DNA from: Escherichia phage vB_EcoM_UP17
Reading direction: 5' to 3' (one strand)
Length of the DNA: 64,000 bases
Sequence record: LR746137
In this document: piece by piece, positions 1 to 64,000 of the stretch
How the letters are laid out: every line of letters starts with the position of its first letter
How positions within the stretch are numbered: position 1 is the first letter of the stretch
Position numbers and translations under genes: made by a program
The notes under the pieces: generated by a model
What the model saw: the letters and a program-made list of their open reading frames with translations, nothing else
Databases searched by the model: none
Told to the model about the DNA's origin: nothing

Positions 1-762
1 CCTGTGGCACGAGTTTGAAGATTAACACCAATACCTGCGTTATTCAACGTATACTCATGAGCTAAGTAATTAGCAATGGCTAAAGACTCTGCCGTATCGT
101 CTGCACGGAACAAACAACAAGACGCACTTCCTTTGATTGGAGTTCGTAGAGTTGTCAGATACGGCGATGGCAGATTAATCTTAAGATCGCTAACATAAGT
201 ATAAAGTTTTTTAATATCTTCTATACGGCGTTCTTTTGGTTGGATCTCCATAACCTTCATTGCGATACCAATGAAAAGAAACTGTGGAGACTCATGCACC
301 ACATCGTTTACTGCATCTCGAATAAGATATTTATCTACCATCTGACGTAAAACAGAATAACCATAAGTTAGATTTTTATTATGCTTTACAATCTTACCGA
401 TTTCTTTGATCTCTTCATCAGTATAATCCATTTTAGCCCAATGTCCACGTTCTACCATATCATGATAAAAGGTATTCAGTGAAGGGATACTGTGGTATCC
501 CCCATGAGCCTGTTTGTAAATCATACCCAGAAGAAGTCTTCCTGCCATATCACTGTAAGCTTGTGTTTTCTTGTCAATACACGCTGCAATCATTGCTTTA
601 TGCAGATCACGTGTAGACACACCGTCATAACACCGCTTCACAGCTTCTAATTCAATTTCAGACCAGTTTAGTTTACCTGCTGCAAATTCAGACCACTTGC
701 GAAGTTTTTCTGGATTAAACTCCTCTGTCTTACCGTTAGATTTAGTTACAAAACGAATCAAC
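1..762 (-). CDS. nrdA: ribonucleotide reductase class Ia large subunit, N-terminal ~254 codons; C-terminus lies beyond window start
   Basis: Minus-strand frame opens at TTG 762-760 behind GGGAGGA; translation FVTKSNGKTEEFNPEKLRKW (ATP-cone) ... KINLPSPYLTTLRTPIKGSASCCLF ... AGIGVNLQTRA aligns with the E. coli NrdA N-terminal region from memory. Confidence 0.8.
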
Positions 763-777
763 TTCTCCTCCCTATTA

Positions 778-1032
778 TTAATGCATATTCAAAACATCTA
801 CATCATAACCGAACTTCATTTCATTAAAAAGTCCATTAGCATATAGAAAACCTTCAAAATGAGTTATGTCATCAAACCCTTTTGCTTTTGCTCGACGGTC
901 TGCTTCTTGTCTTTTAGGAGATAAACGTTTTGAAGTGTCTAGAATTACAGTTACATTACAACCAACAGTTTCATCAAAATAGACTTCGATTTCACAGCCT
1001 TCATATTTATTATCAGTCATTGTCCCTCTCAT
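778..1032 (-). CDS. hypothetical protein (84 aa)
   Basis: ORF from track between nrdA and thyX block; no motif recognised. Confidence 0.4.
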   Translation of the reverse strand: MRGTMTDNKYEGCEIEVYFDETVGCNVTVILDTSKRLSPKRQEADRRAKAKGFDDITHFEGFLYANGLFNEMKFGYDVDVLNMH

Positions 1033-1472
1033 TGATTAGTATCATCTGCTTTCGCAGGATCATAAGAGTTACCGAAATCATCCATCTTAATATGTGACGC
1101 ACCCCAACCTGTAAATTCTTCATCACCAAAATGAAAAATATCATTTTCTTGATAGATTCGTTTAAAACCACAATTAGGTGAAACAGGGAAAGTGAAAAGC
1201 GTTGTATTTGAAAACACTACTCGCTTATCGTTATTGCTTCGGATATTCACATTACGCTCAACAGAATAGTGTGAATCTTCAGCCATACCCAGCATTACAA
1301 GCGACGCTCTAATAACAGCATTTTGTTTCTCGTGTGGGATATTGCCATTGTGTTTATTTGATTCTAGTTTCCAGATAGGGGTAGACATTACAGTAGACAT
1401 GCTTACGGTAGCCCAAGTTGTAGTATTTACTAATGACATATTTTCTCCTTCATTTTGAATGGGAGGACTCAC
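1029..1472 (-). CDS. hypothetical protein (147 aa)
   Basis: ORF from track, start overlaps upstream stop; no motif recognised. Confidence 0.4.
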   Translation of the reverse strand: MSPPIQNEGENMSLVNTTTWATVSMSTVMSTPIWKLESNKHNGNIPHEKQNAVIRASLVMLGMAEDSHYSVERNVNIRSNNDKRVVFSNTTLFTFPVSPNCGFKRIYQENDIFHFGDEEFTGWGASHIKMDDFGNSYDPAKADDTNQ

Positions 1473-1537
1473 CTCCTCCCAGTATTGTGCTATATTATAC
1501 TAAAACTAATACTAAAGTCAATAACTATTTAAACAGA

Positions 1538-2536
1538 TCACCATTTAGTATGATTTGTTAAAAGTTGACGATGTTGAATCCAGCCTTTGAAATTGCCAGA
1601 CCAAAACTTACCATTACGATCTACATGGGTAATACCTGGTTCCCAAGAGTTAAAATCCCAAGGAGCATTGATAAACAAATCTTCAAAACAGTTCTCTCCA
1701 TATTGTTCGCATGTTTCTTGAATTGGAGTGGCTTGATGTTCAAACGGAGAAGCATGAACCTTGCGCCCAGTCAGCAAACGACCATAGATATCTAAAGCTT
1801 TATCTTTAGTTGCATTTAAACGACGATAGCTAACCTGTGCACAACATGAAGCTGAAATAGCTTTGGCTTCTTCCAAAGTAAGCACAACAACTTCTCCAGA
1901 TTCATCTTGAACGTAGTATCCACCAAAAACAAAATGATCGTCACCTTCTGTGCCAATATTATCGTAGAAATGGTCTACATAAGGTGTGTGCCATTGCCCT
2001 GGTTTCAGCACTTCTGGTGTAGATCCTTCATACTCTTTGTGCATCTCTTTAGCCAAAGCTTCGATAGTAGGATCGGCTTCTTTGTCATCACGTAGCCACC
2101 AGAAATTTTCATATTCTGTTGCTGTCAGAACTGTTTTAATTCGTTGGAAAGGTTCCAGAAGACGGTTTGCAACTTGTTTGTGGTACCCTGCCAAAGAGAA
2201 TTCTTCTGCAAAACGTGCTGCACTAAGCGCGGCAAGATCCCACCACTCTTGAGCAGTATAACCTGCATCAATAAGAGCGTCATGATCAACACCTTTATCC
2301 TGCATACCAGGTTGGTTAGCCCCAAAACGATAAGGACGAGCAGGTTGATTTCGCACCATTTCAATCAGTGTTTTAACAGGTATAGCACGGCTAGAAGCAG
2401 CATTACGACTGAACAGGCGGTGAGTCATCAATTCTGAATGAATAATACGTGGATATTCTAGTTCAAAAGTTACAATCTCTTTTCCGTCTTCAGTGATGGA
2501 ATGCGCAATAATACTAGCCGAAATCTGTTTTGTCAT
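1538..2536 (-). CDS. thyX: flavin-dependent thymidylate synthase
   Basis: Contains THRLFSRNAASSRAIP, matching the ThyX signature RHRxxSxxxxSxR; lies among nucleotide-metabolism genes. Confidence 0.7.
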   Translation of the reverse strand: MTKQISASIIAHSITEDGKEIVTFELEYPRIIHSELMTHRLFSRNAASSRAIPVKTLIEMVRNQPARPYRFGANQPGMQDKGVDHDALIDAGYTAQEWWDLAALSAARFAEEFSLAGYHKQVANRLLEPFQRIKTVLTATEYENFWWLRDDKEADPTIEALAKEMHKEYEGSTPEVLKPGQWHTPYVDHFYDNIGTEGDDHFVFGGYYVQDESGEVVVLTLEEAKAISASCCAQVSYRRLNATKDKALDIYGRLLTGRKVHASPFEHQATPIQETCEQYGENCFEDLFINAPWDFNSWEPGITHVDRNGKFWSGNFKGWIQHRQLLTNHTKW

Positions 2537-2545
2537 TTTTTCTCC

Positions 2546-3154
2546 TTAGTTTTTAAAATTGTTCAAAGTGTTAAAAACATCCAAACATGTTAGCCACTGA
2601 TCTTCTAAACCTGTGATCACAACATTTGGTTTTTTCTTTAGTTCTTCTAGATGATTATCTTTATAAGGCGTATTAAAATATATTTTAACCACTTCATCTG
2701 GAAAATATAGTAGGTTATCAGCCCTGTCATCTATTGCTATATCACAAGGCAATAAGTATTTTTCTTTCGTAGCAAAAAAGCCGTTACCAGATCCTTTGCT
2801 AAAATCAATCGTATCTAACGTTCTTAAAACATGCTTATGTTTAGAACTTAAGTGACCACCTTTTGTCACACTTGCGATCAAAAGATTGCTACCTTTCCTT
2901 GAAACATACTTTAAGAAATCTGGCATACCTGGAACAAAACCCATTGTATCATAGAGATGAGGATTATCCAGAAATCCGTAAGGATCTATATTGAACTCCT
3001 CCCTGAAACCAGGAAAGTAGTTGGTAAGATCATAGTCTGCATTTTTTGTGAATGTGTCTATCTTAACACCAAGTCCACTAATCTTATTCAACCATTCTAA
3101 CCAAGCAACATCTAATGGAGCCACAACTAAATCCCAATCACATACTATCTGCAT
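2546..3154 (-). CDS. HAD-superfamily nucleotidase-like protein (possible 5'-deoxynucleotidase)
   Basis: N-terminal CDWDLVV (DxD-type HAD motif I) and later IAIDDRADN (acidic motif); adjacent to thyX. Confidence 0.4.
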   Translation of the reverse strand: MQIVCDWDLVVAPLDVAWLEWLNKISGLGVKIDTFTKNADYDLTNYFPGFREEFNIDPYGFLDNPHLYDTMGFVPGMPDFLKYVSRKGSNLLIASVTKGGHLSSKHKHVLRTLDTIDFSKGSGNGFFATKEKYLLPCDIAIDDRADNLLYFPDEVVKIYFNTPYKDNHLEELKKKPNVVITGLEDQWLTCLDVFNTLNNFKN

Positions 3155-3190
3155 AAAACCTCCTCTCTCTTTTAGTATAGTTATCTTATA

Positions 3191-3766
3191 CTAACTTTCA
3201 ATTTCCTGCAATAGGATTTTGACTATTTGTTTGCGGCGTTTCGCTACTGTGCTTTCAGGTTCTATTTTACGCTTCTTCAACCAAGCTTTATCTTTCTTAG
3301 CTCTACACAAAGCTATTGCTTCTTTTTCAGCTTTCGCTTCTTCAAAAGATATACCTTGTTTATCTGCATAAGCAAGAATAGAGTTGCACAATTTACAAAC
3401 CATTCGCAAATCTTCTTCTTTCACATAGATCAAACGGAAAACAAAAAGGGGAATATCCTCAAAACATTGAAGTTGTTTTGCTGCGTGAATATGATCCACT
3501 TGGAAGTCTTTCATTCCTCCTCTGTGTCCACATATTTCGCACTCACAATTCCAAACTTGTTTTGGTTTTCCAGTTTTCTTGTCTATCATCACATTGCCGT
3601 CTTTATCTACACGATCAACTTTAAAACGCCTTGCATTGATAACCTTAATTTTATTAGGGTGTCTCATCCATGCTTTTCTAAAACATCCCCTAAGATAAGT
3701 ATAAAATTCAGCTTGTGTTTTCCAGGGTGTTCCTTCACCCCACATTATTTTTGGTTCATCTGCCAA
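3191..3766 (-). CDS. HNH endonuclease (free-standing homing-endonuclease-like)
   Basis: CECEICGHRGGMKDFQVDHIHAAK ... CKLCNSIL: Cys pairs flanking a His-rich HNH core. Confidence 0.6.
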   Translation of the reverse strand: MADEPKIMWGEGTPWKTQAEFYTYLRGCFRKAWMRHPNKIKVINARRFKVDRVDKDGNVMIDKKTGKPKQVWNCECEICGHRGGMKDFQVDHIHAAKQLQCFEDIPLFVFRLIYVKEEDLRMVCKLCNSILAYADKQGISFEEAKAEKEAIALCRAKKDKAWLKKRKIEPESTVAKRRKQIVKILLQEIES

Positions 3767-3933
3767 TATTGCTCACCTTTTTAGCTGTATATTCCCCTGG
3801 TGGGATATTGTGTTTAAAAAACAAAAGGCGGTCTAACCCCGCCTTGCACATTGTTTCTGGAATAGTCAAAGTTAGTAAAAGTTTATCACCTTTTCGGTTG
3901 AATATTTTATAAACTTCTCCTGCTCCATATTGT

Positions 3934-4335
3934 TTAGTATTGCTCGCCACTAATACGTTCCTTAAGTTGTTTAATAGCTTCGATTGCATCTACATAAGAA
4001 GAGTTATACATGTGTTTCAGTGCTACTCGTACTAAAGGATCTTTTGTGAAGAAATCAATAAGAAGCATAGCTTGATCATGTTTAGCTGCATTTGTCATAG
4101 ATGGATAATTTTCACGAACCATATACGTGTTATTTTGCATAAGGGTTCTTTCTAGTTCAATACAATGAATAGCTTTATCTAGGTTAATCTGACGTTCACC
4201 TTTAATACGTGTTGCGTATTTTGCCAATTTGCAAAAACAAGGTGTGCCACCAACCAAATAAGCTAGTTCAATAGGTTGCATTGCCATTTTTGTGTAGTGA
4301 TCACCGTCAACCTGATTATCAAAAGCATTAGACAT
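3934..4335 (-). CDS. hypothetical protein (133 aa)
   Basis: ORF from track; no motif recognised. Confidence 0.4.
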   Translation of the reverse strand: MSNAFDNQVDGDHYTKMAMQPIELAYLVGGTPCFCKLAKYATRIKGERQINLDKAIHCIELERTLMQNNTYMVRENYPSMTNAAKHDQAMLLIDFFTKDPLVRVALKHMYNSSYVDAIEAIKQLKERISGEQY

Positions 4336-4600
4336 AATTTTCCTCCTGAATTCCTACTGCGCCTTCTTCTGGGTAGTCTGTATAATAAGCTACCCTACCT
4401 TGATAGATAACATCACCATCATCATTGTAGATTGCTGTATCTTCTTGAATTGTTATTTCAACGTCAAGTAAATCTGGGTCTTTCTCGATGGTATAGTTTA
4501 GACCTAACATTTCAAACAGTTCGAAAATTTCGTTACCTGTTAATGTAATGCTCATATTTCCTCCTTTTATTGTGGTTAGCAGAGTATACACTAATATCAA
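4328..4600 (-). CDS. hypothetical acidic protein (90 aa)
   Basis: ORF from track overlapping the upstream stop by 8 nt. Confidence 0.35.
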   Translation of the reverse strand: MILVYTLLTTIKGGNMSITLTGNEIFELFEMLGLNYTIEKDPDLLDVEITIQEDTAIYNDDGDVIYQGRVAYYTDYPEEGAVGIQEENYV

Positions 4601-4611
4601 ATTTTTGTCAA

Positions 4612-4635
4612 TAAAAAAGGGAGCAATAAGCTCCC
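4612..4635 (-). terminator. putative rho-independent terminator (minus strand)
   Basis: GGGAGC-AATAA-GCTCCC hairpin; on the minus strand it is followed by TTTTTTATT, immediately downstream of the 4642 stop. Confidence 0.45.
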
Positions 4636-4641
4636 TGATTA

Positions 4642-5601
4642 TTAGATTCCAATAATAGTTGCTGCTCGTTTATCTTTGGATCTGGTGTTTGCTCTACTAC
4701 GTGACAAACCTCCACAAGATTCACAACGAATGATATCGAAAGAACTTACCGCAGTGTGGTATTGCTTACCAGTAACAACGTGAACATGATCACTGCCGCA
4801 ACGAGAACAACGGACTTTCTCATCTGGGTAATAAGCGGATAAGTTAGGATGCTGTGGAATCCACGGAAGGATTTTCATATACAAATCACGGAGTGAAACA
4901 ACATCGCCATCATTGTAAATCTGCATACGTTCAAAAGCATCACGATCACCTTCACAACATGCTTTCCATAAAGGGAACCCCTCGTTATCCAGTTTTTCAC
5001 TTTCTGTTTCGAAATATGCTCCCATTTCTTTAAGGGAGTTGGAAGGAAGTGCAAATTGTTTCTTAGCTGCCTTCAATGTATCAACAACTACATAATTAGA
5101 AGGAGGAGCCATATCGTGATATGCAAATCGTTGGTTAATGTATGCACGGTCAAACTTATACCCGTTGTGTGCCACAACTACATCTGCCTCATTCAGAAGG
5201 TTCCACAGATCTTGGCAAAGCTCCCAATCATCTGTATGATCAATATCAAAAAGAGGATAAGAAGACAAGTTCTTACCTTCCACTTCACCAGTATACAGGT
5301 CAGCAGAAGAGTAAGATAACAAATAACCCCTACGAATTACTTGATCTGGAGAAATGAAGGCTTTGAATCGACGGAAAGTATATGCAATCTCTGGTGCAGT
5401 TTCAACATCAATAATTTTAATAACGGGTTGTTTCTTTTTAACTGGCTCTTGTTTACTTGCTCCAAATCGTGCAAGGAAATCGTTCACTGTGCTTTTTCTT
5501 GTTGGACTACCTAAAACAATTGCTGCAATATTGCGAGAAGACATACCCTCTGCACTCATACTAAGGATATCTGCTTTCTGCTCTTCTGTTAATCTGCTCA
5601 C
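4642..5601 (-). CDS. DnaQ-like 3'-5' exonuclease with N-terminal HTH and C-terminal zinc ribbon
   Basis: IKIIDVETAPE (Exo I DxE) and VVAHNGYKFDRAY (Exo II HNxxFD); N-terminal SSRNIAAIVLGSPTRKSTVNDF HTH-like; C-terminal CSRCGSDH...CESCGG. Confidence 0.55.
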   Translation of the reverse strand: MSRLTEEQKADILSMSAEGMSSRNIAAIVLGSPTRKSTVNDFLARFGASKQEPVKKKQPVIKIIDVETAPEIAYTFRRFKAFISPDQVIRRGYLLSYSSADLYTGEVEGKNLSSYPLFDIDHTDDWELCQDLWNLLNEADVVVAHNGYKFDRAYINQRFAYHDMAPPSNYVVVDTLKAAKKQFALPSNSLKEMGAYFETESEKLDNEGFPLWKACCEGDRDAFERMQIYNDGDVVSLRDLYMKILPWIPQHPNLSAYYPDEKVRCSRCGSDHVHVVTGKQYHTAVSSFDIIRCESCGGLSRSRANTRSKDKRAATIIGI

Positions 5602-6287
5602 TCTGCCTCCTGTTGCGAGATGTATGACTGAAGCATACTCTCAAATGTTGTATCGTCATTATCCCAGCGTTTCATGTATACCAACTGGAAAATTGTTTCT
5701 ATCCATTCATCTGTTGTCATATGGACTTCTTCTCCATCCCAAGAAGTAAAATTAACACCATCTGGGAACCACGAGTAGTAAGTATCTTTAACTGTTTGGA
5801 AAAGCTCTGCTTGAGTTTTACAAGCTGAGAGAAGATTAAAACAAGTAATATCTCCAAACTTAATATCAAAATCTTGATAAGGTCGGATACTATCTGTTTT
5901 ATCTCCCATTAGCATCTGATAGGCTAACCAATAACTTCCCCAACCTTTAACTTCTTTCTTTTTACCTTTATCTACGATCCATATGTCGCCAATAGACTCG
6001 TCAATAAGAATTATATCTGGATTTTTAAATACTCCATCCTCTTTGTAGAAATTAAAAAGGATACTAGGAGTATGTAAACTATCTTTATCTATAGACACTA
6101 CAATATAAGAAAATTTACCCGTCCTTTTATAATCTTTATAACCTTGGAAACCATACTTCTCTAACTCATCGTCAGCCTCTATTACAGTAACAACATCGCC
6201 ATTGTGGAATTCCACAAGATAATCTTTGGTTTCTGAAAGCTGAAGTGGTTTGATATCTAATCGTTCAGACTTATATTCTACAGGCAT
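5598..6287 (-). CDS. hypothetical protein; ATG-initiated part of a longer open frame (see findings)
   Basis: 229-aa ORF from ATG 6287; same frame stays open with no ATG/GTG/TTG/CTG for 147 further codons up to the stop of the 6729-6938 ORF. Confidence 0.4.
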   Translation of the reverse strand: MPVEYKSERLDIKPLQLSETKDYLVEFHNGDVVTVIEADDELEKYGFQGYKDYKRTGKFSYIVVSIDKDSLHTPSILFNFYKEDGVFKNPDIILIDESIGDIWIVDKGKKKEVKGWGSYWLAYQMLMGDKTDSIRPYQDFDIKFGDITCFNLLSACKTQAELFQTVKDTYYSWFPDGVNFTSWDGEEVHMTTDEWIETIFQLVYMKRWDNDDTTFESMLQSYISQQEAE

Positions 6288-6728
6288 TTTGAAGGCGTGT
6301 CTGAAAGTTTTTCCTACGCCAATAACTCCGCAATATTTTTCTAAACGTAGATGTTTTAGAATACCTAAGACTTTTGTTTTAGCTGCTTGGAAGGTGTGTC
6401 CGATATCTTCTGGCGGGTATTGCTTATCAATGATTTCGAACTCTTCCTTTGTGAAGGGACGTTTGTTTTTGGAGGCTCTTTCTGCATTTGTATCTCCTAG
6501 CCAACCTCCAATCTTAGTCTTGCTTTTACCCCAAAACTCTGTCTTATTTTTAAATTCCTTTTGAGCACCTGAAGGGATGTGCTTTGCAATGATTGTTCTT
6601 TTCTCTAATGCAGACGCTGCTTGGAAAGCGATCTGATCATAATCAATTGCAGCTATTGTTTCTTCGTTGACATATAAATGAAGATCTTCAGGTTTAATTA
6701 AAATATAACCGCTAATATTTCCCCCTAA

Positions 6729-6938
6729 TTATTCATCGTCATCCTCTGTTGAGGATGTTTTAGTATACGGACATTGACGACTTTTCGGGATTGCTATAAC
6801 TTCATCTTGGTTAGCGTTAGAATAGTAGCAATATTTTGTATTGCCATTAACTTCAGAATCAGACAAGATTAAAGTAATTTGACCTGCTGCTACTGTGAAA
6901 CTAAAAGCTAAAAGAACGACTGTCAGAATCTTTTTCAT
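6729..6938 (-). CDS. small secreted protein or lipoprotein candidate (69 aa)
   Basis: N-terminal MKKILTVVLLAFSFTVAAGQ signal-peptide-like segment, acidic C-terminus EDDDE. Confidence 0.4.
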   Translation of the reverse strand: MKKILTVVLLAFSFTVAAGQITLILSDSEVNGNTKYCYYSNANQDEVIAIPKSRQCPYTKTSSTEDDDE

Positions 6939-7010
6939 AACGCCTCCTAAAAAGCCTACCTCATTAAGTAGGTAGGCATAATATCATAACTAATCCCGCA
7001 AGTCAAGAAC

Positions 7011-7889
7011 TTATTTAAGGATTGTTGCTTTGGTTAAATCTTCCATCAGACCTCGAATCTCATTGAAGCACAGAAGGACTGAAGCTTCAATACTACCTTC
7101 TTCGTCTGCAAAATATTTCGGAAAACGTAGTTTAGAAAGTTTAAACTCTTTATCCACTACAAAATCTACAACACCGTCATATTCAAGACCGATTGCAACC
7201 ACATCTTTACCATCTTCTTTTAGTTCGACAGCTTTAGACTCGTATAGGGATTCTTTACTCCAAACAACAACGCCCTCGCTATCCTCCATTTTGATATAAT
7301 TTCCGAGAGTAATACGATCTGCTTCGTGATTCTCCAGCAATTCACCAAAACCTTTTACAATAGCTTCTTCGTGCACACTAAAACCTACCGAAGGGAAAGT
7401 CCCCAGAACGGAACGGAGGAAAGAAGTAATCTCTTCTGCAACCTTTTTACTTCCATTAAGAACATAAAGAAGATTCGTAGTTTTATCCAAGACAACATAG
7501 TTAAAGAAATCTTCAGGTTCTGTTTCAGGCAATAGTGCAAATTCAATATCTTCCTTCATTGCTTTGACTACTTCTTTATCGACATAAAACTCTTTACCTT
7601 CGCTCTCCATGTCCTGACGCATTTCTTCTAGACGTTCATTCAGAATACGTTTAACTTTCTTTTTATCTACTTTCTTCACAGATTGACCTACATTAAGCAG
7701 TTCAAGATCTGAAAACTCTTTTACAAATTTAGAGTTATCTTCGAAACGAACAAGACCGATAGTGTGTGACTGGGAGCCTTCTGCTGTTACAAATTCCAGA
7801 GGAATATCTGTAATGCTGTTAAGGGATGCTACAGAAGCATTGTCACCAACAACCATAGGTAGAGCGGATTTAAAAGATTTTACAAACAT
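7011..7889 (-). CDS. RdgC-like recombination-associated protein
   Basis: TTNLLYVLNGSKKVAEEITSFLRSVLGTFPSVGFS resembles the RdgC core (VNGLIMVD...KAEDTLALLRKSLGSLPV) recalled from memory; size 292 aa fits. Confidence 0.5.
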   Translation of the reverse strand: MFVKSFKSALPMVVGDNASVASLNSITDIPLEFVTAEGSQSHTIGLVRFEDNSKFVKEFSDLELLNVGQSVKKVDKKKVKRILNERLEEMRQDMESEGKEFYVDKEVVKAMKEDIEFALLPETEPEDFFNYVVLDKTTNLLYVLNGSKKVAEEITSFLRSVLGTFPSVGFSVHEEAIVKGFGELLENHEADRITLGNYIKMEDSEGVVVWSKESLYESKAVELKEDGKDVVAIGLEYDGVVDFVVDKEFKLSKLRFPKYFADEEGSIEASVLLCFNEIRGLMEDLTKATILK

Positions 7890-7919
7890 GTTTCCTCCTA
7901 TTTAATACATCTCACATTA

Positions 7920-7936
7920 CCGCCCGTAAAGGGCGG
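7920..7936 (-). terminator. GC hairpin downstream of the 7946 stop (weak terminator or RNA-stability element)
   Basis: CCGCCC-GTAAA-GGGCGG perfect 6-bp stem; no clear U-tract. Confidence 0.25.
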
Positions 7937-7945
7937 CTTACAATA

Positions 7946-8671
7946 TTACTTGTTAATAATACCTGCAATATTAGGTTTGACAAAGGTTGATGGTTTCATG
8001 ATCTTACCTTTATCATCAAAGAACACATACACTTTCTGTTTTTCATTATAAACAGCATGAACACCAGTGTATGCCCCTTCTGGACGATTGGCATTTCGTT
8101 CTTCAATTGCAGCGCATTCTTGTGCAATGGCTGAATCGATATCCGAAGTTTTCCAAGTTTTCAGCAACTGTTGTTTAGTTGGATACTTGGAATCATTACT
8201 TTTCAATACCTCTTTAATAACTTTCTTTTCTGGATATTTTGAACGGATTAGGGTGTCACGAGACATACGCATAATACCAGCAGCCATTAGTGCCATTTGA
8301 ACTGGCTCTGTAAATGTTTGTTCCAAAGCATCAAAATCAGTATACACAGTTGGAGTAAAAACATCGCCTACAGCATAATCCAAGAAATTCATCGTATGTT
8401 CTTCACCAAAGAACATGTAAGTCAGATAACTTGATACTACAAAAATATCCGCCGCTGCATCCAAGAGTTCTACATGATCGTTTACTTTCGCGGCTGTTTC
8501 ATACTCTTTAAGCTCTTCACGAACGAACCCGATTTGGGACATAAATAGCTCTTGAGTGAATTCAGGTTGTTCACCACCTCGTGCTTTGGCATTCCAATCA
8601 ATTACGTGCTTTGCTGCATTTTTGAAAAATTCAGTATCGAATTTAATATCTTTAAAAAAATTCTCGATCAT
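7946..8671 (-). CDS. hypothetical protein, possible MazG-like NTP pyrophosphohydrolase
   Basis: REELKEYETAAKVNDHVELLDAAADIF gives an EExxE...DxxxD pattern like all-alpha NTP-PPases; weak. Confidence 0.3.
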   Translation of the reverse strand: MIENFFKDIKFDTEFFKNAAKHVIDWNAKARGGEQPEFTQELFMSQIGFVREELKEYETAAKVNDHVELLDAAADIFVVSSYLTYMFFGEEHTMNFLDYAVGDVFTPTVYTDFDALEQTFTEPVQMALMAAGIMRMSRDTLIRSKYPEKKVIKEVLKSNDSKYPTKQQLLKTWKTSDIDSAIAQECAAIEERNANRPEGAYTGVHAVYNEKQKVYVFFDDKGKIMKPSTFVKPNIAGIINK

Positions 8672-8680
8672 TATAACTCC

Positions 8681-8863
8681 TTATTTAAAATAGCTTTCTA
8701 GAAAGTTGCTAATATTTACTACAGACTCACCCATGTAAATCCCTGCGAAACCGAAAACAAGCATACGTGGAATATTGAAATACCATTTATCCGCCGGAAA
8801 AGATGCCAGAATTACAATAGCAATTGCTATCAACATCATAAGAATTGTTGCTAAAATTATCAT
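8681..8863 (-). CDS. small membrane protein (60 aa)
   Basis: Internal ATG at 8863 behind GGAGG; hydrophobic MIILATILMMLIAIAIVILASF; the longer track ORF lacks an RBS. Confidence 0.35.
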   Translation of the reverse strand: MIILATILMMLIAIAIVILASFPADKWYFNIPRMLVFGFAGIYMGESVVNISNFLESYFK

Positions 8864-9054
8864 AAAAATGCCTCCAGGTATTTTGCACAATGATAAGCTA
8901 AGAAACAAGAAACTACCGCATACCCAACTCCAGACATACATGAATCAATCGCAACACATACGGTTCTTTTCTTTGAGTTCTTAGGAAAGTTTTCCGAAGC
9001 ATTCATACAATAAAAAGAAAGCACACTGAAAACGATTAAAATGGCTAAGAACAT
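8860..9054 (-). CDS. small membrane protein (64 aa)
   Basis: Strong RBS TAAGGAGG before ATG; MFLAILIVFSVLSFY transmembrane segment; ATGA overlap with the next gene. Confidence 0.4.
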   Translation of the reverse strand: MFLAILIVFSVLSFYCMNASENFPKNSKKRTVCVAIDSCMSGVGYAVVSCFLAYHCAKYLEAFL

Positions 9055-9063
9055 TTTTCCTCC

Positions 9064-10191
9064 TTACTCTGCTGGTTCCCAAGTGCCTGGGATCATTTCT
9101 CGAATACGAACACCAACAGGTTTTGTTGGAATACCTTCATCTGAAAATTCTTCATACTCTATTTCAACGAACTGATTAATCAAGGTAGAGGCATTCTCTG
9201 CTTTACGATAATTGATAGTCTCATGAGCATCTTTACGCATTAAGAATTCGACTACTTTACCATTTTCCATCTCACCTGTCAACACTCCATCGCCATTTTT
9301 ATCACTTTTTGAATTTGTTACTTTAACTTCAAGCGTATGACGAGGCTTACGTTTAATAACATCATAAGAACGTTTATCAAATTCGTAAACTCCGTGAGCA
9401 TTACGATATACTACACCTTCAGCTTTCTCAAGTAAAGCTTTTTCATAGAAAGCGTCAAACTGTTCTTGGTTTTCAATATACTCTGTATGAACTACACAAA
9501 TAAGCTCGTCAAGACCATAATCTTCAACTACTGCCTTAAGAGCAGTAAGAGCATCAACACGTTTTTCAAACGGTAGACCTGGAACTGGAATATCGTATAC
9601 GTAATAATTCAGCAAAGGTGTATTTGCATTATGCTTCTTCCAGGCACTGTTAATTTGTTGCAGACTAAGGACACCTAACCCAGCAAACACTTCACCATCA
9701 AGAGGATGACCAACAACTTCACTAATAAAGTTTGGAATACCTTTCCAATGAGGTGGCAGGTTATACACTTCCCCAGCTTTTGATAAACACTCCCCTTTCA
9801 TGTTAATCATAGAACGTAACCCGTTCAGTTTGTATTGTGCATAACCAGGGAACACAACCCTTTCAGGATAATCTTTATAATCCTGGCATTTCATTGGTGT
9901 GGAAGGAACATGGTTTTCAGCTTCTTCTTTTGTTTTATAATAGCCATTCTTTAACTGTTTTGTCCATTTGGCAAAAGCTTCAAGTTCAGCTTGTTCTTCC
10001 GGTGTTGTTTCATTGGAACGACCAATGTTTTTTGCTTCTGCTGTATAAGATTTTTCTGTGATCTTTCCACCTACTCTTCCATGAGCTACAGTAACAACTG
10101 CACCATCTGTATATACTGTCCACTGTTTAAGTTTTCCTTTTGAATCTTTACCATACAGTGTTTGATTTGTTTGTTGCATTAGTCCTCCCAT
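9064..10191 (-). CDS. ATP-dependent DNA ligase-like nucleotidyltransferase
   Basis: Ordered motifs YKLNGLR (motif I, KxNG variant), LDGEVF (III), EGVVYR (IV), VIKRK (V) with ligase-like spacing plus C-terminal OB-sized region. Confidence 0.6.
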   Translation of the reverse strand: MGGLMQQTNQTLYGKDSKGKLKQWTVYTDGAVVTVAHGRVGGKITEKSYTAEAKNIGRSNETTPEEQAELEAFAKWTKQLKNGYYKTKEEAENHVPSTPMKCQDYKDYPERVVFPGYAQYKLNGLRSMINMKGECLSKAGEVYNLPPHWKGIPNFISEVVGHPLDGEVFAGLGVLSLQQINSAWKKHNANTPLLNYYVYDIPVPGLPFEKRVDALTALKAVVEDYGLDELICVVHTEYIENQEQFDAFYEKALLEKAEGVVYRNAHGVYEFDKRSYDVIKRKPRHTLEVKVTNSKSDKNGDGVLTGEMENGKVVEFLMRKDAHETINYRKAENASTLINQFVEIEYEEFSDEGIPTKPVGVRIREMIPGTWEPAE

Positions 10192-10400
10192 TTAAAAACT
10201 GAAATTTTCAATCTGTTACACACTTCATCCAAATCTGCGTCGAGTAACGTTGTAGATGTTGCCAACATATAATCAATGCTTGTGAAACCTTGCCCTTTGG
10301 CATAGTCAAGCATATCTTCATACATATCTTCAAGATCACCGTCATCAAAAGTAGCTAGAAAATCCTCGTCCCCGCTACGAACATAAAATGCAGTACTCAT
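10179..10400 (-). CDS. hypothetical acidic protein (73 aa)
   Basis: ORF from track, overlapping neighbours' start/stop. Confidence 0.35.
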   Translation of the reverse strand: MSTAFYVRSGDEDFLATFDDGDLEDMYEDMLDYAKGQGFTSIDYMLATSTTLLDADLDEVCNRLKISVFKWED

Positions 10401-10585
10401 TCATCTTCATCCCAAGATTCAAAAGCACAGCAGTCATCGGTTTCTATAGTACCAGTACGTCCACAAGAAAGGCAAGTGATTTTATCACCGTAGAATACAT
10501 AATTCTCGTCTCCGTTGGTATTCACGGAAATCTGATCACTGCCACAGGGACATTCCAACCAAGGCACAATGATATCTTTCTTCAT
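10397..10585 (-). CDS. zinc-ribbon protein (62 aa)
   Basis: CPCGSD ... CLSCGRTG four-Cys arrangement. Confidence 0.4.
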   Translation of the reverse strand: MKKDIIVPWLECPCGSDQISVNTNGDENYVFYGDKITCLSCGRTGTIETDDCCAFESWDEDE

Positions 10586-10594
10586 GTTTTCTCC

Positions 10595-10747
10595 TTAACC
10601 TTTAGGTGTGCAGAATCCACGATCAAATACATTCTTACGGATGCCTTCTGCTAAAGCCATCTCACAAGCCCCTTGCGATCCGAATTCTTGTGTATAATCA
10701 TTACTACCATGACTCCAAAGAGCAAACAAAATATAGATTGTTGCCAT
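10595..10747 (-). CDS. small ORF (50 aa), not in the >=60 aa track
   Basis: ATG behind GGAGGA; hand translation MATIYILFALWSHGSNDYTQEFGSQGACEMALAEGIRKNVFDRGFCTPKG. Confidence 0.3.
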   Translation of the reverse strand: MATIYILFALWSHGSNDYTQEFGSQGACEMALAEGIRKNVFDRGFCTPKG

Positions 10748-10756
10748 TTTTCCTCC

Positions 10757-11083
10757 TTAAGCATTCAGTTCGTTGTTGAGTTCGTAAATCTCTTCTTGAA
10801 GAGAATCGATCTCTTCCTCCAAACGGGAGATCTCTTCTTTTAGATATACCATTTCAGATTCTTTCTCTTCTAACTCATTTTCAAATTTTACTTTATTCGC
10901 CTCATTTTCATAATGGAGTTCAGCGTAATCATCGCGCATTTGTTCAATAAGATGAATCAGAGACAAGATGTAATTATCTCCCGTTTCATCACGCCACTCT
11001 TCACCGTGGCGGAGAACGGTAATTCGTCCAGTATCTTCATCTAAAATTGTCTCATATTTACGATCATCTGTATAAATCTGCAT
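10757..11083 (-). CDS. hypothetical protein with C-terminal coiled coil (108 aa)
   Basis: C-terminal EEISRLEEEIDSLQEEIYELNNEL heptad-like acidic repeats. Confidence 0.4.
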   Translation of the reverse strand: MQIYTDDRKYETILDEDTGRITVLRHGEEWRDETGDNYILSLIHLIEQMRDDYAELHYENEANKVKFENELEEKESEMVYLKEEISRLEEEIDSLQEEIYELNNELNA

Positions 11084-11092
11084 TATTTCTCC

Positions 11093-11497
11093 TTATTGAA
11101 GTTTAAGTGAACCACGAAGACGCTTCTCTTGCTGATCACGAATATATTGTGGAACCTCGTGAATTGAATCATTACCGTGCCTATTTTCAACAACTAAAGA
11201 GATAACTTGATAACCAAACTCTTCAGCAAGAGCTAGATAAGGTTTAAGTTCTTTCTCTGTGGTTGAAGTGTTAGAAACAATAATCTTGTTAAGATTAGAT
11301 GCCATAGCATCACGAACAATACTCTGACACCATGCGTGTGCTTTACCTACATTTTCTGGCTTCCAATCGTAAACACCACTTTCTGTGTAATGATATTGAT
11401 CTGCCTCACAGATAGGCCAATAACCTTCAGAAATAATTTCTGCTACTGTAGATTTACCAGCACCTGAAACGCCACGTAAAATGATAAGTTGTTTCAT
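11093..11497 (-). CDS. P-loop kinase, polynucleotide 5'-kinase-like
   Basis: ILRGVSGAGKSTVAE Walker A; small 134-aa kinase abutting the ligase-like gene (stop/start 11498/11497). Confidence 0.5.
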   Translation of the reverse strand: MKQLIILRGVSGAGKSTVAEIISEGYWPICEADQYHYTESGVYDWKPENVGKAHAWCQSIVRDAMASNLNKIIVSNTSTTEKELKPYLALAEEFGYQVISLVVENRHGNDSIHEVPQYIRDQQEKRLRGSLKLQ

Positions 11498-12430
11498 TTA
11501 TCCTCCAAAGAAGTTTTCGATTTTTTCACGTCGCTCTTGCTGATTTAAAGCAGCCCATTGAGTCTTCGTAAAATTATTTCGAATCCATTCTAACAAAGCG
11601 TAATATTCTTCGTCAACAATTTGTTTGGCATTTTTTGGATTATCCCAAATCAGATCCCACTTTTTATCTCCACCGCGCATAAGAAACTTCTTAGTAAGAT
11701 AGTATGGTGACTTAATCTTTAAGAGTAAGTTAAACGGATAGTTTGTTTCACGAACTACAAACCCTTCGTGTTTACAATCTTTAGACATTTCAACAACATC
11801 TGAAAACTTAACCATTGGATGAACTTCAGGACGCTTAAATTTGGTGACAGAAGCAATTCCATCAAGAGCACCTTCAGGTAACATAAAACTTGTCCCATCA
11901 GGGTTTTGAATTCTGGCACCAATTAAGTATGCACCTGGTTCTTCTTCGACAATATGCGGATCAGAAGGATCACAGATTTCAAAAAGGAAAGTTGCTTTTG
12001 CACTCTCTGTCCATTTGATGAAGTGTTCTATGTCATCACACTCTGAAACAATATGATTCTTTGCAATACTTGCAAAATCTGATTCAAGGCTTCCTGTTGT
12101 CGATACAATAAGTTGACCTTTATATACACCTACAGAGGCCATAAAACCATTTACTTTACGAACCACATCTACAAATTCATCCGCTGGTAGATCTGTGCCA
12201 TTCTCAAAACGATTAAAAATCTTAGTGAAAGGCCAAATAACAACATTATCATCAGCGTCAACAACGATTCCGCGACATTCTAGAAGACGAGAATCAATGT
12301 TCCATAAGTTATCCCAGAAAACTTTGTTCTTATACTTAAGAACAGATAGACCAGAATACTCTCCTTCTTTATATGTTTTCTTATGAACTAAACCTTTTTC
12401 AACCAAATCGTCGCAATTAAATTTAGCCAC
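11498..12430 (-). CDS. RNA ligase-like covalent nucleotidyltransferase
   Basis: RKVNGF (motif I, KxNG), FEICDP (III-like), EGFVVRE (IV), LLKIKSPYY (V) in order; flanked by a phosphoesterase and a kinase. Confidence 0.5.
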   Translation of the reverse strand: MAKFNCDDLVEKGLVHKKTYKEGEYSGLSVLKYKNKVFWDNLWNIDSRLLECRGIVVDADDNVVIWPFTKIFNRFENGTDLPADEFVDVVRKVNGFMASVGVYKGQLIVSTTGSLESDFASIAKNHIVSECDDIEHFIKWTESAKATFLFEICDPSDPHIVEEEPGAYLIGARIQNPDGTSFMLPEGALDGIASVTKFKRPEVHPMVKFSDVVEMSKDCKHEGFVVRETNYPFNLLLKIKSPYYLTKKFLMRGGDKKWDLIWDNPKNAKQIVDEEYYALLEWIRNNFTKTQWAALNQQERREKIENFFGG

Positions 12431-12431
12431 A

Positions 12432-12983
12432 TTACTCTCCTTTGATTATTTTGTGATGGTCTACAGTCACGATATCTCGTTTACTCATCATAGAAATTAT
12501 CTCATCAAAATGCAAGATTTTTCCGTGTGCATCCCAACCCACATCTAACATTTTGCCATAAGCTTCATCAGGGAAAGATCCGTGGGAATGCCCGTGTAGC
12601 ATGATTGATCCACGACCTTGTTTATTCCAGGAGGCCATAGGGTAATGACTTAAGACGAAGAACAGCTTCTGATATTTCACTTCATCATAATAAACCACTT
12701 CGCCATACTCTGCAAGCACTTCTCGGTGTTTGCTGTAATCATGGTTCCCAACACAGTAAGTAATATCTCCTTGGAGACGGGAAGCAATCTTACGGGTATC
12801 TTCTTCAGTCCCGAAACAGAAGTCGCCCAAATGCCACATCTTGACACCTGGACTCGTAGCGCATTTATTCCATGCTTCGATCAGTGCTTCTGTCATGTGG
12901 TCCATATCTTCCCACGGTCGATATTCAGGAGCAAACTCTCGTATACGTTTGTGCATAAAATGCAAATCACTTGTAATAAACAT
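12432..12983 (-). CDS. calcineurin-like metallophosphoesterase
   Basis: SDLHF (DxH), GDFCFG (GD), GNHDY (GNHD/E), HGHSH (GHxH) in canonical order. Confidence 0.6.
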   Translation of the reverse strand: MFITSDLHFMHKRIREFAPEYRPWEDMDHMTEALIEAWNKCATSPGVKMWHLGDFCFGTEEDTRKIASRLQGDITYCVGNHDYSKHREVLAEYGEVVYYDEVKYQKLFFVLSHYPMASWNKQGRGSIMLHGHSHGSFPDEAYGKMLDVGWDAHGKILHFDEIISMMSKRDIVTVDHHKIIKGE

Positions 12984-13339
12984 TAGTATAATCCCTCGCT
13001 AAATAGGTCACGATCATGACCATTACGTTCGTAGTCAATCTGGTCTGCGTGTTTTGCAATAATGTATGCATCTTCACGACTCCACCAATTGTAGTATTGA
13101 TCAATAAAACCTTGATTGTTTGGAAGACAATGCACTTTATCAAGCACACCTGCTTCTTTCAATATATTCAATTGTGCTGATAATACAGGATTTGCATGTC
13201 GAACACAAGGAATAATTAACTCTTCACCATTATTCAAAATATATTTATTCGCAGCACAGACGATAACACGTTGCGCATAATGACCCTCACCAATCCAGGC
13301 AAGAGGTTGGTAACAAATATTGTTTTCAATACCACTCAT
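12983..13339 (-). CDS. hypothetical protein (118 aa)
   Basis: ORF with GGAGG RBS, first gene of the phosphoesterase-ligase-kinase run; no motif recognised. Confidence 0.4.
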   Translation of the reverse strand: MSGIENNICYQPLAWIGEGHYAQRVIVCAANKYILNNGEELIIPCVRHANPVLSAQLNILKEAGVLDKVHCLPNNQGFIDQYYNWWSREDAYIIAKHADQIDYERNGHDRDLFSEGLY

Positions 13340-13359
13340 TGTTTCCTAATCCTCCTCTC

Positions 13360-13491
13360 TTAAGTTATCCTCGAAAAAAAACTAGTATCTGGAAGTAAAA
13401 GATCATTACTTGTGTCGGGCCAATCCTCTTCTTCTCGGTAGATAAAGTAACCTTCGTCCTCTTCTTGTTCCGACCAAACCGAATGATGCAT
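13360..13491 (-). CDS. small acidic ORF (43 aa), not in track
   Basis: ATG behind GGAGAG; hand translation MHHSVWSEQEEDEGYFIYREEEDWPDTSNDLLLPDTSFFSRIT. Confidence 0.25.
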   Translation of the reverse strand: MHHSVWSEQEEDEGYFIYREEEDWPDTSNDLLLPDTSFFSRIT

Positions 13492-13500
13492 GTTCTCTCC

Positions 13501-13857
13501 TTAATAGTGCACACGAATCATTTTAATACCATAACGCAGCATGGATTCTTTTGCAAGCATGAATTTATCCCCAGCGGAGGGATTAGAAGTATGCACGAAA
13601 ATGGTAGGTGAACCAAAGCAAGGTTTACCAAACGCCAGAAGTTCTTCCAGGCACAGGAAAACATCATACCCATCTTGGTCAGAATATTCACCCAAATCGT
13701 TGTCAAAATGCCACTCGTCTACAAAACGATAACCCTTCTGCACCTCATTCATGTAGCGAGAGGCAAGAAGTTCCTGTGATGTTTTAAACCAGATTGCATC
13801 TGGACAACCATAATCTTTTGGATCACGTAAATCATCAAGCCAAATAATAGTACCCAT
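13501..13857 (-). CDS. hypothetical protein with receiver-like pattern (118 aa)
   Basis: MGTIIWLDDLRDP ... DGYDVFLCLEEL ... PTIFVHTSNP loosely recalls a CheY-like alternation; unverified. Confidence 0.35.
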   Translation of the reverse strand: MGTIIWLDDLRDPKDYGCPDAIWFKTSQELLASRYMNEVQKGYRFVDEWHFDNDLGEYSDQDGYDVFLCLEELLAFGKPCFGSPTIFVHTSNPSAGDKFMLAKESMLRYGIKMIRVHY

Positions 13858-13867
13858 ATAACCTCCT

Positions 13868-14338
13868 CTAAGCTGGCATGATTAAAAAAGAACTCTCCAC
13901 TTCAAAATGCCAATCATCTACAAGCCCTGATTCCCAATCCTTCTCTTCATGGAAAGAGCAAATCCAACGGTACATACCTGGCGGTGTATTCTCCACATCT
14001 TCCGGCAACCCATAATCCAAGGCTGTCTTGCCATTCTCTGTAAAACCAGGGTGGAGATTAGGAGCTTTCAGTACAGAAACCATACCTCCAACATCCACAG
14101 CTACGATCCACTCTGTCATGTATGGGCTGTCATATTGAGGCTCATCAGAACCTACCTCAACAGCCTCTGTGCGTAAGATGATAATAGGCTGCTCTGTGAT
14201 TGGGGCTTTGACAATATAACCGTGGTCCTCAAAAAGATCGATAACCTCGAACTCATCGCCGTTTTCGACACCATAGCTCTTATTCAAAGAGATAAACTTC
14301 GGGTTATCATCGTAAGCTTTAGTTACTTTAATTCTCAT
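13868..14338 (-). CDS. hypothetical protein (156 aa)
   Basis: ORF from track; no motif recognised. Confidence 0.4.
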   Translation of the reverse strand: MRIKVTKAYDDNPKFISLNKSYGVENGDEFEVIDLFEDHGYIVKAPITEQPIIILRTEAVEVGSDEPQYDSPYMTEWIVAVDVGGMVSVLKAPNLHPGFTENGKTALDYGLPEDVENTPPGMYRWICSFHEEKDWESGLVDDWHFEVESSFLIMPA

Positions 14339-14559
14339 TTTCCCTCCTTCACTTTAACCTCAAATTCTACAGGCTTACCCTCAATGTAAAAACACTGATA
14401 CTCTGCCTTATCATCCTCATCACGAGGCCAAGTTACCAAGGAGTTATAGCAATCTTCTGGTGCTTTGAAGATGGTTTTAGTCTCCATAGTAACATTCCCA
14501 TTAAGTGTTGCCAATACCACCCACCCAGCTACAGGGATCATAGTGCCTCCACTTTCCAC
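14335..14559 (-). CDS. hypothetical protein (74 aa)
   Basis: ORF from track in a tightly packed early operon. Confidence 0.3.
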   Translation of the reverse strand: MESGGTMIPVAGWVVLATLNGNVTMETKTIFKAPEDCYNSLVTWPRDEDDKAEYQCFYIEGKPVEFEVKVKEGK

Positions 14560-14720
14560 GTTTTACCCTTATCAACCAAGGTCTTTGCTACAGCATACTC
14601 CTTCCCATTAACAATGAAATAATAAACTATAAAAGATTTTCCGATTGTTACTGTCTTAGTAACCTCTACGCGTTTAACACCTTGCATGTATTTTGCCTTA
14701 CCGGAATAGAGTAAAATCAT
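14538..14720 (-). CDS. hypothetical protein (60 aa)
   Basis: ORF from track. Confidence 0.3.
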   Translation of the reverse strand: MILLYSGKAKYMQGVKRVEVTKTVTIGKSFIVYYFIVNGKEYAVAKTLVDKGKTWKVEAL

Positions 14721-14998
14721 TTTGCATTCCTCTTGTTGTTGATAACATCCATAGCAGTATATGGTTTATTAGTGCCATGATACTCTAGAATCATTGGAGA
14801 GCCTTCTTGCACTACTTCAAAAATACCATAAACAGAACTTTCAGCAAATACCATTTGCTTCGTTCCTTCATCGTTTACAACAAGAGAAAACTTCTTGCCT
14901 GTTCCGTTGAGGATCTCGTATTTCTTGCCAACAGTGAATAATCCAGAGTACCACTCATTCTCTGTTGCTTTTACACACTTCAGGAAAGTCTTGATCAT
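14717..14998 (-). CDS. hypothetical protein (93 aa)
   Basis: ORF from track. Confidence 0.35.
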   Translation of the reverse strand: MIKTFLKCVKATENEWYSGLFTVGKKYEILNGTGKKFSLVVNDEGTKQMVFAESSVYGIFEVVQEGSPMILEYHGTNKPYTAMDVINNKRNAK

Positions 14999-15348
14999 TT
15001 CTTTTTGCTCCTCTTTTTAGATTTCTCATACAAACCTAACACAGCAGCTTCTTTTGCACAAGTAGGAACTGAAGTCATTCCTCTTCTTTTTGCTTCTGGT
15101 AGTTGCAAAGTCCATATTCCCCACCAATAAATTTGGTCTGCCGTGAGTGGTTCAGCCATTGGATCTGCCTCCTGCTCCTCAAGACGTTGCAACGCTTCTT
15201 CAATCTTCTCGATTGGTGTGTCAAAGACGAATGCCTCCGTATCAAACTTATTTTTCTTAGGAACTGATTTGGCTACTTTGAGAACCTCGTTTTTCGGTTT
15301 CTTAGTAACGTTCTTTGGCTTTGATAACTTCTTCGGTGTTTTCGCCAC
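14995..15348 (-). CDS. lysine-rich basic protein, possible nucleic-acid binder (117 aa)
   Basis: N-terminal MAKTPKKLSKPKNVTKKPKNEVLKVAKSVPKK and C-terminal KSKKRSKKK basic tracts. Confidence 0.35.
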   Translation of the reverse strand: MAKTPKKLSKPKNVTKKPKNEVLKVAKSVPKKNKFDTEAFVFDTPIEKIEEALQRLEEQEADPMAEPLTADQIYWWGIWTLQLPEAKRRGMTSVPTCAKEAAVLGLYEKSKKRSKKK

Positions 15349-15541
15349 TTACTACCTCCATACGATCTAAAAAGTCATTCACAAATCTCCAGTAACGTTG
15401 ACCTGTCCTAAGATCTTCATAAATAACTACAGGATCAAACACTTTAGATATTCCGGCAGGTTTTGGAAATTCCACTACCGTATATAAGCCACCTTTTGCT
15501 ACACAAGAATAGGTTACGCCTGTAATTGGATAGTTGCTCAT
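15302..15541 (-). CDS. hypothetical protein (79 aa)
   Basis: ORF from track; overlaps the downstream gene in another frame. Confidence 0.3.
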   Translation of the reverse strand: MSNYPITGVTYSCVAKGGLYTVVEFPKPAGISKVFDPVVIYEDLRTGQRYWRFVNDFLDRMEVVSGENTEEVIKAKERY

Positions 15542-15732
15542 TTCTTTACGTACTCCATGATTGGGGTATGGTCGCCAGTAAGCGTAACACGGCTGTAGGA
15601 CACATCTTGTGTCTTCAATGTATCAATCCACTCTAAGAAGTGTTCTTTCGCTTCTGTGTAGTTCTGCGTGCCTTTAACAACGTGTATACCATCTAGTGTT
15701 ACACGGAATACCATTTGAATAACGTCTTTCAT
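15538..15732 (-). CDS. hypothetical protein (64 aa)
   Basis: ORF from track. Confidence 0.3.
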   Translation of the reverse strand: MKDVIQMVFRVTLDGIHVVKGTQNYTEAKEHFLEWIDTLKTQDVSYSRVTLTGDHTPIMEYVKK

Positions 15733-15845
15733 TTCTTACCTCCTTTATTGTCAAAATAGCTTACCAGAACATCGTGAACCACACATATGGCAAAAATCAG
15801 AACAATTGTTGCCAGGACTGGATTCTCACTAATTAGTGCTATCAT
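15729..15845 (-). CDS. small membrane protein (38 aa; shortened from track ORF)
   Basis: Internal ATG behind GGAGGTGG; MIALISENPVLATIVLIFAICVV hydrophobic core. Confidence 0.3.
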   Translation of the reverse strand: MIALISENPVLATIVLIFAICVVHDVLVSYFDNKGGKK

Positions 15846-16152
15846 CTTTAACCACCTCCAATTGCCTTTCGAGTTTGACTCTGTTTGAGAACTGATAATG
15901 GCACAACTTACATTGCATGTCAACAATCTGATCGTGATTTAACCCTACAATTTTAACTTCCTTTGCACCATCCCACTCCAAATACTCAAAGCCATCCAAA
16001 TGATTACTCTTGTCCAACAGGAATGCTATCTGCTTCCATTCAATCTGAATGTCATTTAAATGATATGCTGCACAGAAGATATCCTCATAGTAAAAGACGA
16101 TCATTGTCATTGCTTCGTCCAGCACAACTACTTCTTGTCTTGTAAATCTCAT
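15829..16152 (-). CDS. hypothetical protein (107 aa), first gene of the minus-strand early unit
   Basis: ATG behind TAGGAGG, adjacent to the AT-rich control region. Confidence 0.4.
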   Translation of the reverse strand: MRFTRQEVVVLDEAMTMIVFYYEDIFCAAYHLNDIQIEWKQIAFLLDKSNHLDGFEYLEWDGAKEVKIVGLNHDQIVDMQCKLCHYQFSNRVKLERQLEVVKDDSTN

Positions 16153-16380
16153 TCTAGCCTCCTAAACGCGTCTCTGACGCACTTTTTATATATAAGATGA
16201 TAAATCACCTTACCTAGTAAGTAAGCTTGCTCTACGAGTCTCTTATGAAGCTTATGTTATAGGCTATACTATTGCTACCTGTTTAAGCAAGGTTTTTGCA
16301 CACAGAAAATAATTTTAATAAAACTCTTGACTTTTGTGTTCGAAGTATGCTACCCTAGAAATCTATTAACGAGCGCAGCG

Positions 16381-16405
16381 AGTTAAGGTTTAAGGTTTAA
16401 GGTTG
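16381..16405. repeat. short tandem repeat (TAAGGTT x3)
   Basis: GTTAAGGTTTAAGGTTTAAGGTTG read directly; followed by TGTACTC repeated three times (16419-16445). Confidence 0.6.
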
Positions 16406-16445
16406 TTGATGTAGTACTCTGTACTCAAGTACTGTACTCCGTACT

Positions 16446-16491
16446 AGATCTAATAATTATTAAATATTAATAATAAATAATTATTAGATCT
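16446..16491. repeat. perfect 16-bp inverted repeat with 14-bp AT spacer
   Basis: AGATCTAATAATTATT (16446-16461) and its exact reverse complement AATAATTATTAGATCT (16476-16491). Confidence 0.75.
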
Positions 16492-16640
16492 AACAGACAG
16501 GTACAGTGTATCAGAACTGGTACGTACAGATCAACTTCTATCAATTAAAAATAAAATAATAAATTATTATAAATAATACTTGATCTATAGATTAGTATGA
16601 AGTACAGTACGGAACATCTTAACAAGAATGGAGGTGTGCA

Positions 16641-16826
16641 ATGATTAGTGAGAATCCGTGCAAATGGCATCATGTGCCTATTAAAGATTGTATGTCTTGT
16701 AATCCACGTTCTATTTATAACATTGCATCTTATGACGATGACAATGTGTTAGACGATGATGAAGGCTGGGAGGATTTAGATTGGACTGGTTATGAAACCA
16801 AAAAGGATAAAATTATTCCTAGTTGA
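16641..16826 (+). CDS. small Cys-rich protein (61 aa)
   Basis: ATG behind GGAGGTG; PCKWHH...CMSCNP Cys/His cluster. Confidence 0.4.
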   Translation: MISENPCKWHHVPIKDCMSCNPRSIYNIASYDDDNVLDDDEGWEDLDWTGYETKKDKIIPS

Positions 16827-16863
16827 CTTAAGATATCCTTCGTGCTAAACTAGAAGTGAGGAG

Positions 16864-17115
16864 ATGCCGATCACTCCCCATTTGGGGTTCGAAGGATATA
16901 TGCAAAATAGTTTTTATTTTAGGTGCCGTGCTTGTAATAGGCATTTGACAAACCACTCCAGACGTGATAAAAATGGAGTCATCAAGGAATCAGACCTTTG
17001 TTCTATCTGCACAGGTTTGGCTTTTGATGATAGTCCCGAAAGGGTTTATCAGCATCAATATATAACAGACGTTCTCGTGTCAAACTTGGTAGAGGACGAA
17101 CAACTAACAGATTAG
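16864..17115 (+). CDS. small zinc-finger-like protein (83 aa)
   Basis: ATG behind GAGGAG; CRACNRH ... CSICTG. Confidence 0.4.
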   Translation: MPITPHLGFEGYMQNSFYFRCRACNRHLTNHSRRDKNGVIKESDLCSICTGLAFDDSPERVYQHQYITDVLVSNLVEDEQLTD

Positions 17116-17123
17116 GAGGAACA

Positions 17124-17372
17124 ATGTCTCTATTAGAAAAACACGTGTTTGAAGATGGTAACGGCAATGCAGTTTTTCTTTTCCATCCAGAAAAATACAC
17201 ATCTGAAAACAATGGTACAACTTCTATTGTAATCACTAAAGATGTTAAAGTTATTGATTTCTTGGCTCTGATGAGAGAAATGGATCTTGAAATTAATACT
17301 TTTAACGCAGAAGCTTTGGTTGTTGCTCTTCTGGAAAAGAAAGACAGTGAAGAAGTAGCAGAATATGCTTAA
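17124..17372 (+). CDS. hypothetical protein (82 aa)
   Basis: ATG behind TAGGAGGA. Confidence 0.4.
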   Translation: MSLLEKHVFEDGNGNAVFLFHPEKYTSENNGTTSIVITKDVKVIDFLALMREMDLEINTFNAEALVVALLEKKDSEEVAEYA

Positions 17373-17379
17373 ATAACTA

Positions 17380-17409
17380 TTGACAAACGTATCCTTCATA
17401 TGTTAGGAT
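17380..17409 (+). promoter_or_regulatory. sigma70-like promoter (TTGACA, TATGTTAGGAT)
   Basis: ACTATTGACAA followed 13 nt later by TATGTTAGGAT; same composite motif recurs upstream of other tRNA groups. Confidence 0.4.
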
Positions 17410-17619
17410 ACGTTCATCAAGTGTGGTAACAGGGTCGTTGACTTTTGTTAAGAGGGGCTTGCACTGCGGATAGTGTTAGAGACTACTTCTTCAGAGGTTA
17501 GCTACCAAAGAGGAAAAGGAATAGTCTCGGCTCAAGAACTTTTACGCTGAAAGTTGGGCTTGGTCTTAGAGAATGTAGCGGTTCTCTACAATCGTTAGCG
17601 TCTCTGTTACCACATTTAC

Positions 17620-17691
17620 GGCCCTGTAGCTCAATGGGAGAGCTGTCGGCTCATAACCGATAGGTAGCTGGATCGAAACCAGCCAGGGCCA
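17620..17691 (+). tRNA. tRNA-Met (anticodon CAT)
   Basis: Hand-folded cloverleaf: acceptor GGCCCTG/CAGGGCC, anticodon loop CTCATAA, T-arm GCTGG-ATCGAAA-CCAGC, encoded CCA. Confidence 0.7.
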
Positions 17692-17696
17692 CCAAC

Positions 17697-17768
17697 GTCT
17701 TTATGGTGTAATGGATAGCACAGGAGTCTTCTAAACTCTTAGTCAAGGTTCGATTCCTTGTAAAGACA
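17697..17768 (+). tRNA. tRNA-Arg (anticodon TCT)
   Basis: Acceptor GTCTTTA/TAAAGAC, anticodon stem GGAGT/ACTCT with loop CTTCTAA, T-arm CAAGG-TTCGATT-CCTTG, CCA encoded. Confidence 0.7.
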
Positions 17769-17967
17769 CCAGAACATTTTAACATGAATTAGCTCAAGTG
17801 ATTTGAACCCACTACTGATCATAGTGGCAGAGAATGAGGCAAGTATGTCAGACATTGTAAACAAAGGCCACGGTTACATTAGAAGATATAAATGCTCGAA
17901 GAGCACCGTTCGCTGAGAACGGGGGTTGGTGGAGTCACCATTCATGGTAAAATGTTTTAAAAAACTA

Positions 17968-17996
17968 TTGACAACTAACATTATTTTATGTTAGAT
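17968..17996 (+). promoter_or_regulatory. sigma70-like promoter (TTGACA, TATGTTAGAT)
   Basis: AAAACTATTGACAAC followed 13 nt later by TATGTTAGATTATAAG, 10 nt before tRNA-Ser. Confidence 0.45.
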
Positions 17997-18005
17997 TATA
18001 AGTAT

Positions 18006-18093
18006 GGAAGGGCAAATCGACGTGGTGACGAAAACGGTCTTGAAAACCGCCGAGCTTGAAAGAGCCTTGGGAGTTCGACTCTCCCTCCTTCCG
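18006..18093 (+). tRNA. tRNA-Ser (anticodon TGA), class II
   Basis: Acceptor GGAAGGG/TCCTTCC, anticodon loop CTTGAAA, long variable arm, T-arm GGGAG-TTCGACT-CTCCC, CCA encoded. Confidence 0.7.
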
Positions 18094-18101
18094 CCAGATT
18101 A

Positions 18102-18184
18102 GGTAGATTGGTGAAATGGTAGCCACGACAGTTTGCTAAACTGTAGTCGGAAACGGCGTGTAGGTTCGAGTCCTACATCTACCG
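18102..18184 (+). tRNA. tRNA-Ser (anticodon GCT), class II
   Basis: Acceptor GGTAGAT/ATCTACC, anticodon stem ACAGT/ACTGT with loop TTGCTAA, long variable arm, T-arm GTAGG-TTCGAGT-CCTAC. Confidence 0.7.
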
Positions 18185-18314
18185 CCAAGTTGTTTTTAAT
18201 GTAGCGTTGCGGCTACTTACTTTAGCAGAGTAAATCTTCGGCAAGTGGCGGTAACCACTTTACCGATACCGCATAGTCAGTAAGGCGAATACTGGCTACT
18301 TTAAAAACAATTTT

Positions 18315-18395
18315 GTGAGATTGGCAGAGTGGTCGATTGCGGGGGACTGTAAATCCCTTCTGAAAGGCGCGGTGGTTCGAATCCATCATCTCACA
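18315..18395 (+). tRNA. tRNA-Tyr (anticodon GTA), class II
   Basis: Acceptor GTGAGAT/ATCTCAC, anticodon stem GGGGA/TCCCT with loop CTGTAAA, long variable arm, T-arm GGTGG-TTCGAAT-CCATC. Confidence 0.7.
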
Positions 18396-18404
18396 CCAAA
18401 TTAA

Positions 18405-18487
18405 GATGAGTTGGCTGAATGGTTTAAGCGGCGGACTGTTAATCCGTGTTCGAAAGAACGATATAGGTTCAAATCCTATACTCATCG
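18405..18487 (+). tRNA. atypical class II tRNA, anticodon loop CTGTTAA (reads as GTT, Asn) with 15-nt variable arm
   Basis: Acceptor GATGAGT/ACTCATC, anticodon stem GCGGA/TCCGT, variable region GTTCGAAAGAACGAT, T-arm ATAGG-TTCAAAT-CCTAT; isotype assignment uncertain. Confidence 0.5.
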
Positions 18488-18497
18488 CCAGAATTAT

Positions 18498-18575
18498 GGA
18501 CTTGTAGAGTTAAGGTAAAACCTCCAGTCGCCAAGAGGCTTCTGGAATTGCAGGTATCGAATCCTGCCGAGTCCC
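18498..18575 (+). pseudogene. degenerate tRNA-like element
   Basis: Good 7-bp acceptor GGACTTG/CGAGTCC and T-arm GCAGG...CCTGC, but T-loop is 8 nt (TATCGAAT) and no canonical anticodon arm or CCA could be folded. Confidence 0.3.
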
Positions 18576-18581
18576 AGATTT

Positions 18582-18653
18582 GCTCCTATAGTATAATGGC
18601 TATTACAACGGTTTTGTAATCCGTGGATCTCTGTTCGATTCAGAGTGGGAGCA
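18582..18653 (+). tRNA. tRNA-Thr (anticodon TGT)
   Basis: Acceptor GCTCCTA/TGGGAGC, anticodon loop TTTGTAA, T-arm CTCTG-TTCGATT-CAGAG, CCA encoded. Confidence 0.7.
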
Positions 18654-18929
18654 CCAACACAACATTAAGAGCACTGTGATTGATCGTCGTATCCTGTGCA
18701 CAAGGTCTGTTCGAAAGACAGTGTTCTTAGTATTGTGTTGATCACACAAAGAGTCACCTGAAACTTGACCGGAGTAGGGTTGGATGGGGCAAAAGAAGAA
18801 GCGGCTCTCCCATCGACAGCAACGAAGAATAATATTTGACTTTAGTTTTGTATTATTTTAAGTTAGCTTACCGAACGTAGGGCTAGTCACCCAACGGGAT
18901 ACTCGTCACTGTCCCACTCAATAAAACTA

Positions 18930-18959
18930 TTGACAACCAATAGTAAAATGTAGTATAGT
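18930..18959 (+). promoter_or_regulatory. sigma70-like promoter with extended -10 (TTGACA, TGTAGTATAGT)
   Basis: AAAACTATTGACAACC followed 13 nt later by TGTAGTATAGT, 11 nt before tRNA-Gly. Confidence 0.45.
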
Positions 18960-18970
18960 AAAGATGTAGG

Positions 18971-19041
18971 GCGTTCTTGGTGTAGCGGTAGCATTCCGTC
19001 CTTCCAAGTCGGCGGCACGAGTTCGATCCTCGTAGGACGCT
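18971..19041 (+). tRNA. tRNA-Gly (anticodon TCC)
   Basis: Acceptor GCGTTCT/AGGACGC, anticodon loop CTTCCAA, T-arm ACGAG-TTCGATC-CTCGT, CCA encoded. Confidence 0.65.
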
Positions 19042-19142
19042 CCAAATTATTTAATAAAGGGTTGCCAGAAAACTTTCTCTTTTACTCATGGTTTTCTCCT
19101 TCTCTCACACCTCTTCTGGTTGCCCTTCATTAAATGATTTAT

Positions 19143-19215
19143 TGGTTTGTAGTGTAGTCAGGTAGCACACGACACTTTGACTGTCGTAGGTTTGGTTCAA
19201 ATCCAGACAGACCAG
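19143..19215 (+). tRNA. tRNA-Gln (anticodon TTG)
   Basis: U1-A72 acceptor TGGTTTG/CAGACCA (as in enterobacterial tRNA-Gln), anticodon stem CGACA/TGTCG with loop CTTTGAC, T-arm TTTGG-TTCAAAT-CCAGA, CCA encoded. Confidence 0.65.
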
Positions 19216-19223
19216 CCATATAA

Positions 19224-19297
19224 CGGAATTTAGCTCAGTTTGGTAGAGCATACGCTTTGGGAGCGTAGGGTCGCAGGTTCGAATCCTGCAATTCCGA
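19224..19297 (+). tRNA. tRNA-Pro (anticodon TGG)
   Basis: Acceptor CGGAATT/AATTCCG, anticodon stem TACGC/GCGTA with loop TTTGGGA, T-arm GCAGG-TTCGAAT-CCTGC, CCA encoded. Confidence 0.7.
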
Positions 19298-19306
19298 CCA
19301 ATTTAA

Positions 19307-19377
19307 TGTTTCGTAGTTCAATGGTAGAACCCACGACTGATAATCGTGAGACACAAGTTCGATTCTTGTCGAAACAA
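19307..19377 (+). tRNA. tRNA-Ile (anticodon GAT)
   Basis: Acceptor TGTTTCG/CGAAACA, D-stem GTTC/GAAC, anticodon stem CACGA/TCGTG with loop CTGATAA, T-arm ACAAG-TTCGATT-CTTGT, CCA encoded. Confidence 0.65.
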
Positions 19378-19382
19378 CCAGT

Positions 19383-19452
19383 TTCCCGTTAGACTTACAG
19401 GATAAGAGTTCCACAGCTTATTGTGATGCTGGTTCGAATCCAGCACGGGATA
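19383..19452 (+). pseudogene. degenerate tRNA-like element
   Basis: Canonical T-arm GCTGG-TTCGAAT-CCAGC and 6-bp acceptor, but the anticodon region folds as CACAG-CTTA-TTGTG (4-nt loop) and no CCA is encoded. Confidence 0.3.
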
Positions 19453-19458
19453 CATAAT

Positions 19459-19534
19459 AGCGGGATAGAGGAGTCTGGTCGTCCTCGCCAGTTTCATATG
19501 CTGGAGATCATTGGTTCAAATCCAATTCCCGCCT
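19459..19534 (+). tRNA. tRNA with anticodon CAT (Met or lysidine-type Ile2)
   Basis: Acceptor AGCGGGA/TCCCGCC with mismatched 1:72, D-stem GAGG/CCTC, anticodon stem CCAGT/GCTGG with loop TTCATAT, T-arm ATTGG-TTCAAAT-CCAAT, CCA encoded. Confidence 0.6.
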
Positions 19535-19652
19535 CCAAATATCGCTTGCCAGCGGTATCTTTGAAGAACTTGCCTGGTTCCTTCTAAGATGGAGGGGTGC
19601 GACTCCTTAACGCACAATCATAATAAAGCATTTCAAATTAACAGTATTTATT

Positions 19653-19676
19653 GGCCTCCTTATTGGAGGCTTTTTG
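19653..19676 (+). terminator. rho-independent terminator closing the tRNA cluster
   Basis: GGCCTCC-TTATT-GGAGGC hairpin followed by TTTTTGC. Confidence 0.5.
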
Positions 19677-19684
19677 CTATCTAT

Positions 19685-19713
19685 TGAATAAAACTTGACT
19701 TATTATTTTTTAT
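19685..19713 (+). promoter_or_regulatory. sigma70-like promoter (TTGACT, TATGTTAAGAT)
   Basis: CTTGACTTATTATTTTTTATATGTTAAGAT about 30 nt upstream of the 19745 ORF. Confidence 0.4.
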
Positions 19714-19744
19714 ATGTTAAGATAAAGTTTAGGAGGATTTTATT

Positions 19745-20041
19745 ATGCCTAAACTAAAACGTGGTCGTGGAAGACCAACAGCCGAAATGCAACAGATTTA
19801 CGCAATGGATGCGGCGCAAGCAAGTGTAAAAGAATTATTTGCAGAGCATTATTTAGAAGCTATGCGGTATATTGTTGAACTTGTTAATGATAAGGATGCA
19901 GCAAAACCTCTCCGCTTCCAAGCAGCTAAAGCTATTAAAGAGCAAGTAGAAGAATGGTTAGAAGAACATTATGAAGCTATGGAAGAAGAAACCCCTGCCG
20001 TGCAGAATACAGATGACGTTCCTAAAAAGATCGTAATCTAA
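19745..20041 (+). CDS. small DNA-binding protein; possible terminase small subunit (98 aa)
   Basis: ATG behind TAGGAGGA; N-terminal AT-hook-like KRGRGRP; position upstream of spanins and large terminase; function not established. Confidence 0.3.
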   Translation: MPKLKRGRGRPTAEMQQIYAMDAAQASVKELFAEHYLEAMRYIVELVNDKDAAKPLRFQAAKAIKEQVEEWLEEHYEAMEEETPAVQNTDDVPKKIVI

Positions 20042-20090
20042 TCCCTCTCCTCTCTTGGGGCTTTGCCCCTCCTCCTTGTTATTTTTAACA

Positions 20091-20125
20091 CCCCTCTCCG
20101 AAAGGTTAGGGGCTTTTTTATTTTT
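20091..20125 (+). terminator. putative terminator
   Basis: CCCCT...AGGGG stem with 12-nt loop followed by CTTTTTTATTTTT. Confidence 0.35.
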
Positions 20126-20181
20126 AATGCTTGCAATTGTATATCCTTTTGTGATAAGATCAGATATGAGGAGGATAAAAT

Positions 20182-20352
20182 ATGCGCAATTTTGTAGTTA
20201 AAAATGATTTTAACCGTTCTTCTTATCATAAAGATAAAAAGAATGATTACACACGGGTTTGGAACTTGGAGGAAGAACTTTATGATGACAGAGAAGACGT
20301 GGGAAGAGATCCTAGCGGAGGCTCAACCAATGGAAGTGAAGAAGATAGTTAA
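20182..20352 (+). CDS. small acidic ORF (56 aa), not in track
   Basis: ATG 6 nt after GAGGAGGA; competes with the 20204 and 20282 frames, so the real gene here is unresolved. Confidence 0.2.
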   Translation: MRNFVVKNDFNRSSYHKDKKNDYTRVWNLEEELYDDREDVGRDPSGGSTNGSEEDS

Positions 20353-20402
20353 TAATGCCCCTTCTCTTCCTAAAATAAAATTTTATGAGGAAGCAGAAGA
20401 TA

Positions 20403-20795
20403 ATGAATCTAAAGACTAAAACTGTATTAGGTTTTGTTTTAATTGTTGTTCTTATTCTTACCGGAATGTTTGCTTATAACAAGATACGTGAGTCTGGCTA
20501 CAAAGATGGTGTTGCCTATCAAACGCAATTATATCAAGCAGCCCAAGCAAAAGCAAAACAAGATTTTGATGTTCTTCAAAAAAGAGCAGATGAAGAAAGA
20601 GCATTATTAAATACTCAAATAAACAACTTGTCTAAAAACAATGCACAATTAAAAGCAGATTTAGAGAAGAAGAAACAAACGATCAATGAGGATACAACGA
20701 ATTATGCAAAAACTAATTCTGGCAGTATGTCTTGCTTTGCCCCTAATGATGACGGGTTGTTCATCATCAACAAAAGTTTCCCCAGTTCTTATTGA
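20403..20795 (+). CDS. i-spanin (Rz-like inner-membrane spanin)
   Basis: Start taken at the internal ATG behind GAGGA; N-terminal TM VLGFVLIVVLILTGMFAY then coiled-coil periplasmic region; the o-spanin frame is embedded at its 3' end. Confidence 0.55.
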   Translation: MNLKTKTVLGFVLIVVLILTGMFAYNKIRESGYKDGVAYQTQLYQAAQAKAKQDFDVLQKRADEERALLNTQINNLSKNNAQLKADLEKKKQTINEDTTNYAKTNSGSMSCFAPNDDGLFIINKSFPSSY

Positions 20796-21030
20796 TGAGT
20801 GTAAGGCTGTAGCCATAGAAAAGGTTAAAGGTCCAGATTCGGACTTGATGGATAAAGTATCGACACCTGTGCCATACACTAAAAATCAAATTGCAAAAGG
20901 GGTTAGTAGATCTGAAGTTGTTAACAACCAAACTCAAAACAATGCTCTTTGGGAGCAAGATAGACGGAAGGTTTTAGGTTTACAAACATATATTAAAACA
21001 CTGCAAGAAAAAGGTATTATTGCTGAATAA
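20704..21030 (+). CDS. o-spanin (Rz1-like outer-membrane lipoprotein)
   Basis: Signal peptide with lipobox LMMTGC; starts inside the i-spanin gene in a different frame and extends past its stop. Confidence 0.55.
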   Translation: MQKLILAVCLALPLMMTGCSSSTKVSPVLIDECKAVAIEKVKGPDSDLMDKVSTPVPYTKNQIAKGVSRSEVVNNQTQNNALWEQDRRKVLGLQTYIKTLQEKGIIAE

Positions 21031-21039
21031 GGAGGGAAT

Positions 21040-23115
21040 GTGGCAAAGAAAAAGGCAGCAGGTAGTTTAGCTGGAGTAGATATTGAAGTAAAGGCTCAAC
21101 CAGGTAAACAGACTCTTGCAATGGATTTAATGCCAGAAGTTATGATTTATGGTGGTGCCGCTGGATGTGTTTCTGCTGAAACGGAATATCTTACAAAAGA
21201 TGGTTGGAGACAGATTAGTGAATATTCGGGAGAGGATATTTACCAATACAACCCTAAGAATAAGCGTTTAGAATTGGTAACACCTTATTTTGTAGAATAC
21301 GATTTAAATGGAGATAACCTATACAGAATAACAAATGGTGTAGGATTGTTCCAAGAACTTAGTATGGAACACCGTTTTGTATTCTATAAGAAAAAGAAAT
21401 CAAAGAAACATTTCGAGATTCTTGTAGGAGATCTTATTGCATTACAGCAAATAGGAAAACCCCTTCAAGGTTATGTAGAAAATCCATTTGGTAAACGTGT
21501 TCCTTTTAACATACCTGGTAAAAAGAGCACTTACTTAAAAATACACGAGGTTATTTCAACAGATGATAAGAAATATTGTTTTGAGACTCCAAGCAGCTAT
21601 ATTGTCTTTAGACGTGGCGATCACTGCTTCGTTACTGGGAATAGCGGCAAGTCTCGTCTGCTATTGCTGAAAGCTTTAAAATACGCCTACAAAGACCCTT
21701 TGTTTGGTGGAATACTTTTCCGTAAGAACACCACTGCTCACCGTAAACCAGGTGGTCTGTTTACAGAAGCAAAACGTTTGTATCTTCCTTTACAACCGCA
21801 CGTAAAAGAAAGTACAATGGATATCATTTTTGAAGCCACTGGTGGTGGAACTCTCAAATTTGACCATTTGGAAAATGATAACGTAACAGCAGAAACAAAC
21901 CATCAGGGTACACAGTATTCAATGGTAGGCTTTGACGAGTTAACCCACTTCACGCAATATGAAATGCTCTATCTTCTGGGACGTATGCGTTCAGAATCAG
22001 AAACAAGTTTCATGTTGTGCACATGTAACCCCGATGCAGATAGTTGGGTTTTGAATTGGGTGTTACCTTATCTTGATGAGGGTGGTTATCCTAGGGAAGA
22101 TATGTGTGGTAAACAAAAATATTTCATCATTGTTAACGATGAACCTGTTTTTGCTGACACGCCTGAAGAACTGAAAGAAAAATATCCAGAAAACTGTTTC
22201 ATGGAAAACCCTAATACAGGGGAGACAGTTGTTATTGAACCACAGACTTTCGTATTTATTGGTGGGACAATATTTGATAACCCAGAACTCATTAGGCTTA
22301 ACCCTAATTACTTAGCACAGCTTAAATCACAAACAGCGATCAAAAGAGCACAGCTTCTGGACGGTTGTTGGTTTGCACGTATCCAGAAAGAATCTTTCTT
22401 TCAACGTGAATGGTTACATAAAATATCTTATAAAGATGTTCCTAATAATCTTAAACTAATGCGAGCATGGGATAAAGCTGTTTCAGTTCCTACAGAAACC
22501 TACCGTTATCCAGACTATACAACATCTGTCAAAATGGGTAAAGACCAAGATGGTAATATCTACATCTTTGGCGACTATGATTATGATGCTGTGGATGAGA
22601 AAAGTAAAATTTTCGGAAGGTTTAGAAGACTACCTGGAGAAAGGGATAATCTGATTCTTAACCAATGCAAGATTGATGGACCAGAAGTTACAGTAGTGCT
22701 TCCTAAAGACCCATCTGGTGCTGGGACAATAGAATACACAGAGTCTGCAAAGAAACTTATTCTAGAGGGTTTTGTTGTTAAACCAGATGCTATGCCAGGT
22801 AACAAGAAAAAGCTTCAGCGTTTTATGCCTTTTAGTAGTGCGTGTCAAAACGGTTTTGTTTATATTGTTGAAGATTCTTTCCCTAATGTGGAAACTTTAA
22901 CCCACTTTTATAAAGAATTGGAATCTTTCAATGGTGAAAGATCTACAGCCACTATTAAAGATGACATTCCCGATGCTGCTGCTTCTTGTTTTAATACTCT
23001 GTCAAAAGAAAATACTTTCAAGGCAGTAGCTATCCCTGCAACAACAAATGCTCCTACAGGATACAGTAGAATGAACAGTGGATTTCACCAACCGTATAGT
23101 GTCCGTAAAAGATAA
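21040..23115 (+). CDS. terminase large subunit, with mini-intein in the Walker A motif
   Basis: GTG start behind AAGGAGGG; Walker A split as YGGAAG / intein / SGKS; Walker B MVGFDELTHF; CTCNP motif. Confidence 0.8.
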   Translation: MAKKKAAGSLAGVDIEVKAQPGKQTLAMDLMPEVMIYGGAAGCVSAETEYLTKDGWRQISEYSGEDIYQYNPKNKRLELVTPYFVEYDLNGDNLYRITNGVGLFQELSMEHRFVFYKKKKSKKHFEILVGDLIALQQIGKPLQGYVENPFGKRVPFNIPGKKSTYLKIHEVISTDDKKYCFETPSSYIVFRRGDHCFVTGNSGKSRLLLLKALKYAYKDPLFGGILFRKNTTAHRKPGGLFTEAKRLYLPLQPHVKESTMDIIFEATGGGTLKFDHLENDNVTAETNHQGTQYSMVGFDELTHFTQYEMLYLLGRMRSESETSFMLCTCNPDADSWVLNWVLPYLDEGGYPREDMCGKQKYFIIVNDEPVFADTPEELKEKYPENCFMENPNTGETVVIEPQTFVFIGGTIFDNPELIRLNPNYLAQLKSQTAIKRAQLLDGCWFARIQKESFFQREWLHKISYKDVPNNLKLMRAWDKAVSVPTETYRYPDYTTSVKMGKDQDGNIYIFGDYDYDAVDEKSKIFGRFRRLPGERDNLILNQCKIDGPEVTVVLPKDPSGAGTIEYTESAKKLILEGFVVKPDAMPGNKKKLQRFMPFSSACQNGFVYIVEDSFPNVETLTHFYKELESFNGERSTATIKDDIPDAAASCFNTLSKENTFKAVAIPATTNAPTGYSRMNSGFHQPYSVRKR
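21166..21642 (+). mobile_element. mini-intein (159 aa, no endonuclease domain) inside the terminase P-loop
   Basis: Starts CVSAET (Cys1, block A-like), internal SMEH (TxxH-like), ends DHCFVTGN followed by Ser; removal restores GGAAGSGKS. Confidence 0.55.
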
Positions 23116-23117
23116 TT

Positions 23118-23148
23118 GTTGACAAAAGTCACTTTAAAGTGTATTATA
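23118..23148 (+). promoter_or_regulatory. sigma70-like promoter upstream of portal
   Basis: TTGACA, 17-bp spacer, GTGTATTAT (TG-extended TATTAT). Confidence 0.45.
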
Positions 23149-23216
23149 ACTAGATAGGTGAGGTTGTATATAATACAGCCTTGCCTTAACGATTTTATAC
23201 CTGACTGGAGGAACAA

Positions 23217-24782
23217 GTGTCAACAGGAAAAAGAACGTACACTAAAAAGTCAGAATACTGGGACAAAGGTGCTGCAAATAAAGCTGCTCTCTCTCCAACA
23301 AAAGAGGCAGAGAAAGAGAAAACGTTACTCCTGTCACCTGAAATAGGAACGATCGGATTAAACTCAATCAAAGCATTTACGAATTTCATGCAACCTTATG
23401 AGACTCGTTTCCCAGAATGTATTCGCACTTTTAAAGAGATGGGTGAAGACCCTGATGTAGCTACTGCTCTTGACGCTACATATATCTTTGTAGATAGAGC
23501 ATTCTTTGATTTCAAGATAAAATACAATGTAAACTCGGCAAAGTCAAGAAAAGCTGCCAAGTTTATTGATTACATGTTACGCAATATGCAAGCCCCTCTA
23601 CGTCAATATGTTAGATCACTTTTGACATATAAGCAATATGGTTTTGCATTCGCAGAGAAAGTTTATGAGTTGGATGAAGATCCTAAAAGTCCTTACTTTG
23701 GGTATTGGCGATTGACCAAATTGGCTTTTAGACCACAAGACACTCTTCACATAGCTCAACCTTTTACATATTCGGCAGACGGACGTTCTATTCTATCTGT
23801 TAACCAGAATATCACCAATACGATGTTAGCTCCAGGTAATACAACTTTAGAAACTGGTATCAAAGAAATTCCTTTCAGTAAAGTTTTATTTGTTGGTAGC
23901 AACATTACAGAGAATAACCCACTAGGAGTTAGTCCGCTTTTAGCTGTATATCGTAGCTGGCGTGAAAAATCTCTTATTCAGGAATTTGAGGTTATTGGGG
24001 TATCTAAAGATTTAGGCGGTATGCCAGTTCTCAAGGTTCCAAGTGACATTCTAAACAGGGCATCTTTAGATCCTGCTGGGGATGAAGCACAATCTCTTCG
24101 AGTTCTCCAAGCCAACATCGCTAACCTGCACTCTGGTGAGCAAGCCTACATGGTATTGCCTTCAGACGTTTATGAAGGTACAGTGATGCGTCAATACGAT
24201 CTTGTATTCCAAGGTGTTGATGGCACGGGTAAACAGTTTGACACTCAAGCACTAATCAAACAACGCAAACTGGATATTTATAACCGTTTTGGTGCGGGTG
24301 TGTTGATTATGGGTGATGGTGATGCAGGAAGTTTTGCGCTTTCTGACAACAAACAAACACTATTGTCTCATTTTATTGAGCGAGATGTAGATATTGTTGT
24401 AGAAGCTATAAACTCTCAACTGATCCCTCAAACACTACGACTAAACAATATCTTCCTCTCTGATGAAGATATGCCTAAGTTTGTCAGTGGTGAAATGGGT
24501 GATCCTGATATTGAAGTAAATGCTAAAGCTATTCAGCAGTTGGTAGCCTCTGGTGCAATACCTTTAACCCCAGAAGTTATTAACGAGTTCCTTGAAAAAA
24601 TTGGTTTTGAATATCGCATCCCTGATGATATTGTTGCCAACAAAGAGAAATTCTTTGAATTCATGGATAACTATATGCCTGACAAAACTTCACGATCAGG
24701 AGATGGTTTAGCTACAGCAGGAACTGGAACATCTGATAGCATTTCTGCTTTAGATCCTTCAGCACAAAACCTGTCGAATTAA
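23217..24782 (+). CDS. portal protein
   Basis: 521-aa ORF directly after the large terminase; GTG start behind CTGGAGG; size and position typical of portal. Confidence 0.65.
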   Translation: MSTGKRTYTKKSEYWDKGAANKAALSPTKEAEKEKTLLLSPEIGTIGLNSIKAFTNFMQPYETRFPECIRTFKEMGEDPDVATALDATYIFVDRAFFDFKIKYNVNSAKSRKAAKFIDYMLRNMQAPLRQYVRSLLTYKQYGFAFAEKVYELDEDPKSPYFGYWRLTKLAFRPQDTLHIAQPFTYSADGRSILSVNQNITNTMLAPGNTTLETGIKEIPFSKVLFVGSNITENNPLGVSPLLAVYRSWREKSLIQEFEVIGVSKDLGGMPVLKVPSDILNRASLDPAGDEAQSLRVLQANIANLHSGEQAYMVLPSDVYEGTVMRQYDLVFQGVDGTGKQFDTQALIKQRKLDIYNRFGAGVLIMGDGDAGSFALSDNKQTLLSHFIERDVDIVVEAINSQLIPQTLRLNNIFLSDEDMPKFVSGEMGDPDIEVNAKAIQQLVASGAIPLTPEVINEFLEKIGFEYRIPDDIVANKEKFFEFMDNYMPDKTSRSGDGLATAGTGTSDSISALDPSAQNLSN

Positions 24783-24810
24783 AAATATTTAATATTTTTT
24801 AATTTTTCTA

Positions 24811-24839
24811 TTGACAAAACAACAAATATCCTGTAGACT
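24811..24839 (+). promoter_or_regulatory. sigma70-like promoter with extended -10
   Basis: TCTATTGACAAAAC followed by CCTGTAGACTA, same architecture as the 18930 promoter. Confidence 0.4.
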
Positions 24840-24875
24840 AAGATTTATGGGATATCTGTTTTTAAGAGGTTTCAA

Positions 24876-25355
24876 ATGGAACTCAATAAAGATACACTGT
24901 GGGAACTCTTCAAAACCTTCGCTGGTTTTAAAGAGAATTCTGAATCCCAACAAGATTCTATACCATCTCAAAAACCTGAAACTCTAGTCAAACAAAATAA
25001 ATTTGATGAAGAAAAGATGCAGGTTATTGAGGTCTTGTATTGTCCACCTGAAGAAGACGATCTCCACGGAGAGCGCATGTCTGATTTGGAAATCAGGAAG
25101 ATGGTTGACAACTTCAATGAGAATATTACCAACATTAGTGGTAATCTTGGTCACATGAAGAACACCGATAAGTTTTCTCCAATTAAAGCTTGGGTAAATG
25201 AAGTCGATTGTTACATTGGTGACGAACTCGTTGTGGAAGGAACTCCCCTCGTTAAAATCCAATTCAACGACCCTGAATTATATCAAGCTCGTAAAGACGG
25301 CGTTCTTAAAGGTTTGAGTATAGGCGCAATGGGCGTTAAAGTCAAGAAGGACTAA
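24876..25355 (+). CDS. head morphogenesis protein, function unknown (159 aa)
   Basis: ATG behind AAGAGG; lies between portal and scaffold; no catalytic motif recognised. Confidence 0.35.
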   Translation: MELNKDTLWELFKTFAGFKENSESQQDSIPSQKPETLVKQNKFDEEKMQVIEVLYCPPEEDDLHGERMSDLEIRKMVDNFNENITNISGNLGHMKNTDKFSPIKAWVNEVDCYIGDELVVEGTPLVKIQFNDPELYQARKDGVLKGLSIGAMGVKVKKD

Positions 25356-25357
25356 TC

Positions 25358-26473
25358 GTGGCAAATACATATTTAACTAACGTAGACTTTTCAGGAAAAG
25401 CTACGGAAGAGTCACTAGGTGCTCATATTGCTTACACTTTTGATTTTCAAGGTGGAGCGGCATCTGGTTATAATACCCCCCTTTTATTTAAGTCAGACGG
25501 ATCTCCAGACATAACTTTTGAAAAGTTAGAAGCTCTCACTAAAATGGGAGAAGATGTTACAGAGTTACGTAAAAGCTATATTCAACAAGTGATGGATCGC
25601 ATTTCTGAAAAAGTGCGTGAAAAATTTGAAGCTGGTTGGGATTGGGTTTACGTTATTGATGCTGACTTCGATGCGAACGTTGCAATTTTCTGTTCAGATA
25701 ACGGTATGTTCTCTGTTGGCTTTAAAGTTGACGGACTGAATGTTGAAGTTGAAGAGGTTGCTAAACCTGTTGTTCGTGTTACTGATTATCAAGTTGTTGA
25801 TGGTGATGTAATGATCTCCATTGATTTCTTTGAGGACGTTTTAGACGATGCTTTGAGTAATCTCGTTAAGAGTTCCTTGAAACAAAGTCAAGTTAAAGAT
25901 TATTTAGTGAAAGCTCACGCTAAAGCTAATACAAACTCTGTGGATGCAGAGGCTAACCCCGCAGGTGATAAATCTGCAAACACAACTGGAATCAATAAAG
26001 GAGAAACCCCTTTGGAAAATATCAACAAAGAAGAATTCCTGAAATCTGCTGAATTCCAAGAACTGATGAAAGCACAGATCGCTGAAGCTGTAGAAAAAGC
26101 AGCCGCAGATGCACGTGCAGCCGCAGAACTTGAAGCACAGGAAAAAATCGCTAAGGCAGAACAGGAAGCAGAAGAACTTCGTAAAGCTGAACAAGCTCGT
26201 ATCGAAGAAGAATATACAACTGTTGTTAAATCCTATTCTTTCGTAGAAGAAGACAAAGTTGAAGCTCTCGTTAAATATCTGGTAGACAATAAAGATATCG
26301 CTGAAACTATCGTCAAAGCATTCGAAAAAGCACGTGCAGAAGTGGACGCAGTTAAGAAAGAATTTGGAACAGAACGTGGTGTTGACGTGATCAATACTCA
26401 ACCTGTAGCTAAATCTTCTTCTGAACTGATTAGTCAGAAAGCTGCTGAACTTAAAAAAGCCCAGAAACAATAA
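25358..26473 (+). CDS. scaffolding protein (possibly with an N-terminal domain of other function)
   Basis: GTG start; C-terminal half is an Ala/Glu/Lys-rich coiled coil (AAADARAAAELEAQEKIAKAEQEAEELRKAEQARIEEE). Confidence 0.5.
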   Translation: MANTYLTNVDFSGKATEESLGAHIAYTFDFQGGAASGYNTPLLFKSDGSPDITFEKLEALTKMGEDVTELRKSYIQQVMDRISEKVREKFEAGWDWVYVIDADFDANVAIFCSDNGMFSVGFKVDGLNVEVEEVAKPVVRVTDYQVVDGDVMISIDFFEDVLDDALSNLVKSSLKQSQVKDYLVKAHAKANTNSVDAEANPAGDKSANTTGINKGETPLENINKEEFLKSAEFQELMKAQIAEAVEKAAADARAAAELEAQEKIAKAEQEAEELRKAEQARIEEEYTTVVKSYSFVEEDKVEALVKYLVDNKDIAETIVKAFEKARAEVDAVKKEFGTERGVDVINTQPVAKSSSELISQKAAELKKAQKQ

Positions 26474-26492
26474 TCTTAGGAGATTAAATTAA

Positions 26493-26891
26493 ATGGCTAA
26501 AGGAATTACTTTATCTAACTCTCGCCAGGAATTCGGACACCTGGTTCTGGGTGGAGTGTTTAGCTCTGACCTTGGACACTGTGTACGTGAAGTTAACCTG
26601 GTTAAAACAGCAACCATGAAAATTGGTTCTATCCTGAAAGCTGACAACACTGAAGCTGCTAAAGCTGAAGCTGCCGATGCTGCTAAAGTTCTGATTTGGA
26701 CTGATGCTCTGTTCGGTATTGACGATGTAGCAGTAGGTGACACTTTCACCGCAGTTGTTGGCGTACGTGATCTTACTCTGAACCGCTTTGCAGTATACTA
26801 CAAAGATGGCTCCCTGGTAGATGACGCTGGCGTAGCAGCACTGGAAACACATGATCTGAAACTGACCGAAAAAGTCGTTTTCACTTCTTAA
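26493..26891 (+). CDS. head decoration or accessory capsid protein candidate (132 aa)
   Basis: Small gene between scaffold and major capsid (lambda D position); RBS TAGGAGATTAA nearly identical to the capsid gene RBS. Confidence 0.3.
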   Translation: MAKGITLSNSRQEFGHLVLGGVFSSDLGHCVREVNLVKTATMKIGSILKADNTEAAKAEAADAAKVLIWTDALFGIDDVAVGDTFTAVVGVRDLTLNRFAVYYKDGSLVDDAGVAALETHDLKLTEKVVFTS

Positions 26892-26912
26892 TTTTAATAG
26901 GAGATTAATATA

Positions 26913-27914
26913 ATGCCAGCAGTAATTTTAGATCAGGTTGTAGATTTCAGCCCTATGATCGAACTTCAGGATTCCCCTGATACACTGATTGCCAGCCTGA
27001 ATCTGTTCAGTGTTGACTATCATTCAACTACCGCTATTGAAATCGGTAAAGAAAAAGCTGAAGATGCTCTGATCTCCGCTCGTGAGCGTGGTGGTGAGCG
27101 TAACTTCCTGACCATGAAAAATCCAGAACTGAAAGCGTTCCGCATTCCGTTCTTCCCTCTGGATAAAAACATCAAAGCTCAAGATATTCAATCTTTCCGT
27201 AGCTTTGCGATGGCAGGAATCAATGACTCTCTGCGCACAGACGCTGAAGTTGTTAACCGCTATATGTCCCAGATTCTGCGTGACGTAGCAAAAACCAAAG
27301 AGAAAATCTTTGCAGAAGCAGTTATGGGTCGTGCCTATAACGGCGTAGGTGGTGCAGCTAACTCTGCATACAACTGGTATACCGAATGGGGTGCTACCCA
27401 GAAATCTGTTGCTGTAGACTTTGCTTCTACCACTGTTTCTCCAGCAGCCACTATCGAACAAGAAGCTCGTGCTTACATCATCGATACTAAACAAGATGGC
27501 TCTACCGCTACCCGTATCGTAGCTCTGTGTTCTCGTGAATTTTTCGCATCTCTGGTTAACTCTCCGTTTGTTCGCCAGGCGTATCAGTATTTCCAGGGAA
27601 CTCCTAACCTTCTGCGTGACCGCCTTAGCGGTAACATGGATGTTCAGGTGTTCGAATGGAATGGTGTAACTTACATTGAAGATATCCACGGTAACATCCC
27701 TGCTGGTGAAGCATATGTTCTGCCTATGGGTATCGAAGGTATGTTCCAGGCGCACTACGCTCCTGCGGATACTCCAGAACTGGCTAACACCCAGGCTCGT
27801 GAACTGTATACCTTCATGATCAGCCAGCACCGCACTATTCAGCTTCAGTCTGAATTCTCGCTGCTCGCAGTTAACACCCGTCCAGAACTGGTAGTTAAAC
27901 TGACTACGGCTTAA
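26913..27914 (+). CDS. major capsid protein, lambda gpE-like
   Basis: 333 aa; C-terminal ELANTQARELYTF resembles lambda E GNTQARGLRTYG; followed by a strong terminator. Confidence 0.7.
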   Translation: MPAVILDQVVDFSPMIELQDSPDTLIASLNLFSVDYHSTTAIEIGKEKAEDALISARERGGERNFLTMKNPELKAFRIPFFPLDKNIKAQDIQSFRSFAMAGINDSLRTDAEVVNRYMSQILRDVAKTKEKIFAEAVMGRAYNGVGGAANSAYNWYTEWGATQKSVAVDFASTTVSPAATIEQEARAYIIDTKQDGSTATRIVALCSREFFASLVNSPFVRQAYQYFQGTPNLLRDRLSGNMDVQVFEWNGVTYIEDIHGNIPAGEAYVLPMGIEGMFQAHYAPADTPELANTQARELYTFMISQHRTIQLQSEFSLLAVNTRPELVVKLTTA

Positions 27915-27935
27915 CAGAACTCTGTTAATATTAGA

Positions 27936-27968
27936 GGCTCGTCCGTGATGGGCGAGCCTTTTCTGTTT
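27936..27968 (+). terminator. rho-independent terminator after the capsid gene
   Basis: AGGCTCG...CGAGCCT hairpin followed by TTTTCTGTTT. Confidence 0.5.
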
Positions 27969-27998
27969 ACAATAAGAGTTTACAATGAGGAGATTGAT

Positions 27999-28343
27999 AT
28001 GTCAAACCCAGAATTGAAACGTTACTTTAGTTATCACGAAATGATTCGTGATTTCGAATCGCTTTCACCACTGATTGATGCTGATAAAACATTAGTATCT
28101 GCGCCACCAATGTCTTTCTATCTGAAAGATGGTCGTATTGCATTAGGTGGAAACTTCATTCACTTCCTCACGCGTTTGAGAGAAGAAACAGGTATTCTTG
28201 TGCATCCTTTTGCAAGTGAAGAACACATGGGTTACTATCTTGTAAGTTACGAAGACTATGCACCTGTAAAAATCAAAGAAGAAGTTTTAAAAGTAGAAGC
28301 GGTAGACACTCCAGCTAAAAAACGTTCCCTTCGTAAAAAATAA
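27999..28343 (+). CDS. head-tail connector/completion protein candidate (114 aa)
   Basis: Start moved to ATG 27999 behind GAGGAG, because the track start lies inside the terminator hairpin. Confidence 0.35.
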   Translation: MSNPELKRYFSYHEMIRDFESLSPLIDADKTLVSAPPMSFYLKDGRIALGGNFIHFLTRLREETGILVHPFASEEHMGYYLVSYEDYAPVKIKEEVLKVEAVDTPAKKRSLRKK

Positions 28344-28352
28344 GGTGGGCTT

Positions 28353-28901
28353 ATGCTGAATGCGGTAGAGTTGGCACCACTGATCCGAATTCTTGTTTAT
28401 AACCCTTCTCAAGAAGTATTGCCAGATGCAATGCTGATTCAGATCATCCAAACTTGGATTGATATTATAGGGAATGAAGATAAGGATAAGTGTGCAGTAT
28501 TGTGGAACAGCTTGATTTCTGTTTTAGAGTATTTATGGAACAACGATGTTCTTAACAACAGTACTCAAACAGGGGGAGCTATGTCCCGCAGAGAAAAGAT
28601 GGGTGAAGTCGAAGTTGAAGTTAAATTTAACAACGGTCAAGTCACTTATAAGTCTCCGTGGGAAGATATCTATCATAACTATTTAAATGGTCTTATGGTC
28701 ATTCCTGGGTGCACGGCAGGACGAGGAGCAACCAGTAAAGTTCTTATTGGTGGTGTTGATGCTCGTGAGATTGACCGAGTAAACAGCGATCCTAACTCTG
28801 TAAATGGCCTTGGTAATGTTGCAAGTGTTGATCGTAATACACGCAACGTTAATTATTTGCGAAATTACGGACCTGTTTCTTTTTATCGTAGGGACAAATA
28901 A
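28353..28901 (+). CDS. head/tail completion protein candidate (182 aa)
   Basis: ORF in the morphogenesis operon between capsid and sheath. Confidence 0.35.
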   Translation: MLNAVELAPLIRILVYNPSQEVLPDAMLIQIIQTWIDIIGNEDKDKCAVLWNSLISVLEYLWNNDVLNNSTQTGGAMSRREKMGEVEVEVKFNNGQVTYKSPWEDIYHNYLNGLMVIPGCTAGRGATSKVLIGGVDAREIDRVNSDPNSVNGLGNVASVDRNTRNVNYLRNYGPVSFYRRDK

Positions 28902-29389
28902 TGGAAAGTGAGATCTTACCAGGTGACGATACAGATTGGGAAACCATTATCAAAAAGATGATGGACCTTGAACAAGTTCAAATCGAAGCTGGTTTTTTAA
29001 CAAACAGAAGGCATCCTGAATCAGATCTCACTATTCCTGCAATAGCAGCTATTCAACAATATGGTAATGAAACAAATAACATACCTGCTCGCCCTTTTAT
29101 AACAGATGGTGCTGTTATCTCACAGAACAATATCGCTAAAAAGATGAAACAGGTGTTTGCAAATTACTTAATGAATAATGTTGGGTTAGCTGTTTTTGAG
29201 CCTATAGCGAGAGCCTCTAGAGAAGGAATAGCTCAAGCGATTGCAATGCAACGTTATCGTCCTTTATCTCCTGTGACAATTAAGATACGACAAGATAAAG
29301 GCAACTATTCTAATCATATCTTAATAGATACGGCACACATGATAAATGCAATCGAAACAAAAATCACAAAAAGCAAGTCTAAAAAATAA
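28901..29389 (+). CDS. head/tail completion protein candidate (162 aa)
   Basis: ATGA-overlapped with the upstream gene. Confidence 0.35.
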   Translation: MESEILPGDDTDWETIIKKMMDLEQVQIEAGFLTNRRHPESDLTIPAIAAIQQYGNETNNIPARPFITDGAVISQNNIAKKMKQVFANYLMNNVGLAVFEPIARASREGIAQAIAMQRYRPLSPVTIKIRQDKGNYSNHILIDTAHMINAIETKITKSKSKK

Positions 29390-29434
29390 CTTGCATAAAC
29401 TTTGTTTTTGATGTATACTAAAAAGGAGATACAA

Positions 29435-29851
29435 GTGTTACTAGATCAATTTACTCTCCTTGATCTAACTGAATACCAAGGTCGTAGACGAGTCTACAAA
29501 GAGGCCGTTGGTTCAGTTATTGCTAACTTAGAAAGTAGTGTAGAATATGAACCATTTACTATTGAAGCTGCAAGCTTACAACCGATATCTGGTAAAACAC
29601 TGAATGCACTACCTGAAGGTTACAGATCTAAGGCTCAATATAGTTTCTGGACTAAAACAGAAATGAAGGGGTTACAACAAGGAACAGAACAGTTATCAGA
29701 TCAGATATTGATAGATGGTAAATGGTATTCTGTTTATTCCCTTAAAGATTGGACCAGAACATCTTTCTTAGTCCATCATCACTGTGTTGCAATATTAGAT
29801 GATCAAAACAACTCCTGGTCTTATGGAACAGAAGGAGGAAATTTTGGCTAA
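29435..29851 (+). CDS. tail completion protein candidate (about 138 aa)
   Basis: Start moved to in-frame GTG 29435, 6 nt after AAAAGGAG; the track ATG at 29402 has no RBS. Confidence 0.35.
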   Translation: MLLDQFTLLDLTEYQGRRRVYKEAVGSVIANLESSVEYEPFTIEAASLQPISGKTLNALPEGYRSKAQYSFWTKTEMKGLQQGTEQLSDQILIDGKWYSVYSLKDWTRTSFLVHHHCVAILDDQNNSWSYGTEGGNFG

Positions 29852-30482
29852 TATTTACCAACAAATAGAAGCATACGAAAATGCCATCTACTTAAATATA
29901 GGTGGCTTCCTTCAAGAATTAGTGGGGTTGCCAGTCTATGTTATGGATAAGCCATTCATTAAACCGGATACTCCTTACCTAGCACTACGTATTATCACTT
30001 CCAGCGATTCTGGAGGTTGGTCTTACCGAAGCTCTATTCAAAATGATATGTATTCCTACGAGATGGATAATACCTACGAGATTGAACTTGTAGCCTATCG
30101 TGGAAGACCTACCACTTTGATGAGCTATGTTCTGGCTGCTCTCCGTGGTGCAGAGGAATTAAAATACAAACATCTCTATTCTAAAGGTCTTGGTTTTTTA
30201 GGAGCCTCTAATATAGCTCAAGCCAATACAATTGTAGACGGAGATAAGACTGAATTAAGAGCGCGTATGGTTATGACGTTCAACACTCGTATGAGTATTG
30301 AAGATATTGCTACTACACCAATAGAAGCAATCAACATGCACATCCGTTCATTCAGAGATAGTTACAATGATCCTATCCCTTTAGATTTAATTCTAAACAG
30401 GGTTTATGCAATTACTTTGGTTCCAGGCGAATACTCGTCAGTTAATCAAAATGGATCATTATTTAACAACCCTACCGAATAA
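29799..30482 (+). CDS. tail protein candidate (up to 227 aa)
   Basis: Overlaps the upstream gene; alternative starts ATG 29823 or TTG 29844 behind AAGGAGGA. Confidence 0.35.
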   Translation: MIKTTPGLMEQKEEILANIYQQIEAYENAIYLNIGGFLQELVGLPVYVMDKPFIKPDTPYLALRIITSSDSGGWSYRSSIQNDMYSYEMDNTYEIELVAYRGRPTTLMSYVLAALRGAEELKYKHLYSKGLGFLGASNIAQANTIVDGDKTELRARMVMTFNTRMSIEDIATTPIEAINMHIRSFRDSYNDPIPLDLILNRVYAITLVPGEYSSVNQNGSLFNNPTE

Positions 30483-30516
30483 ACTCATTGGAATTAAGTT
30501 TCTAACAGGAGCATAA

Positions 30517-31890
30517 ATGGCAACTTTTCGTGAAAAGGTAGCAACCGTAACTTTACTGTATGGTGCTACATCAATTCGTGAAACCCAGTTCGATATTCCC
30601 CTGATCCTTACAGGTCAGAACGTAACTGGCGAAGCGATTCAATATTACTCTTCTTCCGATGCACTTTTGGAAGCAGGTTATGGATTAAATGATCCAGCGT
30701 ATATTATGGCAGTCAAACTGTTTAACGGTTTGTTCCCACCAGATCAAGTCATGGTTGGTAAGCGTGAAGTTACAAACTTTACTCTAACTCCAATTGTAGA
30801 AGATAGTGCAACTTACACAATTACCATCAAAAATGGTACCAAGAAAAAAGAATTTAAATTCATTGCTGATGACACTGCAACTGCACAAGAGATTGTAGTT
30901 GGTCTGACTGAAATGATCAATGCAGATCTTGTTTATGGCCCACTGTTTACAGTAGCTAACAACGGCGCTGCAATGACTTTCACTCCAGTAGAAGGTAAGT
31001 TTGGTTCTATTGACAGCACAGGTTTCACTCAAGAAACTGTCTATGCTAATGCTATTACGGAAGATATTGCTGCTCTGCATGATATTGATAGTAGCTGGTT
31101 CTGGACCCTTTCAGATTCCCATGAAACAGAAGATGTTCTAGCTTTGGCTGCATGGGTAGAAGAGAATGATAAAGTTTACTTCTTCTCTAGCTCTGAACCT
31201 GGAATTAAAACGAAAGCAGAAGATAACGTTCTGGAACGACTGAATGACCTCGGTTATAATAACACTTGCTTTGCTTTGTGGATGACCGATGCAGATTCTG
31301 TATTCCCAGAAGCAGCAGTTGTTGGTGCAATCTGTTCTCGTCAACCTGGTTTAACTACTCTTCACGGTAAAACACTGGTAGGTGTAGAGATCGAGAAACT
31401 GGATCAGACTTCGGAAAACAATATTGTTCAACAGAACGGTAACATCTATCGTAAAGAGCATGGAACTCTGTTCTATCGTGATGGATTGATGGTTAGCGGT
31501 TTCTTTGTTGACTATGTTGTTCATGCTTTGTGGTTTAAAGCTCGCACAGAAGAATCACTGTTTACACTGTTTAAACAACAATCTATGCTGGGTGGTGGTG
31601 TTCGTGCTACTTCAAATGGTCTAGCTTTGATTCGACAAGCTGTTCTGGCTAACCCGATCCAAGTAGGTATCCTCAACGGTTCCATCGCTAATGAAGTTGT
31701 TACTTCTGAAGAGACTGGTTTGCGTGTCGATCTGAAACCTATTGTTTATATTCCTTCTCGTGCCGATATGACTGATGCGCAAATCAATGCTCGTCTGGTC
31801 GATGGGATGAAGATTGAATATGTTTACGCTGGCTTCTTCCATTACGTTAAAGTTCAGGTCAACGTCCTGACTAACCGTACTGCAAACTAA
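30517..31890 (+). CDS. tail sheath protein
   Basis: 457-aa gene immediately before a 159-aa tube-like gene, a frameshifted chaperone and the tape measure, the canonical contractile-tail order. Confidence 0.6.
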   Translation: MATFREKVATVTLLYGATSIRETQFDIPLILTGQNVTGEAIQYYSSSDALLEAGYGLNDPAYIMAVKLFNGLFPPDQVMVGKREVTNFTLTPIVEDSATYTITIKNGTKKKEFKFIADDTATAQEIVVGLTEMINADLVYGPLFTVANNGAAMTFTPVEGKFGSIDSTGFTQETVYANAITEDIAALHDIDSSWFWTLSDSHETEDVLALAAWVEENDKVYFFSSSEPGIKTKAEDNVLERLNDLGYNNTCFALWMTDADSVFPEAAVVGAICSRQPGLTTLHGKTLVGVEIEKLDQTSENNIVQQNGNIYRKEHGTLFYRDGLMVSGFFVDYVVHALWFKARTEESLFTLFKQQSMLGGGVRATSNGLALIRQAVLANPIQVGILNGSIANEVVTSEETGLRVDLKPIVYIPSRADMTDAQINARLVDGMKIEYVYAGFFHYVKVQVNVLTNRTAN

Positions 31891-31936
31891 TACGGCGGGG
31901 GTTAAGCCCCCGTTATCAAAATAAAGAGGATCTATA

Positions 31937-32416
31937 ATGGATAAAATGCTTACTGGCGTAATGGCCTACGACCCATCTCAAGTTATCCTTTCATTAGGTG
32001 GTTGGGAACCGTGGGGTTTTGCGGCTGATACTAAAATCGTTATTGCTAAATCTAACGATATTATCAACCCTTATTCAGGGACTGATGGCGACGTTTCACT
32101 AGCTTTGAGTCGTAACCGTTTGGGAACACTCACAATGTCTTTGCAACGTACATCTCCAGCTAACGAAGTACTTGCAACATATGCACAAACAATGTATTCT
32201 ACTCGTCAAGTAGCGTTCAGTGTTTATTTAGAAGACCCACGTGGCTATTACATTAGCACGATTGGATGGATTCAAAGTCAGCCTGAAGATACTATTGGCG
32301 AAATGATTACAGAGAACCAATGGGTTATTGGTCTTAAAGATGCAAGCCTTCTGCGTAATGAAGTTGGTGTAGGTTTGAGCACCCTTAACTCAATCTCTGC
32401 TCTGACAATTCAATAA
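31937..32416 (+). CDS. tail tube protein
   Basis: 159-aa gene between sheath and chaperone; followed by a terminator. Confidence 0.55.
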   Translation: MDKMLTGVMAYDPSQVILSLGGWEPWGFAADTKIVIAKSNDIINPYSGTDGDVSLALSRNRLGTLTMSLQRTSPANEVLATYAQTMYSTRQVAFSVYLEDPRGYYISTIGWIQSQPEDTIGEMITENQWVIGLKDASLLRNEVGVGLSTLNSISALTIQ

Positions 32417-32422
32417 TAAATA

Positions 32423-32445
32423 AAGGGCAGAAATGCCCTTTTTAT
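32423..32445 (+). terminator. rho-independent terminator after the tube gene
   Basis: AGGGCA-GAAA-TGCCCT followed by TTTTTATCATT. Confidence 0.5.
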
Positions 32446-32461
32446 CATTAGAGAGGAAAAT

Positions 32462-32944
32462 ATGTCACAAGAACAAGATAACACAATTCAAAAATATGCT
32501 CGACCAGAAGAAGTAGTTGAGATTCCGTTAGATGGAAACAGATCTGTTACTTTCCGTATTATGAAGTGGAGTCCATCTAAAGTGTTTGACAGGATTCCAG
32601 AATTAGGTAGTGTTCTGGTTGTTCCTATGACTATGTATAGCACAGCAACAATGTCCGCAGACGAAGACCTTGAGTCACGTATTGCTATGGCACTGATCCA
32701 ACTTTTTGCAGGTTTGGAAGAAAAGAATTTAACTGTCTTTTTGCGTAAAATTTTAGATGAGGTTTATACTCAAGACGGTTATAACGTTGCAGAAAATTTT
32801 GATGAATTATTTATGGCTCACCCAGAACTAGTGTTAGATCTTACTGCTAAAGTTCTGGAGGTAAACTACGGCCCTTTTTTCAAACGAGGTTTCGGAAAAC
32901 TGTTCACACAGCTTCAGGCGATGACGAGTTTAGCAGCAAATTAA
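32462..32944 (+). CDS. tail assembly chaperone, in-frame product
   Basis: 160-aa ORF between tube and tape measure; contains the slippery heptamer T_TTT_TTC at 32875-32881. Confidence 0.5.
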   Translation: MSQEQDNTIQKYARPEEVVEIPLDGNRSVTFRIMKWSPSKVFDRIPELGSVLVVPMTMYSTATMSADEDLESRIAMALIQLFAGLEEKNLTVFLRKILDEVYTQDGYNVAENFDELFMAHPELVLDLTAKVLEVNYGPFFKRGFGKLFTQLQAMTSLAAN

Positions 32945-33210
32945 CACCTGCGATTGAACATGCTATCGACATAGCAACGAAAACCCTTACTTTGAAGTGG
33001 TATGAGGTTATTCTTTGCAAAGTCGTTAAAGATACCTCGGAAACACTGAAAACATTGGATAACTACGGTGTAGATTATCTTTTAAAACTATATGAGTATT
33101 TAACATACGAAGAGTATGTTGAAGCCATGTATGTTAAAGACACTTCAATAAAGAGAAAACATCAAAACCAGACAAATAAAATGTCAGATTTGTTTAAGAA
33201 ACTTGTTTAA
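32462..33210 (+). CDS. tail assembly chaperone, predicted -1 frameshift fusion product
   Basis: -1 frame opens 7 codons before the slippery site (after TAA 32848-32850) and runs to 33210, covering the 32992-33210 track ORF. Confidence 0.45.
32875..32881 (+). other. -1 programmed ribosomal frameshift slippery site (T TTT TTC)
   Basis: Zero-frame codons CCT TTT TTC give the X_XXY_YYZ heptamer; position and frame geometry match lambda G/GT-type chaperones. Confidence 0.5.
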
Positions 33211-33230
33211 TCCAACACGAGGAACATACT

Positions 33231-35219
33231 TTGTTAGAAATTAACGCCTCCAAAATTAGTAACGTGGTTACGTTTAAGGTGGACAAGAACAGTCTCAAGG
33301 AAGCAAAAGATGCCGTGTTGAGTGTTCAGAAGTTTGCAAATAAAATGCAACCCACTATGAACATGACCAAGTTTAGACAACAAATGAAAGAGATTGAGCG
33401 TGAACTTAAGAAAGCTCAAACTCAAAGTCAAAAACCTATGCGAGCACCTACTCCCGCTGGAGCGGGTGCTCCTGTAGGAGGATCTGGTAGACCTAGAACT
33501 CCTAAAACCCCGCAAGGAAGAGAAGAAGAAAAAGCTCGTAAAGCTGCTGAACGCGAAGCTAAAGCAGCAGCACGTAGGGAAGATTTAGGTAATCTTCGTT
33601 TGCAGAACTTTAACTACAGAGCAAGAGCATTTAGTAAAGCCAGTCCAGGCGCTATGCAAGAAGCTAGGGACGTTATGGGTAAAGCTGTAGAGCAATACAA
33701 AAAGGGTGAAATAACTCTTCAACGTATGAACCAAGCTCTTGCTCACCAGTTAGATGCCTTACGCAGATCTCATCGTGAAAAGAATGCTGAAATAGAAGAC
33801 GAGGTTCGCGGTCGTCGCCGTATTCGTAGAGAGCTAGAAGCAGAAGCTAAAATGCGTATACGTATGCGAAATCGTGAACTTAGAGATATAGAACGCAACC
33901 GTAAGCGTGAATTAGCTCAACAAAAACGTGATCGTGATCGTCGATATGGACAATTAAAAGAAGGTGCGGCAGGTCTTAATCCACGCATGATTGCATCCTC
34001 TTTGATAGGTGCTGGGCTGTTTGCAGGTGGTTCTGTAGTTGGTAACACGTTGATGAATACTAATGAAAGAATTAAACTTGTAAGTCGTGGTGCTGAAAAC
34101 GTTCAGACAAACGCCAACGCTATTTTGGCAATGACAGCTTGGGGTGAACAGAACGGTGTGGACTCTGCAAATATTATTAAATCAATAGATAATATTAAAG
34201 ACGTTCGTGAACGTCTTGGTAATACAGTTTTAGCTGCAAAGTGGAATGAGAAAGAAGGGAAGTGGAAAGGCGGTGATAATGGCATAACTGACATTATGAA
34301 CTTGTTTGGATGGAATCCAGAACAGCTTAAACCTTTACAGAACGATCCTTTAGCTTTTATTCAGGCTACTGTTAATGAAGGTGAGCGTCGAGGTATGAAC
34401 TCTGCTCAAATCGGGCGACTTCTTGAAAACCTTGGTGATGACCTTATGCACTACCAACGTATGTTTAGTAAAAACGGCGAAGGGTATAATGAAGTATTGA
34501 AAATGCTTCAAAGAACAGGTGCAACATTAACTCAAGAACAAATAGATGCTTCTAAAGAGTTTACTCGTTTTGCTGCAACAGTTCAGCTTGTAGGTCAAGG
34601 TATGCAGAACCATTTCTTAGAGGGTTTTGTAAAAGCTTTACCTAAAGATGATTCTTGGTTGGATAACGTTAAAGTGCTAGATCAGTTCGCCAAAGATTTA
34701 GGTGAAGAACTTGGTAAAACAACAGTTCAACTTGGTGGTTTTGCTAAAGAATTAGGAGATGGTTTCGGATCTTTTACCAATTGGCTTAAAGAAACATTCC
34801 CAGATACCTTCGGAGACAACACAGATCCTAATAAATCTTTGGCACAAAAAGCATACGAGGCAACGCAAAGTGGAGACAGCAATCCTGTAGCAGATTGGTT
34901 GTACAATTTAACAGGTATTGATACACAAGATATTGGTCGTATGTGGAGAGGAGAACAAACAAGGACACGTGCTTTTGGATTTGGTAATCCTCTTGAAGAT
35001 TTACGTGAATCAGCCTATACACCTAACGTAAGTTTGGCTCGTAATCAACCTGTTGTTGAGAATACGGTAGCAATACCAAGTGATCTTATCAAAGTTACGA
35101 TCAGCCCTTCTTCCGAGTTTGGAAATATTCTTGATGCAAGAATTCAAAATAGCGGAAATAGTATTTTCCAACGTTTGTCTCTTTCAACTCTAAGTGGACA
35201 ATCTAACACTGGTGGTTAA
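33231..35219 (+). CDS. tail tape measure protein
   Basis: 662 aa; TTG start behind GAGGA; Arg/Glu-rich coiled-coil N-terminal half; lies after the frameshifted chaperone. Confidence 0.6.
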   Translation: MLEINASKISNVVTFKVDKNSLKEAKDAVLSVQKFANKMQPTMNMTKFRQQMKEIERELKKAQTQSQKPMRAPTPAGAGAPVGGSGRPRTPKTPQGREEEKARKAAEREAKAAARREDLGNLRLQNFNYRARAFSKASPGAMQEARDVMGKAVEQYKKGEITLQRMNQALAHQLDALRRSHREKNAEIEDEVRGRRRIRRELEAEAKMRIRMRNRELRDIERNRKRELAQQKRDRDRRYGQLKEGAAGLNPRMIASSLIGAGLFAGGSVVGNTLMNTNERIKLVSRGAENVQTNANAILAMTAWGEQNGVDSANIIKSIDNIKDVRERLGNTVLAAKWNEKEGKWKGGDNGITDIMNLFGWNPEQLKPLQNDPLAFIQATVNEGERRGMNSAQIGRLLENLGDDLMHYQRMFSKNGEGYNEVLKMLQRTGATLTQEQIDASKEFTRFAATVQLVGQGMQNHFLEGFVKALPKDDSWLDNVKVLDQFAKDLGEELGKTTVQLGGFAKELGDGFGSFTNWLKETFPDTFGDNTDPNKSLAQKAYEATQSGDSNPVADWLYNLTGIDTQDIGRMWRGEQTRTRAFGFGNPLEDLRESAYTPNVSLARNQPVVENTVAIPSDLIKVTISPSSEFGNILDARIQNSGNSIFQRLSLSTLSGQSNTGG

Positions 35220-35226
35220 TAAAATA

Positions 35227-35248
35227 CCTCGCTTCGGCGGGGTTTTTT
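35227..35248 (+). terminator. rho-independent terminator after the tape measure gene
   Basis: CCTCGC-TTCG-GCGGGG hairpin followed by TTTTTTCGTTT. Confidence 0.5.
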
Positions 35249-35345
35249 CGTTTCCCTTGACACGAAGTTTCTATATGTGTTACAATAATCAATATGGGAA
35301 GATCTTGCATCTTCCTTTTGGCATTATCATTACTACGAGGTTATC

Positions 35346-36047
35346 ATGGCAGCAATGACTCCACAACAGTCGGTGAGAGCCGTCTATAAGGCAGAACAGG
35401 AAATCAACTCTACCGAGAATAAAAATACCTCGGCATCTACTGTAAAGGGTGATAATGGTTTCTGCATTTTAGCAAGTGTTTATAATAGTTCAAGTGATCA
35501 ATACATTCAAAACTTTAAAGCAATTACTTTCGATTCGGTCCCTGAAGTAGGTGTAACTCGTGAGGCAGATGTTACAAGTTTTCCAGTAGAATCAGGATCG
35601 GATGTAAGTGACCACGTTCAAATAAAAAACAACAGATTTAAACTTTCAGGTATAATTACCGAAACACCAATTCGGCTTATGCGGGATCAATTATACAGTG
35701 CAGGTGTAAATGGGGCAAGGATTTCTCAAGCAATAGAATATCTAGATCAAATATTTGAGTCAAGACAACCAATAGTTCTTTTGACAGAACACAGGACTTT
35801 TGAAAATGTTATTCTCAAAGGCTACTCTTATGATTATAAATCTGAATTTGCTATGCAATTTGATTTAGAGTTTGAACAAATCCGTCTCGTTTCTAAGGCC
35901 ACTACTAATGCTATTGCTGTAAAAACAGCACCAAATAAATCGACTGGTGGTGATGTGAAAGGTCAAGTTGCTTCGAATGGTCCTAAGTCAGATATTACAG
36001 TAAGAACTGCTGAAGCTACTAATACCCCAACAAACAACGGAGGTTAA
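35346..36047 (+). CDS. baseplate/tail protein candidate (233 aa)
   Basis: First gene after the tape measure; no motif recognised. Confidence 0.35.
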   Translation: MAAMTPQQSVRAVYKAEQEINSTENKNTSASTVKGDNGFCILASVYNSSSDQYIQNFKAITFDSVPEVGVTREADVTSFPVESGSDVSDHVQIKNNRFKLSGIITETPIRLMRDQLYSAGVNGARISQAIEYLDQIFESRQPIVLLTEHRTFENVILKGYSYDYKSEFAMQFDLEFEQIRLVSKATTNAIAVKTAPNKSTGGDVKGQVASNGPKSDITVRTAEATNTPTNNGG

Positions 36048-36049
36048 TA

Positions 36050-36463
36050 GTGACAACTTATTCTAAAACAACAAGGTCTACAAGTAATACAGGCTACAGT
36101 GCAGTTTATCTAGAGGACCATTCTACTTATTTTGCATGGTATCTGAAAACTGAAGAGTATCCTGATCAAACATATACAGTTACATTGGATGGAGTTGATT
36201 ATGACATTCGTTTAAGGTGGAACACTAGGGACGAGTCTTGGCAATGTCAGATTGGATTATCTGGAGATGATCCAAGTATAAGTTTCAAAGTTACAAATGG
36301 TTTAGATCTTCTTAAACCTTATAAATATCTTGAAAGTGTGCCAGATGGTCAATTGTATATAGTAGATACAGTTAAGATTAATGGTCGTCCTGGGTATACA
36401 ACTACAGGTCGAGATAAACGTTTTGTATTGGTTTATATTGATAACAAACCTAATCAGGCGTAA
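36050..36463 (+). CDS. baseplate/tail protein candidate (137 aa)
   Basis: Operon context. Confidence 0.35.
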   Translation: MTTYSKTTRSTSNTGYSAVYLEDHSTYFAWYLKTEEYPDQTYTVTLDGVDYDIRLRWNTRDESWQCQIGLSGDDPSISFKVTNGLDLLKPYKYLESVPDGQLYIVDTVKINGRPGYTTTGRDKRFVLVYIDNKPNQA

Positions 36464-36472
36464 GGAGATAAT

Positions 36473-37483
36473 ATGGCAGAAAGAGAGTATACAAAAGCTC
36501 CTGCCCCTAATTTAAACAGGGCATACAAATTATTAATTGGTTCTGCCACAAACACAATACAGAAGAGAACTAAGAACTCGGCATTTAAATCTACAGTAGA
36601 TTTGGATACCAAGTTAGGAACAACAGAAAAATCCTCTTCTAATTTGTATTTGTTGCAAGACCATCAAATAACCTTCAGTATTAAGAAAGATAATAACAAA
36701 GATCCTAACCAAGCAGAGATTGTAGTTTATAACCTTTCGGATGATACTGTTAACTATATAAACCGTGGTATCCGAAATAACTTGGCTGTTGCTTTAGCGG
36801 TAGGATACGAAGGTGAAGAGTTGGTTATGGTCTTCAAAGGAACTATCCAGTGGGTTAGTGATACTTTTGACTCGGTAGACAGGAAAACCACTTTACACTG
36901 TTTGGATGGCGGTATTAACATTGCAGAAGCAAGAACAAGCCGCAGTTATCCAAAAGGAACTAAAATCAAACGTGTTGTGACAGATTTGGTAAAGGATTTA
37001 GGAACTACAGAAGGTAATATACACGTAGATAATGATCAAACCTTATCCTCAGCAACAGCTATGTGTGGAAACACTTCACATTACCTAGAACATATTTGTA
37101 AAAGTATTGATCACAATGTGTCAATACAAGATGGATCTGTTTATGTCACTCCTCGTTCACAAATGTCTAGTGCACGTAGCGCCTACATTAGCCCTGAAAC
37201 TGGTCTGATAGGAAGTCCAGAACCATTCCACAACGATATAAAACCTACTAAAAAAGTTACCAAGTCATCTAAGAAGGCAAAGAAACCTACAGATGGTGTT
37301 AAATTCAAATGCCAAATGAATGGTGCAATATTACCAGAAAAAACAATCTGGTTAAAAAGCCGAGATTATGATGGTCCATTTAAAGTTGTTTCTGTTTCTC
37401 ACAATGGTGATAAAGAGGGTAAAGAGTGGGTTACTGAAGTGGAGTGTGTATCCGTGTCTGAAATAATGACTAAGGAGAAATAA
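36473..37483 (+). CDS. baseplate protein candidate (336 aa)
   Basis: Operon context; Lys-rich linker KKVTKSSKKAKKP. Confidence 0.35.
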   Translation: MAEREYTKAPAPNLNRAYKLLIGSATNTIQKRTKNSAFKSTVDLDTKLGTTEKSSSNLYLLQDHQITFSIKKDNNKDPNQAEIVVYNLSDDTVNYINRGIRNNLAVALAVGYEGEELVMVFKGTIQWVSDTFDSVDRKTTLHCLDGGINIAEARTSRSYPKGTKIKRVVTDLVKDLGTTEGNIHVDNDQTLSSATAMCGNTSHYLEHICKSIDHNVSIQDGSVYVTPRSQMSSARSAYISPETGLIGSPEPFHNDIKPTKKVTKSSKKAKKPTDGVKFKCQMNGAILPEKTIWLKSRDYDGPFKVVSVSHNGDKEGKEWVTEVECVSVSEIMTKEK

Positions 37484-38217
37484 TGGATGCATTAAATTTT
37501 GTCACAGCAATGCGTGGCTTAATGACAGAACAATTAGCAGAAGTCCATACAGCCCTGCCAGTCCGTGTGACTGGCGTTAATTATGGTGCTAAAACTGTCA
37601 CTTTAGAATCTATTGTTAAAAACACACGATCTAGTGAAGATGAAATAGATTACCCTACTTTTGAAGATGTTCCTTTTATGGTTAATGGAGGTGGGACAGG
37701 AAGAATCTCATTCCCTATTAAAGCTGGCGATTTAGGAACTGTTATATTTTCTGAAAGAGATCCTTCTAATGCACTGCAAACTAGTGGAGAAACCTCTTCA
37801 TCATCCACTTTTATGCAGCCTTGTGGATTATACCCTATTTGTTTTATTCCCAAAATAGCTACAGGAACAGATTCAACAGAAGCTGTAGATTCTGAAAAGG
37901 TAGTTATTTCTAATAACAAAAACACGTACGCTTCTTTCGACCCTACAGGTAATATTTCAATATGGAATAGTCAAGGGATGAAAATAGATATTACTACCTC
38001 CGGTATTACTATTACAGATGGCACAGGAACTTTGGATCTAAAAGGTGGTAATTTAACTTTCAAAGGCGGCGTGGCAGATATCAATGGTCTTAAAATAGAC
38101 CAGAACGGTTTGATGACAGATGGTAATGGCATCGGATTCCATACTCACACGCACACGGTTCGTAACATTCAGAGCGGTAACTCAAGTGCCGAGTCCTTAA
38201 AACCAACAGGAGCCTAA
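37483..38217 (+). CDS. baseplate spike/assembly protein candidate (gpV-like position)
   Basis: 244-aa gene immediately before the gpW/gp25-like gene; Gly-rich repeats. Confidence 0.35.
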   Translation: MDALNFVTAMRGLMTEQLAEVHTALPVRVTGVNYGAKTVTLESIVKNTRSSEDEIDYPTFEDVPFMVNGGGTGRISFPIKAGDLGTVIFSERDPSNALQTSGETSSSSTFMQPCGLYPICFIPKIATGTDSTEAVDSEKVVISNNKNTYASFDPTGNISIWNSQGMKIDITTSGITITDGTGTLDLKGGNLTFKGGVADINGLKIDQNGLMTDGNGIGFHTHTHTVRNIQSGNSSAESLKPTGA

Positions 38218-38218
38218 C

Positions 38219-38842
38219 ATGGGAATCCCTTTTGACTTAAAACTTGGGCCAAACAACGACCTCATCATGGATGATGGGGATTTGGTCCTCACTACAACCA
38301 GAACAGAAATTGCAGCACAAACTCTTGGGATAACTCTGAACACGTATCGTGGGGAGTGGTTTTTAAATACTAACTTCGGTGTTCCTTACTTACAAGAGAT
38401 TATTGGTGTTGCTAGAAAGAAAGATATTGTAGACAGAATATTTTTAGCAGAGATTGCCAAAAACGTTTACATAGATACAATAAACAGTTATAAATCTGCT
38501 TATGATATGGATCAACGTTATTACTCAATGACAGTTATGGTCACAGTTGGAGCAGATACAGTAACATCTATATTCAATACTCAACCTTCTGAAGAGTTTA
38601 TTTACCCTGAAGCTGGTGAAGACAATGCAGCGATCATTTGTGAAGCTTACAGTATTGTTGAGAATTCGAATAGACTTTATCGCTTTATCAACTTTGTTGG
38701 TTTGCCACGTGATACCTACTCTACTTGGTGGAATGAATGGTCTACAGAGTCAGCAGGGGAAAGAATCATGGTTAACGAAAAAGGTGATGCATTAGCTACA
38801 AACAATAATTTCGGTATAACAGCTATGACAGGAGTAGAATAA
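38219..38842 (+). CDS. baseplate wedge protein, gpW/gp25-like
   Basis: LNTYRGEWFLNTNFGVPY matches the GpW/gp25 family pattern (GE.F..P.FG) recalled from memory. Confidence 0.5.
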   Translation: MGIPFDLKLGPNNDLIMDDGDLVLTTTRTEIAAQTLGITLNTYRGEWFLNTNFGVPYLQEIIGVARKKDIVDRIFLAEIAKNVYIDTINSYKSAYDMDQRYYSMTVMVTVGADTVTSIFNTQPSEEFIYPEAGEDNAAIICEAYSIVENSNRLYRFINFVGLPRDTYSTWWNEWSTESAGERIMVNEKGDALATNNNFGITAMTGVE

Positions 38843-39315
38843 TGGCAGATTTAACTACGATCAAAGTTTCTGATCTTACACAAACAACCTCTGTATCTGA
38901 TACAGATTTCTTTGTAACAGATCAGGCTGGAATAACAAAGAAGACTTCTTTGAAAGTGCTGTTGAGTGGTGCAGGGGTAACTAGAAACCGTTTAAATGCA
39001 CGTGGAACAGTAACTAGCACCTTGGCATTAGATATTAGTTCAGCAGAATATTTTTCGGCAACTTTATCTTCTGCAACATGCACAATTAGTTTTACTAATA
39101 TTCCAGTAGCAACGAATGCAGTTTTAAACTTTACTTTAGCTTTGCGTCAAGGAAGTGGCGCAAATAAAGTCGTATGGCCTTCTTCTGTAAAATGGAGTTT
39201 TGGTCGTTCCCCAGTTTTGAGTTATCGTCAAGGTGCAACAGACACTTTTGAGTTTATCAGTTATGATAATGGTGCAACTTGGACAGGTAGCTTAGTTTTA
39301 GCAGGAGTTATTTAA
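38842..39315 (+). CDS. tail/baseplate protein candidate (157 aa)
   Basis: ATGA-overlapped; Ser/Thr-rich. Confidence 0.3.
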   Translation: MADLTTIKVSDLTQTTSVSDTDFFVTDQAGITKKTSLKVLLSGAGVTRNRLNARGTVTSTLALDISSAEYFSATLSSATCTISFTNIPVATNAVLNFTLALRQGSGANKVVWPSSVKWSFGRSPVLSYRQGATDTFEFISYDNGATWTGSLVLAGVI

Positions 39316-42191
39316 TGTCAAGAGTTAAGCACAATATTGACAACACGTTTCAGTTGATTGAAGGGTTGGTTCAGTTTTTGGAAAGAAATACTGGGCTTAC
39401 CATAGATCCTACGGTTCAGCATTACATTATCAACCCACAAAACGTATTGGCGAACAACAGACACTTTATTAACTGGACAGCGCAGGAAGGGCAACCAAAC
39501 GGTGACGCTACTACCGAAGGTCAATCTGTGCTTATCACTGGTTTTGCTTATGCATATTTGGCTACAGGGGATAAAAAATATCTTGAATCTGCCGAGAAGT
39601 ATTGGCAAGCCTATATAGATCACTTCTTCGGGGGCCAACCTATTCCTGATCCTCCGGCTAAGTATCGTCCCAACTGGATCATCAATGGTAAAGAACCACG
39701 TTTAGCACATTACCCTCTCACAGATGATGGGTATCCTACGCACGGTGGGTTCAAAGGTAGCATGATGACTTGGATTAACGGAAGGACTGTTATTCCTAAA
39801 GGTGCACCGCATTGGGGGGAATACTTAGATAAAGCTTGGTTTGCTTTCAATGGCAATCTTGGTTGGAACTCCGTTAACGCAACAGTTTATGCAACTAATC
39901 CAGATGGTTCAACCAACTGGAAAGAATATGGAGATCAGTGGGACGTTGAATGGATTATAGATCGTCTAGGACGTAAAGTTGATTGGGATGGTAACATTTT
40001 ATCTACAGGTCACAGCTTCGCAGAATATGGAACAGTGCAACTTAAAAATGCTTCTGTGAACGGTGATTATAAATTCAACTACGCTACATGCAACCCTGTA
40101 GAACACGGTGGATATCTGCTTAAGCGTAATGAGATGTGGCATAACCGTCCTGTAAACGTTCCGGTAGAGTTAGGTTATCAAGATAATGCTTCCGATGCTG
40201 AAACGTGGTGGTGTGATGCAAACTACTTGATGTATCAGATCACAGGAGAGAGAAAATACTGGCTTTGCTGGCAATCTTCTTTATTGTTGTGTCAAGACTA
40301 CTCAAACATCGATATGTTTGATAAATTCTTCCGTAGATCTACGACAGCAATAATTCCTTTTACAGATGGTATCTCGTATGATTACTCATACCCATCTACA
40401 GCAATACCTAAATATTCTCGTGACGAATTAGGATACACAGTAATTCGCCAAGATGTTTCAGCACAAACAACTCTAGAACAACAGGCAGTTTGGTTCAGAG
40501 TAGATCAGAATTCAAAACTGCGTATTGAGTTTCAAGGTGTAGATGATGCAGGGGAAGGTGTTCTTTTCCGTCCAGAGCTAGAATTAAGCAAAACTAAGAG
40601 TGAAACAGACACAGTGACATATCGTTGTGGCTTACCTCTTGGTGCAGCTAATATGACTAAGATGGATATACCTTTATCTAGTTTTATGCGCACCGAACCT
40701 CCTGGAGGTGGTGTATATATTATTGCTGAACCCAGAATTATTGTTGACTGGGGAAGCAATACTGTGATACAATATAAATATGCAACTGGTATTGCTGGGA
40801 CAAATAGTGATCAGATAGTTTCTGCTAATATGGATTCAGATGGTGGTTTTACTGTTGGGTTTTGGTTAACACCAACTAAAACAGCCAATTTAAAATCTAT
40901 TACATATCGTTCATACGCAGATGATTTTAACATCACTATTACGGATTCCGCAGGTTGGAGATGGTGGGCCATGTTAGAAAAAACAAATTCTGCATGGGTT
41001 ACTAAAGCTTTAAGTCCTGCTGATTTCAAATTAAGCACTTGGCAACCCAATCATAACGACACAGAGACAAAACCTTCGTCAATAAACCTGACTGCTGTTG
41101 ATCAGATCAGCATTGCATTGGATTCTGAACCTGCAAATGGCTTGACAGGGGCAATCGATTTTTATTGTGTTAACGATATCCCATCTTTGTATTCTTCAGC
41201 CGCTGGTGATGATTACACAATGTATTTCAGGGTTACAGTTTCATCTGAAAATCCTTATACAGCAAAACTTGGAGATTGTACAATACTGGACTATAAACTT
41301 GACAGTTTGAATTATACTCCAGGAATCATTCCATTTTCCAATATTAGTGATCCTAACACAGCATTATATGACGGTTGGCGTGGTATTCCTTACCCAGGTT
41401 ATCAATACCCATCCTTATATTGTTTTAAAGGGAGAGATATTGACTGGGTTCGTATGAACAACAGTATAGACTTTTTATATGATTCACAAATGTGGTTTTA
41501 TAATAAGTTTGCCCCTGTGATGCCTGGGCCAATGGCACAAGCTTATGTTTGGGATCGTTGGGATGCTCATAAATATGGAAACAAGAATGAGTTCACAATG
41601 TATCATTGGAACGATAAAGCTTGGGATGGTTATGAAGCACGAGCATTCTTCTGTGCGTGTCATACAGTATACGAACTGAAACAACGAGGAGCAGAAGTTC
41701 CTGAAAAACTTTTAACAGTTTGTAAAAACTGGATCAATTATCTGAAGTGGTTCCAAGATAACAACGAAGGAAGAACACCAACAATATTTTATCCCAACGG
41801 AGAAGTGGCTGCGCCTGTAGATGACTTTACAAGTCACATGTCTGCGCTCTTTATGGCGGGATGTGCTATAATGGGGATGGCTGGATATGATTCAGAAATT
41901 CCTAACATTAAAATAGTAGCAGATCGCTGTTTTGAACTTATTCAGGAAAATTATATTGTTCTTGGTCCTAATCACGTTATGAATGGTTGTTGGAGTGCTG
42001 CCCCTAGACCAGACAGTGATAACGGAGTCTTCTTTGGCTTCCACGCCGGAGAGTTGTTACGTGGTTTTGGGTTGTATGCCTTATACAAAAAACTTAATCC
42101 CCAAAATGCATTACCTGTTTTGGATTCGAGCAATATTCCTGCACTTACTGTTTTGACAATGGCAAACATTAGTGTGGACGTTACCGAGTAA
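39315..42191 (+). CDS. large virion structural protein (958 aa)
   Basis: Large Trp/Tyr-rich ORF inserted between the gpW-like and gpJ-like genes. Confidence 0.4.
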   Translation: MSRVKHNIDNTFQLIEGLVQFLERNTGLTIDPTVQHYIINPQNVLANNRHFINWTAQEGQPNGDATTEGQSVLITGFAYAYLATGDKKYLESAEKYWQAYIDHFFGGQPIPDPPAKYRPNWIINGKEPRLAHYPLTDDGYPTHGGFKGSMMTWINGRTVIPKGAPHWGEYLDKAWFAFNGNLGWNSVNATVYATNPDGSTNWKEYGDQWDVEWIIDRLGRKVDWDGNILSTGHSFAEYGTVQLKNASVNGDYKFNYATCNPVEHGGYLLKRNEMWHNRPVNVPVELGYQDNASDAETWWCDANYLMYQITGERKYWLCWQSSLLLCQDYSNIDMFDKFFRRSTTAIIPFTDGISYDYSYPSTAIPKYSRDELGYTVIRQDVSAQTTLEQQAVWFRVDQNSKLRIEFQGVDDAGEGVLFRPELELSKTKSETDTVTYRCGLPLGAANMTKMDIPLSSFMRTEPPGGGVYIIAEPRIIVDWGSNTVIQYKYATGIAGTNSDQIVSANMDSDGGFTVGFWLTPTKTANLKSITYRSYADDFNITITDSAGWRWWAMLEKTNSAWVTKALSPADFKLSTWQPNHNDTETKPSSINLTAVDQISIALDSEPANGLTGAIDFYCVNDIPSLYSSAAGDDYTMYFRVTVSSENPYTAKLGDCTILDYKLDSLNYTPGIIPFSNISDPNTALYDGWRGIPYPGYQYPSLYCFKGRDIDWVRMNNSIDFLYDSQMWFYNKFAPVMPGPMAQAYVWDRWDAHKYGNKNEFTMYHWNDKAWDGYEARAFFCACHTVYELKQRGAEVPEKLLTVCKNWINYLKWFQDNNEGRTPTIFYPNGEVAAPVDDFTSHMSALFMAGCAIMGMAGYDSEIPNIKIVADRCFELIQENYIVLGPNHVMNGCWSAAPRPDSDNGVFFGFHAGELLRGFGLYALYKKLNPQNALPVLDSSNIPALTVLTMANISVDVTE

Positions 42192-42199
42192 GGGGTAAA

Positions 42200-44353
42200 A
42201 TGAAACAAGCTATATTTACTGTCACGCGAGACAAGAGAGTAAATGCGAGTTCATTTAACTACACGACTGTTGATGGAACAGCAGTCGCTGGTAGAGATTA
42301 TATTGCAAAATCGGGAACACTTGTGTTCCCTGATGATGCTGATTCTGCTACCATTGTGGTTGAAGTATTTGAACGACCAAAGAACTCAATAGATCTTAAC
42401 TTCTCCCTCCAAGTTTCAGGGATTAGTCAAAATAATATGATGGTTGAAACAACCATCAATTGTATTATAACTACTATCCAAGAAAATACCACTCCAATAA
42501 CTTGGACTACAAAAGACGTTAAAATGTTCTCTCCTATGTATTGGACAATAGATTCTCAAGCAACGGAAAGTTGTTCTATTGTATCTCATGGAGACTCTTT
42601 TACTGCAAGATTTGTAAACAGAACAACAGCAGGTTTGGCAGGGGTTATCTGGAGCACAGTTGACAAATATGACCATAAAGGTGTTGGGTATTTACCCCAC
42701 ACAGATTTAAGTTCAGAGAAACTTTGGTTTAAAATGGAAATTAGTCAAAACATGCCAGGTTTTAAAGAAGAACCTTTGGTGCCGACTTTGACTGTAACTC
42801 TCCTGGATAAAAGTGTTCATTATGTCAGTTTAGGATTCTACGCTTCAGATATTTCAGAAGATGGTAAAACAGCTACAATCAAGTTAGATTTTGGTAATAT
42901 CTTTTCTGGCCCTAATAATGATATTCCTTTGGATATGAGTGCTGTAGATAATATTTTCTTCTCTTTGATTACAGCAAGGTATGAAGAAATAGAAGAGGTT
43001 GTACCTATTGACAGTCAAGAGGCTTGGTTTACTTTCACTCTTCTTGAACCTACTTCTGGTTACAGTATGATGAAAGTCAGCAACCTTGTCCAGCCTGAAC
43101 ATGATATTCGCATGTGCACATCTTATGATGATATGTATAACCTGACTCCAGAGAGAGTTATTTATAATACATATGCACTAGGTTATCGTGGAATGATTAA
43201 CCATTACAACGGAATGTCTCACTATTATGAGTTCTCATGGAACGGAACATCTTGGGCTTTAAATAGATCTGTTTTCCTGAATCCGGCTACAGAAGCTTGG
43301 CTTAACAGTTTCCATTCTATAGCTAATGAAAATGGCTACACAATAATGAACTCTTTGAGTTTTGAGTTGATGAGCACAGTTTGTCCTGTAGAATGGGTTC
43401 AACATGATTGGAACGATGCTCTTGCAGCAACAGGTTATGAGCCGCCTAGTTATGTGTTATCTCCAACTATTGACGAAGGTATGGAATATTTGCAAAATGT
43501 TATTAATAAAATAGCATCTATTTCGCAAGCTAATAATATTCCAGTTGTCATTCAAATTGGTGAGCCTTGGTGGTGGTATAATACAGCAAGTAAAATGCCT
43601 TGCATATATGATTACACTACCAAACTGGCATTCAACACAGAAACAGGTTTATTTGCACAAGATGCAGGAACAATAGATAATTATAAAACAGGAACGCCGT
43701 TTGACGAATACTATGCATTTTTGTCTCGTAAACTAGGATTAAGAGTTACAAAGTTTGCAACAGATACTAGAGCAACTTACCCAGGAGCCAAGGTAACATT
43801 GCTTCCGTTCTTGCCATCAATTATCGGCAACGGTTTGATGGAGAAAGTTAACTTCCCGTCTGATTACTACATTCCTGAAGCTTTTGATTTTTATTGTTCA
43901 GAGTGTTACGACTGGCTTCTGGAAGGTAAAATGATGAAAGCATTCGATGCAATTACCATACCACATGAAAAATTAGGTTTTGAATATTCTGATATTCACT
44001 ATCTTTCGGGTTTTGTTCCAGATGCTACTCTTGCACCTTTGTATGGCTTCGATCCTGAATCAAACTACCGCACGTATCTTTGGAAAATGATTATAGGTAA
44101 TATAGTGTTGAACGCCAATAAGTTCAATGGGCTTACACAATATATATGGGCCTATCCTCAAATAATGCATGATTCCATCACGGTAGTTAATTCTCAATCC
44201 CAAGTTTTCTATATGGGTAATGTGCCTTTGAATTGTTATTTGCAAGATATCACTCTTAAACAGGTAAATGTTGAGATTGCCACTATAAGTGGAATTACAT
44301 TAGCCACTAAATCTGGAGAAGATTTAGTAACAACACAAAAATTTTATATATAG
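42200..44353 (+). CDS. tail fibre/baseplate protein with N-terminal Calx-beta-like segment (717 aa)
   Basis: N-terminal AVAGRDYIAKSGTLVFPDDADSATIVVEVF resembles the Calx-beta motif. Confidence 0.4.
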   Translation: MKQAIFTVTRDKRVNASSFNYTTVDGTAVAGRDYIAKSGTLVFPDDADSATIVVEVFERPKNSIDLNFSLQVSGISQNNMMVETTINCIITTIQENTTPITWTTKDVKMFSPMYWTIDSQATESCSIVSHGDSFTARFVNRTTAGLAGVIWSTVDKYDHKGVGYLPHTDLSSEKLWFKMEISQNMPGFKEEPLVPTLTVTLLDKSVHYVSLGFYASDISEDGKTATIKLDFGNIFSGPNNDIPLDMSAVDNIFFSLITARYEEIEEVVPIDSQEAWFTFTLLEPTSGYSMMKVSNLVQPEHDIRMCTSYDDMYNLTPERVIYNTYALGYRGMINHYNGMSHYYEFSWNGTSWALNRSVFLNPATEAWLNSFHSIANENGYTIMNSLSFELMSTVCPVEWVQHDWNDALAATGYEPPSYVLSPTIDEGMEYLQNVINKIASISQANNIPVVIQIGEPWWWYNTASKMPCIYDYTTKLAFNTETGLFAQDAGTIDNYKTGTPFDEYYAFLSRKLGLRVTKFATDTRATYPGAKVTLLPFLPSIIGNGLMEKVNFPSDYYIPEAFDFYCSECYDWLLEGKMMKAFDAITIPHEKLGFEYSDIHYLSGFVPDATLAPLYGFDPESNYRTYLWKMIIGNIVLNANKFNGLTQYIWAYPQIMHDSITVVNSQSQVFYMGNVPLNCYLQDITLKQVNVEIATISGITLATKSGEDLVTTQKFYI

Positions 44354-44361
44354 GAGTAAAA

Positions 44362-46428
44362 ATGTCAACTACAATTACTAATTTACCCGAAACATCAAAA
44401 GTTAATGGTTCTGATTACCTGGTTTTAGATCAACCTGATAAGACTGTTAAAAGCACAGTTTCCAACTTTCTTACTGATACTGGGGTGGTTTTAGCCACCC
44501 AGTTGAAAGATACAAATGGAGCAGATTTAATACAATCCTCAAATGGTAATACTGTTCAGGAAGAGTTGAATAACAATCTTCTTAATGATCGTGAACAGTG
44601 GCGGCGTAGTCTTGCCGAGGCTGGGTTAACTCTTGTTGATGGTAGTTTTGAAGAAGGGGCTACAGTGGGCAGTGTAACTGATGCTGTTTGGCACATTGCT
44701 GGTGGACAGTGTTATACATGGGACGGTGCTCTCCCTAAAACTGTTCCTGCTGACTCAACCCCTGAATCATCTGGTGGGGTTGGTGGCAGGAAGTGGGTTA
44801 GTGTTGGTGATGCGTCTTTAAAGACCATGCTTTATGGGTGGCAGGGCTATTCATTCATTGACGGTGGCAACTTATCATTATACAAAAAGAAAGGTATCTT
44901 TGGTGATTCAGGAGCAATTCAAGATAAATACGAAGTAATTAAATATTCTGATGGGTTCTGGTATAAATATAACAACTCATTGCCATTCTCTTATGGTTCA
45001 GCCCCTGATTCCACTTGGACTAACGTAGGTAAGCTGAATGGTTTTGACGAGAATACCCCAGAGAATTTCGGGGCGGTTGTAAATAACAGTACGTATGACT
45101 GCCTGGATGCCATCAACAAGGCAATGGCGACTGGATTTTTACGACTCACTGCTGGTGCTACTTATTTTGTTAGCGATGAAGTTGTTATCCCATCGAATTT
45201 AGTGATGGAAACAAACGGCGCAACCATTAAAGCGATGAGTGGATATTCATGGGGCGGAAAGGCTGTAGTTCGAGCCAGCAAAAAACCAGTAGGAACATCC
45301 CCGGATCTTTCATTGCCTGAACAACAAGTTCGTGGAATTAGGCACATTGGTACATTAAATATTGATGCTAACAATGTTGCGCCTTACGGTTTTTATGGTT
45401 TTGGTGTAGTTGCAGAATCTACCACAGACATTATATATGCTTATAATGCCACAGAAGTTGGAATTGTACTTCTTGGGAGTTGGTATCATAAAGTAAATCA
45501 ATATATGGCAATTGATTGTGCACGAGGTGTATCTTTGGCACATGGTTTCTCCGGTGAAACCGGAGACGTAAACGTTAATGGTGTTGAATTTGGTGTCGTC
45601 GCTGCGTATAACACATCAAAATCTTTGTCCTATGGGTATGATCCGTATTCATCATCTTTAACCCCACAGCTCATAGGTGCCGGTGTCACTCTCGGACAAG
45701 GATTGGCATCAAGAATAGGAACATTAATAGCTGAAACCACAGCAGGCGCTGGTTTAGCTACTGTTAACGCCGTTAGTTGGTCTGTTGGTTCTATGTACTT
45801 CGGAAAATGCAGTGAAGCGCTTGAAGATAGTGCAGAGCCTGATATTGCGATATTATCAACTACAGGAAATGTTGAGGACCACGTATTTGACGTCGGTAAT
45901 ATCCATTTTGGCATAGGGACTGGTATACTGCAAAGAGCAACGGCAAGTGAGTTTCTCAACATCCAATCCATATACCGTATAGACAATAAAAAAACATGGC
46001 ATAGTTCTTCAAAAGCGTCTTCAAGTTTTGTAAATTTCGTAAACTATTACGTTCTCAATCCTTATGATTACGTTAAACCTGCCCAACTGACTACTGACGT
46101 TGGCAAAGAGGTTGTCAGTTCATCGTCAATGCTTAACTTTAAGGATTTTTCAAATACACCAAGTATACCTTTTGTATACACTGGAGGTGAGATAGCGATT
46201 CACGTTTCCATCTCTTCCGGTAGTGTAGTATCTACTGAATTCCAGGTGACTTCTGATTCAGGAATAGAATACATCACATGCACTGGCTCGCCTTTTCAGT
46301 TTAACCTTACGCAGCCGAGGACGGTAGGTAATACCTATACCGTGACGCTAGCAACTGCGCAATCGGCAGCTTCCGGTCAAGGGGCGATACATATACTGAA
46401 ACAAAAACCAAGCCAATGGCTTAGGTAA
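44362..46428 (+). CDS. tailspike with pectate-lyase-like (beta-helix) domain
   Basis: NTPENFGAVVNNSTYDCLDAINKAMA resembles the tailspike Pectate_lyase_3 entry motif; N-terminal region shares the anchor motif YxWxGxxPKxVPAxSTP with two other fibre genes. Confidence 0.45.
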   Translation: MSTTITNLPETSKVNGSDYLVLDQPDKTVKSTVSNFLTDTGVVLATQLKDTNGADLIQSSNGNTVQEELNNNLLNDREQWRRSLAEAGLTLVDGSFEEGATVGSVTDAVWHIAGGQCYTWDGALPKTVPADSTPESSGGVGGRKWVSVGDASLKTMLYGWQGYSFIDGGNLSLYKKKGIFGDSGAIQDKYEVIKYSDGFWYKYNNSLPFSYGSAPDSTWTNVGKLNGFDENTPENFGAVVNNSTYDCLDAINKAMATGFLRLTAGATYFVSDEVVIPSNLVMETNGATIKAMSGYSWGGKAVVRASKKPVGTSPDLSLPEQQVRGIRHIGTLNIDANNVAPYGFYGFGVVAESTTDIIYAYNATEVGIVLLGSWYHKVNQYMAIDCARGVSLAHGFSGETGDVNVNGVEFGVVAAYNTSKSLSYGYDPYSSSLTPQLIGAGVTLGQGLASRIGTLIAETTAGAGLATVNAVSWSVGSMYFGKCSEALEDSAEPDIAILSTTGNVEDHVFDVGNIHFGIGTGILQRATASEFLNIQSIYRIDNKKTWHSSSKASSSFVNFVNYYVLNPYDYVKPAQLTTDVGKEVVSSSSMLNFKDFSNTPSIPFVYTGGEIAIHVSISSGSVVSTEFQVTSDSGIEYITCTGSPFQFNLTQPRTVGNTYTVTLATAQSAASGQGAIHILKQKPSQWLR

Positions 46429-46661
46429 AACAAAACCCCGCTTCGGCGGGGAAATTATAAAGGTACGATCAGGGACTTCATTACGATTCACACAAACTAT
46501 GTCCTGCAAGCGCATGTCATCGCCATGTGATAAAATGATGAAAACATATCGTAGCAGGGTTAATCTTGTCTTTAGTTACTATCGTACTAACTCAAAGTGT
46601 TGTCACTACCACTGCAAGCCCCTCCAAAGAGGGGCTTACTTAGAAAAACAAAGAGGTTGTT

Positions 46662-46811
46662 ATGAATGAAATGTTCTCCCAAGGCGGTATTGCCCCAGGT
46701 ATTACTGCCATTAGTTTTAGTGCTGCTGTACTTGTGCATTCAGCGGGTTCTGTAGACCTTGGGGAATTAACTGTATCTCGTGATTTAAAAAGTAATGAGA
46801 ACGCACTATGA
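46662..46811 (+). CDS. small ORF (49 aa), not in track
   Basis: ATG behind AAAGAGG; ATGA-coupled to the next ORF; mildly hydrophobic core GIAPGITAISFSAAVLV. Confidence 0.25.
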   Translation: MNEMFSQGGIAPGITAISFSAAVLVHSAGSVDLGELTVSRDLKSNENAL

Positions 46812-47050
46812 GAAAGTTTTTAATCGGAATGTTTTGTACTTATCCAAACAACAAAATCAGTTCTACTAAAGTGTGGAACGCACTGGGAATGCTAACCATG
46901 ACAGGCATGTTTATCTTTTTAGGAATAGAAAAAGAAATTCCTGAATGGATGGGTTGGGCTTTTGTTTTCATGATAACTCCTTCTCGCCTCATGAAAAATC
47001 TTATTGATTTACGCTGGGGCAGATCACAATCTACCAAAGAGGATGACTAA
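46808..47050 (+). CDS. small two-TM membrane protein (80 aa)
   Basis: Hydrophobic segments FLIGMFCTY and MTGMFIFLGI...WMGWAFVFMI; stop overlaps the start of the gpJ-like gene. Confidence 0.35.
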   Translation: MRKFLIGMFCTYPNNKISSTKVWNALGMLTMTGMFIFLGIEKEIPEWMGWAFVFMITPSRLMKNLIDLRWGRSQSTKEDD

Positions 47051-48537
47051 TGGACGAATATGGTTTGACAGATGCGGGATTTGTAATCCCGACTTTTGAC
47101 GATGTTTTAAACAATTATATGACAGCAGTAAAAAACACATTTGGTGCAGATGCAGCCACTTCGGAAGATACTGTGATCGGACAACTGTTTAGAATAATTG
47201 CATACACAGATTACACATTGTGGGAAGGTATGCAAGGTGTTTATAATACTCAAACACTGGATGGTGCAGAAGGTATTTATCTTGACGAAATCTTTTCTAA
47301 ACGCGGTTTCTATCGAGCAGGGGCAGCAGCAAGTACAGGTTATGCCTATGTTAAGAGTAATAACAAAGCAGCTTGGACTTATGAGCTAGGCACGGATATT
47401 TACTTCAACTCTGACAGTGATATGAACTACTATGTTAGCACACCAACTATGTTGAATGCTAAGATTGCAGCTTATCAAATCTCTCGTGCTAATGCAACTG
47501 CTACAGGTGTTCCAAATATTACTTTTTATGCACAAAGTGCGGTGGATGGAGGACTAAACAGTAAAACACTTGCACCTGGTTCTTCTACATTTATAACAGA
47601 TCTTGAAACTTTTATCAAGGCAAATTTAACAGAAGCTGATCGTAGTCTTGTATTTTCTGATTCAGGTAACTTATCAATTGGTTTTACTTCTTTAACCAGT
47701 GATACTCCAGTGGGACTAGTAACTCCTATCAAATTTTATGCCAGTGTTCCAGTTGGAACCAAATGGAGTGAAATTCCAGTAGTTGCAGCAGAGAAAGGAT
47801 ACAATCCTGTTGGTGTGGAGTCTATTACAGGGATATCTTCTACCTTTACAGGTTATCTTGACAGTGGTAACTTTTATTCATTTTCTCCTGGTCGGGATGT
47901 TGAGACAGACGCAGAATTCCGCTCTCGTTTCAATGACAACGTTGATGAAGCTAACGCAGGGACACGAGCAGCTATTGTGAAAGCTCTGCTACTTACAGAT
48001 GGTGTTACTAAGGTGAAGATTTATGATAACCCTACATTACATGATCAAGAACATGCTCCAGCTATGACTTTCCAGACTATAGTTTATGGTGGCAGTGCAG
48101 AAGAAATTGCAAATGTTATCTATAAAACCAAACCAATCAACACTTTGACGCACGGAACAACTAACATAACAGTTACAACAGAAGATGGAGGACAAGAAAT
48201 TATTCGCTTCTCTCCTGGTGCTTCTGCTATGTATTCCGTAAAACTTGTTTATCAAACTGTCAACGGAACAACTTTAAGTGGAACAGAAAAACAAAACATC
48301 GTAGAAGCTTTACAAAACCTGCAAGCTTACTTTGAGTTAGGTTCTTCAGTAACGAACGATCAAATCAAAGGTGTTATTTATGCAGCACTTGCTTTTGGAC
48401 GCTTGACTTCTCTTCGTGTTTATGTTAAACTTAATACTGAGGATGACAGTAAATACACAGAGAATAATATAGTTCCTGCTTATAATGTTGTCCCTTCTTT
48501 TGACCTTGATAACATTTCTTACGAGTATGGAGTGTAA
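47050..48537 (+). CDS. baseplate J-like protein
   Basis: GRDVETDAEFRSRF matches the conserved Baseplate_J G.D.E.D...R.R pattern; followed by gpI/H/G-like genes. Confidence 0.5.
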   Translation: MDEYGLTDAGFVIPTFDDVLNNYMTAVKNTFGADAATSEDTVIGQLFRIIAYTDYTLWEGMQGVYNTQTLDGAEGIYLDEIFSKRGFYRAGAAASTGYAYVKSNNKAAWTYELGTDIYFNSDSDMNYYVSTPTMLNAKIAAYQISRANATATGVPNITFYAQSAVDGGLNSKTLAPGSSTFITDLETFIKANLTEADRSLVFSDSGNLSIGFTSLTSDTPVGLVTPIKFYASVPVGTKWSEIPVVAAEKGYNPVGVESITGISSTFTGYLDSGNFYSFSPGRDVETDAEFRSRFNDNVDEANAGTRAAIVKALLLTDGVTKVKIYDNPTLHDQEHAPAMTFQTIVYGGSAEEIANVIYKTKPINTLTHGTTNITVTTEDGGQEIIRFSPGASAMYSVKLVYQTVNGTTLSGTEKQNIVEALQNLQAYFELGSSVTNDQIKGVIYAALAFGRLTSLRVYVKLNTEDDSKYTENNIVPAYNVVPSFDLDNISYEYGV

Positions 48538-48539
48538 AA

Positions 48540-49169
48540 ATGGCAGTGAGTGTTGACCATGTAACAACTTGGGCCAGTATCAATGAAGATGTTAAAAACC
48601 TTCTGATTGAAGATTTTAAATCTTCTCCTAACATTGTCAAGCTCCTCTACATCGTATCCAGTGAAAAGCAAAAGATAGATCAGGCAATGATCTATCTTGC
48701 TAAACACCGCTTGATCTCCACAGCCACAGGCAAATACCTAGATATCTTAGGAGAAGAAATGGGGATCGAACGTAATGGCTCTGATGATGAAGAGTATAGA
48801 ACAATATTAAAAATCAGGGCTTACCGCGTAGCCTCATCGGGGACTCGTGGTGACATAATTGATATCTTCGCCCGTTTCACAGGAACAGAGCGTGAAACGC
48901 TTAATACTTACGTAGGTTTGAATAAAACCTTTGATGTGTTTTTCTACAACCTGTGTCTTCAATCTGATCAAGCTTTAGAGCAGTTGCTAAGTGTTTTCCC
49001 TATTATTAGTAGCTACCGTCTTGGAGCAAAAGCAGGATCAGCTTTTGGTTTTAGTTCTTATTATGCTACCAAACCGCCTCATGGTATTGGTGGTTTAGGT
49101 TCCCTGTACATGGAATCTACTGGGGATGAAACAGGACGCATGTGTACGCTTCTCAAGCAAATAGATTAA
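48540..49169 (+). CDS. baseplate protein, gpI-like position (209 aa)
   Basis: Immediately downstream of the J-like gene. Confidence 0.35.
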   Translation: MAVSVDHVTTWASINEDVKNLLIEDFKSSPNIVKLLYIVSSEKQKIDQAMIYLAKHRLISTATGKYLDILGEEMGIERNGSDDEEYRTILKIRAYRVASSGTRGDIIDIFARFTGTERETLNTYVGLNKTFDVFFYNLCLQSDQALEQLLSVFPIISSYRLGAKAGSAFGFSSYYATKPPHGIGGLGSLYMESTGDETGRMCTLLKQID

Positions 49170-49178
49170 GGAGTTTAA

Positions 49179-50240
49179 ATGGCGAAGCCAATATATTATC
49201 CTGACTGGGCTACACAAACTGTAACGCTCCCAGGAACTTTAAACACAAACAAAATTAGACCTAAAGAAACCATCCGCACAGTTGGTATGGATTATGGTCA
49301 AATCATGACTTGCGAAGAAATGAACTGGATTCTTAATAATATCGGTTTATGGATTCGCTATTTGGTGGATGATTTTCTTCCAACTTTACCTAATACCTAC
49401 TTGCCTTTAGTGGGAACTAAGATTACAATGGCAGGTGATGCTACTGGTGAGGCCACTTGGAACGGTAACAAAGAAGTTACTTTATCTATCCAAGTTCAAG
49501 ATAACAGTCATAATCACTTGTCAGCAAACATTACAGATGCTACTAGTTCAACAGTAACACCAAACGTGTTGGTAAAACGTGATGCGGGTGGTGCTATTTA
49601 TGGTGGCGATGTTTATGTTAACGGTACTTCCACAACAGATCCTGCAACACTGTTCTTCAAAAACTTTGCAGGACAAACAAATGGTGAGATTTCTGCCGAG
49701 TATCAAAGCGGAGGTCAGCTTTACATCTATCGTAGAAATCCTAGCACAGGTAGTGTATCGGCAGGTGTTCGTTTATATGATGCAGGTTATGTTCTAATAG
49801 ATAATCCAAGATCGAACAGTGGACAAGATACTTCTAACGGAAATGCTTTAGTTCGTTTAGATTATCTGAACTCTCGTTTGACTTCCCTTCAGAACACATT
49901 GCAGACGAATATTAACACTGTTCAAAACAACTTGAATAATGTTAACAACAACCTCTCTTCTCGTATAAACAATGTAGAAAGTAATCATCAAAGCCAGATT
50001 ACAAATAACTACAACTATGCTAACGGAACCTTTGTAAGAGATATTCGTTATACTAGCCAAGGTGTGTATTATCCACCAGGGAACGAGGTTTCTTGGACTT
50101 ATATCTGTTCTTCTGGTTATGTTCTTTCTGGTATTATCGTACAGGAAACAGGACGTAGCTCTGCGGATAACATCGGTGGGGTTTACTTCAAACGCCTCCA
50201 GCGCAACGTTAACGGAAACTGGTACGATATTGGAGGCTAA
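49179..50240 (+). CDS. tail fibre protein, gpH-like position (353 aa)
   Basis: Asn/Gln/Thr-rich repetitive shaft (NSRLTSLQNTLQTNINTVQNNLNNVNNNL). Confidence 0.45.
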   Translation: MAKPIYYPDWATQTVTLPGTLNTNKIRPKETIRTVGMDYGQIMTCEEMNWILNNIGLWIRYLVDDFLPTLPNTYLPLVGTKITMAGDATGEATWNGNKEVTLSIQVQDNSHNHLSANITDATSSTVTPNVLVKRDAGGAIYGGDVYVNGTSTTDPATLFFKNFAGQTNGEISAEYQSGGQLYIYRRNPSTGSVSAGVRLYDAGYVLIDNPRSNSGQDTSNGNALVRLDYLNSRLTSLQNTLQTNINTVQNNLNNVNNNLSSRINNVESNHQSQITNNYNYANGTFVRDIRYTSQGVYYPPGNEVSWTYICSSGYVLSGIIVQETGRSSADNIGGVYFKRLQRNVNGNWYDIGG

Positions 50241-50786
50241 ATGATATTTACAAACTTTAAAAAATATATTCCTGAAGACCCTGAACTAAAAGAATTGGTA
50301 GAAGCAGAGAACATTCTTTTTCTTCGTTGCGATCAAGGTTACGATTGGTATGATTTACGTAGCACAGAATTCAATAACGATAAAATGAAAGTCGTTTTTG
50401 ATGATCAAAATCGTATTGTGTTTTGGAATACTGATCCTACACTACTTTGCCCTGAAGATCTTTCTATAGCACAAGTAGACTTTAATATAGATACTTTTGA
50501 GGATATTAGGAACAAGGTTCTGGATTTAGAAACCTTAACTCTTAAGGATAAAGAGTATTCCTGTGAAGAGTTGATGACACAAGCTAGTGCAAAAATTCGC
50601 TCTTTACAAGAAACAGCGGTAGCACTTATAACACCTTTACAGTATGCTAAAGATTTAGAAATGGCTACTGAAGACGAATTAGCTTATCTTAAAAATCTTC
50701 AAGTTTATGTAGTTAAACTAAATCGTGTTCCGCTTCAAAAAGACTATCCTTACGCTATAGATTGGCCTACATTACCGACAGAATAA
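50241..50786 (+). CDS. tail fibre assembly protein candidate (181 aa)
   Basis: Follows the fibre gene as gpG does in P2-like modules. Confidence 0.3.
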   Translation: MIFTNFKKYIPEDPELKELVEAENILFLRCDQGYDWYDLRSTEFNNDKMKVVFDDQNRIVFWNTDPTLLCPEDLSIAQVDFNIDTFEDIRNKVLDLETLTLKDKEYSCEELMTQASAKIRSLQETAVALITPLQYAKDLEMATEDELAYLKNLQVYVVKLNRVPLQKDYPYAIDWPTLPTE

Positions 50787-50795
50787 GGGATCACT

Positions 50796-51131
50796 ATGGA
50801 ATTTCAAGAAGCATGGGGACTTGCAAAGGATGCAATAATCCCTTTAATCGGAGTCATCTGGTTCTTTTTCAAACAAAAAATGGATAAATTCGGCTCTGAT
50901 CTTGAGGAAATGGAGGAGAAAAGTCGAGAGCTAGAGAAGAAGTTGGTCTTTGTTGAATCAACTTATGCAACTAAAGCCGAACTTACCCAGATGCTAAATC
51001 AAATTAACTCTACATTAATGGCAAATAATAACACTCTTGAGCAAAAAATTGAAAAGATTATGGACCTCAAGAATGCGACTATCCAAATGATGCTAGATGA
51101 CATAGTTAAACGTACACAGAATAAGGGGTAA
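50796..51131 (+). CDS. small membrane-anchored coiled-coil protein (111 aa)
   Basis: One N-terminal TM (AIIPLIGVIWFFF) then a charged coiled coil. Confidence 0.3.
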   Translation: MEFQEAWGLAKDAIIPLIGVIWFFFKQKMDKFGSDLEEMEEKSRELEKKLVFVESTYATKAELTQMLNQINSTLMANNNTLEQKIEKIMDLKNATIQMMLDDIVKRTQNKG

Positions 51132-51134
51132 TTA

Positions 51135-54100
51135 ATGGCAACATTCCCAACGTATCCAGCAACGTCTCTTGAACAGGGCGTAGATCTGGTTATTTTCTCG
51201 TCCAATCAACTTCATGATGTTATTAATGGAAGTGCGACAGAAAGTATTGAGACAGAATCAGGGTTGATACCAACCCTGAGAAAAGCCCTTGTTGATAACT
51301 TTTTCTTTAAAAGCCCATTGGATTGGGCGCAAGGCACAAATGAAACGGTTTTTAACCAACTACGTTATTTTCAGAATGGGGTATTGAGCGGTTATTATTA
51401 TGCTCCTAATGCTACATTGGTAAACCCAATCCCTATGCAAGGTACTCCAGTAGGAGATAACAACTGGGTATTGTGGGGATTGAAGACAGAACAATTGGCA
51501 ACAGAAGTCACACCTTGGGTATATTCTGGTGCAACTGGTTATGAAACAGTAATCAGTCCTCCTTACATCTTTGATAGTGCTATTGTTACGATCAATGGTG
51601 TTATTCAGGTTCTGGGGGAAGCTTTCCGTATAGAAGATAGTAAGATCATCTTATCTGAACCTTTGGGACACGATCCTGCAACAGGACTGCCAAACAAGCT
51701 TTTCGCTTATATTGGTAAAATCGTAGCTTCAGCAGATACAGATCCTAATCTAGAGAACCGTCTTGTTAGTTTAGAAACAAAAACGGAAGAACTAACAGAA
51801 AGCATGGATAAAGTCCCTCTGCAAACTATTGCTCGTAAATATGGTTTGTTAGATGGTGAGGTGGCTTACGCAACAGCAGGTCAATCGTTAACAGGGATTA
51901 AAGCTCTGTATGATCCGGTAGCACAGTCTTCCTACACATTACCTCCTAACATCACAGGAACTTTAACATCTTTGTCTGTTTCTGGAGTAATGACTTATTC
52001 TGGAGGGTCTGTAGATCTTTCTGCACTAGCTGTTGAACGTGGACAGTTTGTCCATTTGCCTACAAGCTTTGGTAATAATGTAACTCTGACAGCTAAAAAT
52101 CAGACGATTGGACGTGGTGCTGGTCGTTATCGTTGGGCTGGAAGTTTACCAAAAAGTATTTTGGCCTCTGACACATTAGAGACAAGCGGTGGATTAGGTC
52201 CAAACGCATGGGTTCTAACTAATACGGAAGGACTGTTAACCCCTCGTGGTGGAACATACAACGATTTATTCGATGTTGTCTACTTGTCAGAATTTGCTAA
52301 CAATACAACTACCTATACCACACCAGAAGCAGCTTTCCAGGCGGCACTGTTAGCAGCAAAAGCTTCGAAAAGTAAGATTCTCGATGCTTACGGTTGCGAT
52401 ATGACTTTCACGACAAGCTCTTTTGATATTCAAGGTATCACTTTGCGTGGTGGTGTGTTCCGTGGTCAACGCGACTATCGTGTGCAGAATGCTACAGTAG
52501 AAGGCACAACTTTCCGTAACTCTCGTGTTATGTATTGGGGTGGTGCTGTGCGCATGTTCGATTGTTTGTGGGACGGTGCTCCTCGCGCAGGTCAAGTTGG
52601 TAGCTTGGTATTCCAAGGCAACCCAATATCAGGTACTTTTGAAATTGATAATTGTACTTTTAAAAACGGGTTATATGGCATCCTTCAACAAGGGACAGGA
52701 GAACCAGTAACACGCGGTGTCTTCCGTAACCTTACCTTCATGGACATGCAAGGTGATGCGATAGAACTGAACGTCATCAATAAACATTATGATGATGGTT
52801 GTGTGATTGAGAATATTTACCTGTCTAATATCGATGGGACTAACGCTCCTATTCCTCTGTCCAACTGGGGTATCGGTATCGGTGTAGCTGGTAAAGGACC
52901 ATATGGTTACGGAATCCCTGATGATCAATATTGCAAGAATATTACAATTCGTAACGTTTTTGCAAAACGTTGCCGTCAGATTGTCCACGTAGAAGTTGGT
53001 CGTAATATTTCTATCGAAAACATTCATGGCGATCCAGATCAAACCGTATCTGTTGGGACAGGTTTGGCAACTGGCGCAGTTGTAATGTATGGAAGTAAAG
53101 ATTTTACGATTGACGGTGTTTATGGAGAGCCTAAAACAGACGGTAGCACACTTGCAAGTAATATCCGTATGATTTATTTGGAGTGGGGAACTAACGCAGT
53201 TCTGGACGAAGAGGGTAATCCGGTAGTTCCGGCACAGGGTAGACCTTCAAACCCATGCTTTAACTATTCTGTTCGTAACATTCACACCAAAACTGGGCGT
53301 GTTTTTGCGGGAGTTTCCGCTGGGCCAGGTTATGAAAACAGAGTTAGCTTTGAAAATATTCGTTGCGCTGCATTGCAGTTGTTCGGTATAGCTTCTTGGC
53401 TTTCAATGTCTAACATCACCTGTAATATCTTCGATTGTGTTGGTCAACCTGAATCTGGTCCAGGGACATTTTATGATGGATTCTTCCGTAGAGAAAAATC
53501 TGTTCTTGAAATGGTTAACGTAAACTGTTACCCAGATGGCAAGACGATGGTTACTGGTCGTCCACAGTGGAGCCGTTGCCGTTACTCGGATATTCATCGT
53601 GTCAACTGTAATGTTGAAGCTAATATGTATACCAATATCGCAGGTGGTATTGGAGCTATTGTAGGGACAACGGGCAAAGTTTATTACTTAGAGCCTAATC
53701 CTAGTCGAAACATTGATGGAATGCATTTCCCAACAGGGAAAGAGTTTGACAAAGGTGATATGATAGTCAAGGCGGATAATACGTTCTTCCTTGTAACAAC
53801 AAGTGGGGCATATATTCCAGATATCCCAGCTTTCGGTATTCGAGCTACACAAGCAGGAGATACCTTCCTGACACAGAACTTGACTCCTAACGGGACAGCA
53901 ACAAATGCTTCTTGGTTGTATCATTACCCTCTGTCAGCAGGGACACGTATCCGTATTCCTGGTGCTGGCGTAGGTGGAGCAGATTTGGACACAGTTATTA
54001 CTCGTGCACCTTATCAAGATAATGATACGTGGACTAACCCAGTTAAAATAGACATTGCAGATCCAATTGTAACGCCTACAAGTGCTGGAGTTAGAATTAA

Positions 54101-54188
54101 AACCATACCTAATGATTCCAGTAATGTTTCTGTAGGTAATACTGCGGTTATTCGCCCAACGCCAGTAGTAGATGTGCCAACAACCTAA
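51135..54188 (+). CDS. tailspike with parallel beta-helix-like repeats (1017 aa)
   Basis: Short Asn/Gly-rich repeats (NCTFKNG, FRNLTFMDMQGDAIELN, IENIYLSNIDG); internal anchor motif YRWAGSLPKSILASDTLETSGG. Confidence 0.45.
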   Translation: MATFPTYPATSLEQGVDLVIFSSNQLHDVINGSATESIETESGLIPTLRKALVDNFFFKSPLDWAQGTNETVFNQLRYFQNGVLSGYYYAPNATLVNPIPMQGTPVGDNNWVLWGLKTEQLATEVTPWVYSGATGYETVISPPYIFDSAIVTINGVIQVLGEAFRIEDSKIILSEPLGHDPATGLPNKLFAYIGKIVASADTDPNLENRLVSLETKTEELTESMDKVPLQTIARKYGLLDGEVAYATAGQSLTGIKALYDPVAQSSYTLPPNITGTLTSLSVSGVMTYSGGSVDLSALAVERGQFVHLPTSFGNNVTLTAKNQTIGRGAGRYRWAGSLPKSILASDTLETSGGLGPNAWVLTNTEGLLTPRGGTYNDLFDVVYLSEFANNTTTYTTPEAAFQAALLAAKASKSKILDAYGCDMTFTTSSFDIQGITLRGGVFRGQRDYRVQNATVEGTTFRNSRVMYWGGAVRMFDCLWDGAPRAGQVGSLVFQGNPISGTFEIDNCTFKNGLYGILQQGTGEPVTRGVFRNLTFMDMQGDAIELNVINKHYDDGCVIENIYLSNIDGTNAPIPLSNWGIGIGVAGKGPYGYGIPDDQYCKNITIRNVFAKRCRQIVHVEVGRNISIENIHGDPDQTVSVGTGLATGAVVMYGSKDFTIDGVYGEPKTDGSTLASNIRMIYLEWGTNAVLDEEGNPVVPAQGRPSNPCFNYSVRNIHTKTGRVFAGVSAGPGYENRVSFENIRCAALQLFGIASWLSMSNITCNIFDCVGQPESGPGTFYDGFFRREKSVLEMVNVNCYPDGKTMVTGRPQWSRCRYSDIHRVNCNVEANMYTNIAGGIGAIVGTTGKVYYLEPNPSRNIDGMHFPTGKEFDKGDMIVKADNTFFLVTTSGAYIPDIPAFGIRATQAGDTFLTQNLTPNGTATNASWLYHYPLSAGTRIRIPGAGVGGADLDTVITRAPYQDNDTWTNPVKIDIADPIVTPTSAGVRIKTIPNDSSNVSVGNTAVIRPTPVVDVPTT

Positions 54189-54193
54189 TGGAA

Positions 54194-54212
54194 TAGAGGG
54201 GGAATCCCCCTC
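54194..54212 (+). terminator. hairpin terminator after the tailspike gene
   Basis: AGAGGGGG-AAT-CCCCCTCT followed by a T-rich tract. Confidence 0.4.
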
Positions 54213-54249
54213 TTCTTCCAATAGAATGGTCTAATGATAGGAGAGATAA

Positions 54250-56274
54250 ATGAATTTAACAAGACCTAATAGTGCGATAGCCGATCTGGTAGAAGCTACT
54301 TATCGAAAACGTCGCAGCTTTGAGGCAGGTTTTACATTACGTAATTCCCGTGAAGTTTTGCTGTTAGCAGCAGAAGGGAATTATTACCAATGGAAAGGAA
54401 CTTTTCCTAAAGTAGTTCCAGCAAACTCTACGCCAGCCACCACAGGTGGTATTTCTTCCCTTGCATGGCAAAGTGTTGGGACCGCTGATGATATAGCAAT
54501 TATCAATGCCAAGTTTACGGCAATGCAGCAACAAATTGATGATCTGTCGGAAACAATACCTGAAGCTGGTAAATCGGCTTATCAGATCGCACTTGATAAT
54601 GGTTTTGTTGGAACAGAAGCACAATGGCTTGCCTCTTTGAAAGGGGATACTGGTGCTCAACTTAATATTAAAGGATCGTTAGCAAGCACTAGTGAACTAC
54701 CATCCACAGGTAACGTTGCAGGGGATGGTTATATCGTAGGTGATGTAATCTACGCTTGGGATGGTTCTGTTTGGAAACTTATTTCTTCTCTTGGGCCAGA
54801 AGGTAAATCAGCTTACGAGGTATGGTTGGCAGATGGTAATACAGGATCTGTTTATGATTTTCTTACCTCTATAAAAGGTGATAAAGGTGATGTTGGTCCT
54901 ACAGGGCCACAGGGAGCACCTGGTGTTAACGCCAACGGTTTTGATTATCGTGGGGATTTGCCTTCTACAAGTAACTTACCACAACCTAACTCTGAAAACG
55001 TAAGCCAAGCTTATTCTATCAATGGTAATCTTTATGTCTCTAACGGGACAGCTTGGGTCAACATGGGTAATATTGTTGGTCCTCAAGGTCCACAAGGTGA
55101 GGCAGGTAAAGACGGTCTTGATGGAACAGATGGAGATGAAGGGAAATCTGCATATCAAAGTTGGCTGGATGCTGGTAATGAAGGGACAGAAGTGGATTTT
55201 ATTGCCTCACTTAAAGGTCCAAAAGGAGACAAGGGTGATCAAGGAGAGCGAGGTCCACAAGGTGAACTAGGTCCACAAGGACCAGTGGGTGCAACAGGAT
55301 CAGGCTTAGAGATTATCGGGGTTCTGAACAGTGAAGCTGAACTTCCTCCTACTGGAGAAGTAGGTGATGCATATAAAATTAATAATGATTTGTATGTTTG
55401 GGTTCAAGATGCTACGGAATGGATGAATGTTGGCAGTCTTGGAGGAACATCAATTACAGCTAAAGGTCATGTTCCGAACAGTGAAGCTCTCCCTGTTTAT
55501 AATAACTATGGCGATGCCTACTTAACTGAAGACACCAGTAATCTTTACATCTATACCTACGATCAAGACACCAATTCCGCATCTTTTGTTGACATGGGAA
55601 GTATTAAAGGCGACAAAGGTGAAAAAGGGGATAAAGGGGATAAGGGTGATCCTGGAACAAATGGAACCAACGGTACTGATGGGACCAACGGTAAGGACGG
55701 CGCACAGTGGTTTGTAGCAACAACTAATCCAGTCGCAGGAGACGGTGTTATCAATGATTACGCCTTCAATACTACCACTGGAGCAGTGTTTAAGAAAACA
55801 GATTCTTCTACGTGGACACTTATAGGAACTCTTCCTAGTATACCAGAAGCCCCTCAAGACGGCTTGACGTATGGTCGTTCTGATGGAAACTGGATCGAAA
55901 TATCAGGATCAGATCCTACAGAAGCTATAACACCAACTAGAGTTACAGCAGGTTTCATGGAACTTGAAACAACTACTGCCAACTCTGGAGCATCTTGGAC
56001 TCCTTCTGGAACTTCCAATATGTATGTTGTTACAGTAACTGATGCTCTGACAGTTGGAGCATGGCCTGGTGTCACTGGCTCTACAAAACCTAAAGCGTTT
56101 TCAGCAATGATTTATTTGATTCAAGATACAACGGGACACACGGTTACACTAGATGCGTCTTATGGAGCACTAAATGATACAGAAATAGCAACTACTGCTA
56201 ACGCAGTAACAATTTTGCAATTAACGTATCCTGGTGTGGGTGATATCGTGGACATGGTTGTTGTAACACGATAA
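54250..56274 (+). CDS. collagen-like tail fibre protein (674 aa)
   Basis: Gly-X-Y tracts (GDKGDVGPTGPQGAPG, GPQGPQGEAGKDGLDGTDGDEG, GERGPQGELGPQGPVG); three tandem GKSAYxxWLxxGNxGT modules; N-terminal anchor motif YYQWKGTFPKVVPANSTPATTGG. Confidence 0.55.
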   Translation: MNLTRPNSAIADLVEATYRKRRSFEAGFTLRNSREVLLLAAEGNYYQWKGTFPKVVPANSTPATTGGISSLAWQSVGTADDIAIINAKFTAMQQQIDDLSETIPEAGKSAYQIALDNGFVGTEAQWLASLKGDTGAQLNIKGSLASTSELPSTGNVAGDGYIVGDVIYAWDGSVWKLISSLGPEGKSAYEVWLADGNTGSVYDFLTSIKGDKGDVGPTGPQGAPGVNANGFDYRGDLPSTSNLPQPNSENVSQAYSINGNLYVSNGTAWVNMGNIVGPQGPQGEAGKDGLDGTDGDEGKSAYQSWLDAGNEGTEVDFIASLKGPKGDKGDQGERGPQGELGPQGPVGATGSGLEIIGVLNSEAELPPTGEVGDAYKINNDLYVWVQDATEWMNVGSLGGTSITAKGHVPNSEALPVYNNYGDAYLTEDTSNLYIYTYDQDTNSASFVDMGSIKGDKGEKGDKGDKGDPGTNGTNGTDGTNGKDGAQWFVATTNPVAGDGVINDYAFNTTTGAVFKKTDSSTWTLIGTLPSIPEAPQDGLTYGRSDGNWIEISGSDPTEAITPTRVTAGFMELETTTANSGASWTPSGTSNMYVVTVTDALTVGAWPGVTGSTKPKAFSAMIYLIQDTTGHTVTLDASYGALNDTEIATTANAVTILQLTYPGVGDIVDMVVVTR

Positions 56275-56278
56275 CAGA

Positions 56279-56303
56279 AGCCCCGAAAGGGGCTTTCTTT
56301 TTA
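56279..56303 (+). terminator. rho-independent terminator
   Basis: AGCCCC-GAAA-GGGGCT followed by TTCTTTTTAT. Confidence 0.5.
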
Positions 56304-56315
56304 TGGAGGGTTTAA

Positions 56316-58991
56316 ATGTTTCCAATTCCAATATTTACTATTATGACCAGCACTGGTGTCGTTCCTCTGCCAGCAGGTATTGTTAAAAAAGTAATCACTT
56401 TAGATTACCCAGATAATGCTGGTAATTCTAACAGCAGTTTAGCAATTTTGCTTAATGATGGTAGATTGTTTACTCAAGGCGCAAACCTTTTTGGTGAGAT
56501 TGCAGATGGAACTCGTAGTGCACGATTCAATAATTTCCACTTAGCTTCTACTGTAGTAGCGGATGTGTTTACCGCAGATCGTTGTTTTGTTATTAAAACT
56601 AACAGTGGGGGATGGCAATATTCAGGATTGACAGCAGGATTGGTAGGATCTATAGCAGCAGGTGGTACGGACGCATGTGTAACTACTTGGACCAGCTTTC
56701 CATCTGTAATAACAGGGACTATCTCTTTAGCCAATCTTAAAGAGGTTAAGGGAGGATATAACAACACTCTCTGGTTAATGAATAGTGGTGTTCTTTACGG
56801 ATCTGGTCAAAACACAGTAGGCAGTTTAGGTGCAAGTACTACTAACGAAGTTTCTACTCCTCGTCAGATAACAAGTGCAGCAGTTGCTTTTGATGCAGGT
56901 TACAACCAATGCTCTTATGTCAACAATGTGGGAACCTTGCGTGTTTGTGGAGCTAGTAAAGGTTTAGCAGGTAATAATAACACAACAACAGCTTTTGTCA
57001 ATGCCAAGATATCCGCTACTGAAACAGTGTATGTCAAAGATTACATCAATACAGTTTCCCAGACAATAGTTGTAGGAGATACCTCCGGTGGCACGGGTGC
57101 AGTAAACTACTTATATGTTAGATCTAATACAGAAACAACCTACACTAAACTGGATACCTTTGCAGCAGGTTTCTCAACATGGAAATTTCCACCAAGCCGC
57201 CACTCTTTTTTCGTTGGGATCAATAATTCCTTGTGGGCTATTGGTAAGAACTACACTGCAAACTTAGGTTTGGGGTATGATTCTGCGAGCGGAGATCCAC
57301 TTCAAGTGGGAAAACCAGTTAAACCTGAAGGAGTGGGTTCCTGGGATATAAACAAGCTCACAAGCGTTCATACGCTGAATATGGATGTTACTAACCAATT
57401 AGGTTATCAAGGAACCTTTTTCGTTTATAATGGAGATATGTATTATTCCGGTATTTGGAAAGATGGAAAAGCCTCGTATCTGTTCAATAGTGGTCTAAAC
57501 TATAATAAATTCACACCAATAGCAAGCTCCGTGATTACGGGTGATATTCTGGCAACTGGCTTAACTACGGATTCTTTAGGAATTTGTATTGTAGGTGGAA
57601 CTAAACAGTTGACACATTCTGTTAGCCCAGAAGGAGGTAAACTTTTCAATATTAAATATACTTCTTCTGCCCCTGCAAACATGACAATATCGTCTACTGG
57701 TTTAATGACTTTCCATGCAGAAGGTGGTTTTGATGCAGGTATGACAGCCTTAAACGCTGAAGGAACAACTTTATCAGATACCTCTGGAGGATATGCTTCA
57801 ACATTGAGTGTTTACACCCCTAGCTTATCTGCGATGGATGTAGGAACAACACAAACAATGGTAGCAGAAATAACGCCAACAGGAGCAGCAAGCTTACCTG
57901 GCATGGTTGTTGAGTATTTCTCTAATGACCCTACGGTAGCAACAGTTGACCCCGTTACAGGCGTTATTACAGCGGTTGCTGATGGAGGTTGTCGTATCGG
58001 TTGTAGAGCAACTTATCAAGGTGTGGTAACTGCCGAAGATAGTTCTTATCTCACAGTGAATGCTGTGGTGATTGTGATGGATTATGATTTGACGCAAGAA
58101 ACTATTCCGGCGGATGTAAAGGTCAACAGGAGTAACCGTTATGCCAGGGCTTCTGGAGATATCCTTGTACCTACAGAGAGTTCTGCTCCCGTAGCACCTT
58201 TAGAATATGTTGGTACAACTCCACAAGGTAGACGTGTTGTAGCAGCCAACCGTACACATATCTTTATCAACAATAACTTGACAACAGCTTCCCCGTGGTT
58301 GAAGACGAACTTGACAGTCACAGCATCAACAATCAACTCTCCGGTTGGAACTACGGCTAACACTTACAAGTTAACACCTTCTACAACTTCAGGACAACAT
58401 ATTTTATCAGCAGTGAATACAGCTTCTGATATTACAGCAGGTAAGCACTGGGCGGCATCCGTATTCTTGAAGCCAGATGGGATCACTAAAGTGAAACTCA
58501 AATTGACTTCAGGAGATGAGATTAACGAAGGGACTTATGATCTTGTAGCTGGAACATTTACAGGTGCAGATGCAAACATAATCGATATGGGGAATGGTTG
58601 GTATCGTGTAATTCTACACAAAGTGACAGTTGCCAAACAAGCATCTATAACCTATGAGATTATAGCTTTGAATGCAAGTGGATCAGACACTTTCGCAGGA
58701 GATGGTACGGCAGGTCTTATTGCTTGGGTTCCACAGCTTGAGATGGGGGATATGACAAATCCAGTTTGGGCGGGGACACCATTTGTTTGTTCTTATGCAC
58801 GAGACACTACCAGTGCTGTTACCTTCACTATTCCTAAGAATGGACATACTGGCGTGGACATTTACCACACTGATGGTACTGTGCAACGAGAGGTCTTCAC
58901 TGGTACAGCTACAACTTGGATGTTGACGTTCACCGCCGCAAGTGCGGATTGGGGATCGAAGTTCATTACAGGTTTGAAATATTACGACTAA
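56316..58991 (+). CDS. tail fibre/adhesin with Ig-like (Big_2-type) domain (891 aa)
   Basis: TQTMVAEITPTGAASLPGMVVEYFSNDPTVATVDPVTGVITAVADGG resembles bacterial Ig-like domain group 2; last gene of the plus-strand structural block. Confidence 0.45.
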   Translation: MFPIPIFTIMTSTGVVPLPAGIVKKVITLDYPDNAGNSNSSLAILLNDGRLFTQGANLFGEIADGTRSARFNNFHLASTVVADVFTADRCFVIKTNSGGWQYSGLTAGLVGSIAAGGTDACVTTWTSFPSVITGTISLANLKEVKGGYNNTLWLMNSGVLYGSGQNTVGSLGASTTNEVSTPRQITSAAVAFDAGYNQCSYVNNVGTLRVCGASKGLAGNNNTTTAFVNAKISATETVYVKDYINTVSQTIVVGDTSGGTGAVNYLYVRSNTETTYTKLDTFAAGFSTWKFPPSRHSFFVGINNSLWAIGKNYTANLGLGYDSASGDPLQVGKPVKPEGVGSWDINKLTSVHTLNMDVTNQLGYQGTFFVYNGDMYYSGIWKDGKASYLFNSGLNYNKFTPIASSVITGDILATGLTTDSLGICIVGGTKQLTHSVSPEGGKLFNIKYTSSAPANMTISSTGLMTFHAEGGFDAGMTALNAEGTTLSDTSGGYASTLSVYTPSLSAMDVGTTQTMVAEITPTGAASLPGMVVEYFSNDPTVATVDPVTGVITAVADGGCRIGCRATYQGVVTAEDSSYLTVNAVVIVMDYDLTQETIPADVKVNRSNRYARASGDILVPTESSAPVAPLEYVGTTPQGRRVVAANRTHIFINNNLTTASPWLKTNLTVTASTINSPVGTTANTYKLTPSTTSGQHILSAVNTASDITAGKHWAASVFLKPDGITKVKLKLTSGDEINEGTYDLVAGTFTGADANIIDMGNGWYRVILHKVTVAKQASITYEIIALNASGSDTFAGDGTAGLIAWVPQLEMGDMTNPVWAGTPFVCSYARDTTSAVTFTIPKNGHTGVDIYHTDGTVQREVFTGTATTWMLTFTAASADWGSKFITGLKYYD

Positions 58992-58998
58992 TAAAAAA

Positions 58999-59026
58999 GG
59001 GAACCCGCAAAGGTTCCCTTTTCTTT
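58999..59026. terminator. bidirectional terminator between convergent fibre and ssb genes
   Basis: GGGAACC-CGCAAA-GGTTCCC hairpin flanked by AAAAAA and TTTTCTTTT. Confidence 0.55.
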
Positions 59027-59054
59027 TATAAAAACTCTTTATAAATCAATAAGA

Positions 59055-59942
59055 TTAGAATGGGATATCATCGTCGAAGTCCATTGGAGGTTCTTCTTGA
59101 TTGCTTGGAGTTGGTTCTGGTTGTGGTTCAGGTTTCTTCTCTTCTTTCTTCTCTTCTTTCTTAGGTTGTTCTGCGGAACCACGAATGGCAGCAGCAACTT
59201 TATCAGACAGAGCCAGAACTTTACGAGCAGAGTCAATCAGATCTTCTACAGATACAGTCTTAATGGTATGGTCTTTACAAGCATTGAGAATAGCGTGACC
59301 AACAGATGCCCCAAGATCATAATCATTAATATCAACGCCACGAGATTCAGCAATTTCAGATTTCAGCGTGACAGTTGCAGATTGAACAACCCCAGCGATA
59401 TCGAAAGCATCGCCTTTAACACCATTACGAATCAGTTCCAGTGCACCATTTACTGCGTGACCAGTTTCCAGACCTACAGTATCACGTTTTTTATAGGACT
59501 GCTTAGGAGCAGCATCGTTGGAACCTTTATTGCCAGAAGATTTGTTAGACTTCTGAACACCATCGGTAGACAATACTGTAATACGAGATTTTTTAGTATT
59601 GTAGTAAGTCTTACCGCCTTTATTATCAACGCGATCAATATCAATACTTACTTCTACACCTTTTTCAATAGTGATCCAATTATCACCTTCTTTGACTTGC
59701 AGGTTTTCATAACCTTCTTTCAGTTCAATGTCACCAAGAGAAATCCAAACACCTTTCTCATCTGGTTTAGCACCTTTCTCTTTCAGAACAAGAGAAGCTC
59801 GGTGAGTTGAAACAATCGTTTTCCCTTCCCAATGAAAAGTTTTAGGTTCAGCGAATTTATCCAGTTTAACGTAGTCTACGATACCAGTTGCATAAGTTAC
59901 GGTTTTGCCTTTACGATCAGTTTCAGTATTAATTACGGACAT
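59055..59942 (-). CDS. ssb: single-stranded DNA-binding protein
   Basis: C-terminus PPMDFDDDIPF is the canonical bacterial-type SSB acidic tip; Gly/Lys/Pro-rich linker precedes it. Confidence 0.75.
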   Translation of the reverse strand: MSVINTETDRKGKTVTYATGIVDYVKLDKFAEPKTFHWEGKTIVSTHRASLVLKEKGAKPDEKGVWISLGDIELKEGYENLQVKEGDNWITIEKGVEVSIDIDRVDNKGGKTYYNTKKSRITVLSTDGVQKSNKSSGNKGSNDAAPKQSYKKRDTVGLETGHAVNGALELIRNGVKGDAFDIAGVVQSATVTLKSEIAESRGVDINDYDLGASVGHAILNACKDHTIKTVSVEDLIDSARKVLALSDKVAAAIRGSAEQPKKEEKKEEKKPEPQPEPTPSNQEEPPMDFDDDIPF

Positions 59943-59958
59943 TATTATCTCCTCTACA

Positions 59959-60351
59959 TTACATTAATTTTGCACAGAAAGAGCGGAGTCTTTCCATATC
60001 ATCTTGCTCTAACAGGTATTTACCTTTACCTATTCCAACTCCAATTTCACCATTAGGAAAATGAACTATTTGCACTGGGAAACCTCCGAGTTTAATTGTG
60101 GCAGCTTTGCCTTCTTCGTCTATAACGTTTCGGATTGTATCTTGCAGTGAAATGAATTCTTTGTTTGTAACAGTGGTTTCAATTATTTCAGATGTTTCGA
60201 CACGAGCAGTTAGCTTCTTGTTTCCACCTTGAATAACCAAAATTTGAAAATAAAAAGAGTTGTCAAGACCTACAACATTTTTCTCAACTAGTGTCAAACT
60301 GGTATAGTTTCCATAAACAGTTTCAACAGCTATCTTAGAACGTTCAGTCAT
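59959..60351 (-). CDS. hypothetical protein (130 aa)
   Basis: ORF from track between ssb and the nucleotidyltransferase. Confidence 0.35.
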   Translation of the reverse strand: MTERSKIAVETVYGNYTSLTLVEKNVVGLDNSFYFQILVIQGGNKKLTARVETSEIIETTVTNKEFISLQDTIRNVIDEEGKAATIKLGGFPVQIVHFPNGEIGVGIGKGKYLLEQDDMERLRSFCAKLM

Positions 60352-60396
60352 TGAATGCTATCCTATCATAAAATGTTTAATATTGTCAAGCTTTAA

Positions 60397-60990
60397 TTAC
60401 CAAGGAATATCATCTTCTTCCAATCTGGTATCTACTTGAGGTGGACGTGGAACCTTAACCTCTTTCACAAAACGAAGATATGGGAAACGTGTAGCAATTT
60501 TAATAACATGTTTGGCATCTTCTCTAACATCTTTGTGCAAGAAGCAGATCCCTGTTTCCAAGGTTGTTTCAAAATCTTTAGAATAATAACAGTCCTTCCC
60601 ATCAAATGCAGCCTGGCAGATGGAAAGATCAAACTCATTTAGAAAGGTTGTCATTACATTTGGGTCCATGATCATAAGGTTGCAAAGCTGACCGTCACGT
60701 TCAAACTCAAAAACGTGTTTAAGACCAGTGCCACCTTCATAACTATCAGAAGCCTCTTTGTTTCCTAGTTTACGAATATTGGTTCCCATTAAAGCAGATG
60801 CAATTAATCCTTGTATTTGTTCTTCAGTCCGATGTGCAGGAAGGGATGTATAGAAATCCAGATCACGTCCAGCAATATCAAGAATACGCCAATCACGAAC
60901 AGCACCGCCAGCCAAGACAGAATTAGGATCAGCGATCTTTAATACGGTAAGAATTTCTTTGGCAATATTGATTTGTTTTGATTTAGTCAT
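60397..60990 (-). CDS. minimal nucleotidyltransferase with CCA-adding/poly(A) polymerase head-domain signature
   Basis: VLAGGAVRDWRILDIAGRDLDFY matches GGxVRD...D.D of class II CCA-adding enzymes; only 197 aa; C-terminus EEDDIPW. Confidence 0.5.
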   Translation of the reverse strand: MTKSKQINIAKEILTVLKIADPNSVLAGGAVRDWRILDIAGRDLDFYTSLPAHRTEEQIQGLIASALMGTNIRKLGNKEASDSYEGGTGLKHVFEFERDGQLCNLMIMDPNVMTTFLNEFDLSICQAAFDGKDCYYSKDFETTLETGICFLHKDVREDAKHVIKIATRFPYLRFVKEVKVPRPPQVDTRLEEDDIPW

Positions 60991-61201
60991 TGATACGCTC
61001 CACAGTTACTTTTACAACATCGTCCATATTAATCTCATCCCCCAAGACCTCAATAACACCTTCCTCATAAAGTCGAGCACATTCTTCCCACACTTCAGCT
61101 TCCGTCATTCCACCTGCAATCTTATTTGCAAGACCTTTAATAACATCTTCATTTTGTTCATCAACAAGAATTGAAACATTAAAGCTCACTAATTTACGCA
61201 T
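60983..61201 (-). CDS. hypothetical acidic protein (72 aa)
   Basis: ATG behind AAGGAGAAAACA. Confidence 0.35.
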   Translation of the reverse strand: MRKLVSFNVSILVDEQNEDVIKGLANKIAGGMTEAEVWEECARLYEEGVIEVLGDEINMDDVVKVTVERIND

Positions 61202-61211
61202 TGTTTTCTCC

Positions 61212-61379
61212 TTATACTTCTAAACGGAAAGTTTCTTTAGATACAAAATCGTATCCACCTTTTTCAAGCCAGTCATTATAAACCTCATCGGCTTGAGACT
61301 CTATCATAAAATACCGAGTGGTAATTTCGTCTCCGACAATACGCACAATTTTATAGCAAATCATGATACCATTTCCCAT
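61212..61379 (-). CDS. small ORF (55 aa), not in track
   Basis: ATG overlaps the upstream stop (TAATG) behind GGAGGA; hand translation MGNGIMICYKIVRIVGDEITTRYFMIESQADEVYNDWLEKGGYDFVSKETFRLEV. Confidence 0.3.
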   Translation of the reverse strand: MGNGIMICYKIVRIVGDEITTRYFMIESQADEVYNDWLEKGGYDFVSKETFRLEV

Positions 61380-61591
61380 TAATCTTCCTCCAGATCAATT
61401 TCATTATAACAATGTATGCAGAAACCATCATTGTGCATATGTTGTTCATAAGACATATCTTTACCACAAGACCAACAACGGATATCCCCATCGTCCCATT
61501 CACGTTCTTCTTCGCCTTCAAATTCATCTGGTAGGTAAGGCATACCAAAGTAGTCTAAATCGTAACTCATATCTTCTCCTACCGAGTCCAC
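61379..61591 (-). CDS. small zinc-ribbon protein (70 aa)
   Basis: CWSCGKD ... CIHCYNE four-Cys pattern. Confidence 0.4.
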   Translation of the reverse strand: MDSVGEDMSYDLDYFGMPYLPDEFEGEEEREWDDGDIRCWSCGKDMSYEQHMHNDGFCIHCYNEIDLEED

Positions 61592-62157
61592 TCCTTACGT
61601 TGTTCAATATGTTCGAGCATATCGTTATACAATGTTTTAAGATGTGGAACAACTCTTTGATCTTCTGTTTCAAAAAACTTTGTAAGCTGTTCTGCTTTAG
61701 CTTTCAACCAACAAAGATGTGCTTGGAGTTCCGTATCGAAACGACCGAGTGTTATGATACGTCCTCCGATTTTAATATGGGCCTTATACTTCTTACGATC
61801 CTTCTCATAATTACATCCTACCATTTGACCTGACTTTTTTCTGTAGGCTAAAAACTTATTAAGATTTCCAGAAATCATTAAGCAAGTATCAGGGGAGTAG
61901 ACTCCCCCTCCCATAAGATCCTTATCAAGTTCCGAGTTTTCCCAGTCGTCCCAAGTTTCCAACCAAGAGTAGAAGTTGGAAAACAGCTTCCACTCTTCAC
62001 AAACCGTCACTCCATGGTAAACGACATCTCTTGCCTGTTGGCAAGATGAATAACACCTTCCCAACATTGCCATCCATTTCATATAAGCAGGGTGCATAAC
62101 CCCTTCAGGAGATCTTGCAGTAATGCTCCCATCAAAAACACCGTGACCATAAACCAT
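61579..62157 (-). CDS. AP2-domain protein, homing-endonuclease-like
   Basis: N-terminal HPAYMKWMAMLGRCY and KYKAHIKIGGRIITLGRFDTELQAHLCW resemble the AP2 DNA-binding motif seen in phage HNH-AP2 endonuclease genes; sits next to the DNA polymerase gene. Confidence 0.4.
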   Translation of the reverse strand: MVYGHGVFDGSITARSPEGVMHPAYMKWMAMLGRCYSSCQQARDVVYHGVTVCEEWKLFSNFYSWLETWDDWENSELDKDLMGGGVYSPDTCLMISGNLNKFLAYRKKSGQMVGCNYEKDRKKYKAHIKIGGRIITLGRFDTELQAHLCWLKAKAEQLTKFFETEDQRVVPHLKTLYNDMLEHIEQRKEWTR

Positions 62158-62186
62158 AAAAACTCCTTAATAAGTAATAGGTTAGA

Positions 62187-64000
62187 CTAATGGCAACTCG
62201 CCCAGGAATTACCCACATCATATCCAGCAGTAAGCTGAACATTAAGATTGTAAAATTCTCCAGCCTTAGTAACAGCTAAGGCAGCAAGTTCACCTGCCCG
62301 ACTATAGGCTGTAAACCATCCACCTTTGGGAGATTCATGAATGTTAGCCCAAATTTGTCCCGTCTCTTTTTCCTTATTATGCTTCCATTCTTCAACTTTA
62401 GCAAGGCATTCTTTATCAATTTTCTTTTGTTCTTCAGGATCGTCTACTTTCTTCCAACCTAATGATTCAGGTGAAAACCATTTGAATTCTACAAGGTTAC
62501 GAGAAACTTCAAGCTGGGCTTCATCGTGATATGCAATCATTTGTTGCACGAAGTCTTTATTCTTCCAGTCATCTTTAAAGAAGTCAACACTTAGCCCTTC
62601 TTCTTCGATCATGTCATCATAAATAACCATTGCACGTTTAGCACAGATAACCCCACCACTTTGGAACAGAGAGTTAAGAATCGCGTGAGCAGAACGAGTA
62701 GGAACCTTACGACCGTCAATACCCAAAACATATTGTTTACCAGTCTTAACCCAAAAATCGTTTAAACGTTCTTTAAGACGCGCCAATGGGAATGCAGCTT
62801 CCCAGAAAGCATCGAACACCAATTGACCTGTAAACTTGTCGCTACCAATTGTTTTAGCAACCTTGTCGGCTTGTGCACCATAGGTAATACCATACTTAAC
62901 AGATTTAGCAGGACTACGTTCAAATTTACGTCCAATAGTTTCAGTGATACGTTTTGCCATCATTGTGTGAACATCGTTAGGTTTCTCTAACAACAGAGCG
63001 TTACAATATTCGTGTGGCTCCGGCTCGTACCGCCAACAGTAGTGTGATTCAATTTTTGCTTCCAAAGAGTCGAAGTCGTAGCCGATCTGGAAGTATTTAG
63101 GAACCTCTACACCAAACAAGTTACGCATCTCCCACCCAAACAAAGATGTGACACGAGGAATATTAGCTACAGATCTATGCTTCATACGAGAGGTTGCAGC
63201 ATCACATGTAGCGGCTGGGGTAGGAATACGCCCATCCGCCCTTACTGCGGCTAAGAAACCTTTATCGTATTCTTGATCTTCTTCATCTTCTTCCCAATCA
63301 GCACCGCCACCTAAAATAGAGTTCCTACGATGCTTATACGTTAAGTATTCTACAATCTGTGTAGCATAAGGGAATTTCTCACCTAAAGCTTGCAGGTTAG
63401 GACAGATTTCTTTTTCCTGACCTTTGGTAAAACATGGGTTAGTCAATACTTTAAGACCGCGACCTTTACCTTTTGCTATACGCTCTTGAATCTTCCTTTC
63501 CAGGGTTTCCGGTGTGCACTCCAGATGATCACAACGATCCTGACAAAAATTAGAAGATAGGGTTTGCTCAACGTAAGCTCGAATACCTTTCTGAAGTTCT
63601 TCCTCGCTCTTTTTAATCTTGGTGCCAGATTTAAGAGTCAAGTCTTTATCTTTATATTCAGACGGTACCCAACCTAATCCTACAAGCCAGTTTTTAATAT
63701 GGGTTGTATCGTTCAATGTTGCAGGAATGTTAGGATCACATAGAGGCTCATCTGCTGCAACTGGCAGTTTCCACTCTTTCCCCAACATAACTAACCACCA
63801 ATCGCCATCCCTCTCTTCCAAATGACCATCATGTTTCTTAGCAAAATTGATCATATGGTTAGTTGGCTCTAAGTTCTTTTTAATTTGCAACTTAGGTGGA
63901 ATAAAAGCCTTAAGATAACCTTTTGTTGCTGGTTTAGGTGGCAAAATAGGCTCAACAAGTAAACGAAGACGCTCCATTTCTGCATCCAAAAAAGCAAGGT
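62187..64000 (-). CDS. DNA polymerase family A, C-terminal polymerase domain; N-terminus beyond window end
   Basis: Motif A-like IGYDFDSLEAKI, motif B RSPAKSVKYGITYGAQ (RxxxKxxxYGxxYG), motif C IAYHDEAQLEV; frame is open to the window edge. Confidence 0.75.
   Translation of the reverse strand, partial: LAFLDAEMERLRLLVEPILPPKPATKGYLKAFIPPKLQIKKNLEPTNHMINFAKKHDGHLEERDGDWWLVMLGKEWKLPVAADEPLCDPNIPATLNDTTHIKNWLVGLGWVPSEYKDKDLTLKSGTKIKKSEEELQKGIRAYVEQTLSSNFCQDRCDHLECTPETLERKIQERIAKGKGRGLKVLTNPCFTKGQEKEICPNLQALGEKFPYATQIVEYLTYKHRRNSILGGGADWEEDEEDQEYDKGFLAAVRADGRIPTPAATCDAATSRMKHRSVANIPRVTSLFGWEMRNLFGVEVPKYFQIGYDFDSLEAKIESHYCWRYEPEPHEYCNALLLEKPNDVHTMMAKRITETIGRKFERSPAKSVKYGITYGAQADKVAKTIGSDKFTGQLVFDAFWEAAFPLARLKERLNDFWVKTGKQYVLGIDGRKVPTRSAHAILNSLFQSGGVICAKRAMVIYDDMIEEEGLSVDFFKDDWKNKDFVQQMIAYHDEAQLEVSRNLVEFKWFSPESLGWKKVDDPEEQKKIDKECLAKVEEWKHNKEKETGQIWANIHESPKGGWFTAYSRAGELAALAVTKAGEFYNLNVQLTAGYDVGNSWASCH

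Follow-up and report, generated by a model that had tools for sequence, protein, structure and literature searches.

The window analysed here is a stretch of 64,000 nucleotides from Escherichia phage vB_EcoM_UP17 (sequence record LR746137). It contains neighbouring genes that appear, from their sequences, to form a replication and recombination module: an RdgC-like gene, a small secreted protein, an exonuclease and a DnaQ-like exonuclease subunit. The exonuclease gene and its surroundings comprise the following features.

5598 to 6716, minus strand: complete coding sequence of a predicted 372-aa T7-gp6-like 5'-3' exonuclease of the FEN superfamily, from ATT (6716-6714) to TGA (5600-5598)
6714 to 6716, minus strand: proposed initiation codon ATT (AUU), a weak near-cognate start; the first near-cognate codon after the in-frame TAA, 4 nt past AGGGGG
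6721 to 6726, minus strand: Shine-Dalgarno (SD) sequence AGGGGG, from direct reading; mostly AGGAGG in relatives
6720 to 6717, minus strand: spacer AAAT between the SD and the ATT, from direct reading
6288 to 6713, minus strand: codons 2-143, the "extension", assigned to the N-terminal part of the nuclease domain from PHROG 107, pN/pS and the structure model
6636 to 6644, minus strand: codons for D25-Y26-D27 of the near-invariant acidic motif IDYDQIAFQAASALE, placed in the first strand of the nuclease fold from homologue conservation
6285 to 6287, minus strand: ATG for the internal Met144, taken in most annotations, probably wrongly, as the start of a 229-aa product; no SD, and Leu in relatives
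6729 to 6938, minus strand: upstream 69-aa ORF, a small protein with a signal-peptide-like N-terminus (PHROG 4641, E 1e-25)
4642 to 5601, minus strand: downstream DnaQ/RNase-H-fold "DNA polymerase exonuclease subunit" (PHROG 403, E 7e-107; Pfam RNase_H_2, E 1e-9)

The GTG start of the downstream gene overlaps the exonuclease stop as GTGA. At the other end, the TAA of the 69-aa ORF (6731-6729) adjoins the SD and ends 12 nt before the ATT. The phi92 homologue of this ORF is annotated with a SignalP signal peptide. In relatives the ORF ends on or directly against the SD (TAGGAGG), and its frame with respect to the exonuclease varies. When the start region was folded as RNA, no significant structure appeared that would sequester or expose the SD or the AUU (MFE z = -0.45). 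The only structure that stood out was a 7-bp hairpin within the last part of the upstream ORF.

The exonuclease frame extends far upstream of its first canonical start codon. Read in triplets on the minus strand, it is open from 6728 through ATG 6287-6285 to TGA 5600-5598. The upstream TAA (6731-6729) is followed by 147 sense codons (6728 to 6288) and then by the ATG. These 147 codons include no ATG, GTG, TTG or CTG and no stop, which confirms the original prediction of 441 nt of such sequence upstream of ATG 6287. The near-cognates within them are nine ATT (the first at 6716-6714), five ATC and one ATA. The order GGGGGA (6725-6720), AAT, ATT is likewise as first described, with the ATT 3 nt past GGGGGA.

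A start-free stretch of this length is unusual for the window. In the long ORFs of the window, ATG, GTG, TTG and CTG together account for 5.6% of interior codons, which gives a chance of P ~2e-4 that a given 147-codon stretch is free of them, or 1e-3 if CTG is disregarded. Roughly 0.2 such runs are expected in ~16,000 codons. This run is the longest in the window, followed by one of 108 codons. A search of the window for further genes preceded by long leaders that lack a start gave five other frames, all of which resemble antisense shadows rather than genes. This leaves the exonuclease as the sole long coding-looking frame with a start-less leader. The absence of internal GTG, TTG and CTG is not kept in relatives (phi92 has a CTG and a GTG, phiWec179 a TTG and a GTG), and on this comparison its completeness in the window looks like chance. 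What does persist, as far as aligned sequences tell, is that no canonical codon stands at the real start site.

The original prediction also noted that the open frame is in phase with the upstream stop. This holds for the window but is incidental, as the 69-aa ORF lies out of frame in phi92, phiWec179, L031, L120 and L122. The point bears on whether the exonuclease is fused to the 69-aa ORF by stop-codon readthrough or frameshifting, to which we give next to no chance. The in-frame TAA of the window fits a fusion, as does a 444-aa "fusion" protein in the protein collection (P0005), but the frame relation is not maintained, two in-frame stops are present in four relatives (L015, L026, L027 and L029), and the signal peptide of the upstream ORF would make no sense on a DNA nuclease. 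P0005 is a gene-caller artefact whose DNA has a TAG read as sense; it is the only such fusion in the databases.

Homology and modelling indicate that the extension and the 229-aa ORF are one intact gene for a predicted 372-aa T7-gp6-like exonuclease. The whole protein matches PHROG 107 "exonuclease" (E 1e-55), and the extension alone matches the same family (E 5e-7). Using tblastn, we found 900 phage records that align across at least 80% of the 372 aa. The extension, originally described as conserved-looking, is indeed conserved as protein, in more than 900 records. We compared the extension with 12 relatives using raw pN and pS in place of dN/dS ratios because synonymous sites are saturated; pN was 0.16-0.34 and pS 0.67-0.90. 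The excess of pS over pN is large in both halves of the gene. By this measure the extension is under strong purifying selection.

The same comparisons speak against two suggestions of the original prediction, namely that the gene had lost its start or that the sequence contains an error. The lack of a canonical start and the failure of gene callers on this gene could reflect decay after start loss, or an ATT that is a sequencing or assembly error for ATG. However, 33 diverged lineages all have an unbroken frame of 365-384 codons, in which synonymous sites are saturated and pN remains low, and the SD is kept at a fixed spacing. An error would have to recur in many independent genomes: ESCO13 has the same start region, as do two contigs of independent origin, L010 and L023, and the 81 nt around the start match 64 phage records at 97.5-98.8% identity. 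The records matched in this region included 126 from the Stephanstirmvirinae. We thus regard the probability of decay or error as vanishingly small.

The structure model places the extension within the nuclease domain. The model of the whole protein is compact (pLDDT 96) and has a PIN-like FEN fold, to which the extension contributes strands and helices (pLDDT 86-98). At least 90% of 65 homologues retain D25 and D27, and E180, D182, D183, D210, D212, D272 and D275 are invariant across them. By residue conservation, the metal-binding carboxylate clusters are present in the exonuclease, including the one on the N-terminal strand. In T5 FEN, we take the counterparts of these carboxylates to be D26, E128/D130, D153/D155 and D201/D204.

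We found no Pfam match to the window protein at E <= 0.1, only an irrelevant sub-threshold one; PF02739 (5_3_exonuc_N) was found in 16 of the 65 homologues (best E 1.7e-6). Neither the protein nor its family profile gave a useful match when searched against PDB sequences, and a fold search was needed in their place. The protein differs in several respects from the FEN/PIN-like 5' nucleases T5 D15, E. coli ExoIX, T4 RNase H and the 5' nuclease domain of Pol I (PF02739). It falls below the Pfam threshold, has no PDB sequence match, and carries extra inserted elements, with a TM-score of ~0.4 on query length.

The protein also resembles T7 gp6. The family profile aligns with T7 gp6 across the catalytic core with an hhalign probability of 89% (E 2.4e-6), and T7-like phage exonucleases are among the tblastn matches (H75, H83). 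The core motifs of the window family and T7 gp6 pair as EYKSER/NYKANR, IEADD/LEGDD, SIDKD/SCDKD and GDKTD/GDITD. The N-terminal motif of T7 gp6, VMDGDWLVFQAMSAAE, carries D25 and D27 at the same residue numbers as the window protein's motif, and this numbering is identical when IDYDQIAFQAASALE is paired with MDGDWLVFQAMSAAE of T7 gp6. The two proteins are nevertheless distant: identity is only ~24% across the aligned core, and the window protein has 372 aa with insertions against 300 aa for T7 gp6. T7 gene 6 also starts at ATG, whereas ATT is proposed here.

These results make it very improbable that the functional product is the 229 aa from ATG 6287, with the upstream 441 nt an untranslated remnant. 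That ATG is the first canonical start, and the gene is annotated accordingly in phAPEC8_ev052, ECML-183-2 and Klebsiella phi1_175008. However, no SD precedes it (CACGCCTTCAAA ATG), and the 143 codons upstream match an exonuclease PHROG and are under strong purifying selection. The shorter product would miss D25, D27 and the first third of the fold, including part of the nuclease active site. The original prediction had considered that homologues might start at the ATG with unrelated sequence upstream. Instead, upstream sequence is homologous throughout, and Met144 is replaced by Leu in relatives below ~68% identity.

The start of the 372-aa protein is most likely ATT 6716-6714, judging from the sequence around it. 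An SD of at least 5 nt with a 4-6 nt spacer is the commonest class among the window's genes, and the 4 nt before the ATT fit this class. In 32 of 33 relatives, AGGAGG or AGGGGG lies 4-5 nt before a near-cognate codon; the remaining one has GGAGG. Perfect AGGAGG occurs in 26 of the 33 clade members versus 10 of 61 crude gene starts in the window. The SD of the window, AGGGGG, is one G.U short of the perfect AGGAGG.

In-frame stops delimit the start from the other side. Relatives have such stops 0-8 codons upstream of the proposed start, and in L015, L026, L027 and L029 a TAA immediately precedes the aligned ATC, so that nothing upstream can start the protein. The codons just past the start (S-G-Y-I-L-I or G-Y-I-L-I) are conserved with synonymous changes, which indicates that they are translated. 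Because an internal Ile codon would also give ATT, ATC or ATA, the case for a start depends on the in-frame stops next to it and on how the SD is placed, and not on the codon pattern alone.

The same ATT has been chosen once before. ESCO13 gp105 (YP_009786567.1; NC_047770.1 / KX552041.2), which is the same gene at ~99% nucleotide identity, was independently annotated from this ATT with an RBS feature. The ESCO13 start is an annotation only, and the genome announcement is silent on the codon (PMC5374246). Our literature search on the phAPEC8/ESCO13 start codon or ATT, and on unusual starts in phage exonucleases, found no description of the feature; for this phage group, the search found no proteomic or ribosome-profiling data. 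The original prediction of an extension beginning at the rare codon ATT 6716-6714 thus gains support from conservation, the T7 gp6 motif and a near-cognate codon in 33 of 33 relatives.

Weak start codons are a property of the whole clade. Among 33 distinct relatives (at least 49% identity), the start codon is ATT in 13, ATC in 13, ATA in five and CTG in two, and in none is it ATG, GTG or TTG. These relatives are monophyletic and, being related, represent fewer than 33 independent observations. On a quick NJ tree, Fitch parsimony counts at least nine switches among near-cognates and zero to a canonical codon. The sister clade (~40% identity) has ATG, GTG or TTG at the aligned position. Since the initiator tRNA inserts fMet whatever the codon, selection at the protein level cannot explain the avoidance of ATG. 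To judge from this distribution, the weak start codon seems to be kept by selection for low translation.

Such codons have been measured in reporters and are rare in known genes. AUA, AUC, AUU and CUG form a second tier of E. coli start codons, with 1-2% of the output of AUG, and the only confirmed non-canonical (AUU) starts in E. coli are those of infC and pcnB (bioRxiv 10.1101/063800). In another reporter study, AUU output was 6-8-fold below that of AUG, and a stop a few nt upstream added re-initiation (PMC3592434). The genes for IF3 (infC) and poly(A) polymerase (pcnB) likewise have AUU behind an SD, limiting translation; in pcnB the inefficient codon is described as limiting expression, and in infC a stop lies 3 nt upstream in a coupled arrangement. 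There are also differences. The AUU of infC senses the gene's own product, IF3, whereas the phage exonuclease has no apparent autoregulatory loop. Both E. coli genes are chromosomal, while the gene studied here encodes a phage nuclease whose start is predicted from sequence. Finally, infC and pcnB use AUU, whereas orthologues of the window gene also use AUC, AUA and CUG, which are rarely documented for natural genes.

A phage tRNA might act as a dedicated initiator for AUU, AUC and AUA and so make the codon efficient during infection, though we consider this scarcely likely. Among the 11 tRNAs of the window are tRNA-Ile(GAT) and two tRNA(CAT); with the boundaries set by ARAGORN, one tRNA(CAT) has an A1.C72 mismatch. 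Bacterial initiator tRNAs are marked by a run of three G-C pairs in the anticodon stem. However, none of these three phage tRNAs has such a run, and tRNA-Ile(GAT) has a paired 1:72. The CTG starts of the clade would also not be readable by an Ile-type anticodon.

Taken together, the region 6716 to 5598 on the minus strand is very probably one intact exonuclease gene of a Phapecoctavirus (phAPEC8/ESCO13-like) coliphage that starts at AUU, with the weak codon under selection. From the integrity of the gene, its homology and fold, the selection on the extension and the start pattern of the clade, we infer that the SD AGGGGG (AGGAGG in most relatives), 4 nt upstream, positions the ribosome on AUU 6716-6714. 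The initiator tRNA would pair imperfectly with the near-cognate codon, so that residue 1 is presumably fMet rather than Ile, and initiation would yield perhaps a few percent of that at AUG. Across the Stephanstirmvirinae-like clade, selection would maintain a weak codon that drifts among AUU, AUC, AUA and CUG behind an SD that stays strong. The likeliest purpose may be to keep a nuclease that degrades DNA and cuts flaps at a low level compared with its neighbours. Why a lytic phage should need so little of the enzyme is not obvious.

Termination of the 69-aa ORF beside the SD may add coupled re-initiation. A stronger form of this idea, which refines the selected weak start without contradicting it, is that ribosomes fresh from terminating on the 69-aa ORF, rather than free 30S subunits, account for most use of the near-cognate codon. 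Translation of the upstream ORF would in that case determine output, and the weak codon would enforce strict dependence on this coupling. We consider this a reasonable possibility, though not the probable one. In the window the stop is 12 nt upstream of the ATT and adjoins the SD, which it overlaps as TAGGAGG in most relatives. Nearby upstream stops, including the infC arrangement UAA-GGU-AUU, give about half of second-cistron translation in reporters (PMC3592434). However, L126-L128 have a different upstream neighbour (a methyltransferase or HNH gene) and still retain the SD and near-cognate codon, and a strong SD at optimal spacing favours de novo recruitment as well. Overproduced IF3 lowers re-initiation in a coupled reporter, which has been read as re-initiation by 30S subunits (PMC2268962). 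Coupling would thus not obviously exempt a near-cognate codon from IF3.

A more speculative reading, which we think rather unlikely, is that the near-cognate start is a regulatory device and does more than lower output. With a strong SD before a near-cognate codon, translation would be tied to the stringency of initiation in the infected cell, set by the ratio of IF3 to ribosomes, and to upstream termination, and the stage of infection or the state of the host would gate nuclease dose. In that case the AUC, AUA and CUG starts of this clade, kept through at least nine switches, would be the first such natural series from E. coli phages and a ready-made system for start-codon fidelity in vivo.

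With or without such regulation, a selected weak start has wider implications. A whole phage subfamily appears to keep an essential-looking replication and recombination nuclease on AUU, AUC, AUA or CUG behind a near-perfect SD. The clade pattern would be evolutionary evidence that the second-tier start codons measured in reporters are used, and selected, in nature. It would also offer a simple means of finding out why a FEN-type nuclease has to be kept at a low dose.

On the sequence comparisons above, the gene is mis-annotated as truncated in most of the database records examined, and the correct predicted product has 372 aa. Besides ESCO13, all five records examined call a shorter product, in three cases the 229-aa form. 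The other two are phi92, where gp085 is annotated from a GTG inside a catalytic motif, and phiWec179, annotated from an internal TTG 12 codons in. Among the matches listed, an exonuclease feature covers the start region in ESCO13 (KX552041.2) alone. Metagenome gene callers choose internal starts or even switch genetic code.

The 441 nt upstream of the ATG at 6287 (Met144) encode part of the same protein as the 229-aa ORF that begins there. Triplet reading confirms the original prediction that no canonical start codon lies in frame between the preceding stop and this ATG: the TAA at 6731-6729 is followed by 147 sense codons without ATG, GTG, TTG, CTG or a stop, and GGGGGA-AAT-ATT is found where it had been reported. 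At the codon frequencies of the window itself, the probability that a given stretch of 147 codons contains none of the four is ~2e-4, and ~0.2 such runs are expected across the window's long ORFs. The run is the longest in the window (the runner-up has 108 codons), and no other coding-looking frame there has the same property. Relatives do have internal GTG, TTG and CTG codons in the stretch; their absence here is thus not conserved and probably due to chance. The conserved feature is that the real start site carries no canonical codon (ATG, GTG or TTG). The region is matched at 95-99% identity by 64 phAPEC8/ESCO13-like coliphage genomes (genus Phapecoctavirus, subfamily Stephanstirmvirinae), and its local gene order is as follows:

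7889-7011, minus strand: RdgC-like gene, first in the order
6938-6729, minus strand: 69-aa ORF with a signal-peptide-like N-terminus, between the RdgC-like gene and the exonuclease frame
6728-5598, minus strand: exonuclease frame under study, after the 69-aa ORF
5601-4642, minus strand: DnaQ/RNase-H-fold "DNA polymerase exonuclease subunit", with a GTG start overlapping the exonuclease TGA

The extension is conserved as protein. A tblastn search with the 372-aa reading from ATT 6716-6714 returned 1232 phage records, of which 900 cover at least 80% of it and reach residues 1-16. Against 12 relatives, raw nonsynonymous differences (pN) in the extension are 0.16-0.34, far below the saturated synonymous differences (pS, 0.67-0.90), and the rest of the gene behaves alike. 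This conservation and selection lead us to reject a pseudogene that lost its start and a sequencing error, both of which had been offered as options. The extension alone matches phrog_107 "exonuclease", the same PHROG as the 229-aa ORF, with continuous profile coordinates across both.

The gene product is a predicted T7-gp6-like FEN-family exonuclease, on the basis of its modelled fold and catalytic residues. AlphaFold2 models all 372 residues as one domain (pLDDT 96.2). In a 65-sequence alignment, D25 and D27 of the IDYDQIAFQAASALE motif are nearly invariant, as are the downstream acidic clusters E180/D182/D183, D210/D212 and D272/D275. PF02739 is found in 16 of the 65 homologues, with the window protein's own Pfam score sub-threshold, and profile comparison links the family to T7 gene 6 exonuclease (probability 89%, E 2.4e-6). 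T7 gp6 has VMDGDWLVFQAMSAAE, in which D25 and D27 have matching residue numbers once the window protein is numbered from its ATT. Translation from ATG 6287 would leave out the IDYDQIAFQAASALE motif and the fold's first third; this ATG has no Shine-Dalgarno sequence (SD), and Met144 is replaced by Leu in more distant relatives.

Predicted near-cognate start codons occur in every sampled member of the clade to which the gene belongs. Start contexts were taken from annotated phages (phi92, phiWec179, Klebsiella phi1_175008, Ro1, AlexBoehm and PAK_P5), from IMG/VR, and from metagenome and Logan/ENA contigs carrying database homologues. The 33 distinct proteins at ≥49% identity form a monophyletic group, and every one has a near-cognate codon 4-5 nt after a strong SD: ATT in 13, ATC in 13, ATA in five and CTG in two, with ATG, GTG or TTG in none. 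The SD is AGGAGG in 26, AGGGGG in six and GGAGG in one; by comparison, only 10 of the window's 61 crude gene starts have the perfect AGGAGG. On an NJ tree, Fitch parsimony requires at least nine switches within this set of codons and no change to a canonical one.

The predicted translation start is pinned to this codon by its SD spacing, adjacent in-frame stops and the residues that follow. In the window, ATT 6716-6714 sits 4 nt after AGGGGG, and spacers of 4-6 nt behind SDs of 5 nt or longer form the commonest class among window genes. An in-frame TAA immediately precedes the ATC in L015, L026, L027 and L029, while the remaining relatives have an in-frame stop 3-8 codons upstream with no start between. 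The residues after the start codon, S-G-Y-I-L-I or G-Y-I-L-I, are kept through synonymous changes and are therefore translated. SD spacing, clade pattern and stops thus support the extension from ATT that was the leading option of the original prediction.

Drift among ATT, ATC and ATA would also be seen at an internal Ile codon. A start codon, however, is read by an initiator tRNA that delivers fMet regardless of spelling, so the protein is indifferent to ATG or ATH at position 1. Each of ATT, ATC, ATA and CTG is one mutation from ATG, and synonymous sites are saturated across the clade. As read from sequence, the complete absence of ATG beside a near-perfect SD suggests that initiation efficiency is under selection. 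These four make up exactly the tier of near-cognate codons that initiate at 1-2% of AUG in E. coli, where infC and pcnB are the only confirmed non-canonical starts (bioRxiv 10.1101/063800); in another reporter study AUU was 6-8-fold below AUG (PMC3592434). AUU behind an SD limits expression in infC and pcnB, and is predicted to do so here. Unlike them, the window gene encodes a phage nuclease and shows no obvious autoregulatory loop, and its orthologues also use AUC, AUA and CUG.

In the sister clade (~40% identity, Vequintavirinae-like), the aligned site carries ATG, GTG or TTG. TTG and GTG are strikingly common there, in about half of the distinct sequences (L008, L053-L058), and in Ro1 (L007/L051) an ATG lies 1 nt after AGGAGG, with a TTG as the very next codon at the usual 4-nt spacing. 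This gene's weak-start tendency may predate the near-cognate clade.

Coupling to termination of the upstream ORF may contribute to initiation. In most relatives its stop abuts or overlaps the SD, and in the reporter study re-initiation added to translation where a stop lay a few nucleotides before the start, as it does in infC (PMC3592434). Such coupling cannot be essential, because the contigs L126-L128 have other upstream genes with the same SD and near-cognate design. Fusion of the two frames by readthrough or frameshifting was rejected: their frame relation varies, some relatives have two in-frame stops, and the upstream protein carries a signal peptide. The one "fusion" in the databases (P0005, L117 1501-2835) joins the small upstream ORF and the exonuclease in 444 aa; the junction DNA is GAA TAG GAG GGT AAT ATC, and the gene caller evidently took the TAG as sense.

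The absent canonical start seems to drive gene callers to odd solutions. A shorter or truncated exonuclease is called in five of six Stephanstirmvirinae records compared; ESCO13 gp105 alone is annotated from the ATT, with a hand-placed RBS feature. Among the matches listed, only ESCO13 (KX552041.2) has an exonuclease feature over the start region. The other five annotations are:

phAPEC8_ev052, ECML-183-2 and Klebsiella phi1_175008 (L002 and L003 1699-2388, L006 1024-1713): 229-aa product
L004 685-1719, phi92 gp085: starts at a GTG within the DYDQ-V-AF catalytic motif; annotators' remark, "No RBS identified; weak Prodigal statistics"
L005 613-1704, phiWec179: starts at an internal TTG

The ESCO13 genome announcement does not discuss the ATT start, and literature searches found no description of it. 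The ATT start was already annotated in one record, and the clade-wide upkeep of near-cognate starts seems not to have been pointed out before. The finding is solid and tidy, and not categorically new; it corrects a widespread mis-annotation and would offer a natural setting in which selection for weak initiation can be tested.

Eleven tRNA genes (Met, Arg, Ser, Tyr, Asn, Thr, Gly, Gln, Pro, Ile, Met) lie at 17620-19537 on the plus strand. That one of them serves as an initiator on AUH codons is very unlikely: tRNA-Ile(GAT) and the two tRNA(CAT) lack initiator features. The second tRNA(CAT), at 19459-19537, has an A1.C72 mismatch at ARAGORN's boundaries and no GGG/CCC anticodon stem, and could be Met, Ile2 or other.

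RNA folding found no significant structure around the exonuclease start. A 7-bp hairpin (CAUCCUC AACA GAGGAUG, minus-strand RNA) at 6740-6757, in the final codons of the 69-aa ORF and ~10 nt upstream of the exonuclease SD, is the sole element that the centroid fold retains, and its CCUC arm might in principle act as a competitor for that SD. At the other end of the gene, its stop and the GTG start of the DnaQ-like subunit gene overlap as GTGA (5598-5601), and translation of the latter gene, which itself has a GTG start, may be coupled to that of the weakly initiated exonuclease. On the minus strand at 7006-6954, a promoter-like element (TTGACT-17 nt-TATTAT, TG-extended) directly precedes an 8-bp GC-rich hairpin and U-run, after which come the SD and ATG of the 69-aa ORF. 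This hairpin could terminate the RdgC-like gene, stabilise the 5' end of a new transcript, or do both.

Follow-up and report, generated by a model that had tools for sequence, protein, structure and literature searches.

Repair of tRNA by a phage-encoded polynucleotide kinase, phosphatase and Rnl1-type RNA ligase has been textbook knowledge since phage T4, and the fungal and plant enzyme Trl1 heals and seals tRNA ends that carry a 2',3'-cyclic phosphate and a 5'-OH. A phage gene neighborhood of the V5/Mydo type was predicted computationally by Iyer, Burroughs, Anantharaman and Aravind in 2022 (PMC9503650, section 3.7.3), and a kinase-ligase pair of Pakpunavirus was earlier read as tRNA repair (PMC12846349). 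This study analyzed a window of 64,000 nucleotides (the whole stretch of DNA considered here) from Escherichia phage vB_EcoM_UP17 (LR746137), a virulent, phAPEC8-like coliphage belonging to Phapecoctavirus. Within it, three adjoining genes quite probably specify a split RNA end-healing and sealing pathway, most likely one that restores tRNAs cut by anticodon-nuclease-type defenses.

The three co-directional open reading frames described in the earlier note were recovered at exactly the same coordinates, all on the minus strand: a phosphoesterase gene at 12432-12983 (183 aa), an RNA ligase gene at 11498-12430 (310 aa, GTG start) and a kinase gene at 11093-11497 (134 aa). Inspection of the sequence revealed that the TAA stop of the phosphoesterase gene is separated by a single base from the GTG of the ligase gene, with AAAGGAGAG located 5' of the GTG, whereas the kinase ATG directly abuts the TAA stop of the ligase gene (GGAGGATAAATG). 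Upstream, a 118-aa reading frame and the phosphoesterase start share one base (TAATG). These junctions are consistent with coupled translation. The cassette is a tightly packed part of a longer run of leftward genes for replication and nucleotide metabolism, and a scan of 7.5-17.6 kb yielded no signal above shuffled expectation for a private promoter (34 promoter-like sites vs. 30.4 +/- 5.4) or a private terminator (8 terminator-like sites vs. 5.6 +/- 2.6). The earlier interpretation is supported: a role in RNA end healing and sealing is well backed by the predicted families and their linkage, with the caveat that the genes do not form a stand-alone operon. The catalytic motifs that had been quoted for all three proteins are present, nearly all of the quoted residues are invariant in family alignments, and the three family assignments were upheld by the Pfam matches given below for each protein; matches of the cassette proteins to PHROG families had E-values of about 1e-56 to 1e-70.

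By profile and predicted fold, the 11498-12430 product is a short ATP-dependent RNA ligase of the Rnl1/Trl1 type, and it is proposed to carry out the sealing step; the residue predicted to be adenylylated is K92. The protein matches Pfam RNA_lig_T4_1 (PF09511) over profile positions 1-227 with 59.2 bits against a cutoff of 28.3 (E 6.9e-16), and the residues K92-x-N94-G95, E151, E222-G223 and K238-x-K240 are invariant in 42 homologues. The single sequence had no PDB match at E <= 1, and a family profile was therefore needed; the sole PDB match of that profile was T4 Rnl1 (2.9e-10), in an alignment that pairs motifs I, III, IV and V with the KEDG, FEF, EGYV and KIKS segments of the T4 enzyme. 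In its AF2 model (pLDDT 93), the fold is nearer to Rnl1/Trl1 than to Rnl2, Rnl3, DNA ligases or capping enzymes, and the possibility raised earlier of a DNA ligase paralogue or capping enzyme is thus contradicted by both profile and fold. The resemblance to T4 Rnl1 has its bounds: 262 of the 310 residues align to the 374-aa T4 protein at approximately 20% identity, and the score against the NCBIfam T4 RnlA equivalog TIGR02308 is 24.9 bits, below the cutoff of 242. The C-terminal all-helical domain of T4 Rnl1 (about residues 255-374) is implicated in tRNA specificity; the C-terminal helical region of the phage protein, modeled as six short helices between residues 242 and 307, falls some 55 residues short of that length, and tRNA specificity is therefore not to be assumed. 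A literature search for Phapecoctavirus together with RNA ligase returned nothing.

The 12432-12983 product, judged from its motifs and modeled structure, is an intact binuclear metallophosphoesterase of the AQ_1665 type, and its proposed role is RNA 3'-end healing as a 2',3'-cyclic phosphodiesterase and/or 3'-phosphatase. The Pfam Metallophos match (PF00149; 25.4 bits vs. a cutoff of 21.5, E 2.2e-5), the presence of all five metallophosphoesterase motifs (DxH, GD, GNH[D/E], H and GHxH) and a confident AF2 model (pLDDT 95) bear out the earlier reading of the phosphatase as a metallophosphoesterase rather than a HAD-type enzyme. The protein also matches phrog_547 (E 8.7e-56). Across 45 homologues, D6, H8, G53, D54, G79, N80, H81, H113, G131, H132 and H134 are invariant, and D82 of the GNHD motif is present outside this invariant set. 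The nearest solved structure is 1xm7, Aquifex aq_1665 (profile E 6e-22, Foldseek 1e-8), a protein with no assigned function, and the other fold neighbors, MJ0936, Mre11, LpxH and the P. putida ssDNA nuclease MPE, have varied specificities. Membership in the lambda-phosphatase clade, the type found in bacterial Pnkp, was considered and rejected, with lambda phosphatase 1g5b reaching just a Foldseek E of 0.013 and a TM of 0.38, and the NCBIfam search returned no TIGR04075, PrpE or ApaH match. The phosphoesterase subfamily thus differs from that of bacterial Pnkp, although a metallophosphoesterase acting as an RNA 3'-end healer would not be new in principle, because bacterial Pnkp has one.

For the 11093-11497 product, a minimal P-loop polynucleotide 5'-kinase that would heal 5'-OH ends is proposed. 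The protein matches Pfam AAA_33 (2.4e-10), phrog_2071 (2e-56) and phrog_505, annotated as polynucleotide kinase (2.7e-8), and carries the Walker A motif GVSGAGKST at residues 9-17, in which G12, G14 and K15 are invariant. Although the single sequence gave only P-loop-level noise against the PDB, the best match of the kinase profile was Pnkp1 (4xrp, 7.6e-7), followed by the Mucorales Trl1 kinase (9d8a/9drz, 3e-5), T4 Pnk (1ly1/1ltq, about 1e-4, 8e-5) and the CthPnkp kinase (4gp7, 2e-4), with PSTK also among the top matches. Gluconate, adenylate and dNMP kinases matched at 5e-4 or worse and over the P-loop only. Polynucleotide and RNA 5'-kinases being the best profile matches, the caveat in the earlier note that this protein might be a nucleotide kinase was not substantiated. 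In the RDDYR segment of T4 Pnk, the first Asp, which is the catalytic Asp35, is matched by the invariant D33 of the phage kinase. Opposite T4 Arg38, which binds the phosphate of the acceptor, and T4 Asp85, the phage kinase has His36 (at least 90% conserved) and an invariant Asn76, a result that is tentative given the low identity of the alignment.

The association of the three genes extends well beyond this phage. Ligase homologues were found in 688 of 50,697 deposited phage genomes, and in the 80 viral loci examined for gene content (38-88% ligase identity) the flanks contained the kinase in 72 cases and the phosphoesterase in 64. When the viral ligase set was dereplicated at 70% identity into 47 clusters, both partners lay within 1.5 kb of the ligase in 31 clusters (30 of them co-directional) and the phosphoesterase did so in 39; one or both partners were not within that distance in 16, with some loci ending at a contig edge. 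Both MPE-LIG-KIN and KIN-LIG-MPE orders occur across distant phages, where MPE, LIG and KIN denote the phosphoesterase, ligase and kinase genes. A kinase-ligase fusion is present in 2 viral and 16 bacterial clusters, most bacterial homologues being of the fused form, and such single reading frames occur in phages (loci L053-L067) as well as in Moraxella, Neisseriaceae, Cardiobacteriaceae and Pasteurellaceae, usually with the same phosphoesterase gene following; in the cyanobacterium Leptolyngbya PCC 7375, AAA_33, Metallophos and RNA_lig_T4_1 domains are all contained within one 712-aa protein. In 18 bacterial loci the kinase-ligase fusion is preceded by a divergently oriented RtcR gene, the module adjoins RtcR in Moraxella and Neisseriaceae, and a Ro60/TROVE gene sits between RtcR and the fusion in the Alysiella locus. 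The order-permuted synteny, the gene fusions, the RtcR/Ro60 adjacency and the presence of a cREC gene in the same gene string all argue for a functional linkage of the triad, which constitutes the conserved core; cREC, SIR2 and MazG genes were each seen in just 12-17 of 152 loci.

Several neighboring genes bear on this interpretation. The cREC gene (cyclic-phosphate processing receiver-like; 13501-13857, minus strand, 118 aa) matches Pfam PF20274 cREC_REC (4.2e-13, 50 bits, cutoff 27) and is homologous to the ligase-adjacent cREC of Vequintavirus A51.2 (jackhmmer 5.5e-53), and it returned no sequence match in the PDB. Its product is probably an accessory that opens 2',3'-cyclic phosphate ends, as predicted in published work, and it is treated as accessory rather than core because it lies near the ligase in only 13-17 loci. 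Between cREC and the cassette, the gene at 12983-13339 (minus strand), whose stop overlaps the phosphoesterase start, encodes a 118-aa protein of phrog_839 (6.9e-47) with no match in Pfam (E up to 10), NCBIfam or the PDB; outside Phapecoctavirus loci, a single distant phage (L063) has it next to the cassette, and its membership in the module is uncertain. On the other side, 2.4 kb from the cassette, a MazG-like nucleotide pyrophosphohydrolase gene (7946-8671, minus strand; Pfam PRA-PH 2.7e-6) is homologous to that of Vequintavirus A51.2 (2.9e-82); present in 16 of 152 loci, it is a recurrent member of the V5-type neighborhood and is context rather than core. The same holds for the ATP-dependent DNA ligase gene (9064-10191, minus strand; Pfam DNA_ligase_A_M 4.7e-9, phrog_114 4e-74), a frequent but variably placed phage neighbor that occurs in the flanking DNA of 45 of 152 loci. 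Its distance of 1.3 kb from the RNA ligase gene, as given in the earlier note, was verified (0.9 kb from the kinase gene), as was the tRNA cluster, which comprises 11 genes at 17620-19537 on the plus strand (ARAGORN and Rfam), 4.6 kb from the cassette. Of 60 related viral loci, 28 likewise have tRNA genes no more than 8 kb from the ligase gene. Across the whole window, Rfam identified the 11 tRNAs only, with no Y-RNA-like or other ncRNA, and no introns or split genes were predicted among these tRNAs.

Under the favored interpretation, the substrate would be an endoribonuclease break with a 2',3'-cyclic phosphate (or 3'-phosphate) and a 5'-OH. The AQ_1665-type metallophosphoesterase would turn the 3' end into a 3'-OH, possibly aided by the upstream cREC protein opening the cyclic phosphate, and the mini polynucleotide kinase would use ATP to phosphorylate the 5'-OH. 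The ligase, adenylylated on K92, would then transfer AMP to the 5'-phosphate and seal the break. The targets may be host or phage-encoded tRNAs cut by defenses, alongside the tRNA cluster that the phage itself carries, and a counter-defense role of this kind is plausible.

The same gene content can be read in other ways. A purpose in DNA end processing, in which the kinase and phosphoesterase clean 5'-OH/3'-phosphate nicks for the neighboring DNA ligase and the phosphoesterase may be a nuclease like the Lhr-associated MPE/PdeM, is suggested by the DNA ligase gene 0.9 kb downstream and in the flanks of the 45 loci, by the P. putida nuclease among the phosphoesterase fold neighbors and by the fact that T4 Pnkp acts on DNA too. 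The phosphoesterase also weakly matches the NCBIfam DNA-ligase-associated family PdeM, the 'ligase-associated DNA damage response endonuclease' (E 0.004), but at 16 bits against a cutoff of 150. The gene positioned between the two healing enzymes, however, is of the Rnl1/Trl1 RNA ligase type and not a DNA ligase, and the DNA ligase gene varies in distance and occurs on either side of the triad. It is found in none of the 68 bacterial loci with the triad or its fusions, where the modules instead adjoin genes for a regulator and a partner of RNA repair, RtcR and Ro60, and DNA end processing is accordingly quite improbable. A main role of the ligase as a tail-fiber attachment factor like T4 gp63, with unrelated neighbors, has in its favor the existing PHROG and GenBank label, 'RNA ligase and tail fiber protein attachment catalyst', a label that is inherited from T4 gp63. 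With its catalytic motifs invariant, its gene among replication and nucleotide-metabolism genes distant from the tail genes, and its bacterial chromosomal homologues fused to a kinase, such a role is extremely improbable.

An RNA function other than counter-defense, such as maturing or mending phage tRNAs, rejoining RNA after a phage-encoded RNase has acted, or general RNA quality control as in RtcR regulons, would involve biochemistry identical to that proposed above. The chromosomal, RtcR-linked bacterial homologues point to stress RNA repair and not to anti-phage conflict, and the tRNA clusters near the cassette, in the window and in the 28 related loci, are in keeping with such a function; no tRNA in the window, on the other hand, is predicted to contain an intron or to be split. 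Counter-defense is the simpler reading in view of the precedent set by T4 and of the many defenses catalogued in E. coli that cleave tRNA (10.64898/2026.07.10.737580), and other RNA processing is considered unlikely. Clearance of nucleotide- or NAD-derived signals is very improbable; under it, immune signals of the cyclic nucleotide or ADP-ribose-derived kind would be broken down by the phosphoesterase and cREC, the kinase would act as a nucleotide kinase and the ligase would belong to a looser 'conflict island'. This proposal draws on the MazG-like gene 2.4 kb away, on the SIR2 genes adjacent in relatives and on work of the Aravind group that ties cREC, MazG and sirtuins to NAD+/ADPr processing and terms the kinase a 'nucleotide kinase' (PMC9503650, PMC7824862). 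The kinase profile, in contrast, is nearer to polynucleotide kinases, the cREC, SIR2 and MazG genes are far less frequent than the conserved triad, and the kinase-ligase and kinase-phosphoesterase-ligase fusions argue that all three activities act on one polymeric substrate.

The module is thus real, widespread and already annotated, and the neighborhood type has been predicted in print, so that its value lies in a variant of a known principle and not in a new principle. A broader proposal, for which we consider the balance even, is that the triad represents a distinct RNA heal-and-seal system common to hundreds of virulent phages (Phapecoctavirus, Vequintavirus, Pakpunavirus and Vibrio, Aeromonas and Acinetobacter phages) and to RtcR/Ro60-controlled bacterial operons, where it would stand in place of RtcB/RtcA. 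The AQ_1665-type enzyme would then be a new class of RNA 2',3'-cyclic-phosphodiesterase/3'-phosphatase, and the phage version would provide broad counter-defense against metal-independent (HEPN/PrrC-type) tRNases. If cleaved tRNA is indeed repaired, the cassette would be a widespread means by which phages counter the tRNA-cutting defenses of bacteria, of which more and more are being described. Such repair would also give a function to the AQ_1665 metallophosphoesterase family, whose one solved structure belongs to a protein with no assigned function, and it would imply that RtcR regulons can take a classical ATP-dependent heal-and-seal route rather than RtcB. Phapecoctavirus, Vequintavirus and Pakpunavirus phages are under characterization as phage-therapy candidates (e.g., PMC12846349), and the cassette they carry could therefore affect their host range.

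Compared with described systems, the cassette shares individual traits with each. The kinase domains of Trl1 (ligase-kinase-CPDase) are among the best matches of the phage kinase; Trl1, however, employs a 2H cyclic phosphodiesterase, leaves a 2'-phosphate and requires Tpt1, and no 2H or Tpt1 gene was found here. Pnkp/Hen1 of Clostridium thermocellum and Pnkp1-Rnl-Hen1 of Capnocytophaga follow the same logic of kinase, metallophosphoesterase and ligase, and cyanobacterial relatives of the phage ligase carry a fused kinase-phosphatase of the Pnkp type (TIGR04075, 180 bits partial). The bacterial Pnkp is nevertheless one polypeptide with an adjacent Hen1 and a phosphatase of the lambda type, whereas the phage has three reading frames and another phosphoesterase type, with no Hen1 or other methyltransferase among the 19 neighboring ORFs scanned. 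Relative to the RtcR-regulated rsr(Ro60)-rtcB-rtcA operons of Proteobacteria, bacterial homologues of the module take the slot downstream of RtcR, and of Ro60 in Alysiella; RtcB itself is an unrelated GTP-dependent 3'-phosphate ligase for which no end healing is required, and the phage cassette is without RtcR and Ro60. With T4 Pnkp and Rnl1, which act against PrrC, the cassette has in common the three chemical steps, the P-loop kinase family and the phage setting, but in T4 the kinase polypeptide also contains the phosphatase, as a HAD (DxDxT) domain, as opposed to a separate binuclear metallophosphoesterase, and the cassette genes are contiguous, unlike those of T4.

The V5/Mydo neighborhood contains a T4-like tRNA ligase, cREC, a small kinase, a MazG-like pyrophosphatase and a calcineurin-like phosphoesterase, all homologous to genes of the window, whose ligase is 48% identical to that of Vequintavirus. 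In the window these five components lie within 7946-13857 and correspond to Vequintavirus A51.2 genes, and a tRNA cluster and an ATP-dependent DNA ligase gene are near in both. V5/Mydo is centered on an adjacent SIR2 gene, whereas small ORFs occupy the space between kinase and DNA ligase here; a degenerate sirtuin was sought and rejected, no SIR2 homologue being found by jackhmmer among the window ORFs. SIR2 adjoins the cassette in the related loci L004-L012, L014, L016 and L083, and in Phapecoctavirus WPEC1 a SIR2 homologue is unlinked, about 65 kb away. The gene order differs as well, being co-linear MPE-LIG-KIN in the present phage and MPE-KIN divergent from LIG-cREC-SIR2 in V5. Finally, the phosphoesterase is termed 'occasional' in the V5/Mydo account, whereas in the present survey, with its 39 of 47 clusters, it emerged as a core partner.

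The earlier note's three co-directional, near-contiguous genes are borne out by the ORF listing and the junction sequence. All are on the minus strand: a 183-aa phosphoesterase (12432-12983), a 310-aa RNA ligase with a GTG start (11498-12430) and a 134-aa kinase (11093-11497). The stop codon of an upstream 118-aa ORF shares one base with the phosphoesterase start (TAATG); the phosphoesterase TAA is separated by 1 base from the ligase GTG, with AAAGGAGAG upstream; the ligase TAA lies directly against the kinase ATG (GGAGGATAAATG); and a 9 nt spacer precedes the next ORF. The motifs reported from sequence were all recovered, with almost every quoted residue invariant in alignments of 38-45 homologues per protein (~35-90% identity), and the neighboring DNA ligase (9064-10191) and the cluster of 11 tRNAs (17620-19537, plus strand) were likewise confirmed. 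Escherichia phages of Phapecoctavirus (Stephanstirmvirinae) match the region at 95-98% identity in 126 records, which carry the public labels phosphoesterase/metallophosphatase, (putative) RNA ligase and ATPase. The ligase gene contains a promoter-like site upstream of the kinase (11616-11587, minus strand; TTGACG, 18 nt, TAGAAT, with TG; 10/12); sites of this type are no more numerous in the region than in shuffled sequence. The GC skew reverses near 16 kb, at the boundary between the leftward gene block and a rightward block that starts with the tRNA cluster; the stretch at ~16200-17600 is a divergent control region that has few long ORFs and no Rfam match.

The ligase scored 59 bits against Pfam RNA_lig_T4_1 (cutoff 28.3) and is distant from T4 Rnl1 proper (NCBIfam T4 RnlA, 24.9 bits vs. 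a cutoff of 242). Its single sequence matched no PDB chain; a 42-sequence profile matched T4 Rnl1 alone (2.9e-10), aligning the T4 KEDG, FEF, EGYV and KIKS segments with K92, E151, E222-G223 and K238/K240. Fold comparison of the confident AlphaFold model (pLDDT 93) ranked T4 Rnl1 first (22.6, 262 residues aligned), followed by fungal Trl1 ligase domains (21.7-22.1), Rnl3-type ligases (about 16), Rnl2 (13-14), DNA ligases (11.2 or less), capping enzymes (9.4 or less), the CthPnkp ligase domain (8.1) and the Pnkp1-partner Rnl (7.1), with the same ranking from Foldseek. Because T4 Rnl1 and Trl1 head this ranking, a DNA-ligase paralogue or capping enzyme, the identities that the earlier note named as refuting its reading, is ruled out.

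The kinase matched Pfam AAA_33 (2.4e-10) and the PHROG labels 'ATPase' (2e-56) and 'polynucleotide kinase' (2.7e-8). Against PDB, its 38-sequence profile placed Pnkp1 of the Pnkp1-Rnl-Hen1 complex on top (7.6e-7), then Mucorales Trl1 kinase domains, T4 polynucleotide kinase, the CthPnkp kinase domain and PSTK, with metabolite and nucleotide kinases matching in the P-loop only. The phosphoesterase scored slightly over the Pfam Metallophos threshold, all five metallophosphoesterase motifs are invariant among its homologues, and its model has a pLDDT of 95. Among solved structures only Aquifex AQ_1665 (1xm7; profile E 6e-22, Foldseek 1e-8), a metallophosphoesterase without assigned function, is closely related; the MJ0936 phosphodiesterase, Mre11, LpxH and the P. 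putida nuclease MPE are remoter fold neighbors. Lambda phosphatase, to which the bacterial Pnkp phosphatase is related, matched the model only at E 0.013 (Foldseek). The nearness of AQ_1665 and remoteness of lambda phosphatase place the protein in a subfamily other than the metallophosphoesterase subfamily known in RNA repair, with gene context suggesting a putative 3'-end healer.

Scanning IMG/VR with the ligase alignment yielded 80 viral loci (38-88% identity). When their six-frame ORFs were searched iteratively, 72 of these loci proved to have the kinase and 64 the phosphoesterase. Within 3 kb, the order phosphoesterase-ligase-kinase occurs in 28 loci, the same order with the 118-aa ORF (phrog_839) and/or a cyclic-phosphate processing receiver-like protein (cREC) inserted in 9, kinase-ligase-phosphoesterase in 15, and kinase-ligase in 14, of which 12 are a single fused ORF of about 430 aa. 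When the ligases were clustered at 70% identity (47 clusters), the kinase lay within 1.5 kb in 36 clusters, the phosphoesterase in 39 and both in 31 (co-directional in 30 of the 31); several non-conforming clusters are truncated contigs. In INPHARED, 688 of 50,697 deposited records carry the ligase, including Phapecoctavirus, Vequintavirus (about 48% identity), Pakpunavirus (about 37-39%), and Vibrio, Aeromonas and Acinetobacter phages. The phosphoesterase homologue of Pakpunavirus Henu5 (a Pseudomonas phage, NC_073608; L084 3496-4047, plus strand; jackhmmer 2.7e-60) lacks an annotation because two 'hypothetical protein' CDSs on the opposite strand (gp078, gp079) cover most of its span. This may be why the Pakpunavirus paper, reporting a kinase without a 3'-phosphatase domain, mentions no separate phosphatase (PMC12846349). 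In some phage contigs a tmRNA gene (tag AANDANYGDYALAA) is located a few kb from the kinase-ligase fusion (L055 14177-14579, L056 6273-6675, L059 10399-10801), and suppressor-like tRNAs (anticodons CTA, TTA), together with tRNA-like genes whose anticodon loops are irregular, lie near the cassette in related phages (L031 13576-13651, L043 12979-13053, L037 11183-11255, L014 270-367, L032 7893-7967).

A cREC gene absent from the earlier note (13501-13857, minus strand; Pfam PF20274, 4.2e-13) belongs to the same gene string as the triad and begins a further 0.5 kb upstream from the phosphoesterase; it lengthens the cassette and lends support to the RNA-end interpretation. The Aravind group predicted that this domain opens cyclic phosphates and linked it to RNA ligases (PMC7824862, PMC9503650). 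The intervening 118-aa ORF (12983-13339, minus strand) had no match in Pfam, NCBIfam or PDB; apart from Phapecoctavirus, a single distant phage (L063 7151-7441) has a homologue next to its cassette. A MazG-like gene (7946-8671, minus strand) lies 2.4 kb downstream, and a 'phage V5 / Mydo' neighborhood with these components has been described (PMC9503650, section 3.7.3). No SIR2 was found in the window; in Phapecoctavirus WPEC1 a homologue (L153 3995-4810) and the cassette are about 65 kb apart. SIR2 adjoins the cassette in Vequintavirus and 11 metagenomic viral loci (L004-L012, L014, L016), often separating the kinase from the DNA ligase (L004 9724-10497, L083 7271-8032), and the equivalent slot of the window (10179-11083, minus strand) holds four small ORFs of 108, 50, 62 and 73 aa. 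Since cREC, SIR2 and MazG are limited to 12-17 of 152 loci, the triad is the conserved core.

A GTDB genome scan gave 68 bacterial loci. Kinase and ligase form one ~500-aa protein in Moraxella, Kingella, Neisseria, Alysiella, Conchiformibius, Simonsiella, Cardiobacteriaceae and Pasteurellaceae, usually followed by an AQ_1665-type phosphoesterase. In Leptolyngbyaceae cyanobacteria, AAA_33, Metallophos and RNA_lig_T4_1 are joined in a single 712-aa protein (Leptolyngbya sp. PCC 7375, L123 4768-6906; about 30 other cyanobacterial loci likewise), whose kinase-phosphatase part is bacterial Pnkp-like (TIGR04075, 180 bits partial). A divergent RtcR gene (CARF-like RtcR domain plus sigma-54 activator) lies upstream in 18 proteobacterial loci, linked to the fusion and AQ_1665-type phosphoesterase in Moraxella, Neisseriaceae and Cardiobacteriaceae (L130 3593-5176 and 5386-7638; L096 509-7656), and in Alysiella crassa a Ro60/TROVE gene and a 253-aa ORF stand between RtcR and the fusion. 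Enterobacterial RtcR controls the rsr-rtcBA RNA repair operon, and the bacterial loci look like an RtcR regulon with a heal-and-seal module in place of RtcB/RtcA. Through gene context, the RtcR/Ro60 neighbors provide independent evidence that damaged RNA is what the clade acts on.

The T4 Pnkp/Rnl1, CthPnkp and Trl1 pathways are established biochemistry. By analogy, the phosphoesterase, optionally with cREC, would convert a 2',3'-cyclic phosphate or 3'-phosphate end to a 3'-OH, the kinase would phosphorylate the 5'-OH, and the ligase would seal via K92-AMP. As substrates, tRNAs cleaved by metal-independent anticodon nucleases are the most likely, and many E. coli defenses with such nucleases are now known (listed in 10.64898/2026.07.10.737580). 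The window and 28 of 60 related viral loci (a raw count) have tRNA genes close to the cassette, an adjacency that fits a combined 'replace and repair' strategy. Housekeeping RNA processing would use chemistry identical to that of counter-defense and is considered unlikely. Repair of DNA ends together with the neighboring DNA ligase is very unlikely given the RNA-ligase fold, the lack of a DNA ligase in any of the bacterial loci and the RtcR/Ro60 setting, while the gene fusions and the kinase profile make clearance of signal nucleotides highly improbable. A ligase role in tail-fibre assembly, with the annotation carried over from T4 gp63, found nothing in this analysis to support it and is scarcely credible.

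Combined, these results describe a real, well-supported and unsurprising RNA repair cassette. Public records already carry annotations for its genes, the homologous neighborhood has been described computationally, and a Pakpunavirus kinase-ligase pair has already been read as tRNA repair (PMC12846349); no experimental characterization of the cassette was found in the literature. New here are the AQ_1665-type phosphoesterase as a core rather than occasional partner, the permuted gene order and recurrent fusions of the triad, the location of bacterial versions in RtcR/Ro60 loci, and a Phapecoctavirus version without a linked sirtuin. The locus of Vequintavirus A51.2 holds homologues of all the components of the 'phage V5 / Mydo' neighborhood seen in the window, plus SIR2. 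The invariant D33 of the kinase aligns with the first Asp of T4 RDDYR, the catalytic Asp35; at the positions aligned with T4 Arg38 and Asp85 the kinase deviates, having His36 and Asn76. The C-terminal helical region of the ligase (242-307) is shorter than that of T4 Rnl1, and the cyanobacterial protein, combining AAA_33, a Pnkp/PrpE-type metallophosphoesterase and an Rnl1-type ligase, shares the Pnkp architecture but with a ligase from another clade.

Follow-up and report, generated by a model that had tools for sequence, protein, structure and literature searches.

In phage T4, the cleavage of tRNA-Lys by the anticodon nuclease PrrC is reversed by a polynucleotide kinase-phosphatase (PseT) and RNA ligase 1 (RnlA) (reviewed in PMC3400036). 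Bacterial repair systems of the Pnkp type, Pnkp/Hen1 of Clostridium thermocellum and Pnkp1-Rnl-Hen1, contain a calcineurin-like module (PMC1920235, PMC4411300). Gene-neighbourhood analyses have linked to RNA ligase and other RNA-repair genes a family of proteins named cREC (cyclic-phosphate-processing receiver), which was defined in 2021 (Viruses, PMC7824862) and surveyed again in 2022 (PMC9503650). Beside T4-like RNA ligases these proteins are predicted to open 2',3'-cyclic phosphates, and the prediction also covers the processing of ADPr>P and cADPR (PMC7824862, PMC9503650). The 2022 survey describes them as receiver-related, experimentally uncharacterised and never tied to histidine kinases (PMC9503650), and a keyword search of the later literature returned no newer cREC experiment. 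[quoted passage not shown]

The window studied here (the whole stretch of 64,000 nucleotides) comes from a Phapecoctavirus, a phAPEC8-like myovirus with ~97% identity to several genomes. A first-pass annotation had singled out positions 13340-16152 as a block of about twelve small genes with no recognisable function. The actual count is eleven (twelve only if the next gene, at 12983-13339, is included), all of them on the minus strand and within the size range of 38-156 aa given there:

K, 15829-16152, minus strand: 107 aa, acidic (pI 4.8), first gene, preceded by the SD TAGGAGG
J, 15729-15845, minus strand: 38 aa, a single hydrophobic helix (maximum hydropathy 2.7)
I, 15538-15732, minus strand: 64 aa
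H, 15302-15541, minus strand: 79 aa, its 3' end overlapping G by 47 nt
G, 14995-15348, minus strand: 117 aa, pI 9.7, GTG start, SD TGGAGG
F, 14717-14998, minus strand: 93 aa
E, 14538-14720, minus strand: 60 aa, basic
D, 14335-14541, minus strand: 68 aa from ATG, hydrophobic N-terminus
C, 13868-14338, minus strand: 156 aa, acidic
B, 13501-13857, minus strand: 118 aa, single-domain cREC, predicted phosphoesterase
A, 13360-13491, minus strand: 43 aa, very acidic (net -10)

The eleven ORFs are genuine genes. They fill 98.6% of the region on a single strand, compared with 34.5 +/- 10% (at most 66%) when the region was resampled 500 times with a first-order Markov model, which bears out the tight packing described earlier. 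Each of the eleven is preceded by a ribosome-binding site of the GGAG/GAGG type, and six junctions are 4-nt overlaps of the ATGA type. The ORFs are annotated alike in more than 65 Phapecoctavirus genomes, and at least 80% of the block, at 90-99% identity, is present in 65 of 76 genomes. Wherever an ORF has a diverged orthologue, pN is much lower than pS, and synonymous sites are saturated. It could be argued that some or all of these ORFs are chance frames in a non-coding or regulatory region, several of them being very short (38-64 aa) and without a known family. Against the coding fraction, the ribosome-binding sites with their coupled overlaps, the selection on diverged relatives and the lack of any Rfam match in the region, this explanation has practically no chance of being correct.

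The earlier annotation had also set the block apart from the adjacent repair genes, and this separation does not hold. From K to the polynucleotide kinase gene the largest intergenic gap is 20 nt, so that the block and the repair genes belong to a single operon, in which the following elements accompany the block:

Putative sigma-70-type promoter, 16197..16225, minus strand, leftward: -35 CTTACT at 16225-16220, 17-nt spacer, -10 TATCAT at 16202-16197
X118, 12983-13339, minus strand: 118 aa, T4_Y16D family (PF26092), between A and the phosphoesterase, outside the block
RNA-repair cassette, 11093..12983, minus strand: contiguous with the block and outside it, made up of the next three genes
Calcineurin-like phosphoesterase, 12432-12983, minus strand: Pfam Metallophos, PHROG phosphoesterase
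T4 Rnl1-type RNA ligase, 11498-12430, minus strand: Pfam RNA_lig_T4_1 (PF09511), PHROG RNA ligase
P-loop polynucleotide-kinase-like protein, 11093-11497, minus strand: Pfam AAA_33, PHROG polynucleotide kinase

An array of phage tRNA genes is located nearby. The only minus-strand terminator-like match in the scanned interval (12853-12825) falls inside the phosphoesterase gene, downstream of the block, and none was found within the block itself. Genes for a DNA ligase, a MazG-like protein, RdgC, an exonuclease, a nucleotidase and ThyX follow in the same operon. The whole is thus one long leftward operon that starts at the divergent intergenic region at ~16.2 kb and runs through RNA-repair, DNA-ligase, MazG-like, RdgC and nucleotide-metabolism genes, the block being its promoter-proximal part. 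That position, already proposed in the first-pass annotation, agrees with the conserved sigma-70-like element upstream of K. The putative promoter, recognised from sequence alone, stays below the 9/12 threshold set for the promoter scan; the aligned site reads TTGACA-17-TATCAT in Klebsiella phage 175008 and TTGACT-17-TACCAT in Citrobacter phage Tr1, and a block at the promoter (GGTGATTnnnCATC) is kept in five Stephanstirmvirinae. Downstream of it come a 5' UTR hairpin (GCGTCAGAGACGC) and then the SD of K. The conservation of this promoter suggests that the block would be expressed early; a single keyword search for expression studies of this phage group found nothing relevant, and the PhageExpressionAtlas paper names none of these phages.

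The eleven genes do not form one functional unit and fall into three groups: K, J, I and H; G; and F, E, D, C, B and A. Our interpretation, which we hold with slightly better than even confidence, is that the block is the promoter-proximal part of one leftward operon, composed of these three groups, in which B serves as the cREC of a tRNA-repair counter-defence pathway. B matches PF20274 with 50.2 bits (cut-off 27; E = 4.2e-13) over profile positions 2-83 of 88, and precomputed Pfam assigns the same family to its relatives in related contigs. A receiver active site has an acidic pair following strand 1, an Asp following strand 3 and a conserved Thr/Ser and Lys; in B it is intact, with D8, D9, D52, N53, D54, T90, S91 and K98 invariant among five orthologues whose overall identity is just 50-56%. 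The block had been said to include a receiver-like protein, which is right at the level of the fold; as a classical receiver B has to be discarded, since this single-domain protein has no Response_reg (PF00072) match and only cREC_REC appears at E <= 1. It is instead a cREC, a family tied to RNA ligase and RNA repair.

The genomic context of B points in the same direction. Proteins of the cREC family, stand-alone or fused to Nudix, occur with RNA-ligase, RNA-repair or NAD/ADPr genes, and B shares an operon with the phosphoesterase, the Rnl1-type ligase and the kinase; these three consecutive genes supply the complete heal-and-seal set of the T4 type (5'-kinase, 3'-end phosphoesterase and Rnl1 ligase). 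In six IMG/VR contigs (L018-L023) the cREC gene stands between those for Rnl1 and the kinase, in the order G-...-MPE-...-Rnl-...-cREC-PNK-Sir2. Most likely, B would open the 2',3'-cyclic phosphate ends that host anticodon nucleases leave on tRNAs; after removal of the phosphate by the calcineurin-like phosphoesterase and phosphorylation of the 5'-OH by the kinase, the tRNA would be resealed by the Rnl1-type ligase. Should these steps be true, B and the cassette would constitute a counter-defence pathway.

Several points weigh against this interpretation. The calcineurin-like phosphoesterase of the Clostridium thermocellum Pnkp enzyme heals cyclic ends on its own, and if the phage enzyme could do likewise the cREC would have no necessary role. 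The window contains no sirtuin, in contrast to the published rV5-type neighbourhood. The cREC has also diverged considerably more than the genes around it, with 49% identity to the phi92 protein compared with 83-92% for the phosphoesterase, ligase and kinase. Finally, Citrobacter phage Tr1, Klebsiella phage 175008 (no homologue of ligase or kinase in the ~96% of the genome searched) and one contig (L025) retain cREC, X118 and the phosphoesterase but have neither RNA ligase nor kinase, a pattern that fits poorly with a simple heal-and-seal role. This last pattern also speaks for a different function, in which cREC and phosphoesterase, perhaps with A, X118 and G, would not repair RNA and would destroy or recycle molecules of NAD+/ADP-ribose conflicts, such as ADP-ribose cyclic phosphates, cyclic ADPR-type signals or 2',3'-cNMPs. 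In the phages devoid of ligase and kinase, PRPP-synthetase-like and NAMPT-like genes lie immediately beyond the divergent promoter (NAD+-reconstitution genes of the NARP1 type occur just beyond it in the sister genera), the published cREC prediction names ADPr>P and cADPR, and a MazG-like pyrophosphatase lies downstream in the operon. However, the operon that contains the cREC in the window also encodes the full set of kinase, phosphoesterase and Rnl1, NARP1-type genes are absent, and both in rV5 and in the six contigs above the cREC directly abuts RNA ligase or kinase. We consider this alternative improbable and retain tRNA repair as the preferred role of B.

G is the lysine-rich basic protein that the first-pass annotation had mentioned, just as J corresponds to its small membrane protein and A, K and C to its acidic ones. 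It has lysine-rich tails at both ends and a conserved core (KFDxTAFVF ... YWxGxW ... AKRRGM..VP.CA.E...LGLY), and its family comprises 137 clusters at 90% identity, of 92-133 aa. Pfam searches gave no family for G, for 19 further cluster representatives or, as precomputed assignments, for 120 listed members. Relatives of G are labelled "transposase-like" (IS3/IS911-type HTH), a name that goes back to the annotation of ORF92 of rV5; no transposase or HTH family matched. To judge by its composition G probably binds nucleic acid. A metallophosphoesterase or its remnant was found near the G homologue in 27 of 29 loci (none in the other two), and these loci span phages of Escherichia, Klebsiella, Citrobacter and Aeromonas as well as metagenomic viral contigs. 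DNA ligase is near G in every sampled lineage, in 23 of the 29 loci by tblastn and in five of the other six by Pfam annotation, while the remaining locus (L053) ends before the expected position of the ligase. In several phage lineages the RNA-repair cassette is placed between the two genes. Throughout, G and DNA ligase hold their positions and what lies from G to the phosphoesterase or DNA ligase differs among phi92, Tr1, 175008, the IMG/VR groups and the Aeromonas-type contigs. G is therefore a backbone gene conserved in several related lineages of phages, and a variable slot extends from it to the DNA ligase, with G at its upstream edge. Since G persists in two contigs where the RNA-repair genes are absent, any functional tie between G and the cassette is hypothetical.

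The four genes ahead of G are lineage-restricted leader genes. Orthologues of K in phi92, Tr1 and 175008 are 34-49% identical, with pN well below pS, and K is represented by only 7 clusters in 1.84 billion representatives, confined to Stephanstirmvirinae-like phages; it has no Pfam, PADLOC or PDB match. J, likely a membrane peptide to judge from its hydropathy, is confined to Phapecoctavirus (one cluster, absent from phi92, Tr1 and 175008); phrog_26968 spans exactly its 38-aa form, and comparison with one other Phapecoctavirus genome showed 3 synonymous and 2 non-synonymous changes. Across the subfamily the orthologues of I are 48-53% identical (four clusters), with neither a Pfam family nor a significant PDB match by sequence. 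H is the most conserved protein of the block, with 73-84% identity across the subfamily and dN/dS of 0.06-0.11, and its overlap with G is retained in all subfamily loci. A resemblance of H to DUF1653 (PF07866; 13.4 bits against a gathering threshold of 23.5, E = 0.1) was a mere lead, and among the representatives no relative of H showed this domain at E <= 0.01 or in precomputed Pfam.

K, I, H and G keep their order throughout the subfamily and are under strong purifying selection. Another possibility is that G, perhaps together with H, K and I, belongs to the core accessory proteins of replication, recombination or transcription, for example as a small basic DNA-binding protein that works with DNA ligase, RdgC and exonuclease. 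The selection on H and G, the proximity of G to an ATP-dependent DNA ligase in all lineages sampled, its retention in contigs devoid of RNA repair and the continuation of the operon into the ligase, RdgC, exonuclease, nucleotidase and ThyX genes would agree with such a role. On the other hand, G and its sampled relatives belong to no DNA-binding or helix-turn-helix family, the sole PDB similarity of G (phi29 p16.7, E = 0.5) is insignificant, and K, I and H are confined to Stephanstirmvirinae-like phages, a distribution that speaks against their being essential core genes. A core function of these genes strikes us as quite improbable.

F, E, D, C, B and A are the cargo of the slot, together with X118 and the genes for the phosphoesterase, RNA ligase and kinase. 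F, probably beta-rich, is found at 65% identity in phi92-like phages and is absent from Tr1 and 175008; its only matches, all sub-threshold, were lipocalin/FABP-like. Orthologues of E exist in phi92 (74%) and 175008 (66%), in two clusters, and among the loci compared D has an orthologue in 175008 only (59%). For D we adopted the 68-aa form annotated in relatives, with the SD GGAGG before its ATG; an alternative GTG at 14559 would give 74 aa. C consists of an N-terminal SH3-like barrel (approximately residues 1-62) and a C-terminal DUF8046 (PF26219; approximately residues 68-156), a domain that precomputed Pfam assigns to identical and related proteins; no match indicates its function. One database entry names such a protein GyrI-like or "integron-associated effector-binding", and C does not have the SHS2-type alpha+beta fold that this name implies. 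The C-terminus of A is shorter here (43 aa) than in relatives (47-49 aa), whereas residues 1-39/40 are 78-97% identical in Phapecoctavirus and phi92-like phages (one cluster, conserved WSEQEEDEG...SNDLLLPD). X118 is called an "anti-restriction nuclease" in some genomes, a mislabel of the T4_Y16D family.

The statement that the block lacks recognisable function holds for most of its genes, 9 of the 11 having no family in Pfam or its newer precomputed version; B (cREC) and C (DUF8046) have one, and for the cREC family a function is predicted. Eight ORFs (all except B, C and G) have no family, PDB match or defence-library match. PADLOC matched none of the 10 proteins scanned out of 12 (B to I, K and X118), PDB searches by sequence gave no significant match for B, C, F, G, H, I, K and X118, and fold prediction covered C and X118. 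We found no positive link to any function for K, J, I, H, F, E, D, C and A. Our best guess is that the small proteins other than B act as accessory or counter-defence factors by binding macromolecules of the host or the phage.

The first-pass annotation had seen in the block a cluster of host-takeover and anti-defence genes. In its broadest form, this means that the whole block encodes early proteins of that kind that work independently of the repair genes, such as inhibitors binding to defence or housekeeping proteins of the host. In its favour, the block stands at the promoter-proximal end of the operon, after a sigma-70-like promoter, its proteins are small, several of them acidic or basic and one a membrane peptide, and most are limited to one subfamily (1-9 clusters each in the 1.84 billion representatives). 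F, E, D, C and A stand in a slot of changing content beside a predicted counter-defence cassette, with NARP1-type genes across the divergent promoter in sister genera. Yet there is no PADLOC, Pfam, NCBIfam or solved-structure match to support the idea, although the solved set includes many anti-defence proteins; the block is stable within the genus and not hypervariable; the order and selection of K, I, H and G fit core as well as accessory roles; and B, possibly also G, belongs with the repair genes. For the block as a whole we find the proposal rather unlikely. What survives of it concerns the slot: a lineage-variable position shared with a predicted counter-defence cassette is a typical place for accessory factors, and an anti-defence or host-takeover role of the slot genes is plausible. 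More tentatively, the stretch from G to DNA ligase could be a counter-defence island in which F, E, D, C, A and X118 join a conflict over broken tRNA or NAD-derived nucleotides, with the G family as a new RNA-binding partner of the phosphoesterase/Rnl1/kinase cassette, an extension that we regard as doubtful.

T7 gene 0.3 (Ocr) and the early small ORFs of T4 are promoter-proximal early accessory genes. The genes of the block resemble them in lying directly behind a host-type promoter, in their small size and in having homologues in close relatives only, and differ in showing no sequence or fold similarity to characterised members and in being stable within the genus. As in T4 tRNA repair, both ends would be healed and sealing would fall to a ligase of the Rnl1 family (PF09511), with a phage tRNA array close by, but the kinase is a stand-alone P-loop protein of 134 aa without the HAD phosphatase domain of its T4 counterpart, and 3'-end healing would fall to the calcineurin-like phosphoesterase, the cREC or both. 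The metallophosphoesterase beside kinase and ligase, as a predicted healer of 2',3'-cyclic phosphate or 3'-phosphate ends, recalls bacterial Pnkp, although here the activities would reside in separate small proteins rather than in one polypeptide, Hen1 methyltransferase is missing and a cREC is added. With CheY-like receivers (PF00072) B shares the pattern of acidic pair, Asp, Thr/Ser and Lys, as expected for a family described as receiver-related, but it does not match the classical model and has neither a histidine kinase partner nor an output domain. In common with the rV5-type neighbourhood, the window has a cREC, whose catalytic residues are intact, together with a ligase of the Rnl1 type, a P-loop kinase, a calcineurin-like phosphoesterase and, further downstream, a MazG-like gene; in the window all of these are on one strand. 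The 64-kb window differs in containing no sirtuin, and A, X118 and the phosphoesterase gene stand between its cREC and the ligase, whereas the cREC of rV5 directly adjoins the ligase; the G family, DUF8046 and T4_Y16D proteins that share the slot here are not part of the published description. By its sequence, then, B is a member of the published cREC kind, and its link to RNA-repair genes matches the published neighbourhood analyses.

The 3.5 kb around the block of small ORFs at 13340-16152 shares 94-98% identity with more than 60 Phapecoctavirus genomes, in which the same reading frames are annotated as hypothetical proteins. This genus comprises phAPEC8-like E. coli myoviruses of ~150 kb, within the subfamily Stephanstirmvirinae. 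Minus-strand genes occupy the window up to ~16.15 kb, where the GC skew switches sign together with the gene strand; a 490-nt intergenic region separates them from three small ORFs on the plus strand, an array of eleven tRNA genes, the terminase gene and the genes for structural proteins. The block itself consists of eleven minus-strand ORFs (13360-16152), here called K to A in reading order, with A nearest to the repair genes. Coverage of the interval by these ORFs is 98.6%, whereas ORFs of the same size reached 34.5 ± 10% in 500 composition-preserving resamplings, and a correctly spaced Shine-Dalgarno motif precedes every one of them. Six junctions have 4-nt overlaps, while H and G overlap by 47 nt behind the strong TGGAGG-GTG start of G. 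Compared with phi92, EmilieFrey, Citrobacter phage Tr1 and Klebsiella phage 175008, the block ORFs with a diverged orthologue gave pN values of 0.10-0.40 against a nearly saturated pS of 0.56-1.05, with dN/dS of 0.06-0.29 where computable. The tightly packed, overlapping genes described in the first-pass annotation are thus real (coverage, Shine-Dalgarno sites, pN below pS), but they number eleven and not about twelve. Its remarks on composition were right: B is receiver-like, G is lysine-rich and basic (pI 9.7), J is a hydrophobic protein of 38 aa, and A, C and K are acidic.

The block had also been regarded as a unit apart from the repair genes, and this view does not hold. The largest intergenic gap from K down to the kinase gene (11093) is 20 nt, and a scan detected no minus-strand terminator-like site within the block, the sole minus-strand match lying downstream, inside the phosphoesterase gene. 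Past A, the gene order is a 118-aa protein of the T4_Y16D family (X118, 12983-13339), a calcineurin-like phosphoesterase, a T4 Rnl1-type RNA ligase and a P-loop kinase (polynucleotide kinase-related in PHROGs), the last three referred to here as the cassette. The operon continues with DNA ligase, a MazG-like protein, RdgC, an exonuclease, a nucleotidase and ThyX. The block forms the leading part of an operon for RNA repair and DNA metabolism and is not a unit of its own.

B (13501-13857) was the only protein of the block to give a Pfam match in the Pfam, NCBIfam and PADLOC scans; PADLOC gave no match in the ten proteins scanned (K, I, H, G, F, E, D, C, B and X118). B matched PF20274 (cREC) with 50 bits (threshold 27) and none of the classical receiver models in Pfam, and the receiver catalytic set (D8, D9, D52, D54, T90, K98) is kept in five orthologues of 50-56% identity. 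By these sequence criteria B is a cREC domain protein. Genome comparisons defined this family as a phosphoesterase of receiver origin, and its predicted activity is the opening of 2',3'-cyclic phosphates carried by RNA or by ADP-ribose derivatives (PMC7824862, PMC9503650). It occurs with RNA ligases and never with histidine kinases, and was experimentally uncharacterised according to the 2022 survey (PMC9503650); our literature search for experimental work on cREC turned up nothing useful. The published rV5-type neighbourhood comprises a sirtuin, a T4-like tRNA ligase, cREC, a kinase, MazG and sometimes a calcineurin-like phosphoesterase (PMC9503650). The cREC gene of rV5 and the end of its RNA ligase gene overlap, with Sir2 and MazG next, and six IMG/VR contigs have cREC between the RNA ligase and the kinase, which confirms the linkage of cREC and RNA ligase independently of the published analyses. 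The absence of recognisable function noted at first is true of most block ORFs but not of B, for which a predicted role was already published.

Most likely, B and the cassette would act together in the healing of nuclease-cut tRNA ends before ligation. The simple version of this tRNA-healing role is weakened by two observations. In Tr1, 175008 and one IMG/VR contig (L025), cREC and the phosphoesterase are retained while the RNA ligase and kinase are missing from the syntenic place (in 175008, no homologue of either was found in the ~96% of the genome searched), and cREC is more diverged than the cassette enzymes, with 49% identity to its phi92 counterpart against 83-92% for phosphoesterase, ligase and kinase. 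Both observations keep alive a different reading, in which the substrates of cREC and the phosphoesterase are nucleotides derived from NAD. Along these lines, X118 persists with the two genes in Tr1 and 175008, and sister genera carry, just across the divergent promoter, a pair of PRPP-synthetase-like and NAMPT-like genes of the NARP1 type, an NAD+ reconstitution pair studied in Bas63. The pair follows the rightward promoter in phi92, EmilieFrey, Tr1 and 175008 but is absent from this window, where the same position (16641-17372) holds three small ORFs of 61, 83 and 82 aa. The macro-domain phosphatase and the aRad1 inhibitors of the aRES/NARP1 study, considered as a lead for the phosphoesterase, are unrelated to it. 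In 175008 a sirtuin gene lies away from the syntenic locus, at 29.3-30.2 kb.

Divergence from phi92 is mosaic across 11093-13857. Synonymous sites of the phosphoesterase, ligase and kinase are unsaturated (pS 0.35-0.44), whereas cREC and the small ORFs upstream of it (the latter 42-74% identical) have pS of 0.59-0.90, and the cREC of the window is nearer to that of rV5 (56%) than to that of phi92. This pattern suggests either that genera recently exchanged the ligase cassette or that the cREC allele was replaced.

The lysine-rich ORF G (14995-15348) belongs to a family of 137 clusters at 90% identity (92-133 aa), with variable lysine-rich tails and a conserved core (KFDxTAFVF, YWxGxW, AKRRGM..VP.CA.E...LGLY). 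The family has no Pfam entry, and its sole names are "hypothetical" or "transposase-like", the latter taken from rV5 ORF92 and unsupported by Pfam scans of G and its relatives. Of 29 loci with a G homologue, 27 have a metallophosphoesterase or its remnant near G, in 24 of them 0.3-2.9 kb downstream on the same strand. Contigs of the Aeromonas phiA019 type have the order G, phosphoesterase, Rnl1 and kinase, with a 4-nt overlap. Since G stands directly upstream of phosphoesterase, ligase and kinase in these and in IMG/VR contigs, we had considered it an obligate subunit of the RNA-repair cassette. Four further distant loci spoke against the idea: one had the full cassette with cREC, one only remnants and two no RNA-repair genes. 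G is therefore better described as a conserved syntenic anchor, although a direct functional tie to the cassette is possible. Where present, the cassette is downstream of G, in most lineages between G and DNA ligase. Aeromonas-type relatives (L048, 5784-6491) have a Thg1-like gene, of a tRNA 5'-end repair family, upstream of G in the same operon. In the two cassette-free loci (L052 and L054, 5336-6391) G is directly followed by a CapR/T5orf172-type (homing-endonuclease-like) gene and then by DNA ligase, which would fit an insertion hot spot at this position.

K, I, H, G, cREC, X118 and the phosphoesterase were present in all the Stephanstirmvirinae-like loci examined, except that X118 was undetected in contig L025, while F, E, D, C, A and J vary in presence and are substituted by other small ORFs. 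Within Phapecoctavirus the block is stable. Part of it sits in a variable, conflict-associated slot, but nothing links the ORFs other than B to host takeover or anti-defence. The original observation was correct and its interpretation right in part, for the lack of a known function in most of the genes and for the place of some of them in such a slot.

All eleven ORFs were assigned to PHROGs, none with a described function, and the region gave no match to an Rfam family. Neither NCBIfam nor Pfam, local or precomputed, held a family for K, J, I, H, F, E, D and A, and none of these proteins resembled a PDB sequence significantly. A single search of 1.84 billion representatives, with the small proteins concatenated into one query, returned 9 clusters for H, 7 for K, 4 for I, 3 for F, 2 each for E and D and 1 each for A and J, with no Pfam domains in the best 150 matches. 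H is the most conserved ORF of the block (73-84% identity across the subfamily); a DUF1653 assignment for it was below threshold and unsupported, and a literature search on this domain found nothing useful. The name "integron-associated effector-binding" for C is ruled out by its predicted fold, with an SH3-like barrel. X118 is no longer regarded as specific to the repair cassette, because members of its family occur also in unrelated contexts; its confidently predicted structure matched no solved structural relative, and the fusion partners of X118 and H relatives contained no Pfam domains. A (13360-13491, minus strand) ends in ...SFFSRIT at 43 aa while most relatives reach 47-49 aa and end in ...EDNLREED or ADRLKEYGEN, suggesting a small indel or a frameshift close to the 3' end of its gene. 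Escherichia phage vB_EcoM_UP17 has this 43-aa form too, and its versions of A and C are identical to those of the window.

An alignment of the intergenic region over five subfamily members revealed two conserved elements, the first two of the following features.

16225-16197, minus strand: leftward sigma-70-like element, CTTACT-17-TATCAT, ~45 nt upstream of K, followed by a hairpin and then a ribosome-binding site
~16327-16385, plus strand: rightward element, TTGACT-18-TGCTACCCT then CGAGCGCAGCGAG, invariant in five related phages
15895-15923, minus strand: closest match to the sigma-70 consensus in the region, TTGACA-17-CATTAT with upstream TG (10/12), within the coding sequence of K, ~50 nt before the start of J
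~16383-16404: three tandem TTAAGGT units, in the divergent intergenic region (16153-16640)
~16410-16446: five GTACT-containing repeats, with inverted copies at 16593-16610
16445-16492: 48-nt AT-rich perfect-type palindrome
17620-19537, plus strand: tRNA array (Met, Arg-TCT, Ser-GCT, Tyr, Asn, Thr-TGT, Gly-TCC, Gln, Pro, Ile, Met), between the divergent region and the terminase

The leftward element reads TTGACA-17-TATCAT in 175008 and TTGACT-17-TACCAT in Tr1, and its conservation makes early transcription of the block by the host polymerase plausible; a literature search found no transcriptome of this phage group. The match within K could be an internal promoter or have arisen by chance. The divergent region could be an origin, a regulatory hub or both. 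The eleven-gene array lacks tRNA-Lys, a point in which phi92 differs.

If cREC and the phosphoesterase, or any of the small proteins, do counter tRNA-cleaving or NAD-depleting defences, this common group of therapeutic-candidate E. coli phages would offer new counter-defence factors as a tractable set. The locus would also be a first test bed for the predicted cREC enzyme, and the stretch from G to DNA ligase a defined insertion slot in which to find more such factors. The remaining ORFs encode conserved hypothetical proteins that tell us little and are found already in dozens of genomes in the databases. The main result at present is that what had looked like a block of unknown ORFs is, in part, where an RNA-repair operon of a known type begins.
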